From Diadema antillarum (Eukaryota), in the NCBI RefSeq assembly GCF_040938485.1, contig NW_027270992.1, forward strand, positions 3,100,001-3,164,000: DNA of 64,000 nt. Reading direction: 5' to 3'. The notes beneath the pieces were generated by a model that saw only the letters and a program-made list of their open reading frames with translations, made no database searches and was not told the origin of the DNA. Of this stretch, positions 1 through 64,000 are shown in pieces; the first letter of the stretch is position 1, and each line of letters opens with the position of its first letter. Both the position numbers and the translations under genes were made by a program.

Positions 1-349
1 TGATAATAAAGGTAAATTTAGTAAACCAAGATGAAGACGCTTAAGGGCATTTTTGCTACAGAGATATTGGTCCATTTGTCTCTGGCATTACAGAAGTGAA
101 CAGTTTTAGTTGTGTTGCCCTTCTACATATATATCTTCCTTTTCTTTTTTTGCAAACCATACCTGTATTTGCTAAAAATAGTAGCTCCCTGTATACATTA
201 TTAAATAAGTATTCATTATAATTGACAGTCTGACAGAGCAGCTTGTTTGTTTCTAATTCACAAACATTTAAGGGGGATATCAGCGTGAAATTATGCTCGG
301 GAAATGTGTGGGCCATGATCACAACAACACACAAATGCAAACACGCATG

Positions 350-350
350 T

Positions 351-391
<41 letters not shown>

Positions 392-417
392 TACACAAAC
401 ACATGCACACACACACA
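350..417. repeat. (CA)n microsatellite
   Basis: Direct reading. Confidence 0.95.
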
Positions 418-2329
418 ATCTCTCACATGTAAGCCATTTGATGAAACCCCCTACTACAAATCACATCCAAATTAAAACACGTAATTTGTACATTCAGCTG
501 TACAGTGTGGTAGACTTTACTTTTTTTCCACGTTTATGGCAGTTGATTATTGGTAAATAAGTTTAGATTTTTTTTTTTGCAGTGTTGAGGTGTGGTCAGG
601 AAATACTTCAATTTATCACTATTGTACTTTGAAATGTACTACATGTGCGATATATGTACTGTTAGATACACTGTGTAGCCTTCATCATTTCATGTATAGT
701 AAGAGCAGACAGCAAAGTGAAAACAAATGAACTACGGATATAGTGTAATTTGAACATACAATGTATGTATAATTTGTACATTTTTTAATCACATTATTTC
801 AACTTAAGCCTTCATTATAAAAATTTGGCCATGATGGTAAAACTGTTAATGTTGTACCAAACTACTAAGGAAGTTTCAAAGCTAGCGTCCCATTCCCAAC
901 TGTCAATAATGAGTTTAAAAAGTTGTCACTCTGGGAAGGACGTTCAAAATAATTCCTCAGGTGTATAAGTGTCTTTAAAGTTGGATATTCTATGCCACCA
1001 ACTACTCATAAGGAACTGAAATTAAATGTTCTATAGTTTATAAAATATTAGGCATATTTCAGTTGTTTCTCCATGCTCTTGAAACTCCTTCATTATACAC
1101 TTTCATTTGTACAATGTACAAACGTACATGTACAAGTACTGTAATACACAATATATTTACTGTATATTCATGATAGTTCATGATCATTGTTCAACAACAG
1201 TGCATTATTTCAAACAAAGTACATTGTAAACTGTTTGACTCTGAATTTTGATGTCAGAGAAATAATTTGATATGTCACATTTCAGTCTGATTACCATGTG
1301 TAGTAGACTCTCATTACACATCAAAAACACAGGATTAACACAAACTGGTTACAAGTTATGACAAAGAAATCTTCCTGGTCTGACTGTAGATTTTGTTTTT
1401 TAATTTGTTGTCTTTTACAACAATCCTTGGTAAAAAAAAAAAAAATTGCTTCGAAGTTCAAAAAAGAAAATATATTCATTGCTTCACAGTTCAAATTACA
1501 GGTGCAAGTTAATGTTCATGTGCATTAACAGAACTAGGTTTGTTTTTATCAAAATGGGCCAAAGTCCATACTGTACTTCTGATGAATGATTTTTGTATGG
1601 TATATGTAAACAAATTCTGGGCAGTTGTACAACTCAAAAACATACTCTACACATGTGTACACTTGTCTGTATGCATAGATGAACATGCGATGTACAATTA
1701 CATGTGCAGACAAACGGCATAACAGTTCAATTTTCAAACACCCAAAACACACAGCCCATCCCGACTTGGCATAATTGTACCTGTATGTACATGTACATTT
1801 AATTCACTTCATCACAAAAAACACAACCGTGAACTAAAGTGTTTCAACTTTTCCATAATTCTATCACTTGTAATTATGATATGTACCCATCAACATGTCC
1901 AATGAAATTCAAATATTCACGCCTAAAAAACGAAGTACAGCATGAAAAGTAGGTGTGTACAAATGTACATTGTATTTGCTTCTATGAATAAGAGCAAGGT
2001 ACAGTAATTGCAGTGATAAAAAGAAAATTGTTGTACATGTAGCATGGAACTGCAAAAATTTAGGTACACCAGGAACCAATGTACCAACCACTCACCATTA
2101 CAGACCTTAAGGAGGAAAAACACTCACAGTGGATTCTTGTTTTAAAACATATGAATTAAAATCATATGAATTCTCTAACAAACAATTTTCAAAGCCCAAA
2201 GGTACAAGTTACATGTATACGTAACATTTTTCAGTTAAAAAAACAAGGAATCTGAGCTACGCTGTACAGCTGTACATGATTCTTCATGTTACCAGTATAT
2301 CTGATAAGGCCTGAAAATTGAGTGCTTTT

Positions 2330-3985
2330 AAAAAGTGGATATAATCGTCTAGATCACTTGGCCATCCACACAAAACCGTACTGTGTACGTTGCTTACATC
2401 AACACCCAGGCCAGTATACTGTATACGCAATGGTACAATGTAGCTATCAGAACTCTGATGTCACCATCTGGTGCCAACATGCTGTCCACAATTTCCTTTT
2501 GGATATCAGTTTCTGTGTTCCGGTGGTACATATAAACTTATTTGAACATACCTGTGGCAATTAACCTTCTGGAAGCATTGCGATAAAGGTCGCGTACACA
2601 TCACTGCACATTTTTCTTATCATCCTTTCACAACATGCACCATGGATCTTCAAGTCATCTGCCAGCCACTTGAACATTGTATCTAAATCTCTTGCACCAG
2701 ACTTGACAACATGTTTTATATTTTGTTTGTCCGGCAACTAATTTACCCACACATAATTGCGAAGACCAAAGTTTTCGATGATACCGCTACGCACATCTCT
2801 GGTTGCAGTGGCTGTCAGGGCAACAGCGGGAACTGACGAATTGAGTTTCGATCGTAATTCACCCAATTTTCCATACGCTGCTCGAAATGCTTTGGTGTCT
2901 TCAGATGCGGTCCCCCTGTGATCTATTTGAAAAATAATAATAAAAAAACCCAGTAAGATTTAAAAAAAAAAAAAAAAATTCTACATTGCACATCCATGTG
3001 ATTTTAATAATGCCTGCAGTCTCTACAATGCATATCGCATAGCCATAAGACTGCATAATTTTAATCTATAGATGAACAAGTATGAGTACATTTGCATACT
3101 GAAGCATGTTCCTATTTGAGTTTTTTCTCAACGTACATGCACATGAAGAAGTAGTCTGTGGACCACAGCGTATGTCTCGGTCGCTCCTCTGTGTACTGGA
3201 GCGGAGCAAAGCCACCGAGACACAGCTGTGGCTCACAGACTATAAAGGCAATAGGCCTATGTGTAATTGCATTTGTATGCGAGAAAGTTACAGTAATTAC
3301 TGTACTGTATAAAACAATTAAACCAGTGCAGTTACGGTGTTAACAATTTATCACAATTACACAGGATTTAACTCATCCCTCAGTACACCTAGCAACACTC
3401 ACAAGAGTAGTAGTAGTAGAAGCCTGACATGTGTTTACCTTACCCGGCCCAGACCCTGAGGCCAGACATTTAACTACATGTACATTTAGTTTTACAATCC
3501 TTTTTTGTTATTCAACTAGGGGCCTACAGTTACAGTTTGTAATTCAAGACAAGAGACACTCAATGAAAGTTGTCTTGACGAAACATTTTTAGGAACTGGA
3601 TAAATGATTAGCTTACCACTTTGTCACGCAGGCCAAGCAAGATCCATAGCCCTGCTCATCTTGTCCGAAATTAAAGACTTCAAAGGTATGACAACAAGAG
3701 CCACAGCTTTCGGAGAGTCTGGTCCATCATGTAGATCTACATATTGCAGTTTGCGAAGAAAATCAACGCATAACGGTGCAGCTTGGAACACCACACTATT
3801 GCCGAAACCAGTCGGCAGGGAGATAAACAATCATGACCACGCACGGAAAAAACGAGTGTACAAGTAGTATGGGGACTTTAGTTCTGGTTCTGCTGCTGCT
3901 CCCTGAAACCGTCAACGAATCCCAAGCTTCTCAGCAGCACATTGAATGCGCTTCTTAATATCGCTGTCAGAAAAGCGACGCTGAT
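2330..3985 (-). pseudogene. Degenerate intron-containing RecQ-like SF2 helicase, probably transposon-borne (AcademH-type)
   Basis: Minus-strand segments in RecQ order: FISLPTGFGNS (Walker A, K>N) and VALVVIPLKSLISD (3830-3650, donor at 3616); possible middle exon about 3240-3100; AFRAAYGKLGELRS..VPAVALTATAT (2922-2800); MYHRNT..DGDIRVLIAT[IAY]GLGVDVSNV..GWPSDLDDY (2540-2335). Several stops and frameshifts. Confidence 0.8.
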
Positions 3986-4939
3986 GATGACATCATTGAT
4001 CATATAAAAAAGATTTGGAGGAAATATTTTAAATACTGCACAGATTTTGGTCAGAAAACACAAGATTCGGAATCAATACGAAAAGCACATTGCGCACAAG
4101 CTGTACACGCGATCCGGGGATCCCCGATCGAGAAGTAAAAGCCACCTCGAAATTAACATGTACGAAATTTCACGATGCTTTGAATGTGCAAATATCTGTA
4201 ATATTTATATTTATCAGATTTTTCGTTGTGATTTCCAAATTATTATTTTTGGCTGAAAATTAGATTTAAAAATTTAACAATTGTGATATTTAAAATGTAA
4301 TACATAACAGTTATGGAACGAGTATAAGTTAGTCTTAATCTTATGCACAGTCTATGCACGTTCTAGTTTCATTCTCTTCTTATGATCTCTAAGACATATT
4401 ATTTGAGCAAATTTCAATTGAAAGAAATATAATTTGGAAATTCCATTAATATATGATGAGAATAATACAAATATTGGCGTAAAATACGTATGTCATATTG
4501 CTAAATGCAATGTACCTGTTTTGCAATAAGACTACAAAATTAGAGATCTATCGACTTTTTTCCTTGCCTGGTGGAAATGATTGACGCCATCTCATCGACC
4601 AATCAGGATGCTCGAAATGAATATAGGCGGAGTCTCTTCCCCGAAATATATCGGGGAGACTTGGCAAACCAGACTGGACTGTTTTGGAGGTCGAGATGCG
4701 TGCGTGCGCGGCAAATTACTAAATACACGAGCGCACCGGCACGGTGGGGCATACGCGTGCTGTAGCGGTGTGTGCGCGCAGTAAATGATCACATAAAACA
4801 GTCCAGGCAGTGGACTATGTTTTTATATGTTATACTCAATGTTATTTCGGAGCTCTAAAGCAGTTTGCTAGTTTTGTGTTCTTGATTATGAAAATACTTA
4901 TGCCGGGGACCAAAGAGCTGTAGAACGCGAACATCCACA

Positions 4940-5236
4940 GAAAAAAAAAAAAATGTCCCGCACATGCGCACAATCGCTTATCAAAAATCCATTTGTAGAT
5001 CTTGCGTTGTCTGAGTTTTCAATACCCGTTCTGGGTTATTTTTGCGTCCGCTAAAGCCGCGACGCAGAGCGCTATACTTGATGTACTGGTCGTATGAGGA
5101 CGCCATTTTACTTAGCATAGGTTGCGTCCTCGAGTAATCTAAAGCTACTTTGCAAAACGACGCAGGGAGAGAGGAGAACGACCAACACAATCGTCGTCTC
5201 AAACGTCCCTTGTAAATCTAAAGCTACAGTACCTGT
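4940..5236 (-). mobile_element. Academ-like DNA transposon end with a decayed first coding exon
   Basis: Aligns with 20290-20553, including the terminal motif ..CAAACGTCC..AAATCTAAAGCT. Contains aaaATGGCG MASSYDQYIKYSALRRGFSGRKNNPERVLK.. ending at a GT>AT-mutated donor (ATAAGCGATT). Confidence 0.55.
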
Positions 5237-5544
5237 ATGATATGTTTTAGATTGTGTAAATGAGAATCCGTAACAGTGGCGTGTAAATGCTTTAACTGCC
5301 TATTTCTTTTTAAACTGAGGTAAACAGACTTAGTTGTTCCGTACATGTAAGTGTATGCGATTAAAAAGCGGATAATCGGTTGTTTACATACCTTTTGTGC
5401 CTCTTACGAGTTGAATGCACACTTGCCATTTTCACTGTTTCACGGAATACCGCAACAGTCAATGTGTTACCATTTTTCCACTTAACATAGCTTAACATAG
5501 ATTATCACTGACAGCTCGGCATCCAGGTTTCTTTTTCGGGGGTT

Positions 5545-6010
5545 CAGTTCAGTTCAGTTTAGTTCAGTTCAGTTTATTTCTTTCCATCAAGCAGAAAGTG
5601 AAACAAGGTAATAACATTATGATTCAAAACATGCTTAAAACAATAACATAGTTTGATTAATTTCAATCAAGCAAAAAAAAAAAATACAAAATGAAAAGTG
5701 AATCGCATAGTACATAAGGATTATGATATGATGTAAGTATTATGGGAGACCTGATGATGATTTTCAAATTTTTACATTTGAACAACTATAAATTAGTTAT
5801 ACTGCGGAGGACAGAATTTCAGAATTCAAGATAATTTGGATGAAGAATGAGAATATTTTCGAAATTTATAACAAATTGCAATGAACAAGGATGATGACAT
5901 GGCAGAGTCATAATTAGAATGCGGGAATTGGGGCTCAAGGAAGCAGAACAAAAGAAGAATATTCATGAATAGATTGTGCACAGGTGATCCGCAAGCAAGC
6001 GGTATTGTAA
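5545..6010 (-). mobile_element. LINE 3'-end remnant
   Basis: AATAAA followed by a (CTGAA)n tail on minus at 5545-5580; stem-loop-like segment near 5985-6010. Confidence 0.45.
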
Positions 6011-6355
6011 TGGAATTTCACTGCTACATTTCTGATGTATGTGAGCCTCCTATATGTCATCATCGTTGTTCAGTGTAATTTGTTTTAAGTTTTTCAAAAT
6101 ATTGTTTCTCTGCTCAAGAATCACAATAAATTCCTCAAATCTATACATAGAGCTGTTGATTTATGCACTACATAATGTGAAATATTATGACAATCGTCTG
6201 AAATTACCCCGTACGCATGCTTTGAAGTATAACAATAAAGTAGGTATGGAAAAATAATTGTCCACTAAAAAGCTAAGCTTGTAATACAAGGATCACTCAA
6301 AACATGATAACTAGGTGTACATCATCATTTTTCAAACCGTAGTTATTACATATAA

Positions 6356-6921
6356 AGGACAATTCCACCTTCATAGATATGTGGATTGAGTGAATAGAGC
6401 AATGTTTGGTAGAACACATCAGTGAGAGTTTGAGTAAAATTGGACAATCCGTTCAAAGTTATGAATCTCATAAGTTTTTACTCAGTCACTGCTGGATGAG
6501 AACACTGGTACAGCTTTTGATGTCATAGGTGTAGAGCGATATACAGAGAATATTAAGAACAATCAACATACACAAGATATGTTTTTGTCGTATTATAAAA
6601 GAACACTTGCCTTGCTTCCTTCAGAAAGTAGGGAGAATGTTGCACTTAACATACGTCAGGGGCAAGAAGACGAAATGTGCTCTTTTTTAAACAATAAGAT
6701 TTGTGAAATTCTCTATGTATTTTCTTTATATCGTTCTACCCATGTGACATCGCAAAATTTTGTAGTCTCATCCAGCAGTGACTGCGCAGAAACTATTAAA
6801 AAAACAAATCATAACTTTTGAATTGTCCGATTTTCCCCACTTTTTCACTGATGTGTTTAACTAATATTGCTGCTTTCACTCAGTCCACATGTATGCGTGA
6901 TTATGAAGGTGGACATGTCCT
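6356..6921. mobile_element. MITE with AGGAC termini in a TTAA-like context (Kolobok-like)
   Basis: AGGACAATTCCACCTTCATA at left matches the reverse complement of TATGAAGGTGGACATGTCCT at right; longer internal inverted similarity. Confidence 0.7.
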
Positions 6922-8009
6922 CTAAATTGCAAAAAAAAAAGTTACAATCACTATTCCATGAGCAGTGTGTACTCAACAAAAGAATTTTAAAAACAAACAA
7001 ACAAAGAAACTGTCAAGAGTGGATATAAACGTGTACATACACACATGTGCGTGCATTGCCCACATTGCGTAAAAAGGGAAAACAAAAGCAAAAACAGATG
7101 AATACATTGACAAAGAACGCGACTTTGTACAAGACAACACCGGCAACATTACAAAACAACAAAGAGGACAGAAGAGAGGGGAATAAGAACAGAAGAATGT
7201 ATTTAAACGATTTGCATATTATTTTTAGAACACGCTACTCCATTGCCGCGGCAGGTGAAAACACCAATACTATCTTTAAAAAAAATGTATTTTTATCTGT
7301 TGAAAGAAAATGTTTTCTTCATTTTATTTAAACGTTGTAAGTTTAAAAACTTGTTTATACTGTTGTCAAGGTTGTTTAAAAGTTTTGGTCCAGTATTTTG
7401 GGTATGCCCTGTTCTGAATAAGGGAAGGTGGAATTCATTCGATTTCCGGGTGGGGTATTTATGGATAAGACAATTTCTGTGAAATAAATCTGGAAATATA
7501 TTGAGTTAATGATTACTGTTGTAATTGAACAAGCTGAAATTGATCTAATTCTATTATTTTTAAGATTTTCAAGGTTTTCTAAATATTTACATTAGTTGTT
7601 TGAAAGGCAATTTCCTTTCAAATATTACTCGATTCTTCATTATTCTGGGTATAATATCACTGCGACTGCAGGGGAAACGAAGTGACCGTGCTGGTAATCA
7701 TCAAGATGACATAAATGCATTTAGAGAGTTATACAGTGAAATTAGCAGTCGATTGCCGATTTATCAAAGACCTATAGTCAACTTTGGTTCAGTTGTTACG
7801 CTATCTTGGGTTTTTCCTGTTTCTACCTTTAATATAAACATGCACACACACACACACACACACAAACAGACAAACCAACAACTCTCGCTGTTGGGCGATT
7901 TCGTGTATCAAGACTTATTCTAAAAATGAGAATGGTGCTGTAAGGACATGTTATATTCAAATATGATTTATTATCCATGTCTCATTGCTTGTTTCGCTTT
8001 CTTTTGCAG

Positions 8010-8138
8010 CATGTTCCGGGGGAATCTTTGGGGCAAACTGTGAGCTGAAGTGTAACTGTGCGTTCGGTGTGACGTGTGACTCTGCCACGGGATGTCAAGG
8101 AGCCTGTGCCGCTGGGTATTCTGGAGATCTGTGTCAGG
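8010..8138 (+). CDS. RPTP exon, EGF-like repeat 1
   Basis: ttgcag|CA..CAG G|gtaaaa; [43 protein letters not shown]; phase 1-1. Confidence 0.85.
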
Positions 8139-11100
8139 GTAAAAACAAACAAACAAAACTAACTAAAAAAATTGGTGATGTTGATCCATTTCTCCATCAA
8201 TCCTTTTGCATTTTTAATATTTCAGATTTGAAATTTCTCTACTGTACTAATGATTTGAAGAAACCAAAAATATATATTCGACAATAACTTTGTTTTTTCA
8301 CTTGATTTTTTTATTCTTTTCCATTTATGTGTTATTTGCACTTTCAATTTAAAACAGAAGCTACAGGAGATTGCAGCGAAGGCTATTTTGGACCCCTGTG
8401 TAACTATCCCTGTCACTGTAAGACCAGCAGGACCTGTGATCGGATTAGCGGCCAATGTACTGGCGATGACTCCTGCGCCGATGGTTGGGCTGGACCGGAC
8501 TGTCAGCAAGGTATAGCAGAAGTTCAGAAAAAGCAAATGAGAAGAAAAAAAATAGAGCTACTGTTTTCATGTGCAAATGATGTAAAGCTCACAATTTTGA
8601 TAGGTTCAGTGTTGTGTGTGTGTGTGTGTGTGTGTGTTTGTTTGTTTGTTTGTTTTTTGTTTGTTTGTTTTTTGGGGGCATGACCTGTTAGGCGCTTATC
8701 GGTAGTTTCCATAGTTCAGTGTATGAGGAATGTTATTTTTACAACATGTTAGCTTCACGAAAATTCTAGAATCATTTCGAAAGCTCAGGAAATGGACACT
8801 AGATATTGTAACTCACAACAGTCAGACAAACACAACAGTAAAAGTTAATAAAGATTTTCATGTGTTTTCACCGGAAAGTCATTTTTATACCAACGTCACA
8901 TGCAAACCAGATGAGTTAATGATATCATCTTATTTCTTCATAGGATATTATTCCGCACAACACAGTAAATCACGAGGATCTTGCCTTTGGTGGACGATTT
9001 TGCTCTACAACACATCCTCTTAAAGTCGCAAGAGAAAAAAGAATTCTATAAGTCATTCATTTTTGCTTGGTTTATTAAAGAAATTATGTTTAATGACTAT
9101 TTTTGTTTGTTTTTTTACTCAAGAGACGGTCAAATGGCTTCATCTAATTTCCTAGACATGCTGCGAACAGAAAATGAGTAAAGTGATACTAAGATGACAT
9201 GGCAAAATATACCGGTAAGCAAATATAACGAATGTCTTGGCTTACATTGACAGCAAGTCGAAGATAACAATAAGGCTGAGTAATAAATATATTCCACAAA
9301 AAAAGAACTGACTTTCCCCTCTTGGTAACACATGCATATGAAGCTTTAATATTGCTCTTTTCGATGCAATTAATTCTACCTGTAGCATTGCCAAGACTGG
9401 TGGATTCTCCGTGGATATTGGATGTCACAAGTGACTCAGTTTTGATTGCATGGAACGCCTGGAAGGACGGCTACGATTATGGCACAGGACCGGTGCACTC
9501 GTACCTGATAACTTACAGTTGGGAAGATGACGTGGGTAACACAGGCAGCTCTGATGAACCCGTTGTCGTCTCTGAGGATAGCACTGCTAACATCACTGAT
9601 CTTCGTGCATTTAGGGATTATGAGTTTGTTTTGTCCGTCAGGCGAGAAGTTGAAGGTTCACCAACGGGTGGGATCAGCAGTTCACCAATCACAGCTATGA
9701 CGCCATGCGGTAGTAAGTAAACGATTTTTCTGTTGTTGTTTTTTCTCAATATTAACACATTGTTCACATTAAGGTCACATTGGGTTAGCACTTAATTTGC
9801 GAGTGCAAAATGTCGGACAATCCTTGATAAAAAATTATGTATCAATCTCTGTGTACCAAAATATGATACAAACACCCTATATGAATATTTTTCCTTAAGT
9901 CTTAATTTTGTCATCCCGAGTTGACTATTGTTCGTTTCAGATAAGTCATACCGAAAAAAATGATGTAACTTTTCTATATTTTTGAAACACTGCATAACTG
10001 GGAATAGAAATAAGGGTGTTTATTACAAAACACACGGAATGAAATGTATAAAAATGGTGCCAAGCCGCAGCGCAACATTCAGGTGTAAAAAGCCCGGAGT
10101 CACGATGGCCTTCCCTATCTTATCTTCTCTTATACCGTATGTCCCCTGCCCCCCCCCCCCCCACCCAAAAAAAAAAAGAAGAAAAGAAAATACAACCGAA
10201 CTTTCTGCATTGATAACCTTAAAGGTAGTAAATCAATCAAAGTGTAATTTCAGGGTTGAAAACTGTAACATACTACCCACATCCTGCAGGAAATATCATT
10301 TGATTTGATTCAGTGGTCACAGAGAAACGGGGATCTTTGTAAAACATGTCAGAAGTCCCTTCCCTCCAAGTTTCGCATTGTCAATTGTGATCACGCCTTG
10401 CAAATACCAAGTTGTTCATTGTGTTTACTCACAACAATTTTTTTTTTTGAAAAAGTGATTTTTGGTTTCTTTTCATTTGTCAAGTAAAGAAGTGAAAAAT
10501 GAATGACATTGAAAAGGGTGCAAATTTCTGAGTTTTGCAAAATTAGTAAGGAGTGAAGTTGAGTGACTAGAAAAAGATATGAAATTTTGAACTCATTGAA
10601 GACGGGATTGAATTTTTTTTTCATTTTTGATTTTCTGTTTTCTGTTTTCTTTTGTTTTATTTCTCTCTCTCTTAATCAAGATGATGATAACGATATCTAC
10701 ATTATATGTATATGTACAAATTTGTATACTATCATATCTTGATGTAATGCTATGCGCAGAATGTTAATTCAATTGTTGTTTGCCCTGTCAGCAGTCAAGT
10801 TTTTGTTTGTTTAATAGATACTTTATTTTCTGCAAATCAACAAATCAATCAGCAAATCAATATACATAAGGCACATGATCATGAACATGTGGGAAATATA
10901 CAAAATAGATTCAAAACAGAGTCGTTTGACTTGCGTAAACAAAGATATAAAAGGTAATTAATGATACAATATACAGTATGCATGTCTATGCAGCGGGGAT
11001 TACAACAATTATAATTATGGAGCGATAATGCAGAAGGCCGCCATTGTAAGCATAGCTTGAAAAGATGGCCGGCCAGAGGAAAAGATAGGGACGTATACTA

Positions 11101-14100
11101 GTTTCGTAATACTACAATACAATACAAATTCTGCTGCGAAGATAGCAGGGGAAAAACGTGATGGTGGTGGATGTGCGTGCAAGTGCTAGAAAGTGCAGAA
11201 GGGCAGATATGCTGGAATGTAGAATAATCGAATTGGTTTGCTGAAAGAGGGAACGGTATGCGATGTTGCTATTTGGGAGACCAACATTAATCATATGAAT
11301 TATTTGTTTTTAATTTGTATTTGAAGTATACTGTAATAAAATGTGCTTCTTTAAGTTTGCTTTAAATGAAAACAAGGAGGCACACTGTTTCAACTCCTCA
11401 GGAAGAGTGTTCCATGTATCCGGACCGTGATGTCTAATCGATTTTTGAGCAAGTAAAAGCTTTGGATTACTTAAATGAAAATCATGGGAACGACGGGTTG
11501 GGTATGAATGAATATGGTCATTGCTTACTAAGGCATTATGAAAAATTGGTAATAAATTTCGAGTGTGTTTATACATGAATATAGCAGTTAGATATATATG
11601 TATGTCATGGGCTTTTAAAGTTTTTAGGCGATGAAATATAGGATCGGTGTGAGCCAAAAAATTTGAGTGTGTGCATATACGAAGAGCCTTTTTCTGAAGA
11701 ATAAAAATTGTATTTAATTTACTTTTGCTACAGTTGCCCCATACAATATTGCAATACATTACATATGGTAAAAATAAAGTGTTATATAACATTATCAAAA
11801 TTTGATCATTAATCAAATACTTTATTCTCCTTAAAACACCAGTTGTTTTAGATATTGCTGTAGTAATATTCTGCACATGAGTATTCCAAGTTAAATTGCT
11901 ATCTAGGGTCACTCCTAGGAACTTGGTTGAGTGTTTCTCAGCAATGTTTATACCATCAATATAAATACTTTTGGGAAGGGTGGGTTGGGATTGAAGAGTA
12001 TGAAAATGTATAAAACATGTTTATCAATATTCAATGAAAGCTTGTTACTTCTAAACCATTTCGAAATATTACCTAATTCCTATTACCTAATTACCTAAGT
12101 TGCATTGCCGGCGCCACGTTTTCAAAAGTGGGGGACCACTTCGGACTTCTGGTGCCACTTCAGGGTTTCATCAGCTAAAAAGCAAAAAGAAAAAATGGCG
12201 GGGGGGGGGGGGTCTTCAGCGCAACTTCTGTAGTTCTGTAGGGTGCCACTTCCGGGTTTCTTCAGCTAAAACCTTACCGCGCGCACACTTCAAGGTTTCT
12301 ACCTACAAGTATTTCTTTCTAGTGCCACTTCAAGGGTTAAAGAAAATAAATAAATAAATGGGGGCCCAAAGTGGTGACACCTTACGTATTCTTTGTGTGG
12401 TGCAAAAAAAAAAGGGGGGGCAAGCCCGTCCCCTCCCCCCCCCCCCCCCCCGTTCCGCCGGCCCTGAGTTGTGAGCAAAGTATTTTCATTCATATGGATG
12501 CCGAGAGCATCAGCCTTGTAAAAATTATATTCTCAAAGAACAAAATAATAAATGAGATAAGTATAATAATTATTTGATTTTTTTCCTGGCTTTGGCTGTT
12601 ATTCAGCACACGCAATCAAATGGTAGCATATCTCAAATAAAGTTTGTTTACATCAAAATTATTATTCGGCTTTGGAACACATGTCTTGTTGGGCATTGAT
12701 TGTGGAAGGAATGTTAGGAGGGCACGACCTCAACAGGTTCTTTCATGTTCTTGCAGAATATTAAATTATTTGATGATTTTAAAAGATCAAAAATCATAGT
12801 GTAATTTCCCTTCAGCGAACCATTTTTGTTTTTAGTCTAAATAACAAATATGTGTCAACTTATTACGTTTTCCCACCATGTAAATAGCACCACTCTATGC
12901 GCCGTCGGAACTAAATGTGAATGTCACTGGTACAGACAGTATCTTGGTATCATGGCAGGTGAGACATAGTGACTTATGTACTTCAAAATCTTGTGAATGT
13001 GACACAGTAGAACTGGGCTAGACATGCGAATGAACGCATGCTTACTGTTCATGTAATACTGCCGTGTGGGTATACTGTTGAATTTGTATTTGACTTGAAA
13101 TTTGGCAAAACGTACGCATGCTGTTAATTATTACGTAATTTATCACGCATTCAGGAGTGACTGTTATACAGCACAATACAATACAATCAGATCATTTCTA
13201 GCACCCTTGCACAGTCAATGACTGGTTTCACAGCACTTTACAACAAAATTCAGTCACAGATTGGCATAAATATGAACTGTTCCTTCGGATATTATTCTTA
13301 CAAACTGGAGTTCATTAATGCCATAGTTCGTAATGTCATAGTAATGGAGGTGACGTGGCTAAGTGGATAAAGACACTCGTCTCTGAATGACAAGAGCGTG
13401 GTATGGTTTGTGGGTTCGGGTCCATGCCAAGCCCGACACGTTTGCCCGTCAGTGTCAAAGGCACTCTGCAATCATTGCTTGGTTGTTTATTAGTAATGTC
13501 GTAAAGTGAATACAATTGCAAAGTCTTGTAAATTTCTTAGCAAAATGATGCTTGAGATAAAGTGTTCAAACAAGACTTTCATCACCTGGGAAGATATCAA
13601 GTCAATGCAATCATTGCAAGAGCAACAAATGTGACGGATAAATACCATAATATCCATGCTTGCGATAACTGTAGAAATGAAGCATGTCGTGTATCTTAAT
13701 CTGCGTACTATACATGAAAATAGTAAAGTCTTTTATCACGGAACATGATACTTTAAAAGTACATGTAGTATTAAGGGGATACAATATGATCCGGACAAGA
13801 CCCGAACCAAAGAATGTCGTACGAATGGACTCTCAGAATATCCTCTGAATCAAAATTACACAAGACTGTTCTCTACCTTCCCTTTTCACCTACTTGATCC
13901 CATAATTTCGGGATTATTCCTCGTTTACTCTTCTTAAACATTAAACTGCATAAATCTTTGTCTGGAAGTGATATATCAGAGGTTGAATGATAGACTGGAG
14001 TGAAAACATGATGAGGTGTTCTCTGCCGAAAGTCTTCTTTGCTCACTTTTAAAGGTGCCCGAGAACCCGACGTCAACGTGGCTGCAGTGCGAATCTGCTG

Positions 14101-17100
14101 CTTACTATAGCTACAACTTGACGTACAGGCCTAGCGAAAACCAAGCCGAGAATACAGTCATTGAGTTCGAAGGTGCCGATTCCATCACGCACCATGTCAC
14201 GGGCTTGAGTCCATGTACGGATTATATTTTCTCGGTGGTGATTGTCAACTCAAGAGACTTGCTCGGACCTGAGAGCCAAATGAGTGGAACAACCGATGCG
14301 ATACGTAAGTCATGAAATAGGTGTAGGCCGCAGAACTTTTTTTTTTTCGGATTGTACGTTTGTCAACCAACGTTCATTCACCTTGAGCACATTTCCTGCC
14401 GCAAAGAAAAACGTATACTTACATGGACAAATGACAATGGTATATAATTGAAGATGTGTGTTCATTTCGCCATTGCCAAGGACGTCAGCTACACGTGTAT
14501 ATTCGAACAATAGCATAATCTCCCTTTTCGTGTGTGTTTTGGTGTGCTTTTTTATATTAATGTAATTCAAATGTTACCAATAAATTATCATGGAAAAAAA
14601 TGAAGAGTTTGTTTGCAAAAACCGATAAGTCCATATTTGCCAAATGGAGATATTTGCGATTAAAGGTCAAGAAAAATAAAGAGAATAATAAGAAAATTTT
14701 TGTTTCTTTTGACCATAACTTCAAAAATGTGCCTTTATATGTAGTGACCAATATATCATTTAAAAGGTATTATTTTGTACTTTATGACAGAGACCTTTCT
14801 TCAAAATCTTCAAAAATGGACTTATCGGTTTTTGCGAACAAACTCTTCAAATAGTCATGTATGAAAAGTTATTACAGAGTGGTAAACATCACCGAATTCA
14901 ACTCATACTGTCATATCTAGGCCTAAAATATTTGTGTGTTTTCATTTAAAACACTTAGGAACTTCCTAAAGACCACAGAAGTAACATGAACGGTTTTTCA
15001 TTATTTGAGACAGATGATGAAGTGCATATCATCTTAATAATAATTTGTATTTATTCACCACCTGTACTAGATTTTGTAGTAAAGGAAAAGTAATAAATGC
15101 AGAATTTTTAGGTTAAATGAAATACATGGTCTACCCCTACCCAGCGCCTGATCCAGTGGACAACCTTTCAACTACCACGGAGTCGTATGATATAGTCGAC
15201 TTGTTCTGGACAGAACCAGCAAGAAAGTGCTTCCCAGTCTCTTACAAAGTCACACGCAATCTTCTGCTTCGGGACCAGTGCGACGACTCAAAATCGGACA
15301 ACCCGGAAGTCTCTACAACAAATGTCACGTCCTACACCTATGATGACCTGTACGCATACTCAACATACAACTTCACGGTCATTCCATATTATGAGGATTA
15401 TGAGGATCATAAATACCAGGCTATCAAGGCATCGTGGACAGTATTTAATTCCAGTGATTCAGGTAATCAACGAATGGTAAAAAGAACGTGGTCATTTGTG
15501 TTGTATTTTTGTAAATTAGGCTGTCGAAAAATCACACACAAGATATTATCCCTCTCGCTTGTATCCGTTTATATCAGACGGATGTGTTCTCTTTTGTCAT
15601 GTTTTGCTCTCGTGGAAGAAAAAAAAACCGATCTCTTTTAACATCTTGTCAATTCTAACATTTAAAGTATATCGAGTATACATGTATACAATAATTCAAG
15701 CATGCGAGAGAATTAGCTTTTAGTGTACCTCAGGGAGCGTAAGAAATGAGGTATAACGGGGTATTATTACTTTGAAATGAAAAAAAAAACCAAATATTTT
15801 ACAAGCAGTCATCATTTGCCAGTAAAGATGACTTGCAATTGAAACAAATGACACATGGGTGCTAGTGTCAGCGGTTGATCGAAAATCAAAAGAAGAGGAC
15901 TAACATCTGAGATGTCTGCTAATCAACGACAAACCTCTCTTATGTCTACTTTTCGGGTTAATAAATTACAAAATACCATACGCTCTGGTTTTGTCTTGTG
16001 GGTTTCAGAATTTACAGATGAATAATATGAAACAGTTAAAGAAAATGAGAAAGATCATGAAATTTGAGGTAAATGTATAACTTCATCTTCTAAATGGTCC
16101 CTACAAATTGAACAACGCTATAAAAGTATGACATGTTTCTTCTATTGTTTATCACGCTGTTAGTCCCTACAGAGAAACCTGGTAACCTCGCTGTAAACAA
16201 TGACACAAAACAAACGTTGACCTACGAGTGGATCATACCATCGTGTAAAACCAGGAATGGAGATGTTTTCTACATGTGCACCTTCATGAAGCTACAGAAC
16301 GATGATACATCTACTCCCCCGGAGGAAAACATCACAACCACTACGACTTTAACGTACCAATCTTTACCACATTACACATCCTATAACTTCACAGTCTGTG
16401 CATACACATCTGCTGGAGGGGGTCCATGTGACAGCATCCAAGCCAGAACCCTGCCAAGTGGTACGTATAAATTGTCCACAATTTATGTGCATCTTGTGTC
16501 TGGTATAATCTCAGAATGCACGCACAATCATGACGTCGAAAATACCAATTTATGGTTTGATGGAATATTTCGACTACATGCGTCTTTGCCGTAGCGCCCT
16601 ATTCAACTCAATTCAATTCAATTCAAATGATTTCATTTCCAAATAAAGTAATACAAAATAATAAACACTTACATGAGTCCATAACATCAGAAGGAAATTA
16701 CAATCACGTAATTTTCGACAAAAAAACAAACCATGAATACAATTATCATAATGATATCAACTCTGATTTGGATAAATAAACAAGTAAGCAATACAATCTT
16801 AGTTTATAACTTTACATGGAAAAGAAGAATTCACAAGAAAAGCAATAATGCCGAATAGAATTACCTTCAGGAAGAATATACTACACCCGTCAAAGTCACT
16901 TTCTTTTAACTATCATCACTATTTCCTTTTTTGATGTTGTTACTTCCCATTGCATAGGCCTATGTATTATAAACAACCCATGTTACACATTGCCGGGTCC
17001 TTGTTCCTCACACTGCAACAATAGCCTGAGCTAAAAATAAATTAATAAATAAATAAAAGATAAAAAATAAATTTAAAAAATGCATTCGTTCATAAAGAAA

Positions 17101-20100
17101 ATCCTTCAATGAATATATATTGCTTCGTCTGTTTGTTTGTTTTTTTATTCTCTACACACAGCTCCTACTATTCCACGAGATGTGGGGATTTTGTCTGACT
17201 CTGTAAATCAAACATCCGCAACCATAATGTGGCAAGAACCTGAGCTCATCAATGGGATTCTGATGAAATATACGATACAAGTGAACCCCGGAGAACCAGT
17301 GGAGATTGCAGATAACCTCCAAGAGAGCATGTCCTACCAGTTAGTCGACCTCAGTCCTGACACCAGCTATTCCTTCACGGTAACGTGCAAACTTCACTTG
17401 GGGCAAATTGAAATTAACTACTATTTTAACTTATATTATTTCGCTTCCCGAAACATGATCATGCTGTCGTTGCTTTATTTGGATGGTGCACCGCATTGTA
17501 CGTATTGTGTATCGGGTTTTTTTTATGTTGTTACGACCAACTGATTGCACGAATGAAAACAAAATTAATGTTCATGCGCTTTATTGAAAATGTTCTTGGT
17601 ACAAAAACTGATCTATAAGTACAATTAAGAACCCAATCAATGGATGATCACTTACACATCATTATGTTACAATTGTGGTAATGTAGTAATCGCAAATTCC
17701 CTGTAATCCCCTGGAAATCTCGATTGATGCACAGATGAATGATTCTCCATGCACACAGACTTTTAATGATCCATAGCACTCTGACGTAAATCAGTGCTCG
17801 AACTCGCAGATTAGTGTACAGCATGCACGATAATCAAAAGCGATACATGTTGAATCCAGACGCTGTAACAACAGTGTCCAGTCCAATGTACAGGTGATAA
17901 TCTAGCAAGAAATTATCGAAGTAGTTATCCAGCCTGTAACCACTTCGTTGTAGCAATATCCACATACAATAAAATGGAACCGGCCACGAATATAGGTGAA
18001 TCAACTTTCCACAAGCAATACACGTGTATGCCTCTTGGGCCTTTCTCCACAAAATATAGTAGGTCAGTAGGTTTTTCCCTTCACGTGCATGTACTGGGAG
18101 CTTTACAAGCAGAAACTTCTTTTCAATTCTGATGAATTCAATGTGTTTAATTATGACAATATCAGCCAAAAAAAAAAAGGATAAGAGAATATCATGTCCA
18201 GTGAATTAAATCAATTTTCGTAAAATTTCATTTCTTATCATTTATATGAGCATGGCAACATACTTCAGTCTGGAGACTGTTCTTCCGCAAGTCCGTGCGG
18301 ATAAATACAACGTGAATATACATTTATATGTATAATACAACATAAATAATCATTTATGCTCAAATAGATTTTAGATAATGAATAGTGATTCCATTTGACT
18401 GTCATATTGATTTCGAAGAATTACAGGAACATAAAACAGATGCGTAACAGTGAGGAGATCATAATTTATACCATATTTTATTTGTTGTGTTAAAGGTGAC
18501 AGCAGTAAGCAACGGAGGGGAAAGCGAACCAGGTGATGGAGAAGTGACGACATTGCCCATTCCAAGTACGTGATAGCAAGCTACACTCCATCTTCTTGTT
18601 CACCAGTATTCCACTAGGATATCACATACACGTTCTTTTTATTAGTGATATAACACAATCAAAATGCATGTTCTGAAATGGCGCAAAAAATACTAAATTN
18701 NNNNNNNNNNNNNNNNNNNNNNNNNNNNNNNNNNNNNNNNNNNNNNNNNNNNNNNNNNNNNNNNNNNNNNNNNNNNNNNNNNNNNNNNNNNNNNNNNNNN
18801 NNNNNNNNNNNNNNNNNNNNNNNNNNNNNNNNNNNNNNNNNNGCTACTTTTATCAGTCCGTGTCATTCACAAATTAGTAAGCTATGCAAAAGGTATTTTT
18901 TAAGAGAGTACCTCGTTTACATACATTCAAAAATGAGTTAGCTATGCAAAAGATTTGTTTTGTTTTTTTAAAGGGCGTCTCGTTTACGTACATCCGCATG
19001 GACATGATTTTGCACCACCTCAAATTATCCAGTTCGTAAGTGTACTCTGCAAGCATAGCATCAACTTTACATGCATATTCATTTTTTTTTAATGTCGCAT
19101 GTTTGTCAAACCTTCTGATTCCATATCTTATGTATTTTCAATGTATCTATGTTACCATGAAAATGCAATGGAAACGATTCTGCAATACGTGTTCTGTGTG
19201 ATGTTAGCCCTGTGTAATCATTGTGAGTTTTTGGGATGCACAAAACAAGATAACATTTGTACATGTTAAATCGGAAACCAATAGAGGCTTCTTATAAGAT
19301 GATAATGGCGTCACTTCTTCACATCACATCAGTACCTGGAGCACCCTCTCAGCCGGAAGCTTTCAACATCTCGCAGACTTACATTGTTGTTACGTGGACA
19401 GCTCCAAGTGAACCTGACCTCGGCATTTATGAGATCAGTGCCTACGAGTTGGAACTGTCGCCAGCAGATGAGGATCCGATAATAATCCAAATATCTGATG
19501 GGATCCAATATGAGATGACGTACAATATCACTGATGTGGTGGAAAGTACAGAATACACAATAAAGGTACCAATTCTATATCATTCTTTGCTTTTGATATC
19601 TGAGTCTTTGGTAACAAATCTGTCCTGGCCCTACATTATGTGAAAATTCAGATATCGTTGATCTATTTCAAATCATCATGATTATCATTCTGCGGTGAAA
19701 CGACTGATCTTTATAATAGGCATGGTGAGTGGAAGTGTCATGCTTTGATATACAGAATATTTATCGTGAGGATAAACAGTCAAAGTTGCCTTTAATAGTG
19801 TTGATCTGTCTATACTGCGGCCTCTTGTCTACGATTACTTAATATCCTCCGATAAAAACGATGTTAAAAACCATGTCAAAAGCGGTCAATTGTCTAAAAT
19901 TGTCACCTTTTTCTTTTCTGGTGTCCCTTTGGAGGTCGCTACGTCCAAATTTGACTGTACTTCAGGCAACGATTGCCGTCCTCTCTTCTTGTGCTGTCCA
20001 TCACCACCGTTGTGGCAGGGAATGAAAAGTGGAAATGTTTGCTTTTAAATCTTAGAAAAGACGGTATGAAGGTTGTAGAACTGTTTTTCTCCTTACATTG

Positions 20101-21744
20101 ACCTAAATTCGACAATACCTGCGGGTCACACCTTGCCATTATACAGCATGTACACACGATGAGAATTGAGATTGGTTTGGCCACTTCCACTGGACATTGT
20201 TTTAAACTATATGTGAATGACTCAACAGGGTCGAATGTGCATGGTCTGTCACAAAATGGAGCTTTAGATTTTCGCGACGAGGATGTTTAGAGGAAAAATA
20301 ATGTTCTGCGCATGGGCCAAATCGCTTACCAAATTCGATCTACATTGTATGAGTATAATTAGCTCGCGTCGTCACCACGCGTTCTGGGCTACTTTTATGT
20401 CCTCTAAATTCACGACGTATCGCAGTTACTTAATATGGGGGCGTCACTGGTGCAATATAAAGCTACTTTTCAGCTCGAAGCAGGAAGAGAGAAGAACGTC
20501 CAACGCTTTAATCGTCGTCTCAAACGTCCGCGCCGCAAATCTAAAGCTCCCTATAGTAATTATTGACGATGAAGAGTGATGTGTTTTATCCTCCCCTAGG
20601 TTGCAGCTGTCAATGAAGGTGGAAGGGGACCCTGGTCAGACTCCACAACAGAAACCACAACGGCAAAATCCAAGTCTACAAATAAAGGTGGGCATATTCA
20701 CTAGGTTCTCTTTCAGTTAGCTAATGGGAAGCATCAAATCAAGAGCAGCCATCCATGGGGAAGATAATTAACTACACAACAGCTCGTCCTGCTTGCTTAC
20801 AGCTACAGGGAGGATGCATCGTGTAAACAGAATGTGCCACCATCGAAGACTTCAAACGCTAGAGTGTGCCGGTATTTGCTATCACGCTTGCGCCCTTGTG
20901 CAAGACTCTACATCAGCAACTCGTATTTTTCTCGCAGGGCAACTATAACTCAAAGTATAAGAGCTCTGGCTACCAGGAGAAGTCTACTCTAATGAATTCT
21001 TAGGAGTATTGAGCGTACGATGTGTTGATGAATATGTTACATTCAGCTGTCTGTACTTAAGCTTATTAAAATGAAACAAACGAAATCAACCTTGGTTAAC
21101 TTGTAAAACAAGGGAACCATCCAAGACCTCCGTTCCTTGAGTCATTATACCCTGATCACAATTCCATCAACGTTTACAAACGTCTACCCGTTAACGTTAC
21201 CTTTGTTGTTGCATTCAGCATGTATGCCCCTAGAAGATGGCGACCTAGCCGGAAATGAGAGAAAGAAAGAAAACGCATACAGAGACATACAGCAACTGCT
21301 AACCAAATTTTGAAGACAACATGTTTCGCCTGTGCTGGTCAATAGTCATCGCACTCTAGTTTGACACATGAATTGGGAAGATGAAAAATGGATAAAAATT
21401 CATTTTAAAAAGAATATGAGCTATTGACCTCTGAAATGCACATCGAGCATATGATGCTACCTTTGATTACACTATTGATAATTATACAATACATTCATGT
21501 CCATATAACCACGCGCAATAGTTTAAAACTATATGATTGTCTTCATGTCCATGTTATTCTGAAAGGTTTGGCCGCTGGGCTTGGAGTTGGTATCCCAGTA
21601 CTCTTGATAGTTCTGGTCTCTGGCATTCTGTTCTATCGAAAACGACGGTGAGTGTATAATTAAACGAAAACGTAAGAAAGTGTACACTTTGTCGGAACAT
21701 GAAGCCATCGAACTAACGTCATAAACCCTTGACATGCTCTCTCC

Positions 21745-21792
<48 letters not shown>

Positions 21793-24700
21793 GTCTCTCT
21801 CTCTCTAGTAAGTACGACTACTATTCAATACGAATATCAAGCAGCATCACCGATAGCCTAGCTATAACAAACTGGGCATCGAGGCTTTTCCTTGGTCTAA
21901 TTCTATTCTCTTCAGCAGTCTAAGCTTTCCACTGATATTCAGGTATTCCATTGTAATTTCCCAAATACCTAACAGTGCAACACCAGAGAAACCGAGTTCA
22001 AAAAAGGCGTTGCAGTTCAAATACAATAAAGCATAAGGTAATTTAGGTGATATCGAACCATACTAGTATCATTTTATCCTATATATTCATACATGCGTTA
22101 TAAAACGGATGGGAAACAGGAGGCAGGAGAAAATTAGGACACAAGACTTTAGATTTTCGTCAAAATTTATAATTCCTTCGTTGACAGCAGCTGTTGTCGC
22201 GACATTGATGCTTGTTTCTTTGTTAACGTAATGCATTGACAGGTCACAATATTGCCAACACAAGAGTCTCCTAGAATGAATAAATATGTCCTCATGGTAA
22301 TTGTTTTGTTTCAATTGGTAACATTAATTCGTAACAAAGTGAGACGATTGTAATCTTGCGTTCGACAGAAAAAAAAGAACTCCTATTTCTTCTCAGTTTT
22401 CTCACCTTTATATCAGCTCGGACTACTGTGACATCCCATGGGAATAAGTTTCCTGATTCCCTGTCTGTGGCCGAAGTGCACGCTTGTATATTCCAAATAA
22501 CTCTTGCTACAGTCACTTGACAGTAACATCGACCTTCCTAATTGTGCGCCTCAAAATTAAAAGTATAGAAGTATAGAAATTGCGATGAATAAGAGTTATT
22601 CCCTGCGCAATTATATCGCTAGTTCTAATTAACCACGCTTTTGTTTGGGGTTTTTGGGGTTTTTGTTTCGTTGGTTGGTTTTGGTTTTTTCTTTTTCTTT
22701 CTGTTTTGTTTTGTAAGCGCAGTCATATTCTCTGTATGAATTCAAAATAAACTGGGAAGTTGTTTACATTCAATTTGAAGTATTAATTATTGGCATACGT
22801 TAAATGCTAGAAGTTTCTTTAATAAACTGATTCATTCACTTTGATCGTTTTCGTGTTTCTGCTATTCACAGGTCCCCTCCCATACCGCTACCGAAAGCTG
22901 GCATGACAAACCCTATACCTGTAAATGACAATTGTAAGTGATTAGGAAGATTGATATATACTCCTTAACAACAACTTGAAAGTTAACATGTTACGTAGGG
23001 ACTGATATTCCTGCAACAAAATGTAGTCATCTCTTTAATGAAAGGGATTGTATAGTTTTGGTTGAGACGTAACTTCACGTTTCTAACATTTTGGGTGAGA
23101 TAATGAGAAACCTCTTATGAAATATGAAAGAGCGTGTAATTCCAAGAGGAATTCGATATCTATCTGATGAAAATTGGTTTTGAAATGACTGAGATACTAA
23201 AAACAGAGCAATCTTAATAAATGGTGGGACCCATCTTTTATCAAGCTTACTTTGTTTTAGTTTTTTTTTGTATGTCTCAGCCATTCCAAAATCGATTTTC
23301 ATCAAATAAACTCTGAATTCCATTTAGAATGGTGTGCTCTGTACTATGTTTCATCAGTGCTTTTTTGGTATATCGCAAAAAGTTAAAACCCTAATCCTCA
23401 TCTCCATCAAAACATCCCTTCAATCGATTGTCAGAGATTAAAATCATTAAGTTACCGTCATATGAATACATTGTAGATAAAACTGGATGATGGTGGATGC
23501 ATTTCGTTTATACTCCGGCATTGGTCTATGGGAAATGCGTGTTGTAGCAAAATCAGCCCGTCCTCAACGGGTTAAGGTTTTGAATAGATTAAAAGGTCAT
23601 AAACAGTACAATATCATATAGTTTATGAAAGCATGCGATTACATAATTATTTCCAATATTAGCTCTGCACAAATCAATGATATACATTGTACTTCCACAC
23701 GGAAGCCCATTCAACATTGTTCTCGACAGCAGCTGCGTATAATCCTGTATCATACTTCCAAGGTATAGTTTTCTATGATTTTCAACATGAAATATAGGCC
23801 CTATATGATTACATCAGTCATGTATGCTGCCGATTTCATGTTATTTAAGTCAGCATTATGTATTTGGATATCAACGATAAAGTTTAATAAAGCGTCTGCT
23901 AAATTATGTCTACCTTCCAATATGTATATTAGTATGAATAATTATATACGTATATATATGTGTGTGTGTGTGACCGTGCATCACAAAACGAACATAAAGT
24001 CGCACCCGTTGATTTTACGTGAGGAGTCAAAAAAGGTGAAATGGGTCAACCAAGTCAACCTTGAGTTTTTCATATTTTCTGAAAGAGCTATCCCTCTACA
24101 CTAATCTTGAGTTTTTCATATTTTCTGAAAGAGCTATCCCTCTACACTAATCTTTACTTTGGGATCATAACATGAATGTGAAAGTGTGTTTTCAGCAGTT
24201 TTTCTACAACCCATTTTTGGGGGAGAATAGAATGATCAGGTGTGTCTTAGAATCCCCTTTTCATTTCTTGAAATCCTCCACACACTCTTCACTTTCAAGT
24301 CTAAAAAGTTTTGAAAGGATAACTCTACTGCTTTGAAATTTGGCATTAACCGTGGACAGATTGTGTTAGTAGAACATTTCAAATTTCAGCTTAATTTGAT
24401 AATCCCTTCACTGTTGTTGCTCCGGTGGTTTATAACGTGTGTTTTGTTCCTTTCAATGCACAGCTAGCGCAGCTTGGTAAAGATTAAGCACTTGAATAGA
24501 CCCTGTTCTTCCGAGCCTCTTTTGTCATTTCAAACTTTTCCAGAGTGTGTGCTTTCTTTCTAGTATTTAGATTATGCATGTAGGTTGAATTGAGTTATAC
24601 ATCATTTTAAATCATTTTAAAGCTTAGAGTCTGCTCTTTAAGGATCTGCCCTCGACTAAAAATCCATATCTGGCGACTTTTTGTTGTTTTGTGATGCAAG

Positions 24701-27211
24701 GTCATATATATATATATATATAGATATATATATATATATATATATACATGTATTGCCAAACTTTAACAAAATTAAATACACACAACCCAGTGAAGGTGAC
24801 CCCCGCCATTTATCGGCCCATTCTTTTGAGTAACTTGGCGAAATACGTGAAGAAGAAGCGACTTTCAGAAGGCCTCGAGAAAGAGTTCAAGGTATGAGGA
24901 CAAAAGAAGCCTTGCATGCTCATTCAAACAGCCTTCATTGTCATATTTTGTTCATTTGGCGCTTTGTCTCACTGTCATCGGCGATGTTTTCCATGTTATT
25001 CCTCATGTGTTTAAAAGGATGGTATACAATAGTTCTGATTGAGATAGGGATTCTATGTTTTAGCTTTTTGCGAGATAATCAGTAACCACTTAAGACAGGT
25101 TAAAGACCGGACAATTAATTCTAAAAGGATTCAAAGTTTAGTTGATTAAAATCGGTTTTAACATGGCTGAGATGTATATTCAAAAAGCAGAGGGTCCTAA
25201 TAAGAGGTGTATCCCACCTTGTATTAGGACCTCATTGTTTTGCTCTTTTTTTTTTAAATTTCTGGGCCATCGCAAAACCGATTTTCATCAAATTAACATT
25301 TTATTCTTCATAAAATTGTATGCTCCAATATATAAAGCTTTCTCATTCTTTCGCAAAAGGATAAAATATAAATCTCGATCTCCGTCAAACTATGTCCATC
25401 CCTTTCATCCGTTCTTTAAATGACTTATTTTTTCCGTTATAGTTTGAAGAAAACTGACATACTGTAAACTGGACTATTTGAACAAGATCGTGTATGAGAA
25501 AATGACCATGTGGCATACAGTGGATACGACTCAGGACTCCCAATCGGAGGACCTGAGTTGAATCCAGTCCAGTGCTTGCGGCCTTGGGCAAGATGTTTTT
25601 ACCCAAGATGTTCCTCTCGATCAGGGGGTGTATAAATGGGTACCTGGCAACGCTAGGGTAACGATAATGACAGGCCCTCTGGTAAAACAGTGTCAAGATT
25701 GAAGAGGCTACTCTTGATAAAGAAGATGACCACCAAACAAAAAATCTAGTACAATGCTTGTAGAGAATAATGTGCCAGACGACACTTACTTTGATTACAT
25801 ATAATATAATCGTGAGAAGAAAAAAAAGGAGTAACGATTATACACTTATGTACAGTAGATGATATTGCGGTTGTTTTATTGGTCTCGTTGATTGCTCCCC
25901 CGTTGTTACATTCCTTACTTTGTGGCAAGCATATAAACCGGTGCCCTTTTAAAAAATTAGTGCTGCAGCCCATGACACTGTCAAGCTCTGCAGTAACGGC
26001 GGAAACGTAGATCACAAGCAACACAATAGTAATGATGTGAAGATGTCACTACCTCACAAGTCACACTATCTTGTACAGAAACCATAAAAAAATAGTAACA
26101 CATCTAGGTAAAAATCAATTATGATTGTTGTTTTTTTAAGCATCAACAACTCGCGTAACCGCACAGGTAAATTCAACTGAGAAAGCAGCAGATGTAATTT
26201 TCATTACAATAGAACAGCAGAAAAAATACTGCTTCAAATTGATTATACTGGTAAAATACACTCAACTGAGGGTAAAAGTGTTTATATCAATAATTGCCGA
26301 AGTGTAAACTTGTTGTTGTTTTTGTTTTGGTTCATGCATGTTAGGATCTCTACAACGAAATCCCCGAAGAATGCGTAGCTTTCCTTCCACAGAACAAAAA
26401 GAAGAATCGCTACAAGAACATAGTCACATGTAAGTAAATTTCATTTTGCGTGTGATATAGAGTAAAAATATTAGCACATTAGCCGAAGAAGTTGCTTGCT
26501 GCAGATGTACGTGTAAATTATAAAGGTTATAATCACGTAATGGCCTCTTAATAAACAATAACATAATGTTAATTATAATCATGTTAATCATGTAAAAAAT
26601 GCAGTATCAACGTTGATATAAGTTAGCCTAATGACTCCTCTGACAACTTAAAGTTGGACGTTTATTTCTATGCATCAGAACGTCTATTTTCATACGAACG
26701 AGAAAACCTGCATCGTAACGTGCTTTATAAGTTAATTTTTAACTGTGTTTTTCATTTCGGTTTTTCACAAGTCGATGAGCACCGCGTAAAACTCAAGACA
26801 GAGTCAAACCAACCAGGAGCAGATTACATCAACGCTACGTTCTTCGATGTAAGTATAATATGGAGACTTGCCTTCTATCTATAATGAAAAGAAAGGAAAT
26901 TGTCTTTCTCTCATTCACGCTATCTAAGGGATATTTCAGCTTGCCATTTAAAGACGATACGACATATTAAATGTTATAAGACTACTCACAGATATGCATC
27001 ACAATATCAGCTGTGCCAGAGGTGTCGCTATAACCTTAAAACCAAAATCTGGAAGACATCGTAGATCATTTTGTATTGTTATGTCTTGTTTATTGGCCAG
27101 TAAGAAGCAAGTTTTCTTGTTTTTATTTTTTTTTACATCATTACATCGTATATTTACTAGTACACATTGATGCATGTCATATTATTCTCACTTGTATTTT
27201 GATTTGTCTGT

Positions 27212-27285
<74 letters not shown>

Positions 27286-28356
27286 AATACATATAAACAT
27301 ACAAATATACATACATACCTAACATTTATAAACCGCTATCATATATCTAAGCGCTGGGGAAAAACAAAGATAGAGAACAAGTGAAGAAGAAAACAATGAA
27401 TAAGGGCATCCACATATAACTACAGTACACAATCATATATAACGACAATTACAAATACTACTACTACTACTAACACAGATAACACTGCCTAAAGAGATAT
27501 GTTTTGAGGAGTGACTTAAATGAATCTAGTGTATTGGCTTGTCGGATGCTGACGGGGAGATTGTTTCATAGTTTAGGGGCAAGAGATATCTGTTATCTTT
27601 TGTTTTTCCTTTTTCCTTTCGTATTTTCCCTTTGCGCTTAGAAACATTGTGTCAAGCNNNNNNNNNNNNNNNNNNNNNNNNNNNNNNNNNNNNNNNNNNN
27701 NNNNNNNNNNNNNNNNNNNNNNNNNNNNNNNNNNNNNNNNNNNNNNNNNNNNNNNNNNNNNNNNNNNNNNNNNNNNNNNNNNNNNNNNNNNNNNNNNNNN
27801 NNNNNNNNNNNNNNNNNNNNNNNNNNNNNNNNNNNNNNNNNNNNNNNNNNNNNNNNNNNNNNNNNNNNNNNNNNNNNNNNNNNNNNNNNNNNNNNNNNNN
27901 NNNNNNNNNNNNNNNNNNNNNNNNNNNNNNNNNNNNNNNNNNNNNNNNNNNATCTAATAATAAAACGCGTGAAAAGAATACCTTGATTAATTGTCGAGAT
28001 TAAACGGTGAAGTCATCCAGCCATATTCATAAATAAAATTATTACAGATATTACAGCACCATTTGTTGTACCTGTTTTGTTGTTTGCAGGGACACCGGAA
28101 AAAGAAGGCCTACATAGCAACACAAGGTGATTTTTACTTTCGACGGACTAATGTGACTTTCATGCGTAAAAAGAATACATGATTATTGAAACGTAACGAA
28201 CGATCCTGCTGCATGAAATGCTCTTTTGAAGTGCTTAAAGAATGTGTGCCGTGATGTATAATGTATCGGAAAAATTCAAAGAGATTAGATATTATATTTG
28301 CACCTAGCACTTACAGACAGACAGAAACACCCACACACCCACACACACACACACTC

Positions 28357-28408
<52 letters not shown>

Positions 28409-31400
28409 TGTATATATGATATCTCCTGATGATTAAACAAAAAGTCATGTCGTTTTGATTATAGGGCCGAACACAGCGTCTTTGAATGACTTCTGGCAGA
28501 TGATCTATCAGCAGAATGTAGGGGCCATCGTCATGCTGACCAATCTTGTCGAAGACGGCAAGGTAGGAAGCCTCCTCACTGTGTATTCCCTCATTATTGA
28601 GTACTTCAAGGTGTTTAATCACAGTGGAGTTATTTACAGATAGAGACATGTGAGCAAATTGTAGAGAGGCATGTCTCACCGGAAACCTATAACGCAGCCG
28701 AATTTCCTCTTAAATCATCTCAAAATGAAAGAAATAGTGTACTTTAAATGTCACATGAGCAGTGACGTCATTGAGATGTGTAAGATGTTATTGCCATGAT
28801 TCTCTTTGGAAAAAAAAAGAGAAAAAGTAGTAGTTTCCGCCGTTAGTTTAAGCGGAGGAACATGCGTAATGGAGAGAAATCACCTTATGCTAAAATTTAG
28901 ACCAAGTAATGTCTTCAAAAGATAAATGCCATATGCATTTTCTCTTATATATCTTACGTAGTTTTACACTGTATCTGAAAGCTATAAATATTTACAAACT
29001 TGTTGTGAATTGTAGGTTTATTACTGTCCTACAATTTTGCAATGACCATATGGTGAGGTTGAAATACTGGAAAATGGTAGTATTTGTGTCATTAGTATTT
29101 ATATAATTTTCTTCCCGCATGCTTCATGAAACGTCTCCTGCATGTGACACTGATGGCGATTATCCATTTCCCCCTTGCTATGACATGTTCTGTAGGTTAA
29201 ATGCCTGCAGTACTGGCCTGAGGCTGACAGCAGCGAGAGGTACGGTGATATGTTCGTGACAAATAAAGAGGAAGAGAAGCACGCAGGTTTCGTCCATCGT
29301 CGACTGGAGTTGCGATTCGTATGTCATTTGCATGTTTGTTTCTATGCAAAGTGCATGATCGGTTTCGTAGTCAATCGACAGTATACAACACCAATTTACG
29401 TGTTGTTCATTGTAAAAAGAAATTAATAAACAAATTGTGAGCTATATGATAGCGAATGAAACTAAATCAAAATTAGAAACCGTGAAAACCTTTACATGGA
29501 GATTACCGAGAGACCATAATAGACATGAAAAATCACTGAGAAACTGTTGAGAGATCGCTGGGCGACTACTTGTATCATACTTCCAGAGAAATGCAATACA
29601 AGTCAGTGAATTGACACTTAGACTGTACCAACAGTAAATGAAGCATTGAAGTGACAAGCGTTTCACACCATTAAAACAGTCTGTTTTATTTTCGTTCTTG
29701 AACGCAAGTCCTTTATGTATTCACATGCTGAACGTGCCTATTAAGTTTATATAAACATAATAAGAAGTTCTCTTTTCTTTGTTGTTGTTGTTGTTGGTTT
29801 TGTTCTGCATTTGTTGTGGTCGTTGTTTTGTGGGTATTTTATTTCGGTACCATCACCAACCAGGGAGACGACGAAGAATCTCGATGGGTGAGTCAGTACC
29901 ACTACACGATTTGGCCTGACAAGAGAGAACCCGAGTGTTCTCAGCCTCTGATTGACTTACGAAACATCGTGAGAAACGCACACCCATCAGATGCTGGTCC
30001 GCTAGTGGTCCATTGCAGGTAAGTTTTGGAAGTACCATTACTATACTTCGTCAACACGTCACGGCTGGTTTTCTCGAAAGTGTGTGCAACTGAAACCTGA
30101 TTTTTAATTGATTGTGGATGGATTGACATAAAGATATCAATGCCTATAAAAAAGACCTCTAAGATAAGATGTTTGTGATCCGTCATCACGTTACTTTAAC
30201 AAAGTAGCAGGTATTATAGGGGGAAAATCCAGTCCAAAAATAAGTTAGTCTGATAAAAAAAGGGTAACATATTACGAGGTCAATGGTAAAATTTTGATCG
30301 AAATCGGGTGAAAAATAAGGAAGTTATGACATTTAGAAATTTCGCTATTTTTTCACGAAACAGTTCTTGAACGGTTGATATAAGTGTACAAATGGCACAG
30401 TAAGCATGTTACCCCCTCACAAGTTGCCGTGTAGTTGTATCCCCCGAACAGAGTTAGGAGGATACTATGGATCTGGCCTCGTTGCGCCGCGTCCGCGTCC
30501 GCCGCAGAGATTTTCTTGTAAGTGCTCTACTGGCTGCAGTTCTTCTTCGATCATCTTCAAATTTGACATGAAGGTGTATTATGGTAAGATGAAGAAGCCT
30601 ATTGTTTTTGGTGATGGCACCCTCGCTTGTTCCGTCCTTATACATGAAAAGGTAAATTTAACAGGGTCTGCTTGTGTGTGCGACGCTGGCCTTGTTTCTC
30701 GACAGGTTTTTTTTTTTTTTTTTCAAATTTGGTATGTAAATGTATCATAGTCAAATCTATACACCAATACCTATTGATAACGCTGCCCTCACTGTTCCAC
30801 CTTTTACAGGTTCAAAGGTCACCCTGATCATGTCAAAATTTGCAGAAGTGGTAATTTGTGCAAAAACTTGATTGTTACTCAATGAATTTTATTCAGACTT
30901 GCTAAGGAGATGTATGGGTGGTCATTCTACATGAAGGGCACAACAGTTTGTGGTGACGGCGCCCTCAATGTTCCGACTTGGATGCCAATGCACATTTGTT
31001 GTGTGTGCTCTATCAGCCCCATTTCTTATCAGATTTTCTTCAAATATGGCAAAAAGGTGCATTATAGTGAAATGAAGATGCCTATTCAACTTATTGTTTT
31101 TGGTGGTGGCGCCCTCGCTTGTTCCGTTTTTATACATGAAAAGGTAAATTTTACAGGGTCTGCTTGTGTGTGCGACGCTGGCCTCGTTTCTGGACCGATT
31201 TTTTTTTTCCAATTTGGTATGTAAATGTATCACAGTCAAATCTATACACCTACACATATTGATAATGCTGCTCTCACTGTTCCACCTTTTACAGGGTTAA
31301 AGGATATTTCCAGTTTTCCATCTAAACGCAATTATGCCCGAGGTTTAAAATTCAAATTCAAATTCAAAGTTTATTTCATTTTTCGACAAAACATATGTTT

Positions 31401-34400
31401 CACTTCTTTTGGTAACAGAGAATGAGGTAAATAGAACATAGTGAAGTGAAAAGACTGTACAGCACTTGAGGACCTATAGTAGTCATACATAGTATAGTAC
31501 AAAAGAAACAGAAGTGATCAAATTGAAGTACATGTATACCGTTGCATAAAGTGCGAAAAATGGAGGGACCCACTAAAAAGACAGAGCTTGTAGTGTGTGG
31601 GCCCCTCTGAAAAAGAACATCGATGGAAAGATAAATTGAATCATCTTAGATACAAAAAATAACAAAGTGGAAGAAGTCTGGAAGCCCACTGAAAATTAGA
31701 TTACCAGATATACACTTTCATAGATGTGAACAAACATGAAACAGGACTAGACAACAAGATAACTACTGAAGAAAAGGTTGTACAGGACAAAACGGGATGG
31801 ACAAGACTGACAAACTGAAGACAAAATAGCAGACAAGAATGCACAACAGAAACAGAACAACAGAAACAGCGATCTTCGGCAGAAGCATGCCAAGAGAAAC
31901 AGAAGGTAGTTGCGGGGAAAAAGTAATATTTTGACGCCTGAAGAAAAGACAAGGAAATAGAAAATAGAGGGACGTATGAACAGGAGTAACATACGGAAAG
32001 TCAACTTCAAGACGCTATGGGCAAAACGGCATAGATGACAACATTGCGAACATCCAGGAAAAAAATACATTGTACCATTAATTCTACGAAGAGGCATACA
32101 TGCCAACATTGCAAACATCCAGGGGAAAAAAATACCATTAATTCTACGAAGAGGGGACAGAGTGAGCAGGTCAGTATGTAAGAAAGAAGGCCAAATGGTT
32201 AATTCGGTATTGTAGATTCATACGATTGCAATAAAAAAAGACTTCAGTCTCCTCTTAAAAGAATATGATTATGGATGGAGCGTTTTTTATGTGATGATTC
32301 AAAGAATTCCAATAATTTGGGCCTACATAAATAAGTGTGTTTTTAGCAAAAATCGTTCTTAAAAGAGGTAAATGAAATTCATTGGAACGCCTAGTGGGAT
32401 ATTCATGAAATGATTGATTTTGAGGAACATAGAATAAAAAATAGACGGAAGCTAGTTATTACAATACTTGTACATAAACTGCCCTAAATCAAACAAAAAC
32501 AAATCTGTAATTTTTAAGAGCTTGTTGGAGGCAAACATATTTGTATGAGAACGCACAGGGGAATAACAAATAACACGGAGAGCTTTCTTTTGTAAAAGGA
32601 ACACTCTCTCTAGTAAGTTCTGATGCGTGTTGCCCCAAACTAATATTCCATAATTAAGATGAGGCAATATTATCGACGAATATAACATAAGTAATGATTT
32701 TTGTGGAATATGACATTTCAATCTATTTACAATGCGTATATTACGTGAAATTATATTGCAAACATTATCAACATGTGATTTCCAGGAAAGTTTGTCATCC
32801 ACAATTATACCAAAAAAATTGATATGTGAGATTCTTTGTAGGTGAGAGTCATCTAATACTATATTTGTACTTAAACTATCAACAGTATTACTAAAAAGCA
32901 TATATTTCGTTTTTTTTTGTGCATTAAGTGAAAGCCTATTGGCCCTGACCCAGTTTGTCACTTTTTTTCAATTCAATGTTAAGTTTATAAACGAGAAAAT
33001 CAATATCATTGTGGGCAAAAAATACATTAGTGTCATCTGCAAAACGAATAAAAGAGAGGTCGTCGGATACGCGACAGAAATCATTGATATAAATAATGAC
33101 CAATAACGGCCCTAAAAGACTTCCCTGTGGGACGCCACATTTAACTTCTCTGACAACGTAATCATTGTTTTTAATTGTAACAAATTGTTTTCTATCAACT
33201 AAATAGCTCTTGAACCACTCCAAGGCCTTCCCACGTATTCCATAATGCGATAACTTATAAAGTAAAATGTCATGATTGATAGTGTCGAAGGCCTTGGAGA
33301 AGTCCAAGAAAATACTAAATAAATGAGAATGGTTATCGATTGCGTGAACAAATCCTGGTATATCTAACTGATCACTATTCTGTAGTTATTCACCCAGGAA
33401 TAACATCATGTTTAAAACTTCAATGACAGAAACACTGAATTTCATCATTATTTTTTTGTACATGGTCAGTGGAAAATTGTGATGTTATGACATGGTGAGC
33501 TCACGCATTTGCATATTCATATCCACTGTAGAAGAATTGTTTTGCAGAAATTTCAAAACTTCAAAATGTCAGAACTTCCTCATCTTTCATCCGATTTCAG
33601 TCAATTTTTTTTTTTTTTTACCGTTGAACTTGTAAGATTTTACCCTTTTTAATCAGACTAACTTCTATTTGGACTGGATTTCCCCTTAAAGCGACTAACA
33701 CAGCTAGTACATTGCAGGCATTTCGTCATTACCATGAAAAGTTACTCTATCCATGTGGTATTCGCGTAATCATATCTCTAAGGTTCCTTCATTTCAGGTT
33801 CCTCTGATAGTTACGCGACTTGGATTACTTGCCTTATTTTCAATCCCATCCTGTGTGTTGTTGTTGTTTTTTTTTTCCTTGCAGTGCCGGAGTTGGCCGC
33901 ACGGGAACCTTCGTTACCATTGACGCAATGATGTCCATGATCGAACAGGAGAAGAAGGTTGACATCTTCAACTTTGTGAACAACATGAGGAAACGACGTT
34001 CATTCATGGTTCAGGTCGAGGTACGATAAGCACATCCTTATTCTTTTTTTTTTCAGATATGTAGTGTCATTATCCAGGTATCTGATTTATGTTTTCCACT
34101 GTCGATAAGTGGACATCAATATCATGGCATAGGTTTTGTCTGCAGTCGCCTTCTCGTGACTAAGACTTGATAGTGTCATCGAGGTTTTTTTACGTTTGTT
34201 TATCTTTTTTATTCAGTTACCTTTTTAATGATATGCATCAAATTTACGTGACTTCAGCCATTCAGAAGAGAGTCTTCGTACACGTTTTTAAACGTTTGTC
34301 TTGGATCGTGATATAATAAAAGCACTAATAATTATGTTCTTTTCTGTTGCTCTCATTTGCTCAGCTGAAAAGATTCCCAGAGATTGATTGATTCGAAAGC

Positions 34401-37400
34401 TGAAATAATGAATATTAGGCTTACATTACTTGTCCATGGGTAACGGTGGTCACCTTGAAATTTTGGCCATGTTTACGTTCCTCCTTGATAATGATAATAA
34501 TAATAATAGTGGCCTCTTATAAAGCGCTGAAGTCCATCAAGGATGATGCTCATGGCGCTCTTACATTACCAGTCCTCAGTTCTTCACAGCTTTGTCTTCT
34601 CTCTTCCGTATTGCAGTAAAAGATGTGGAAACATTCTTTCTTGATATATTAGTTAATCACTTTACTGTTACATTCATTGCAAATAATGTATGTAAACAGT
34701 AAGCTCATCATTATATGCTATGGCATGTTGACATTCAATCTTCCTATCTTTTCCAAAACTGCCGTGTCATTCACTCTACAGGCTCAATACGAGTTCATCT
34801 ACGAGACTCTGCTGCAATGGTCAGTGTGTCCAGTTATGACCTGTCAGTTGCTGGACATCGCAGTGGTCCGACCTCAGTGGCAAAAAACTGATCCTGCTTC
34901 TGGCAAGTCGGAGATTGCAAAACAGTTTGAGGTTAGCTTGAGATCGATTTATTTGTGCAAAATAATGCAGCATGGCAGTCTCCGACAAGCCTAAAACACA
35001 TTTCGTTTAATTCATTTCTAATAACAACATCGGGACAAGTTTGAATTTCATTTGCAATAGGCACTTTGAATCAAGTTTGAAATGAAAATACCCTTCTGTA
35101 CACGTTCAATGTCAATGCTGAAATTAATATTTGTTAACATAAGCAATGATATTGATATCGGTATTTCAATTATGTTTCTAAATCATTTTACTGAACTGAG
35201 CGGTATCGCGTAAATTGACGCACCGTGAATATCACGCATAGAATTTCAATGACGCATGGAATATAAAAGAATCAATGATATATTTTTCTTTATTTCTGAA
35301 TTTTCGTCATCACTGAATGCAGCTGCTGGACTACATCACATCAGATGGGACGAAATTGTCAAGTCCTGCTGGACTGAGATCAGAGAACATGAAAAAGAAC
35401 CGTTTTGCAGACAGGATGCCAGGTGTGTTCAACCAATTCAAACCATTCCTATTTTGTTAGATGCTGGGGATTTTTTGTTTTGTTTTGGCTTTTTTTTGGT
35501 CATTGAGTTGCCAGGTTATGCACGATATCAAACAAAGCTGTAATGATAACTGGGACTCGATCCTGCCGAAACTTATTTGACAACACTTTACCTACTGCAA
35601 CGCCATCATCATTGAACAAAAAAGGTTGTCACAACCAATAGCACAGGAGTGGGATATAGGATGCGATAGAATAAGCAAATCAATTGTGTCCCTCCGATTA
35701 CTCAGAATCTCATTACGCCACATAAGTTCGTGCGATTTACTCATGATGTCTTCCTCATACCAGGTGGAAAAAAAATTGTACCTGGCATCGGTGGGATTTT
35801 TTTATTATTATCATACCAGTAGACGATAGGCAGATGGGGTTCTATAAACATGATAAAGACACAATTTGCACACTTATAGGAACGCGATTATTACTTACAG
35901 TCTTGTTACTACATGTACTATATTAGACAACTCAAGACGATTGATGCAGATAATGCATCAGCTTTCGACCATTGTTTCAGGGAAAAGTAGAATTCTAACC
36001 GATTGCCAAGACTATGTACAGCTTCAAACCAGTTCAGGTTTATTCATCACATTTGACCGCCTATGACTCCTGTGGGTTTTTTTTTTCTACCTCACTTTTG
36101 TTTTCCATCCAGCGGATAAGTCACGGCCATATCTCATGATGGAGGGCGACTATCCAGGCGCGAACCAATACATCAACGCTTCCTTCTTCGATGTGAGCGT
36201 GATTAGATAGAATTCTAAGTAGAAGTAGATAAGAAATAAAAAATGAGCAGACTTAAAGTGCCCCATCATGTTATTCAGTTTAACTCTAAGATAATTATGC
36301 CAACTAGATTTACTTGTTGACCACTTAACTGATAAACACAAATTACAGACCAAGCTTTTGAGAAAAATCCATAATGTGATCTTTCTTTGCTCCGTCTTCA
36401 AAGCAAATAAGGCTGTGATGGTGTTTTGTTTTGTTTTTAATATTAACTTGTACCTCTCGTTCGAACTATTATAGTCCTGTATTCGAAATCCTGAGATGTT
36501 GTATAGTTTGTCTCTCCTGCCTATCTTTTTATTCTTTGTTATTTTTCTTATTTCTGTCCCATTCTTCTCTTCTTTTAAAACCCATTACTTTGTTCATTTT
36601 CACTGCCTATCACTGCTAGCTCTCTGTCAAAATCTTTTCAGTTCGAAGGTAAAACGAACGCCCACATATCTACCCAGTGCCCACTGCCGTCCACGATCAC
36701 TGACTTCTTACGTCTCGTGTGGGACTACGACTGTCGAACTGTTGTGCACCTCAATGAAATGGATAAGGTATTTAAAAAAAAGATTCTGATATCAATGTAT
36801 GATATTTGTAATGCATAATAGTTTGCATAAAGTTTGATTTTTTTTGTGGTTACAAAAGAGCCTCCATGAAACCGATGCCAATGGAATTACTTATTTGGCT
36901 ACTTTTGCCACCGCAGTAAATGCTGTAAAATACTGCTAGGATACTGCTGACTACCCTCGTTAGTCATTAGGCACTTAGGGTGCTATCAAAGTAGCTACAT
37001 ATTTTTGTTGTCTTTGTTGTTCCCTGCCCTCATGCTTGATTTTCCCTTTCAATGTTACGACCATGATTTTCTTCAAATATTATTTTGGTTTATTTCAGAC
37101 ATGTGGACAATATTGGCCTTCACACGGTAAAGACACCTACGGTTCATTTACCGTGGAGCTGCTTAAAGAACACAAAGACACAGACTTCATGACTAAACGG
37201 GTTCTGAACATCACTTCCACAAAGAAAAAGGTAAGTCTGCCTTCCGACACGAAAGGTTCATAGGAAAAGATACTGCATGGTGAGCAGTAAATTACAATTA
37301 TATTTTCATCAGAAGAAAAGAAGCAAAATATGTTTTGATACTGAGAGATAACTTTGAAAGATAGAGACTCGCTAGAGGTTCATAGAGATAAGATTTAAGT

Positions 37401-40400
37401 GACGATTATTGATGGCAAAGTTTACACTACAAGTTACCAGTATTACATATAGATGCTCGTAACGTTTACATTTACAATGATCGGTCATTAACTCAGTGTG
37501 GTCTATTCACTTCTCTTTCCATATTTCATGCCAATAACTACCACATTTTTTAATCAAATGCCATGAACTCAGATCTATTTTGTCTCTTTTTCTACTGTAT
37601 TCAATTGTTCGCGATATATGCCGTACCTTTTTGAAATTCCCTACTGGCCAAAGGGAATATATATGGACTACAGTGTATTGGAAGAATTCTTGACATTAGG
37701 TCGATGAATATTCCTCTTGTTATCTCTTGATACGTATAATTGTCGTGATATCTCTAGTGACAAGCCGTAACAGAATACTTAAACCGAATTGCATTGCAGC
37801 AGAAGGAAATCGACTTAACCTTCTCGATTTTGTACTAATTGCATCACCAACAAATGTACAGCTGTAGATGGATTCATATTTGCATCTTAGTTTTGAACAC
37901 CCTGCCTCAGTTTTCAGACATAATTTTCTGTGAAATTAAACCAAAAAGGAAACATCTTCTTGAGCTTAAACCTGTATTTGAATCGATCTTATATTTGTGT
38001 GTACCTTGTTTGTGTTTTCGTGACCTTTATTCCCACCTAAATATCAACACTTGGAAAAAAACAAACAAACAAACAAACAAACAAACAAACAAACAAAACA
38101 GGAGCACAAAAAGCGTTCAGCTTAATCTCTAAGCCTGAGTTGCATGTAGTTTCTAAGCTGCTCCGTATGTACATGTAATCCTGTAGTGTATTATTTTTCA
38201 TCCTGTAAAGTTGGTTTCCTCTTTTCTTGTTTTGGGGTTTCGTTTATTTGAGTGTTTGTTTATTTATCTATATATTTGTTTGTTTGTTTGGAACCATCAG
38301 GGAGCACATCGAGTCGATCAGTTTTACTATCACGGCTGGCCAGAAGACCAACCTGTGCCGAAGTCAAAGGGAAACTTTTGTCAATTCATCCTCAACGTTG
38401 ACGAAAAAAACGACTCTGAGCGACCTCTATTGATTGTGTGCATGTAGGTTTTTCGTTTGTTTGTTTGTTTTTTGATTGTTTGTTTGTTTGTTTGTTTGTT
38501 TGGTGGTTTGTGTTTTTTTTTTCTTTTTTTGGCTGTGCCATCGTTAAAAGGACATTCCAGTGAATCAAAATAATTCTACATCATGTAAATCAATTGATAG
38601 TGCCATGTATTTGTGAAATTTATAATGGTCCTTAAACAAATTATTTGATAAACCGCAAAACATAAGTTACACTGAACAAGGATGATGACGTAGGAGGCTC
38701 ATATATTCCAGTGATGTAGCAATGAACTTCATTACAACACCATTTGGTTAAGAAGCTTACCTGTTTAGAATTTATGTATACTTTCTTCTGCTGTTCTTCT
38801 TTGGGAGCACCGAACATGCATTCTTATGAAAAGCTGTTATGTCATTATCCTTGTTGACTGTGATTTGTTATGGGTTTTGAAAACATTCTTATTCCTTACC
38901 CCGATTACTATGAATTACATTACTCTGTGCCCTATTATGACCAATTTATAGATGTTTGAACAAAAGTCTGACAAATCATCCGGACGTCCCCCTTGATGGC
39001 CAACGCAGACCACGTATGACTGTTGACCGGAAGTTATCTCTATAAATTGCTATGAAATCTTATGACAGCCCGTTGTTATCACATGCCTGTAGGGGAAAAA
39101 AAAAGTATTTTACTGTCGTGTGTGCGCGTTTGTGTATTGGCTGTGTGTCTTGCCAATCACTCTGAAATGAATATCATGTACGCTTCTTTTTGTGTCATTT
39201 GCTGTGTTATTTGATTATGTGCTTCAGAGATGGAGTTGGAATGTCTGGCACCTTCCTGGCTGCCATGGCAACGATCAACAAAGTGAAGCAGGACAAGACG
39301 GTGGATATTTTCAGCGCGGTGAAACGTCTACGCAAGAACAGACCGGGCGTCGTGGATAGTTTGGTATGAAGTCGTTACAATCACAACACTAGTTTATAAA
39401 GCGTCAAAAAGGATAACACTGAATATTGTGCAAAGGGACCCTTCTCGATCCAGCCATACCTTCTTCCTTTTTTTTGACTCTGTCAGATACATGTCTTCAA
39501 ACTTGAGACACACTTTGTCATTGCCAATATGCTTAAACTATAACATCTTGCCTTGAATATGCATTTGTGCAAGTGGGTAAGGCCTGTTGGTCCCACGTTG
39601 GAGAGGATGGATCGAGGCTGGGGATGATGGGACTTCAGGCGAGGGGAGGGATAAAGTTTTGTTGAACGTAAGTCTGGTATGGTGGTGGTGATTTGTTTGT
39701 TGTAAAAAATGTGTGACATGTTTTTGTGCCACCAATATATTCCTCCCTTTCGTAATAAGACGAAATGACAATTCGTTACAAGAATATACTATCATTTTGA
39801 TGTTTNNNNNNNNNNNNNNNNNNNNNNNNNNNNNNNNNNNNNNNNNNNNNNNNNNNNNNNNNNNNNNNNNNNNNNNNNNNNNNNNNNNNNNNNNNNNNNN
39901 NNNNNNNNNNNNNNNNNNNNNNNNNNNNNNNNNNNNNNNNNNNNNNNNNNACCTTTTTAATCAGTGTGTGTGTCAATGCTTTTTAGTCCACAGAAGGCCT
40001 AATTAAGTTATGCTATGATTGCTATTACCTTCTTTGCAATTTTTCAGTTGAGCACCGTTTCAAAGCAATTAAGGTATAGGGACCTACCCCGATACTGTAA
40101 CCAGGAAAGCTCGACAAATCTCATTAAGTTTTTATCATAATCACCTTCGACCCGATCATAAAGACAGTGACATGCACCAATTATGCATAGTGACGCACTT
40201 GTTCCAGCAACAGCTCGAAATTAATGATGATTTAGTACGTCAACGTAGCTGTTCTAGAGCGTTTGTTTTGTTTTAAAAATATATTTCAATTTTGACGATG
40301 AGAATAGTGATCTGTCTCAACCACTTACTTTTCTCTCCTGCTCTTTTTGTTCTCCTTTCCAGGAACGCTACGAATTCTGTTTCGACGTTGTCGAGGCCTA

Positions 40401-40437
40401 CAAAGATTCTGTGCAAACCTATGCCAACTTCATGTAA
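8010..40437 (+). CDS. Receptor-type protein tyrosine phosphatase gene, spliced: 2 EGF-like, 6 FN3, TM, tandem PTP domains (D1 active, D2 pseudophosphatase); 5' signal-peptide exon not identified
   Basis: 29 AG/GT-bounded exons with compatible phases: 8010-8138, 8358-8510, 9386-9712, 12888-12958, 14055-14304, 15145-15462, 16164-16460, 17162-17379, 18496-18565, 19333-19565, 20600-20687, 21566-21647, 22872-22933, 24791-24891, 26345-26429, 26772-26848, 28090-28126, 28465-28562, 29196-29318, 29864-30018, 33885-34020, 34782-34931, 35323-35422, 36113-36192, 36642-36767, 37099-37230, 38301-38443, 39228-39363, 40363-40437. Joined length 4052 nt, open to TAA. PTP motifs [49 protein letters not shown]; C-terminus YANFM. 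Confidence 0.93.
8358..8510 (+). CDS. RPTP exon, EGF-like repeat 2
   Basis: [47 protein letters not shown]; donor G|gtatag. Alternative in-phase acceptors at 8361 and 8367. Confidence 0.85.
9386..9712 (+). CDS. RPTP exon, FN3 domain 1 (Tie-like W..W...D.G.GP)
   Basis: ctgtag|CA TTG CCA; ..[37 protein letters not shown]; donor A|gtaagt. Confidence 0.88.
10800..11990 (-). mobile_element. 5'-truncated CR1/L2-group LINE (RT C-terminus and 3' UTR)
   Basis: ORF 11912-11310 [39 protein letters not shown]; 3' stem-loop near 11035-11080; AATAAA near 10825. Boundaries approximate. Confidence 0.8.
12103..12466. mobile_element. G/C-tract MITE with CAGGGCCGG-type TIR, copy 1
   Basis: GCCGGCGCCACGTTTTCAAA at left, CCGGCCCTG at right; homologous to 58600-59022. 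Confidence 0.6.
12888..12958 (+). CDS. RPTP exon, FN3 domain 2 N-half (not in ORF track)
   Basis: aaatag|CA..CAG|gtgaga; [23 protein letters not shown]. Phase 1-0 reconciles exon 9386-9712 with 14055. Confidence 0.85.
13346..13540 (+). mobile_element. tRNA-derived SINE, degenerate
   Basis: A box TGGCTAAGTGG 13356-13366; B box GGTTCGGGTCC 13413-13423. Confidence 0.55.
14055..14304 (+). CDS. RPTP exon, FN3 domain 2 C-half
   Basis: ttaaag|GTG CCC; ..[29 protein letters not shown]..; donor C|gtaagt. Confidence 0.88.
14602..14848. mobile_element. MITE with about 35-bp TIRs and AAAT target duplication
   Basis: aaat|GAAGAGTTTGTTTGCAAAAACCGATAAGTCCAT ... ATGGACTTATCGGTTTTTGCGAACAAACTCTTC|aaat. Confidence 0.8.
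15145..15462 (+). CDS. RPTP exon, FN3 domain 3
   Basis: acccag|CG CCT; [25 protein letters not shown]; donor G|gtaatc. Confidence 0.88.
16164..16460 (+). CDS. RPTP exon, FN3 domain 4
   Basis: [41 protein letters not shown]; donor G|gtacgt. Confidence 0.88.
16600..16900 (-). mobile_element. LINE 3'-end remnant
   Basis: (TTGAA)n tail on minus at 16600-16627 next to an AT-rich UTR-like tract. Confidence 0.4.
17162..17379 (+). CDS. RPTP exon, FN3 domain 5 N-part
   Basis: acacag|CT CCT; [32 protein letters not shown]; donor ACG|gtaacg. Confidence 0.87.
18496..18565 (+). CDS. RPTP exon, FN3 domain 5 C-part (not in ORF track)
   Basis: ttaaag|[24 protein letters not shown]|gtacgt; phase 0-1. Confidence 0.83.
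18700..18842. other. Assembly gap (N run)
   Basis: Run of N. Confidence 0.99.
19333..19565 (+). CDS. RPTP exon, FN3 domain 6 N-part
   Basis: catcag|TA CCT; [29 protein letters not shown]; donor AAG|gtacca. Confidence 0.87.
20258..20553. mobile_element. Short non-autonomous Academ-like element in an RPTP intron
   Basis: Inverted termini GGAGCTTTAGATT (20258-20270) and AATCTAAAGCTCCCTA (ends 20553, reading TAGGGAGCT on minus). Internal homology to 4940-5236. Confidence 0.6.
20600..20687 (+). CDS. RPTP exon, FN3 domain 6 C-part and stalk
   Basis: ccctag|[30 protein letters not shown]|gtgggc. Confidence 0.85.
21566..21647 (+). CDS. RPTP transmembrane exon
   Basis: tgaaag|[27 protein letters not shown]|gtgagt; hydrophobic helix plus basic stop-transfer. 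Confidence 0.9.
21741..21806. repeat. (CT)n microsatellite
   Basis: Direct reading. Confidence 0.95.
22872..22933 (+). CDS. RPTP juxtamembrane exon
   Basis: tcacag|[21 protein letters not shown]|gtaagt; phase 2-1 fits neighbours. Confidence 0.75.
23041..23423. mobile_element. Palindromic MITE family copy 1 (AAAGGGAT.GTATAG termini)
   Basis: Internal inverted symmetry; homologous to 25013-25405 and 46655-47012. Confidence 0.6.
23971..24704. mobile_element. MITE with TGACC..GGTCA termini inserted in a TA/TG microsatellite
   Basis: TGACCGTGCATCACAAAACGAACATAAAGTCGC at left; GCGACTTTTTGTTGTTTTGTGATGCAAGGTCA at right. Confidence 0.8.
24060..24151 (+). repeat. Perfect 46-bp tandem duplication
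   Basis: CTTGAGTTTTTCATATTTTCTGAAAGAGCTATCCCTCTACACTAAT occurs twice, head to tail. Confidence 0.9.
24791..24891 (+). CDS. RPTP wedge-region exon
   Basis: acccag|..[27 protein letters not shown]|gtatga. Confidence 0.82.
25013..25405. mobile_element. Palindromic MITE family copy 2
   Basis: AAAAGGATGG at left, CCATCCCTTT at right; shared internal GAAAATCGGTTTT..ATGGCTGAGAT motif. Confidence 0.55.
25505..25740 (+). mobile_element. tRNA-derived SINE, degenerate
   Basis: A-box-like TGGCATACAGTGG, B-box-like GAGTTGAATCC, then a typical SINE body CCTTGGGCAAG..GGTGTATAAATGGGTACC. Confidence 0.65.
26345..26429 (+). CDS. PTP D1 exon, KNRY loop
   Basis: tgttag|[29 protein letters not shown]|gtaagt. 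Confidence 0.9.
26772..26848 (+). CDS. PTP D1 exon, DYINA
   Basis: cacaag|[25 protein letters not shown]|gtaagt. Confidence 0.9.
27212..27288. repeat. (AAT)n microsatellite
   Basis: Direct reading. Confidence 0.95.
27658..27950. other. Assembly gap (N run)
   Basis: Run of N. Confidence 0.99.
28090..28126 (+). CDS. PTP D1 exon, YIATQG
   Basis: ttgcag|[13 protein letters not shown]|gtgatt. Confidence 0.88.
28330..28407. repeat. (CA)n/(TA)n compound microsatellite
   Basis: Direct reading. Confidence 0.9.
28465..28562 (+). CDS. PTP D1 exon, DFWQM / IVMLT
   Basis: ttatag|[32 protein letters not shown]|gtagga. Confidence 0.9.
29196..29318 (+). CDS. PTP D1 exon, KCxxYWP
   Basis: ctgtag|[41 protein letters not shown]|gtatgt. 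Confidence 0.9.
29864..30018 (+). CDS. PTP D1 exon, WPD loop to catalytic HC
   Basis: aaccag|[32 protein letters not shown]|gtaagt. Confidence 0.9.
30545..31302 (+). repeat. Two diverged direct repeats of about 270 bp (30545-30820, 31040-31302) within a non-autonomous element
   Basis: Shared CCCTCGCTTGTTCCGT..CAGGGTCTGCTTGTGTGTGCGACGCTGGCC..CTCACTGTTCCACCTTTTACAGG. Confidence 0.85.
31349..33330 (-). mobile_element. 5'-truncated CR1/L2-group LINE with frameshifted RT
   Basis: [32 protein letters not shown] (33307-32936) continuing in NRLSLNA..KTKYMLF..LSWKSH (32961-32452); AATAAA plus (TTTGAA)n tail at about 31349-31378. Confidence 0.88.
33885..34020 (+). CDS. PTP D1 exon, SAGVGRTG to Q-loop
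   Basis: ttgcag|[28 protein letters not shown]|gtacga. Confidence 0.92.
34782..34931 (+). CDS. PTP D1 end / interdomain exon
   Basis: ctacag|[24 protein letters not shown]|gttagc. Confidence 0.9.
35323..35422 (+). CDS. PTP D2 exon, KNRF
   Basis: atgcag|[34 protein letters not shown]|gtgtgt. Confidence 0.88.
36113..36192 (+). CDS. PTP D2 exon, YINA
   Basis: atccag|[26 protein letters not shown]|gtgagc. Confidence 0.88.
36642..36767 (+). CDS. PTP D2 exon, [12 protein letters not shown]
   Basis: tttcag|[42 protein letters not shown]|gtattt. Confidence 0.88.
37099..37230 (+). CDS. PTP D2 exon, CGQYWP
   Basis: tttcag|[28 protein letters not shown]|gtaagt. Confidence 0.88.
38301..38443 (+). 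CDS. PTP D2 exon, WPE loop
   Basis: catcag|[29 protein letters not shown]|gtaggt. Confidence 0.88.
39228..39363 (+). CDS. PTP D2 exon, degenerate P-loop
   Basis: cttcag|[46 protein letters not shown]|gtatga. Confidence 0.88.
39806..39950. other. Assembly gap (N run)
   Basis: Run of N. Confidence 0.99.
40363..40437 (+). CDS. RPTP last coding exon
   Basis: ttccag|[24 protein letters not shown]. Confidence 0.9.
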   Translation, partial: ERYEFCFDVVEAYKDSVQTYANFM

Positions 40438-43400
40438 AGCCTCGTCTTGAAATCCTACGGTAAATTCATAAAAACGAGCACATGAAAACCTCAGATCACC
40501 CGTTACCGTCAGTGTTCTCTCTCACCATTTTTGTTTTAATTCGCTCCGCCTGAGTACGGCGTGGTTCCAACAGTGAATGGCTTCACGAATGCTAGCCAAG
40601 TCGTTTTTCTTCTCATGAAAAATAGTTGTAGAGTAATGCACGGTATGTCATCCGATTGTAGCGAGTTGAACTGGAGATAAGTGATGACTTGCAACAACTA
40701 AAATTTAAGATATCAAGTTCATAAAACAACTCGAGGCAAGACCTCATCAATTTAATTGAATAAGCAGTACCCGCTACTGAACAGGCAGTTTCCTAGATAC
40801 GACGCCAATCTAGTAATCAGAAGATTTTTGGTCTAATTGTATGCCTACGATTTTTTTTTTATCATGGCTGCTAGCAAAGCACCGAACAGTCGGTGCTTAT
40901 TAACGTCGATGTGGGGCACTTTGTCAATCAACGGCAATAAAAACAAATCAACACATGAGTTCATTAATATCAGTCAAGACCGCAATGTCAGTAGCCAGCA
41001 GTATGTTTGTTGCTGTTTTGGTTGTTAATACTTTGATATTCTGTGATCAACTCGACTTTGGCTTCTGAAAAAGAGTCAGAAATATTTTGTTAAAAAAAAA
41101 AAAGAATGCCTTTTCCTCAGCAGCAATATATCACTGTTCCTACGTGCAATCAGATCAAAATGGCAATTCGGTACAGTATTCAAGTTTGATGTTGTAGTTG
41201 TATCTAGACAAACCCAGAGAAAAAACCTAGAGGAAGATACGATGACGATTGTAAACTTGACTTTGTCGAAACATGCGAACCTATAGCCAGAATTACTGTG
41301 ACTTGTTCATACTCTCCTCTAACAGTAGATCATCTCGGCTTACCAGTCGCTGGACAGGCAGCAAGCTTTCTCCTCTTGGAGAAATGTACAAAGAGTCTTG
41401 TATGTGGTGGAGTGTTCGTGTCTTTCTAAAGCCTGGTGTTGAATATCCTATCAGTGCCTGCTGTTGAAGTACCTTAAGATGAGATAAGCTATATACGTAT
41501 ATCAGACACGTAATTATATCTATATTTAGGTACTCTTGTTTATATTTTGATGTGATTTCTTATTTGTCATGATTTCATTTGTAGAAGTGGAAAAAACAAG
41601 CAAGCTGAAACTGAAAGTTAAATTGAAATCGGAAATCATATTCCCCTGTATATGGAAGAATCTTACCTTACGGCTGGAAGGTCCTAACGACAACCAATCT
41701 GTGCAGGCCTAAACTATTACTGGATTCTTTATCTGACTGTAGTTTGATGTGTGTAGATAGAATTCATTTTGCTGATCTTTCCTATTCTTTAACATGTCGT
41801 TTCGCCTGTACGTTCCTTACTTCTCCTATGTCTGCAAATAATTTATCAGACTATGGGATTGTATTAGCAGGAGACTCTCGTGATAACGAAGTCCTCGGGA
41901 TCGGCAGTTTTCTTTCGTCACATTGAAATTTCGATCTGATAAAGTGTGTAAAGACATTAACATAACATAATTTTGGGACCATCATTTTAGTTACAACAGG
42001 AGTACACTGATAGTGGATTAGACGTTTCAGAATTTGTGTTATATATTGATCTTTGTTCTGACTACGCTGGACCCTAAGGAATTATAACACTTGTTTTTAT
42101 TGAGTTAGTTGTGAGTGTATACTTAAAATCACACGTCAAATACTGCACACTACAAGAAGGTGTTAGTCCTTCGTCAATGCTTCTATGTTGCAGTTGGGGA
42201 TTATGCACAATAAATGTGATATTTCATAATTTTAGCAATTTACGTTTAATTGCGCAAAATGATTTATCATATTCTTCGCTATCCAATTAATATGTAAGAG
42301 GTTTTATAAAGAAAAAATACAAATGTTTATACTCAGTTTAAATGATATGTGATACTCTAAAGTATGTGTAAACTGTACTATATCTAGGATATCATTTGTT
42401 TTCATTCATTCAAGAATAAATGCAGTCTTATTTTAACCCTAAAACTTTCATTATGTAAAGAATATTGTTAATGTATAGATTGCCAGAAACCTCACTCGGC
42501 GTGGCCAATGAAGTGTGTAGTTTATAAGCAAGATTGCATTGTGTATATCTTTTCTTGCAGTTGTTATTTTATGTGTAATTCTAACTCTATTTTGAGTTCA
42601 GAATATGGAGACTTTTTGATGCCGATGAATGATAAAGTAAAAAAAAAAAAATCAGAAAAATACTGTGCATTGTAGTATTAAGAAGAATGAAGTGTGAACG
42701 TGAATGTTTCCCATTACAGCCTTGCGGTTGCACATTGTACTTTTCGAACAGTTGGTTAAGTTATGTTTGCATGTACTGCATATCAACTCTAATGTAAGTT
42801 CGCAATACAACTTCGAGAAAATCTTGCATGTCAACTCGTGTATGCCACATTGACATAGTTGTGTTAAACCTAGCGCGCAGATTCCATCAAGGTCACGTTT
42901 CTGTGTTTCAGCAGAATCTCGTGTATTTCACACAGATTCCTCGCACTCCGGGATGGATATCAGTTTTTGTTCAGTTGAAATTACAGAATGATTGACAGTA
43001 AGACGACAAGTGATCATACAAAAATGTTTACAACCATGTCTTTTGATTGAAGAAAAAGAAAAAAATATTGAACACAAATGTATAATGGTCACATCATGAA
43101 ATGAGGATGTCACAAGGAAAGTAACTTGATGGGACCTAAAAAGCTATAACGCTTGTAAAATTGTAGCTTCCCAATTGCCGATCTTATCTCAAAGGTTGAT
43201 GCAAATTTTCAAAAATCTGTCGATCTACTACTATAGGCTTCCTTTCATACTTTTACGCAGTAATTGCACGCACTTTTGATGGTTACATATACAATTATAC
43301 TTAAACATATCTAAAGTCAACATACATCACGACTGCTTGATCCTTGAAACTCATAATCATCCGTATAAACTGTACATGCATGTAAAAAAAAATGATTTAA

Positions 43401-46400
43401 TTAATGATCAACTTCGATCTGACTCGACATTTTAACAAAAACTGTTTTTGTATCATTTTATTTTAGTTAAAACAGAATTCAAATATTGCTAAAAAAACAC
43501 GAGGAGAGTCGAAATGCTCAAATAGCTTGAACAACGAAGGAAACGTGTTTTAGTTTCAGATTCGGAACTATCTGAATATATATAGTCACGAAGGTCACTG
43601 TGAAGTAGAAAGATATTGAAACTAGTTGTATATAAAAAAGCAGAATTTCTCAAATATATCACTATGTAAAGGCACTTGTCCTGATAATTAAATGTTGTTG
43701 AAGACCTCGAATAAATCCATCAGAATCGCACATGTACCTCAAGACCTTTGCATCTGCCACCTTGTGAATAACTGAGAAGAGTGTTATCATGATGTATTGT
43801 ATATAAGTCATTTTTAAACTCACAGGTGAATGCTAGAGATTTAGAATAATAACAAACGTCCATGAAATTCGGGAGGTTTATTAAGATAATCGTAATTATT
43901 TTTGTTCACAGCGCTTTTTGTTTTGTAAGCAATAAACTATTCCACTCGATTTTACGCAAAATAGCTTTTACACATCTAACATATCTTCTTTTCTTTTGTT
44001 ACCTATATTCCCCTTGCAAATTTGTGTCGTTTCCATCATGATTTGATGACTGGTATGGCTGTAAAACTAAGAGAAAGTTTCTATTGAACTTTATTTGGCT
44101 CATCATAACTGCAAAAAGTGTATAAATCTGAAACAATCAGAACACTGAGAGTGAGAATGTAATGTATAACATCCAAGGCTCTGAAAAAGAAGATCTTGTA
44201 AATTCACTTGACTTGATAATGTTAAGTCTAGTAATTATTTTATGTTAAATGTTATACGTTATAATCATATCATGTAAAATGTTATACGCTTCGTTCTTAC
44301 GTATCAATCTGAAGGTTCAGTACTTTTACCCATATTATGTATAGCAGTTACAATTCGCCGATAGTCAAATAAGAAATGTTAAAGACACTTCGGGGAATCT
44401 TTATAAGAGTACGTACTTAAAGATTCGTACTTATGTAGCTCCTTCATAGTTCTTACGTTACTCCTTATTATGTTGGAAAACCCGTTTGGGTGAGCTATCT
44501 CGCCACACAAGATTTTAAAGGGGAATTTCAAACCAGGCAAAACTTACTGTGAATAGAAAAAGTAAATACAATTTTATTTTTATAAGCACATCAGAAAAAT
44601 TTGATCGAAATCGGGTAAAAGTTATGAAATTATGAATTTTTAGTGAGTTTTGCAAAATATTTCTTAGATTTCTGAAATGAATATAAAAATAAGTGAGTTT
44701 ATCATGTCATCGCTTTGCAATTTGTAGTACATATATGTGAAAAATACTGATGAAAATTGAATTTTCATGCCATGAAATTGTGAAGCATGATGCTCTCTCT
44801 TCCTGAAAAACTTCAAAATAATTATCGGTCAGATACATTAGGATTTTCGAAGGAGCATAACTAGATATGAACAAACACACTAGAAGGAATTCCCCATAAA
44901 ACCGGCTTTTGCATGGGAATCAATATCCAAAATATCTATCGTTATCTACATGAAAAGTTGAAGGATCAAAGTATATTATGATGAAGTGTCATTTAATAAC
45001 AAATATAATTGATGATGTATATGAACTCATTTTGTGTGTAGTATTAATGTCAAGCTGATTGACAAGGACTTGTGTATTGAAGTAAGCGAACAAATCAATT
45101 TTTGTACTTGTCCGAGATTAAACGGGCGGTGAGATATGATTGGTAATATAAGCATGTTTATATCATGCAATACATCGTGAATTTGTCAGACTTTTATGTC
45201 TTTGCTGTTGTCAGAGAATAGATATATTTGATTTACCCTAATGACTTCAAGGGTAGGCCCTACTTGTGTACACAATTTTTATTTTCTTTCATAGATCAAA
45301 GTAAATGTATGTGACTTTGATAAGCAAACACGACGTTACCGTAGTAACGTAGCAGAAAATAGAGCCAAGAAAAATAAACCCAAAAGTCGAAATTTAAAAC
45401 TTTTGAATTGAAGATAAGAAAAACTACCTCTAGACCAAACTTTAAAGACTAACATTATTCTCCCCATCGACACACATAGGTTTCTACGTAACATTTACAT
45501 GTTGACATGACGTAAAATGACATAATATCTGGAAAGGATAGTAGATGGGAGTGGTTATTTAATATCTCTTGATTATTTTTGATTTTCCATCTATTGAGTG
45601 GGAATACCATTGCAAGAAACAAGTGACATTTAGGGTTTTACTTATTCGTTGTAAATGATTATTTCTGAATATCCTAGACTACTTTAGGTGTGGTATTTTG
45701 GAAGGCTTACACTGACTGGACACAAGGAAGTGAAATCTACACCATTTGTTTAATGTGACCTTGAATAAAATCAAGATATCACGAGGAACATCAGCCCTAA
45801 AAGAAACAAAGCTGAAAAAACGAACCTATACGAACTGGTTGTTGTTGGTCTTAAGTTCGCGACACATCAGACGTATCGTGTTTGTCACTAGACTAGGGAA
45901 GATAATTTGAACAATGTAAATACTATACTATCCTTGAACAAGTAGAGGTTGATTTAGTTACAAAATAAAGTATCTATGATTCAAATTTTGTCGTGCAGAC
46001 TTCAGTTAACTGCAATCAACTAAAGGTAGGGTTAGAAAGTACCCAATGTTTCATAAAACGTGTCATTGTACGCAAACAGATTCAAGTCGCTTAGTTTTCT
46101 GTCCTCTTACTATAGTTCTGCATCCCCCCCCCCCCCTCCTTGTTCGACACGTTTCGAAGTATATGCCAAACACTGACAATTTGAGTATCCGGTATGTGAT
46201 GGGGGAAAGAGGCGAGATGAAGGAAGTATCATCCGCCATTTGTGGCCAAAAATTACTTTCGGACAAAACTGGCAGACATTACGATGCTTGAAGTGCTTCC
46301 TACGTATCAAAATATTCATCGATGTAAGAGGTATCCACGTACACCCAAACAAGAAAACCATTTGTTGTACACTATTCTGGGGAAAAAATCACTAAAGCAC

Positions 46401-46654
46401 CTCAGTCTGTTAGAATTCTTAAGCAACTTTGAGCAGTTAAGAATGCTATAGTGAAGTGCGTGTGTGTGCACGTGTTGTTTTTTTTCAATGAAAAATTCTG
46501 TGGTGCTTATAAGAATTTTAAGCCATCAAGTCCTTGGGACATTTTGCTCGAAAAAAAAAATAATCATCTTGATTGTCTTTATTACGCTGGCAGCATTGAA
46601 TTTCATTCTGCATACAATCAAAAATGCTAGCTTCATGGGATGATATAACTTTGG

Positions 46655-47012
46655 TGGAGATGGGGGATTCAAATTTTAACTTTCTACGAGATAATTAGAA
46701 ATCACTTACGGAACATTAGAGAAGATACAATTCTAATTGAAATTCAAAGTTTGTTTGATGAAAATCGGTTTTAAAATGGCTGACATGCTAAAAAACAAAG
46801 TAAAACAAAGAAGTTCAAATAAAAGGTAAGTCCCCGTTTAAAAAAAAAGACCTCTTTGTTTTGGGGCATTTCAAAATCAATTTTTATCAAATAAACTTTG
46901 AATTCCTCTTTATATTGTGTGTTCTTTCATATTTTATAGAGGTTTCTCATTATTTCACAAAAAGTTAGAAACCTGAGACCCCATTTCAACTTAAACTATA
47001 CAATCGCTTTAA
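46655..47012. mobile_element. Palindromic MITE family copy 3 (left end eroded)
   Basis: Right end AACTATACAATCGCTTTAA; interior homologous to 23041-23423. Confidence 0.55.
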
Positions 47013-47095
47013 AATCTTCTGAGATGTGCAGCCAAAGGATAAGTTACAGTCTTCTTGATTGAAGTACTCCATGGTTCAAAACTAATACAAGGCTC

Positions 47096-47174
47096 ATGAA
47101 GAACTTGCATCCAAAAGGCGCTAAATCCATCATTTTCCAATGGATTTAGCGCCGTTTGGTAGCAAGCTCTTCAT
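47096..47174. other. 79-nt near-perfect hairpin downstream of the SLC16 stop
   Basis: 35-nt arms with 31/35 complementarity and a 9-nt loop. Confidence 0.8.
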
Positions 47175-47616
47175 ATCAACATTTATTATGATAAGTTATC
47201 ATGAAACTGCAGGTACTCAAATAGACTAGCACTATATCTTTACCATGCGGGGCAACATTGGAAGTAATTATGATTTCTCACAAGTACATTAACTTTGAAG
47301 AAGAGTGGGTCAATGTTACATACTATGTTACTAAAGGGGTTGATGATACTTGAGATTTGAACAATATCTCTTTCATTTTGATAAAATTAAGAATTGTGCT
47401 TCCATGCTGCCACAATGTCAGCGTAATATCACACAAAGTGATCTCGTGTAGTTGGGGTGGAGAACAGCTTCATTTCCTGTTAACGGTGACTTCCATCCCT
47501 AGTCCTTACTGTTCATACCGAAACGCAAGGAGCTGCCGATAGTATCTGCAATGTGAACAAAAGAACCTACAGCTCGACGTGCTCTTACCACATCTCCGGA
47601 CATATCGTCGTCAAAG

Positions 47617-47810
47617 TTAATAGTCCGCGTCTAGTTTCTTCTTCGTGTTGCTATTTCCACATCCTGTCCATGACACCATCGTATGGCGATTAGTCACGTG
47701 GTATCGGTGGTAAATAGGTACCAAAAGGAAGAGAACACCAGAAAGGGCGTAGACACCGATGCACACATAGAGAGCGATTCCGTACGACCCTGTCCTATTC
47801 ATGCTTTCCC
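47617..47810 (-). CDS. SLC16-like exon 6 (last)
   Basis: ttatag|ESMNRTGSYGIALYVCIGVYALSGVLFLLVPIY..KLDADY*. Confidence 0.87.
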
Positions 47811-50800
47811 CTATAAAACAAAATCAAACAAACAAGCTTACATAAAAATATCAGTGAGTGTGTAACTGTGGAAGAATTTTTTTTAAGTGCTGAATCCACA
47901 TAAACAGAATCGCAGAAGTTCCATTTAAGTAGGTCCTAAAAGAAGAAAGTAATTCCGACTTTCGTTTTTTTTTTTTTGCTTTTGTTTTTGTTTTTTTGTT
48001 TTTCGAAAAAGTCATATCAATAGCAACTACAAATGCGACATAGAGATTAGAATAAAATCTCACTTGCCGGTCACAGAATTACACACACATCTTTTCTAGT
48101 ATGTATCCGTTATATCAAATATGTTATTTTTGCTCGAACACTGCAAATGTAACTTTATGGGAAGGTTTGTCGCTGCTGAAATTGGGACAAAAAAAGAACA
48201 CGCAGACATGGGTTATGTGATATCTTAGTGCACGAACCATTTTGACGTGTTGTGACTTGAGGATGTCACTGCTCAAATCTCTACCATTCTCTGTTTGTTT
48301 GAACTTGAATTATTTGAATTTATTTGAACATGAAGTGAAATTGTTCTTTAAATGCAAATATGAAGTCAGAGTTCAGCACTATAAGTTACAATCACATAGA
48401 TAATAGATAAAAAGACAAAACCAGAAGACAAAAAACAGGACAAGCAAACAGGGGTTTTTTTTCTATGCTTTACTACAAATCTTCTTGCCATTGTCAGGTC
48501 GGACGTAGTTGATTTGAAAACTGTACGGACACAGTCTTAACTGTAACTTATAGTACATCGTTAGCACATCTTTAGAGCACCCTTGCATGAATGGAATCAA
48601 GGAATTGCTATCAAAAACTGGAAAGAGGCCAAACAGCAGACCACATTACTAAACTGATATTTGTTTTAGTATCCACTACGAAATATGAATCATAGCGCAG
48701 AATTCAAGAATTCTGTTAACGCAAGATTTACATTCAAGACATTCTTATGGAGAGTTTAAAGTCTTCAAATAAATTGTATCACAAAATCTGGTATACATCA
48801 ATCAGTGTTTGTAGAATATTACACGCAGTGGTTTGGTTCTCCGATCAAATCTACCTATTTGGAAAAAAAAAAAACTATTCAGTGTCACTGACTATTTGAT
48901 TATTTAGATTGTGACAATAATACCTAATACGGAAGCAAGAATCACTCCAACGCCATAACTCATGGCCATCAGACTAGATGTTTCCCGGCCCCTGCTAACT
49001 CCGAAGACATGATTGGCGATGGAGAACGGGAGGCTGCTACCAACACTCATGACAACAGATCCTTGTGCTGAAAATACAAATGCAAGCAATGGAAGAGAAA
49101 GAAGTGACTGATTCGCGAGGAACATTCATTATATTGAAACTAATTTCGCGCGTACACTTCACAGGTTTTGTTTCAAATGGGTGAAATTCATTTCTTCTGC
49201 ATTACTGCGTGTCCGATATAACTGGTTTTTATCTATTGATGAAAACATGCAGACAAACCGCAACCTTGATTGTTCATTCACTGAAGAAGACAGTGAGACT
49301 GACAGATATTAATTTCATTTTTGGGGGGGACTTCTTTTCTTTTTTGAAAGGTAGTTATATAAATGAGATGTAGGGCCCTCGAAAAAAAAAATCTTTGTCA
49401 AATATGAACTGCTTAAAGAATGTTAAAAGTGAAGTCAATGACGGTGAAATATCCACTTGGTGATAACAATGGCAACACGTCACTCCAACCCTAAAACTTC
49501 TGGCCAGTTATTACCTTCTTTAAAGAGGTTATGAATGAAGGCGTAGCATATTACCGACTGTATAAATTGCATGCTTGTGAAATTTTAACGCAACTGAAGA
49601 GATTGTTAGAACATCTGCAGAAATAATGCAAATGATGTTCGAGTGTGGAAACTGACAATCTCTTTATAGCTGTGCTCACCGACCAGTAGCGTCATAACTC
49701 CTGCGAGGCTTTCGGACACCAGTAGGCAGGCCATGACGGTCATTCCTGTCGTACTGGCGATCGTCGAGAGATATAGCTTGTGGAAAGGTAGGCTGTCGGA
49801 GACCAGGGCGACGATGACTTTACCGACCATGAGTGCGATACCGACGACGACGACGGCCTGGGCACCATTTGCCTCAGTGAAACCAAGCGACAGCATGTAG
49901 CTGACCTGGCAAGACAGAAAAAACAAATGAGGTGTCCTGACTGTAACGATGACATTAAAGCGCCTAGAACTATACAAGAACAAGCTTTCCGTAGACAAGA
50001 AACAACGGAAAAATTTGCACGATAGATATGTAGGACCCTACGTATATTTTGTATATGCATGTATGTAGCCTGGGCATCCCCAAGATGTGCAGTAACTTAC
50101 CATTTAGATTCATATATCAAAAATATCTCTCTATTGAACTGTTCACTGTTATTCAAGCTTATCCGGAGCTCATGCAGCGCAGAATGATTGTACATAAGAT
50201 TCTACGCTTTTAATATTGTTTTATAAGCAATCAATGAAGTTTGAAGAAAATCGGACAAGCTGCTTAAAAAAAAAAGTTTTGATGATTTTAAAACTTTTTG
50301 TTAATTCATGACTGATTAAGAATACTGCAACTTGTTTGTATTTTATTCGTGTCACGGCTGCAGTGAAACATGATAAGGAAAATATGACGAGAATATAATA
50401 TATCTAAACGAAAGAACACTTGGCTTTACCGCTTTGGTTAGGCAGAAAGAGTAATATTAATCTAAATCTATGTCAGTAACAAGTGGAAAGTACTTTCCAT
50501 TAAAAGAATGACGTTTTGGGGAATATCATATTCATATTTTCCCTTTTTCTTTCAGTATATCATTGTTGCACTAGACATTACGAATTGTGTAGTCTTCTTA
50601 TCTCTAACCTTTATCCCATTTTATAACATTTTCTCAAAGTTCATCCATTTGTATCAGTAATATTCCTGCATTCATTAAATATCCAAAATATGTGTTTCGG
50701 TTTAATTACTCTTTTATATTTTAGATTTCGCCTGTGTGCACCGTATCAAAGATAGTGGCCGTGATGGAATCCCCATGGAATAGCATGAGAGCAATGGAGT

Positions 50801-53551
50801 ATACGGGTTTGATTGTGAAAGTGTATTATCATATTTCAAGCTTTATAACTCTCTCAGAGACTTTGGACATTGATATGTACGATGCTATCATGGGAAACTT
50901 TTTTGCCAAACGGTACGTTCAACGAAGTGTTTGGCTCTTTGGCACTGGGAAAAGGCGTATTTCAAGAACTACCACCAGTAGGCCCTTATCATTTTTGAAT
51001 CTTCATCATTGAATCAATGGATGAGTACCGGCAATACAACATGAAACACGCACTTAGATATTCCTAATGTGCTACAGGTCTATATAGGCGTATCACTTCA
51101 TGTCACTGATGTCATTATTGATATCATAATCCTTACAAGACAACTTTCTTCATTAACCAACTAATGCAATTTTATAGACGACTAAGTTTGTAGATCTGAA
51201 TATAACTTCTTAAGAAATGGTTTACAATTATGTCGCGGTATTCCCTATTGGAAACTTTGGCTAAATTCGATAGATTTCTTCCTTAAATGAAAATGTTTGT
51301 TAAGAAACCATGGATTTATTTTGTGTCAAGTTCACACACACAAGAGTAAGCAGGAATAAAACGAGAAAGATGTATTGCGTATTTCAAACTAACCATCTGA
51401 ATCAGGAAGAATGAGTTTACGAGCCCAAACCCAAAACAGCCGATCGCTAGGCACCAGACATCAGGATATGTCATCGCAACAAGGATACCTACTCCAAGCG
51501 ATCGTTGGATGATGTGGCTGTCGATTCCAGAGGTTTCATCTAAACTTTGACATGATGTTTTGCTCACACAAGAACTCATTCCGTCTTCTGAACTGTCGAT
51601 GAAAACTGTCGCATTTTCCTCCTCTGACGTCTTCGAAGCACGAAACACAGGACTTTTGGCATCATCTCCTTCGGTGTCCCTAGCAACGGTCGCCCTTCTT
51701 GTAGGATCATTTTGCAAGTGTACTTTTTCCGAGACATCAACTTTGGTAGCAGTAGACTCCTCCGCTGCAAGGGGTTTCCGGTGCGTCCAGGCACAAATAG
51801 GAAGGACGAGTACAGCGATAATGCCTGCTATAGTTCGTAAGGTGTTTCTCCAGCCAAAACGATTGTTGAAGAAGTAGATGAACGGTCCAAGGGACAACAT
51901 ACCTGACAACAAAGTCATATAATTATGTACAAGGCTCAACACTTGAATTTAATGTTTGGTATATAGCCCCCCCCCCCCCGAAAAAAAAAAATGTAGAGAC
52001 CATAGAAAGGAAGTCAATAATAATGAAACATCAATACGATTCAATAAAGCATGATGATTATCAGTTATTGCGGGGGAAATTAGCAGGTATTAGAAAGTGC
52101 TTCGAACACCACTTACGATTAACAAGAAGTTAGGAAAGGAATAGGTGAAAAATCAAATAATTTACTACGATATTTAAATAACTTTAAGCCACGATATCAA
52201 GCGAGAACAGGCAGGAAAAAGGGCTGTGAATAAGCTCGCTAAGTTTAATATTTTCAAAGTTAAATGCAGGCATAAACATGATTTCCATGGCACCAGAAAT
52301 CAATGAAATTAATGTGTCCACCATAAAGGCAGTGCAAGGGAAAAAAGGCCAAAATAGACTAGGCTTGGCTATGAAGACTAGTGTGAATCTGGTGATGGCA
52401 TATCTGTAAGATATCAGATGTTGATTAGATTTATTGACAACTAAGAAGATGGAATGACAATGACCGAAAGTTTTCATAACTAGTCGGTGAAAGCCATCGC
52501 AGTGTTCCGTTTGGAAAAAAAAAAACTTTGACGTGCTTTAAAGCGCCTGCATTGGTAGCAAATAGGTATGTGTAATAAAGATACGTTTAGATAAGTAGGC
52601 CCTACTCGGTGTAATATACCGTAGTAAATGAACAGACATGGGAAATTATTGTGCCTGGACCCAAGAAATCAAAAACAACCTGATCTATGTATAAACCAGT
52701 TTCTGTCTGACGACCAGGGCAAGGTAATCATGTGTGATTTGTTGTCAGTATCATACAAATACGCACAAAGACTGAGTGGTGGTAAAGGGCACTATAAATA
52801 GAATGATCAATAGCAAACAACCAATCAAATGACAAGGATCTATCAAGGTGTTATATGATATCACAACACGCATTGGCGTGTGAGAAATTTGCACCTTCTT
52901 TGTGAGTTGTCCATTTTATGATAGATAATAATGAAGATTGTGTGATGTCAGAACAAGAAAGTGAACCTATCAGAAATCTCCACTGAGAGTCCATTGTATA
53001 GGTTATCATTCTTACCTAAATTGGATGAGGCCATCGGCAGAGTAACGGCAGCCATGAGATGACGCAGTGGGAAGTACACATGAAGGAGTGAGAAAGAGCC
53101 GAACATGATGCAACCGGTACCCACCCCATAGAGCAGGCTGTAGGTGAAGAATGTTGGTGTGATGCTCGGCATGAGTGAGGTCAGTAATAGCCCTATGGCA
53201 AGAGCGGCGACTCCGCACGTCACTACACAGCGGTAGCCGAACCGCTCGACGAGCAGGTTGACGGGTATGGAGATTATTGCCGAGATTCCAAATGGCGCCG
53301 ATCCGATCCAGGCTGTGTTAAAAGGGAGCGCTTGACGATTTTATAAACACTCCGGACCGGTTTCAGTTTTGGAGATGGGTCTTATAATACGATGGCCCCC
53401 TGTCTATAGTGGCCACCTGCCGACCACTAAGCACAATATATATATATATATATATATATATACGATATATATATATAGACAGTGCGAGAAGATCCACGGA
53501 CATTACAGGGCATTCACAGACTAGCTAGTTCTGTACACGGACGGGAACCCT

Positions 53552-53642
<91 letters not shown>

Positions 53643-55598
53643 GTTAGTAGAGTGTGGACTGCAATATGGCTGACAGTGCTCAACTATAATAGGAGCCAAT
53701 GTAGTACAAGATATAGTAGGGTGGAAGGCGTTGCTTTATTAGTGACTTAGCTGGACAGTCTGTTTCTGCCGAAGCCTCGTCAGCAACTTAATCAGTTTAT
53801 TGTTAAAGTACAGTGTAAGATATACGGCTGTGGTGCACTCAAGCAAGCAAACAACAGATACAAAAGATACATGCACGAAGGTCAACCAATGGAAAAACAC
53901 CACCGCAGTCATCAGCTGGTTCAAGGGTACCCCGACAAGGCAAAACTCAACATTCCTTTCGTTCGACGTAGTCAACTTCTACCCGTCCATTGACAGGAAA
54001 CTGCTCAACAAGGCCACCAAATAGTCAAAAACATTCACCACGATAACGCCAGCCGAAGAAGACATCATCTTTCACGCCAGGAACACCCTCCTTTTCAATG
54101 ACAACGAGCCTTGGCAAAAAGCAAACGCAGACGACCTCTTCGATGTCACGATGGGCTCATACGATGGAGCTGAGACATGCGAACTTGTGGGTGCATACAT
54201 ACTAGGAGAAATCGGCACCGTAATCCCCAAAGAAAACATCGGGCTCTACCGAGACGATGGTCTTGCCATCATCCATAAACCCCGCAGAGCAGCCGAGAAC
54301 ACCAAAAAGATGCTCTGCGAAAAATTCAAAGAGTTCAGGCTACAGAGAACGGCCAGTGCAAATTATTTCCTCGATGTCACATTCGACCTCACCAAGAAGG
54401 AATTCAAACCGTACTCGAAGCCAGGGGACTCACACCTATACGTACATACAGAATCCAATCATCCACCCACCGTCACCAAGAGAATACCACAGTCCATCCA
54501 GACCAGCCTAACCAACATCTCCAGCAACGAGGACATCTTCAACAGCACCAAACCAGACTACGAGAAAGCACTCCACAAGGCCGGACACCAAACAACATTG
54601 ACGTGCACACTCCCAAAGAGACAAACAGCTGCAGAGAAGAAAGAACACCAAAGGAAACAAAACATAACGTGGTTCAACCCCCGTTCAACAGACATGTTAA
54701 AACAAACTTCGGGAGGTAGTTCCTAGCCCTCGTCGAACATCACTTCCCTAAAGGGCATCAGCTTCGCAAGATATGCAACAAGAACACCCTGAAAGTAAGC
54801 TCCAGTTGCATGGACAATATGCATACCACAACAAAGGCACACAACAACAAAATAATCAACAACAGTCAAGAGCAAGCCAATGACTCCTGCAACTGCAGAA
54901 AGAAGGAGGATTGCCGATCCCTGGGAAATGCACAGCCAGGAACATCCGAAGCGAAGGTAGCGACCCCAGACGACGAAAAAGTATATATCGGCCTCACCTC
55001 AACCTCTTTCAAATCAAGATATGCCACACACAAGGCAAGCTTCACAAACAGGGAAAAACGACACCAGACAGAACCGAGCAAATACATCTGGGGACTGAAA
55101 GATGAAGGCACTCCCTACTCACTCACTTGGAGGATCATCAGGCACGCCCAACCGTACTCTCCCAAAACAAACCGGTGCAACCTGTGTCTATTGGAGAAAC
55201 ACTACATCATCACGGCCAAGAAACCAGCAATCCTGAACTCAAGAACAGAACTCATTTCAACATGACTAAACATAAGAAAAAGTTTTCCCTTGCAGAGCTT
55301 CGGCTACCGCTGTGTAGTAACGTGCGGAGTCGCCGCTCTTGCCATAGGGCTATTACTGACCTCACTCATGCCGAGCATCACACCAATATTCTTCACCTAC
55401 AGCCTGCTTGCACAACTTTATAGTGTTGTTAATTAGTCACGTGCATGTATCTTTTGTATCTTTTGTTTGCTTGCTTGAGTGCACCACAGCCGTATATCTT
55501 ACACTGTACTTTAACAATAAACTGATTTAGTTGCTGACGAGGCTTCGACCGAAATAGACTGTCCAGCGAAGTCACTAATAAAGCAATGCCTTCCATCC

Positions 55599-55664
<66 letters not shown>

Positions 55665-56748
55665 GTATCTTCAGCTGCTAAACCCCTGGGCCGTCGCATC
55701 TTATAGTAGTGTTGTATAACGAGAGTAAAGAAGAGGCGGTAGACGTTGCTTTTGTATCTATAGATCTATATAGATCTATAGACGTATCTATAGATTTTGT
55801 TCTTCCCTTCCTGTACACTTATTTCTGGTTAAGAACGCTACTTATGTGTCCTGTTCTTCTTTTTCTTGTGCCTATGTTCCGCTTATTTACACATACACCC
55901 CTTGATGTAATTGCTATTATGATTTTATTAATCGCCGTTATTGTCTATTGGTTGCCTGTCTTGACATAATGTGAGGAGATTTACAATTGTGTTTGTGCGT
56001 ACTTAAATTTATTCGTATCTATTATGTACATGTGTGTGCGCAGATGTTTAGTCATACGCATTTGTAAGTGCTTATGCTTGTTTGTGATTGTATGTATGTA
56101 TGTTATATTATGTAAGATTGACGTATATATACACTCCCAATTTAATAGTGTATTTATTTTCTGCCGTCTCTGCCTCTACCATTGTTGTTATCATTTTCAC
56201 TATTTCCTTGATCATCATTATTTTTTGTATATGATATCCATGTTTTGTATTTTGTCCGATTTGTCCTCAGTCTTGATAAAGGGCAGAGCCCGAAAGCTTG
56301 AAGTAAAATCAAATTGTGAGGATTAAAAAGCAACGTCTACCGCCTCTTCTTTTATCTCGTGTTATATATCTTTCGGGATTTTTTTTTTTTTTTTTTTTGT
56401 AATCGCAACTGGAATTGAGTCTCACTGGATATGAGACCTCCCATTTATGTCTGATAAATGGAATAGTATTAGGCCTAATGATTTCATTCCACATATTTCT
56501 GGGTTTCTTATTGTTGTTGTTGAGAACTATTTATATAAACTTTCTTGACAAGAGATTATTGAAACAAAGAAAAGACACCCACCGACTGTCGTAACGCTAG
56601 AGTTAAACTCCTCCTGCAAGCTGACGAGGAGAATACTAAAAGACAATATAACCCCGAAGCTGAAGTAAAAGGCGAGGCAAGTCGAACCCGTCACTACCCA
56701 GCCCCACGACGTCCTGATCCGCTTGGCGAGGCCTGGTTTACCAGCCAT
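47617..56748 (-). CDS. SLC16-family (monocarboxylate transporter-like) MFS transporter gene, spliced, 511 aa
   Basis: Six phase-compatible exons: 56748-56583, 53312-53016, 51902-51394, 49905-49680, 49067-48924, 47810-47617; total 1536 nt. Motifs SWGWVV in TM1, ERFGYR, YSLLYGVGTG, FGWRNTLR, long acidic central loop, TM7-12. Confidence 0.9.
48924..49067 (-). CDS. SLC16-like exon 5
   Basis: tttcag|QGSVVMSVGSSLPFSIANHVFG..YGVGVILASVL G|gtatta. Confidence 0.87.
49680..49905 (-). CDS. SLC16-like exon 4
   Basis: tgccag|VSYMLSLGFTEANGAQAVVVVGIALMVGKVIVALVSD..MTLLV G|gtgagc. Confidence 0.9.
51394..51902 (-). CDS. SLC16-like exon 3
   Basis: tgtcag|MLSLGPFIYFFNNRFGWRNTLR..FFLIQM|gttagt. Confidence 0.9.
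53016..53312 (-). CDS. SLC16-like exon 2
   Basis: acacag|WIGSAPFG..LVERFGYRCVVTCG..YSLLYGVGTG..MASSNL G|gtaaga. Confidence 0.9.
53557..53641. repeat. (CT)n(AT)n compound microsatellite left of the Penelope element
   Basis: Direct reading. Confidence 0.95.
53750..53787 (-). ncRNA. Minimal type I hammerhead ribozyme in the inverted Penelope repeat
   Basis: Minus strand reads GTTG CTGACGA GGC-TTCG-GCA GAAA CAGACT GTC CAGC. Confidence 0.7.
55299..55408 (+). repeat. 110-bp inverted duplicate of part of SLC16 exon 2 (53132-53241) embedded in the Penelope element
   Basis: Reverse complement of 53132-53241 with 2 substitutions (gtagtgacg>gtagtaacg; ccaacattc>ccaatattc). Confidence 0.92.
55530..55567 (+). 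ncRNA. Minimal type I hammerhead ribozyme in the Penelope 3' repeat
   Basis: GTTG CTGACGA GGC-TTCG-ACC GAAA TAGACT GTC CAGC: CUGANGA, GAAA and GUC core; stem I GUUG/CAGC. Confidence 0.7.
55602..55662. repeat. (AT)n(AG)n compound microsatellite right of the Penelope element
   Basis: Direct reading; reverse complement of the left compound repeat. Confidence 0.95.
56583..56748 (-). CDS. SLC16-like exon 1
   Basis: MAGKPGLAKRIRTSWGWVVTGSTCLAFYFSFGVILSFSILLVSLQEEFNSSVTTV G|gtgggt. Confidence 0.85.
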
Positions 56749-58366
56749 GACTGAACCTGATCCTGAAGTCGGCACGATCTGTTTGACAGAGTTTGAACAA
56801 ATGGCGTTTGAGGTGCAATTCCATCTCATTAAAAGTCGACTGGGATACAGAGTAATTTCGAACACGCAGTGTGGCTGAGGTTAAATCATTATCGTATATA
56901 TATATATAAGAATGTGAAATCTGAACGTGCCACACGTTCTCAGCAAACAGCATTATTCGTACACTTTGTACCTATAACAATGCGAATGAGATTAGGCGAT
57001 TCACCTATAACCTCAGAAGTCTTCTATCGTTGTGTAGAAACGCTAATTCTTAATATAAGTAGATGTCTTCTTTTTACATAAATCAAAAAAAGAAGAAAAA
57101 TGAACCCGTCGCATGATTTTTGTTTTGTAGGCACTAATGACATATTGGAAAAAGAATTGTAGTTATTGAGGAGATAAAAAAAAAAAAAACATAGAACCTG
57201 TTAATAACACATGGCAAATTGTAAATAGACGTTGCGTTATTGTCCAAGTGTTAAAGTTTTGGTTTTTTTTTTCATAGTATTTAATGGGGAGGCAATCGCC
57301 TTCCTCCCCCTACCGTGATCGACGCCCCTACTCGGTACTCTTTTATAGTAGTGATCTGGTGATAAACACTGTAACCGGTGCAGCCATAGAAATAAATGCC
57401 TCTTTCAAAGGTATTCGAAATTACAAAAACAAAGACGTAACGATATTTGTACAACATAAATCAGTTACAGTCCTATAAAAAGTAGATATCGCAGTCGCAC
57501 TCTGAACTTTGTAAGGCCTCTTAGACAATTACCATTGTCATGGTCTTTTTTGGGGGGAGGGGATGGGCTTTTAATTTTGATATTTTGATGTTCACTCTTC
57601 AGAGCAGATAGACGTTACTGTGATCGCCGTCCACCATTAATGAAAATATTTCAGCAGTGGAAAGATGTTCTGTATGTATATATAATAACTTGTGCGTGTT
57701 GTGTAAGAAATCTGTTCAAAGGAAAATAAACAACTTGTGCTATTCCCGGAAGAAACGTAAAATAGAGAATAATGGAGAACTGAAAATCAAAACACAGAAT
57801 CCGACCACACATATTCGCAAACAAGAATGAACAAGAATCGTTAAAAATATGCCATCGCTTCTATTCATCTGAAAAACCATGATTGTGTTTTAACGTATGT
57901 ACAATCATTACACAAAAATAGTTCAGTTTTTTTTTTTTTTTTTTTTAACCACACATCATTACTTTCTTGCACCGAGAACTATGGCTAAGTGAATAACATC
58001 CCCAAAATGGCACTATCTTTCTTGCCAGTGTACCATAGCAACAGCGTGCGTTGAGTTAAAAGCCACATTCAAAAGCAAAATATTACTGAGAACTTTCGAG
58101 GCACATTTTCATCACTGAAATATACCATGGTTCGAGAAATTCTGCAAACCTAACGCGCGAAGTATGGAGAAGAATTTCAAACAATACCATTGCTCATACG
58201 TATAGCTTTAAGTCCCCTCCCCTCCCCCTCCCCCCTCCCCCTCCCCCCCCTATACTGCCGATAAAGTTCACAAAGTTGTTGTGAGAACAGTCGACCACAT
58301 TAATAACGATCAAGTTAACACTACACGTACATAATATGAGATAAAACTTTGTGTAGCATTCGCATT

Positions 58367-58504
58367 GTCAGGGGGGATCCAGGAATTCCGTAAAGGGGGG
58401 GGGGGGCGTACGCGCCTTTTTTTTTATCATTTTTTCGTTTTACTTCCTTTGTTTTAACGAAAACTACAGGGGGCGCCCTCCCCCCCCCCCCCGATCCACC
58501 ACTG
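58367..58504. mobile_element. Short MITE CAGGGG.GATCC..GATCCACCACTG
   Basis: Imperfect TIRs around poly-G and poly-C tracts. Confidence 0.55.
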
Positions 58505-58599
58505 ATTGTGTCTAGTATACTCCTCTCCACTTAAAGACCCACTAAAATGATTCTGAAGTTTTTTTTTTTCAAGTAATTTGATCATGTGAAGTGTTTCAT

Positions 58600-59022
58600 C
58601 ATGGCCGGCGCCACGTTTTCAAAGGTGGAGGGGGGGCACTATATACGGGGTTTTATGAGCAAATAAGCAAAAAAAAAAAAAAGTCTTTTGCAAGCTCTGC
58701 TTTCAGGCTTTCCCTATATTTCCAACATTACGCTGTAAATAACTTGTATGCGTTTATTTATTTCTTCCTCAATTCATGGTGTTTATATGATATTTCGGCG
58801 TATTGAGAATATGTATTTTTAATTTCCATAATTATTATTGTTCTTTTCTCGTTATATGTTTGTACATTGCCAGTCTTTAATGAAAATGAAATAAACGAAA
58901 CGAACGTAAAACAAAAGTTTCATTTTATTTTTTTTTTCTAGTGCCACTTCCTAGATAAAAAAGTGGGGGACCCACAGTGATGACACCCTATGTAGTCCTA
59001 TGTACGGGTTCCACCGGCCCTA
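58600..59022. mobile_element. G/C-tract MITE with CAGGGCCGG-type TIR, copy 2
   Basis: GCCGGCGCCACGTTTTCAAA at left; CTAGTGCCACTTC..GTGATGACACC..CCGGCCCT at right. Confidence 0.6.
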
Positions 59023-59794
59023 TTCATTACTGAGCAATGTTCATTTTGTGCGAACTTCTTAGCCTTTTTGACTTTTGTACAATATTTTTACCTACTCTAG
59101 CAAAAATTAAGCAAGCAGCAAAAGCGTGAGGTTCTCTTTCGCATTAACGATGTAACTCTACTTGTCATTGTCATCATGGCACCAATTTCAAAATCCAAGA
59201 GGGGCATACTTCTAAATCCTGTGATAACTGAGGTTTGGACAATTTCATCCGCATCTGTTCTGTCAAAGTCAGACAGCATTGAAATAACATACACGAAGTG
59301 GCTAGAAACACATTTTTTGATTCACAATCATGGGTTGTTGTTTGAGCTGTTTCTACGATATTGATGTCAGGATAATTGGATATGGCCATCAAGCCTCAAA
59401 ATGCGTGTATAATTAGAAGCATTATACCACCTCAAAATTACTTGCCAGAGTGTGCAGTATATTAGTGTCTCATTTATGAAACTTGAGCATTAGACCCATA
59501 AGTACGGTGTCTTGTTTCACTAAAAAAAAAAGCTTAAATAGCATATCGCCCTTCTCGTCATCCCATCATTGGGATGTTTAAATGAGAACGCATGCGCACG
59601 AAACAAAACCGATCAAAAGATACGCCCATCAGGCTGGGAGAAAAGACTGTTCATAATTAACCAATATCGTGAAATCATATCAGTCCTACTATAATCTGTC
59701 GGGAGAGCACAGACGCCGTCTACTGCTGGGGAGTATTGTCCAGTAAAACCTATACTTTACTCGTGGCCTTTTGACTCGCCTACCTACAGCCACC

Positions 59795-59885
59795 ATGGCT
59801 TACCAAGAAGATCTTCTCCAAAGGATTGGGAAGTTTCGCATCTTCTTACTTTTCATTTTCACGTCGCTCCCCTTTGTACATGCAG
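59795..59885 (+). CDS. Probable first coding exon (signal peptide) of an unidentified secreted or membrane-protein gene
   Basis: gccaccATGG Kozak context; MAYQEDLLQRIGKFRIFLLFIFTSLPFVHA then G|gtaagc phase-1 donor. No downstream exon identified in the window. Confidence 0.65.
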
Positions 59886-60639
59886 GTAAGCGATAACCAC
59901 ACATTTGCAAATTAACAGCACAAAACTTTTCCATAAAAATGCGATTTCATGTCATTCCGAGGCTGACTTTTATAAAGAGTAAAATTGGCGAAAAAAATGA
60001 TAGACGTTTGTTTCATCAAATTTAAAGTAAAAAAAAAAGGAAGTTATGGAATATTCACATGCTTTCACGTGTGGTGATAATGGTTACCAACTGAGTGTAA
60101 TACAAATAAACTGAAGTTATGTGGTCAGCTGATTTGATTTGTGCAGAAAAAAAAAGAAAATAACCGTTATACCAATGATGCTTCCTTAAGTACACCTACA
60201 ACCCGTCTCCCGTTAATCTTCATCACTGCTAAATTACTGCAACATTATTTTTTCTCTCTTTTTATCAAAATCACATTATCTACACATAATTGGCAACGAT
60301 TTGAAAAATGACAAGAGAAACATTCAGAGAAAAATCATACACACAACAACTTTTTACCTATGGAAACACCAGGGGAAAAAAAAAATAAGTAAAAAAAAAA
60401 TATCCATGGTGACTCAATATGACATATATTTGTTTAAAATCATGTGAATTTAGTATGAAGATGACATACACTGTATTCAATTTTGAGTGCACTGATAGAG
60501 AAATAGTACATGTATCAAAGTACTGTCACTTACAATAAGAAGCTGGATAAGAATACTGATCACTAAAGAAGTTTTGAATATTAGAAATCGAACCTCCATT
60601 TTCTAAAGCAAATAGGAAACTTATTCCTTTTCTTATCTA

Positions 60640-63170
60640 AATGATATTCTTTTTTTTTTTGGTCTTAGAGCAAATAATCTTAATGAGGCAGTGTTTGATA
60701 TGTTATTTCAAATTCACAAAATAAAATTAGTGTAGAACATTTTACCACTAAGATTAAATATGTTACAAAATGTCAGATGTTACACCAAACTACTTATTGA
60801 AATTCAAAAAAAAAATTAAAATCAGAATCATACTTTTAAAAAATATGCCTCCTAAAAATTCTCAAATCCGAGTGGCCTTCTCACAATCATTAAAGAAATG
60901 GATTATTTTCTCTTCAAATTAGTCACAAAAAGAACGATTTGGGTGAACTTTTCTTTAAATCTTATACAAAAATTCGTTTTAAGCCATTGCTTTATAAAAT
61001 ATTTTGAAATAAAACGAGCGTAGTTTAGTATCAATAGTGCATGTAAAACTTCTAACATGTACTTTTTTCCAATCAAGATTGACCGGTACTAAAATGTTGT
61101 TATCCCAATATTCACAATGTTTTGGGGGAACTTGTTTAGAGTTCAGTAAATTGTATGCAAGGCTGAGTTTTTTCTTCGTACTTTTCAACTTGATAAAGAG
61201 ACCTTCATGTTCGTCTAAATCGTGCATATTCTAGTTTTTTTTCTAACCAGTCATTTGGAATATTCTTTGTTGAAAAAAAACAAAAAAACTTCTCTGTAAC
61301 TGAGGGAAATCAAAACCAAAGACTAATTCTTCAAAACTTATGACGAGAAAAGGGTGGGCTTAGCAAATCAAAATACAAATCTATTTTTGGTTTTACATTC
61401 CGTTACTCATAGCATATACGTCTTAGATTTTGAATGTATCAATCGATTAATCCATTCTTTGGAATTGAGTCAAATGTGCACACATTTCACACACAACCCA
61501 ATGGACGGTCAATTAATAAACCACACAGAGGGTTAAACCACAATGATTGACGTGGACTTTACTCTGAGATTAGGTATTGAAATTGCTGTACAGTTGCATA
61601 CTCCATGTAAATGTACCAAGTACGCAAGGAATCTGCTAACTGCGTATTACCTAAAGAGTTTAAGATTTTTTTTGGGGGGGGGGTCAGGCTTGTATGAATT
61701 CCAAATAATATTTGGGTCTCAGGTTTGAGTTTCTTCAGTTTGTCTCCCTCGACAAATGAAAATTTGTTAAGATCGCAACTGCTGATCTGTAAATTAACAA
61801 ATATGTTAATATATTTCTTTCAAATATTTGGGTCTGTTTGATATTTTTCCAAGATTCAAAGGTATCATCGAGTAAACATTTCAACCAAGCCATTTCTTGA
61901 GCAAGATTAAAAGTAAAAGGGTCAGTGATCTTGAGACTATATTCAGCATAATCATTATGCATAAATTTCCTTTGACCCTCATCAGGCCACCACTCCTAAT
62001 AAACCAAAGTATATAAATGTTACAAATCAAAAACAATTATAGTACCTAATACTTATAACAGAAAATAGATATATTTAAGGGGAAAACAATTGACAAAAAA
62101 AAAATACAGATTTTTTTTTCTTCAAATGAATGAGAAGGATCTCGTTCTCCAGCAGTTGAGAGTCTGAGTAATGACTTTTAATTTTCCATTTAACCTAAAT
62201 CATATACCTAACCCAAATTGAGTAAAAATTTGATCCCGAGATTTTTGAAGTAGAATTCTACCACGTGATGCCCTGATTTATGGAAAGAAGTTTTGGTAAC
62301 CTCTTTTAGGTACAATGCGAACTACTTCTGTTTTGGTTAATTAATTTTACAGCAAGAGTATTTACCAAATATGTTCAAAATATCAACTAAATGTTTAAAG
62401 GAATTTATTGACCAATCTATAAGACAAACTAAATCGACTGCATATGTTCTTGCGGTCTCTTGGTTCCTAATCAAGACCATATCAGAACCATAAACTCGAT
62501 TACCAGAAAAAATAGTAAGGTGAAATCAAACATTCCTGAAAGATTCCCCTTTGAAAAGAAATACGCTTAGTTTAAAAATGAAATCATTATATACATCTGA
62601 CGTGCTGAACACAAGGTTTTTTTTTTTCAAATTATAAGATTTTTGACTAAAATCAAATTCTTGTAAATTGTCAAAAAAAATATATGACTGACACAATCGA
62701 CTGCCTTTTCAATATCAGGTAAAAGAATATCTCTAGGAATTTCATGTGTGTCGGAGTATCCACTCAAATCCAAAATTACGCGTTTATAATCACCAATACT
62801 CTTACGTGTTGAAAATCCAAATTGATCGGGGAGGATAAGACCATTATGTAACACGTTTTATACGGTTAAAACTCAGCACTTTGCCAAGATCTTATATAAT
62901 CCACAATCAATAATGTAATGCAATAATGATTTTGTTAATAGAAGTGTAATAACACCAATTCCCTGTGACTTAGATATTTTTGCAATGAAGAGTTTAGAGA
63001 ACTAATCAATAAGTCCCAAATATCTTGCAAAAAGACTAAATAGAAGTCAATAGGAAGTCTATCATATCCAGGAGTCTTTTTTATTTTCATAGATTTGATA
63101 ACATCAAATATTTTCTGTTTTCAATATCGATATTATCGAACATTTTTTTATTATTTCCAATTGAAGTGAG
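60640..63170 (-). mobile_element. Highly degenerate Tx1/L1-clade non-LTR retrotransposon fragment
   Basis: Colinear remnants MKIKKTPGYDRLPIDFY, LILPDQFGF..DIEKAVDCV, LKITDPFTF..AWLKCLL, DTKLRSFYFKI. Boundaries approximate. Confidence 0.75.
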
Positions 63171-63289
63171 TTGAATGTCATTCAATTCAATTCAATTCAA
63201 ATTCAATTCAATAGTTTTATTGACAATAAAAAAACCATGCAGCTCAATAGCTGAAATTGTTCATTTTACAACTAAAACACCCACCTTGT

Positions 63290-63335
<46 letters not shown>

Positions 63336-63611
63336 ATACTAGTTGAAATTGGCTATCGATATGAATATGAATATGACGGAAACACTGTACAAACAGATAA
63401 AACCTTAATGTTTCAACCCGGTCTTCAATCCTTGAAATTTGACCCCAGACCCAAAAGTTCCTAAGAAAATCATGGACAAAAAGCACATGGATAAATATAT
63501 ATTTTTCCACTAGTTACCACAGTTGACCTCTTAACGCTCAATAAAAATGCATGCATTAGAATTATCAATAGTGCTTTACAAAGCGTAATCATGAATATTC
63601 ATGTGGTTTGG

Positions 63612-63795
63612 AAAGTCCGGGGCTAAGAAATACGAGTGTAAAAAGGTCGGTTTTCTCCTTAGCACCGGACAAGAGATAGTACGGGACTAATTGGCCAGTG
63701 TAAAAAGCTGAAAAAATTGGAACGGGACTAACGATAGTGACCTGGGTCAGAGAAAGTCCGGGGTTAAGAAACACGAGTGTAAAAAGGGCTGTAGT
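63612..63795 (+). repeat. About 45-bp direct repeat at 140-bp spacing
   Basis: GAAAGTCCGGGG(C/T)TAAGAAA(T/C)ACGAGTGTAAAAAGG occurs twice. Confidence 0.7.
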
Positions 63796-64000
63796 TTTCC
63801 ATTGATAAAATCGCAATTCTTTTCATGTCATTTTATAATTCATTTCAAATGTAAATGTCTTTTTTCTGTTAAGGCCTCAGATACCCATTGTCAACAAAGC
63901 GATAATCATGACCGGCGCTTTGTTACACGATTTAAGTCATGCACTCAGCCGACTGTTATGAGCATTGAGTAAAATGGCAAGAAAATTTTAACGTTTGTTA

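What the first reader, a model, noticed from the sequence alone, without database searches (positions are those of the whole stretch)
53132..55408. Penelope retroelement in SLC16 intron 1 carries an inverted near-identical copy of the host's own exon 2
Seen: 55299-55408 is the reverse complement of exon-2 segment 53132-53241 (110 bp, 2 substitutions). It sits exactly between the end of the GIY-YIG ORF (..KHKKKFSLAEL) and the element's 3' UTR. The left junction has GAGC microhomology (element GCAGAGC|TTCGG vs host GTCGAGCGG|TTCGG). The source exon is only about 470 bp from the element's left end. Inference: during insertion the Penelope RT switched template onto the target locus or its RNA, capturing host coding sequence inside the element rather than as a flank. 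Predicted consequence: the SLC16 pre-mRNA has an antisense copy of exon 2 in intron 1 and could fold a 110-bp duplex over the exon, a substrate for ADAR or Dicer. Exon 2 is 297 nt and phase 1-1, so skipping would stay in frame. This would be a transposon-built cis-antisense regulator.
Basis: partly seen in the sequence, partly recalled or inferred. Interest (0 to 1): 0.85.

Follow-up and report, generated by a model that had tools for sequence, protein, structure and literature searches.

The report
Retroelement that copied its host's exon
An old, decayed Penelope-like retrotransposon in the first intron of a sea-urchin monocarboxylate-transporter gene really does carry a 110-base copy of the neighbouring exon, most likely picked up by template switching as the element inserted, but nothing indicates that the copy regulates the gene.

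Summary
Window 55299-55408 is the reverse complement of exon-2 segment 53132-53241, with 2 substitutions in 110 nt. It lies inside a 5'-truncated, decayed Penelope-like element (PLE, about 53552-55662) in coding intron 1 of a Diadema antillarum MCT7-like (SLC16) gene.

About 35 other family copies were sampled and none carries the piece. It replaces the family's stop codon, poly-C tract and about 75 further bases of 3' UTR.

It is not a misassembly. Short-read contigs from two other studies bridge both junctions. The orthologous intron of Diadema setosum has the same element, the same junctions and the same copy. Insertion and capture therefore predate that species split.

Only one difference between the element's two inverted arms, and none between exon and copy, predates the split. 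This favours capture during integration (about 0.6) over later repair or replication template switching (about 0.25).

The regulatory reading is unsupported:
- The copy evolves at the neutral rate (96.4% between species against 95.5-97% for neighbouring sequence).
- A longer inverted pair, the element's own arms plus their microsatellites, crosses the exon/copy pair and wins completely in the predicted pre-mRNA fold.
- No RNA data were available.

Host-DNA capture at this position in PLEs is already published for rotifers.

The parts
56581..56748 (-). Coding exon 1 of the MCT7-like (SLC16) gene, aa 1-56
   Evidence: tblastn of RefSeq protein P0001, 98% identity
53016..53312 (-). Coding exon 2, 297 nt, phase 1-1, AG acceptor at 53313-53314 and GT donor at 53014-53015
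   Evidence: Sequence, translation, MCT8 match at E 1e-5, 100% to P0001 aa 56-155
53132..53241 (-). Source segment of exon 2 that was copied
53552..53641 (.). (CT)n(AT)n microsatellite outside the left inverted arm, mirror image of 55607-55662
53642..53877 (-). Inverted copy of the element's 3' end. 53711-53877 is the arm that pairs with 55440-55606 (167 nt, 95%). 53642-53710 is the family's optional 3' 'tail'. It holds a hammerhead-like motif with a core substitution.
53875..53877 (.). Inversion junction between the inverted arm and the 5'-truncated body, with 3-nt microhomology ACG. It is identical in D. setosum.
   Evidence: loose ends
53878..55300 (+). [quoted passage not shown] It has stops and frameshifts, including a 2-bp insertion at 55265.
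55301..55408 (+). Captured exon-2 sequence. It is in the gene's sense on the element's sense strand, hence antisense within the host pre-mRNA. TT at 55299-55300 is shared with the element.
55409..55412 (+). 4-nt filler TGCA at the right junction, matching neither exon nor family
55413..55606 (+). Element 3' UTR, resuming in register with the family. It includes the right arm 55440-55606 and the hammerhead core motif at 55534-55563. The tail is lacking.
55607..55662 (.). (TA)n(GA)n microsatellite outside the right arm

Best explanation
A Penelope-like retrotransposon integrated into coding intron 1 of an MCT7-like gene shortly before Diadema antillarum and D. setosum split.

The integration was messy, as is usual for this class. 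The top-strand end primed a short inverted copy of the element's 3' end. The bottom-strand end primed the main cDNA. The two were joined at a 3-nt microhomology.

While the main cDNA was being made, about 250 nt from its start, the polymerase left the element RNA. It copied about 110 nt of a template carrying the gene's sense strand of exon 2, 0.3-0.5 kb from the insertion site. That template was either nascent pre-mRNA or the displaced minus DNA strand. The polymerase then returned to the element RNA about 100 nt further upstream through a 2-4 nt microhomology. The stop codon, poly-C tract and start of the 3' UTR were skipped in the process.

The chimeric insertion became fixed and has since decayed at the neutral rate. 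It leaves an antisense copy of part of exon 2 in the intron. That copy probably does nothing, because the element's own longer inverted arms out-compete it for pairing.

What is shown: the structure, its uniqueness within the family, its age and its neutral evolution. What is inferred: the timing at insertion, the polymerase involved and the template.
For: Structure and junctions.

Unique among about 35 family copies. The only two length outliers are nested MITE insertions.

The local exon is the source: 98% identity against 91-92% for paralogue exons. The copy keeps the ancestral T where the D. antillarum exon now has C.

Polarity: the copy reads as MCT peptide on the element's sense strand. 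This fits a switch between templates of the same polarity.

Real in other data. Shared with D. setosum with identical junctions.

Timing: 0 exon-versus-copy differences and 1 arm-versus-arm difference predate the split. By contrast 12 arm substitutions post-date it. The pre-split interval is therefore only about one seventh of the element's residence time. A later event would have had to fall inside that interval.

Other points:
- The same insertion already shows a second template-switch scar, the inversion junction with ACG.
- PLE protein cleaves and extends both target strands in vitro (PMC11167929).
- PLEs capture host DNA between the ORF and the 3' pLTR in Adineta vaga (PMC3846280).
Against: No empty site or capture-free allele was available, so the timing rests on very few substitutions (1 in 167 nt, 0 in 110 nt).

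Gene conversion between arms, or between exon and copy, could have erased older differences. One G-to-A change is shared by exon and copy in D. antillarum. It sits at a CpG, so it could be either conversion or parallel mutation.

The captured piece holds no splice junction, so RNA and DNA templates cannot be told apart.

A double switch that returns to the same RNA about 100 nt upstream has not been documented for PLE reverse transcriptases.

The replaced segment contains an unstable poly-C tract (C10-22 among copies). This is also what a post-insertional breakage model would predict.
Confidence: 0.6

Rival explanations
1. Post-insertional DNA event. After a normal insertion, a break or stalled fork at the element's poly-C tract was repaired by microhomology-mediated template switching (MMBIR/FoSTeS or polymerase-theta type). 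About 100 bp were deleted and 110 nt were copied from exon 2, 2 kb away, in inverted orientation.
For: The replaced interval contains a length-unstable C10-22 tract. A short-range inverted templated insertion, with microhomology at one junction and a few filler bases at the other, fits the textbook picture of such repair (mechanism from general knowledge). Proximity of the template is explained naturally.
Against: The event would have to fall in the short interval between insertion and the antillarum/setosum split, about one seventh of the element's residence time judged from arm substitutions. None of about 35 other copies with the same poly-C tract shows such a replacement. 110 nt is long for polymerase-theta templated insertions (general knowledge).
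Confidence: 0.25
2. The captured copy is a functional cis-antisense regulator. It pairs with exon 2 in the pre-mRNA and drives ADAR editing, Dicer processing or in-frame skipping of exon 2.
For: The two arms could form a duplex of about 110 bp, -238 kcal/mol in isolation. The structure has persisted in two species. Exon 2 is 297 nt and phase 1-1, so skipping would stay in frame. Intronic inverted repeats are known to affect splicing elsewhere (PMC13019027, abstract only).
Against: Order along the pre-mRNA is right arm, copy, left arm, exon. The two pairings therefore cross. The minimum-energy fold forms 158 + 58 bp between the element's arms and microsatellites and 0 bp between copy and exon. 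Forcing the alternative costs 146 kcal/mol.

Between species the copy is 96.4% identical, against 95.5-97.0% for adjacent element and intron sequence. The D. setosum duplex has already accumulated 5 mismatches. RefSeq models include exon 2. No RNA run holds the locus.
Confidence: 0.06
3. Assembly artefact, such as a collapsed or chimeric contig or a false inverted join.
For: PLE inverted structures are known to confuse assemblies (PMC8557442). The contig also holds a near-identical mirror copy of the whole window about 0.8 Mb away.
Against: Independent short-read contigs from two other studies bridge both junctions at single-copy depth. An independent chromosome-level assembly of another species has the same junctions with species-specific substitutions.
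Confidence: 0.01
4. The exon piece was captured elsewhere from mature mRNA by a master copy, and this chimeric copy later landed next to its source by chance.
For: Sense-to-sense polarity is what an RNA-RNA chimera gives.
Against: Only this locus and its mirror duplicate carry the piece in 1.75 Gb. Landing within 2 kb of the source by chance has odds of roughly 1 in 400,000 (inference).
Confidence: 0.01

Closest known systems
Host-DNA 'spacers' between the ORF and the 3' pLTR of Pen1 Penelope elements in the rotifer Adineta vaga (Arkhipova, Yushenova and Rodriguez 2013, PMC3846280)
   Same: Same element class and same position in the element, between the end of the RT-EN ORF and the 3' terminal repeat. 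Foreign host sequence is internalised and differs between otherwise similar copies. The authors attribute it to the peculiar PLE replication mechanism.
   Different: The rotifer spacers are 0.9-1.5 kb, their source was not traced, and they are carried by mobile copies. Here the piece is 110 nt and replaces about 100 nt of UTR. Its source is identified as the exon 0.3-0.5 kb from the insertion site, and it occurs in a single dead copy.
LINE-1 twin priming / 5' inversion and L1 template-switch chimeras such as U6-L1 and chimeric retrogenes (general knowledge; context in PMC2912911, listed, abstract only)
   Same: Microhomology-joined inversion junction. The polymerase jumps between templates of the same polarity during target-primed reverse transcription.
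   Different: Different retroelement class (GIY-YIG endonuclease, telomerase-like RT). The inverted piece here is the element's 3' end with tail. The switch is internal and double, out and back to the same RNA. The captured template is local rather than an abundant small RNA.
Replication- or repair-based templated insertions (FoSTeS/MMBIR, polymerase-theta end joining; general knowledge)
   Same: Deletion plus an inverted insertion templated from within a few kb, with 2-4 nt microhomology and a few untemplated bases.
   Different: The dating places the event at or very near the retrotransposition itself. The event also sits in an insertion that already bears another template-switch junction.
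Intronic inverted-repeat pairs that form pre-mRNA duplexes, such as inverted Alu pairs in exon skipping (PMC13019027, abstract only) and ADAR editing
   Same: Long, near-perfect inverted repeats within one transcription unit.
   Different: One arm is coding exon sequence. The pair is topologically crossed by a stronger pair. There is no expression, editing or splicing evidence and no sequence constraint.

Membership tests
Endonuclease-containing Penelope-like element (EN+ PLE) | Reverse transcriptase whose closest relatives are telomerase RTs | tested here: met
   An intact natural family copy (L048:2360-4471, 703 aa) was used. The window copy is 93% identical to many family copies over its last 400 nt of ORF. 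The AlphaFold model has pLDDT 82. Foldseek top hits are TERTs at E 2e-8, followed by DRT2, LINE-1 ORF2p and group II intron RTs. Pfam and PDB sequence searches were blank.
Endonuclease-containing Penelope-like element (EN+ PLE) | C-terminal GIY-YIG endonuclease domain | tested here: met
   The C-terminal 144-aa model has pLDDT 85. VIA-align gives I-TevI catalytic domain Z 9.2 (rmsd 2.3 over 90 residues), T4 EndoII Z 7.5 and UvrC GIY-YIG Z 6, then a drop to Z 3.2. The Pfam GIY-YIG hit on the window's own ORF is weak, E 0.021, below the cut-off.
Endonuclease-containing Penelope-like element (EN+ PLE) | Pseudo-LTR architecture: partial tandems and an upstream inverted 5'-truncated copy, with an optional 'tail' at one end only | tested here: met
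   Window: a 167-nt inverted arm plus a tail on the left arm only. Family: head-to-head and tandem copies on many contigs. Three hammerhead motifs in L048, one inverted and two direct. Definitions from PMC8557442 and PMC3846280.
Endonuclease-containing Penelope-like element (EN+ PLE) | Hammerhead ribozyme motif in the terminal repeat | tested here: inconclusive
   A core motif (CUGANGAG, a 3-bp helix II with UUCG loop, CGAAA, then GUC) is present in family copies and at 55534-55563, with 0 matches expected by chance. Rfam found no hammerhead in the window (max E 0.1) or in L048 (max E 1). The minimum-energy fold shows helices I and II only. No cleavage test was possible.
Endonuclease-containing Penelope-like element (EN+ PLE) | Microsatellite, (TA)n, at the insertion ends | tested here: met
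   Family copies end in (TA)n. Both arms in the window abut (TA)n.
SLC16 / monocarboxylate transporter gene (host) | MFS fold with SLC16-type TM2-TM4 sequence; intact exon with splice sites | tested here: met
   MCT8 and MCT10 structures at E 1e-5 to 5e-3. Weak MFS_1 hit. RefSeq names are MCT7-like and MCT9-like. Six-exon model by tblastn of P0001. Exons were not joined by me.
Insertion-time template-switch chimera | Captured piece in the same polarity as the element RNA, flanked on both sides by element sequence in register with the family | tested here: met
Insertion-time template-switch chimera | Capture is contemporaneous with insertion | tested here: inconclusive
   Both are shared with D. 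setosum. Pre-split differences are 0 in 110 nt (exon versus copy) and 1 in 167 nt (arm versus arm), against 12 post-split arm substitutions. This favours simultaneity, but the numbers are small.
Insertion-time template-switch chimera | RNA template, shown by a splice junction or intron loss in the captured piece | not testable with these tools
   The piece lies entirely within exon 2, 66-71 nt from the acceptor and 116 nt from the donor.
Functional cis-antisense / dsRNA regulator | The duplex forms in the context of the transcript | tested here: not met
   Minimum-energy fold of 2721 nt of pre-mRNA: 0 exon/copy pairs, 216 pairs in the crossing arm and microsatellite duplex. The alternative is 146 kcal/mol worse. 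This is a thermodynamic prediction only, and pseudoknots were not modelled.
Functional cis-antisense / dsRNA regulator | Sequence constraint on the antisense arm | tested here: not met
   96.4% between species against 95.5-97.0% for neighbouring neutral sequence.
Functional cis-antisense / dsRNA regulator | Editing, small RNAs or exon skipping in RNA data | not testable with these tools
   No listed run that holds the stretch is on record as RNA (several are of unknown kind). The runs laid were assembled contigs only.

The most novel reading that the evidence does not exclude
During Penelope-like element integration the reverse transcriptase can leave its own RNA and copy nascent host pre-mRNA tethered at the target locus, writing host exon sequence into the element. 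Here the resulting intronic antisense exon copy, kept in at least two Diadema species, would form double-stranded RNA with exon 2 and modulate its editing or its in-frame skipping.
Probability: 0.05. Interest if true: 0.8.

Novelty: new variant of a known kind. Interest (0 to 1): 0.4.

Why it matters
How Penelope-like elements integrate is still poorly understood. This insertion is a fixed fossil with three recorded junctions: an inversion junction, a switch out of the element RNA and a switch back. The foreign template can be traced to a defined sequence 0.3-0.5 kb from the target site.

If the capture happened during integration, it shows that PLE cDNA synthesis at the target can use nucleic acid from the target's immediate neighbourhood. 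That would give a concrete source for the unexplained host 'spacers' reported in rotifer PLEs.

It is also a caution for annotation. Exon-like fragments inside retroelements can mimic duplicated exons or antisense regulators.

As a gene regulator it most likely does not matter.

Tried and rejected
Element classification:
- Rfam found no hammerhead in the window (max E 0.1) or in an intact family copy (max E 1). The only hits were spurious mir-1277 matches on (TA)n.
- Pfam and PDB sequence searches of the intact family protein and of a 20-member alignment were blank. Classification had to come from predicted structure.

Other captures at the same site:
- Two family copies with long ORF-to-UTR intervals were checked. 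They are nested MITE insertions with terminal inverted repeats.

Contig structure and orthologues:
- The centre of the apparent giant palindrome on the contig (about 2.74 Mb) shows no inverted self-match. The mirror copies are therefore separated arms, not a hairpin join.
- The look-up of encoding contigs had no record for the gene's own protein.
- The D. setosum loci of the two paralogues (L045, L047) match this locus only at exons 1-2 and at exons respectively, so they gave no empty-site sequence.

Reads, dating and earlier notes:
- No listed run holding the stretch was on record as RNA, so splicing and editing could not be examined. The Logan contigs showed no joint that would indicate an empty allele.
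- Dating the capture against the insertion by within-species divergence alone (2 in 110 against 8 in 167) was uninformative. The four-way species comparison replaced it.
- Gene conversion as the origin was rejected, because the exon and the replaced UTR segment share no homology.
- Searches of earlier scan notes for similar captures found none.

Limits I kept to:
- I did not read or fill the three N stretches of the window.
Full report
OBSERVATION

The inverted repeat is real. The repeat finder gives arms 53132-53246 and 55294-55408, 115 nt and 97% complementary. The clean core of 110 nt differs at two positions.

The left arm lies in a 297-nt exon (53016-53312, minus strand) with an AG acceptor, a GT donor and phase 1 at both ends. 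Its peptide matches monocarboxylate transporter 8 and 10 structures (E 1e-5). It is 100% identical to residues 56-155 of the RefSeq protein 'monocarboxylate transporter 7-like' of Diadema antillarum, whose contig length equals that of the window's contig.

tblastn of that protein places coding exon 1 at 56581-56748 and further exons down to 47623. The element therefore lies in coding intron 1. I used the database protein as returned and did not join exons myself.

THE ELEMENT

The region 53552-55662 is one insertion unit, made up as follows:
- a (CT)n(AT)n microsatellite;
- an inverted copy of the element's 3' end (53642-53877);
- a 5'-truncated ORF with stops and frameshifts (53878-55300);
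- the exon piece (55301-55408) and four filler bases;
- the 3' UTR (55413-55606);
- a (TA)n(GA)n microsatellite.

The genome holds well over 100 related copies. Many are 93% identical to this one and lie in head-to-head or tandem arrays.

An intact natural copy (L048) encodes a 703-aa protein that Pfam and PDB sequence searches do not recognise. Its predicted structure (pLDDT 82) matches telomerase reverse transcriptases best, then other RTs. Its C-terminal domain matches the GIY-YIG nucleases I-TevI (Z 9.2), T4 EndoII and UvrC.

Several further features fit the published definition of endonuclease-containing Penelope-like elements (PMC8557442, PMC3846280, PMC11167929):
- the inverted and tandem terminal repeats;
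- a tail present on one arm only;
- the (TA)n ends;
- a hammerhead-like core motif in the repeat.

I built no consensus and repaired no frame.

WHAT THE EXON PIECE REPLACES

In about 35 other copies the ORF ends in ...KFSLAELG followed by TAG. After that come a C10-22 tract and about 75 bp before the conserved UTR resumes, 87-116 bp in all. In the window copy exactly this interval is missing and 112 bp stand in its place: 108 exon-derived bases plus the TGCA filler.

At the left junction the element and the exon share TT. They would share GCTT if the exon then had the C found in three of the four paralogue sequences compared. The right junction shows no microhomology.

The only two family copies with a longer interval carry nested MITEs. 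The piece reads as transporter peptide on the element's sense strand. It was therefore copied from a template with the gene's sense polarity.

The local exon is the source. It is 98% identical, against 91-92% for the paralogue exons on the same contig and on contig C165. Of the two differences, one is derived in the copy. The other is derived in the exon, a T-to-C change giving Ile to Thr, with the paralogues as outgroup.

NOT AN ARTEFACT, AND OLD

Short-read contigs from public runs bridge the left junction in run X1, with no differences, and both junctions in run X3. Their depth is like that of the single-copy exon and far below that of the repeated parts. Run X3 shares eight of ten exon-flank variants with D. 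setosum.

The decisive evidence is the D. setosum orthologue. Locus L046 was reached through the 75%-identical 'MCT7-like' protein P0141. It is colinear with the window through the whole intron. It contains the same element, the same inversion junction, the same two capture junctions including the filler, and the same exon copy. Insertion and capture therefore predate the split of the two species.

From memory only, D. setosum is the earliest-branching extant Diadema, which would put the split in the Miocene. I found no open paper here that states the date.

WHEN THE CAPTURE HAPPENED RELATIVE TO INSERTION

In a four-way alignment no site separates 'copies' from 'exons'. All differences are lineage-specific: one in the antillarum copy, two in the setosum copy, one in the antillarum exon and three in the setosum exon. 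One further G-to-A change at a CpG is shared by exon and copy in D. antillarum.

The element's two 167-nt arms show a single arm-specific difference shared by both species. Twelve substitutions post-date the split.

If the arms were alike at insertion, the insertion preceded the split by only about one seventh of the element's total residence time. A later, independent event would have had to fall in that short interval. This is an inference from small counts. It favours capture at insertion by perhaps two- to eight-fold.

The same insertion carries another template-switch scar, the ACG inversion junction. PLE protein is reported to cleave and extend both target strands (PMC11167929). PLEs in a rotifer carry captured host DNA at this very position (PMC3846280).

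I therefore put about 0.6 on capture during integration and about 0.25 on a later repair or replication template switch at the unstable poly-C tract. Whether the template was nascent pre-mRNA or the displaced minus DNA strand cannot be decided, because the piece contains no splice junction.

THE PROPOSED REGULATORY ROLE

The pre-mRNA (minus strand) does contain an antisense copy of part of exon 2. In isolation the two could form a duplex of about -238 kcal/mol.

Along the transcript, however, the order is right arm, copy, left arm, exon. The exon/copy pairing therefore crosses the pairing of the element's own arms, which is -282 kcal/mol, closer together and transcribed earlier. The minimum-energy fold of 2721 nt forms 158 + 58 bp between the arms and their microsatellites and no exon/copy pair. 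Forcing the alternative costs 146 kcal/mol. Pseudoknots and kinetics are not modelled.

Between species the copy is 96.4% identical. Adjacent element and intron sequence is 95.5-97.0% identical, so there is no sign of constraint. RefSeq models in both species include exon 2. No RNA run was available. The regulatory claim therefore remains untested and looks unlikely.

COMPARISON AND VERDICT

The closest precedent is the host-DNA spacer between ORF and 3' pLTR in Adineta vaga Pen1 elements. L1 twin priming, L1 chimeras and replication-based templated insertions are mechanistic relatives.

What is new is the traceable, local source (the adjacent exon of the host gene) and the double switch with return to the element.

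This is a new variant of a known kind. It is a useful natural record of PLE integration and of moderate interest. There is no evidence that it acts on the gene.

Noticed in passing
Whole window (contig C104:3100001-3164000) against C104:2316000-2382000: An inverted copy of the entire window lies about 0.8 Mb away on the same contig. It is 99.3-100% identical, and the differences are mostly microsatellite indels. The paralogue exon 82 kb further on is mirrored too. RefSeq lists two accessions for the identical protein. This is either a very recent inverted segmental duplication of at least 140 kb or an assembly duplication. The midpoint (about 2.74 Mb) is not itself palindromic.
   Followed up: partly
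55534-55563 (+) and about 53754-53783 (-): Both inverted arms carry the family's hammerhead-like core. In D. antillarum each has a substitution in or next to helix II. The right arm has G to A, and the left arm has C to A next to the GAAA. The left one is in sense orientation in the host pre-mRNA. Rfam does not detect either.
   Followed up: partly
53016-53131 and 56581-56748 against D. setosum L046: Coding exons 1 and 2 differ between the two Diadema species as much as or more than the introns do (92-95.5% against 95.5%). The whole proteins are only 75% identical. This suggests relaxed or positive selection, or conversion among the tandem MCT7/9-like paralogues.
   Followed up: no
53668-53763: In the Logan contigs the element's 3' end and tail reach summed depths of 1500-4100. 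The ORF reaches roughly 100-400 where it is covered. This hints at many non-autonomous derivatives of the 3' end. A 2026 preprint links animal retrozymes to PLEs (title seen, not read).
   Followed up: no
Loci L011 (C861) and L023 (C1626), interval between ORF end and UTR: Two family copies carry nested insertions with terminal inverted repeats (MITE-like). They lie in the segment between the ORF end and the conserved UTR.
   Followed up: partly
Family copies, just after the TAG stop (for example L032:1905-2010): A homopolymer C tract of 10-22 bases follows the stop codon in all sampled copies and varies in length between near-identical copies.
   Followed up: no
53078-53119, run X1 contig: One contig of run X1 differs from the reference at 10 positions within 42 bp of exon 2. 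Only 3 of these match D. setosum. It looks like a divergent allele, a paralogue or a conversion tract.
   Followed up: no
D. setosum L046, about 6109-7199: Between the element's left arm and exon 2, D. setosum has about 1 kb of extra sequence that is absent from D. antillarum.
   Followed up: no
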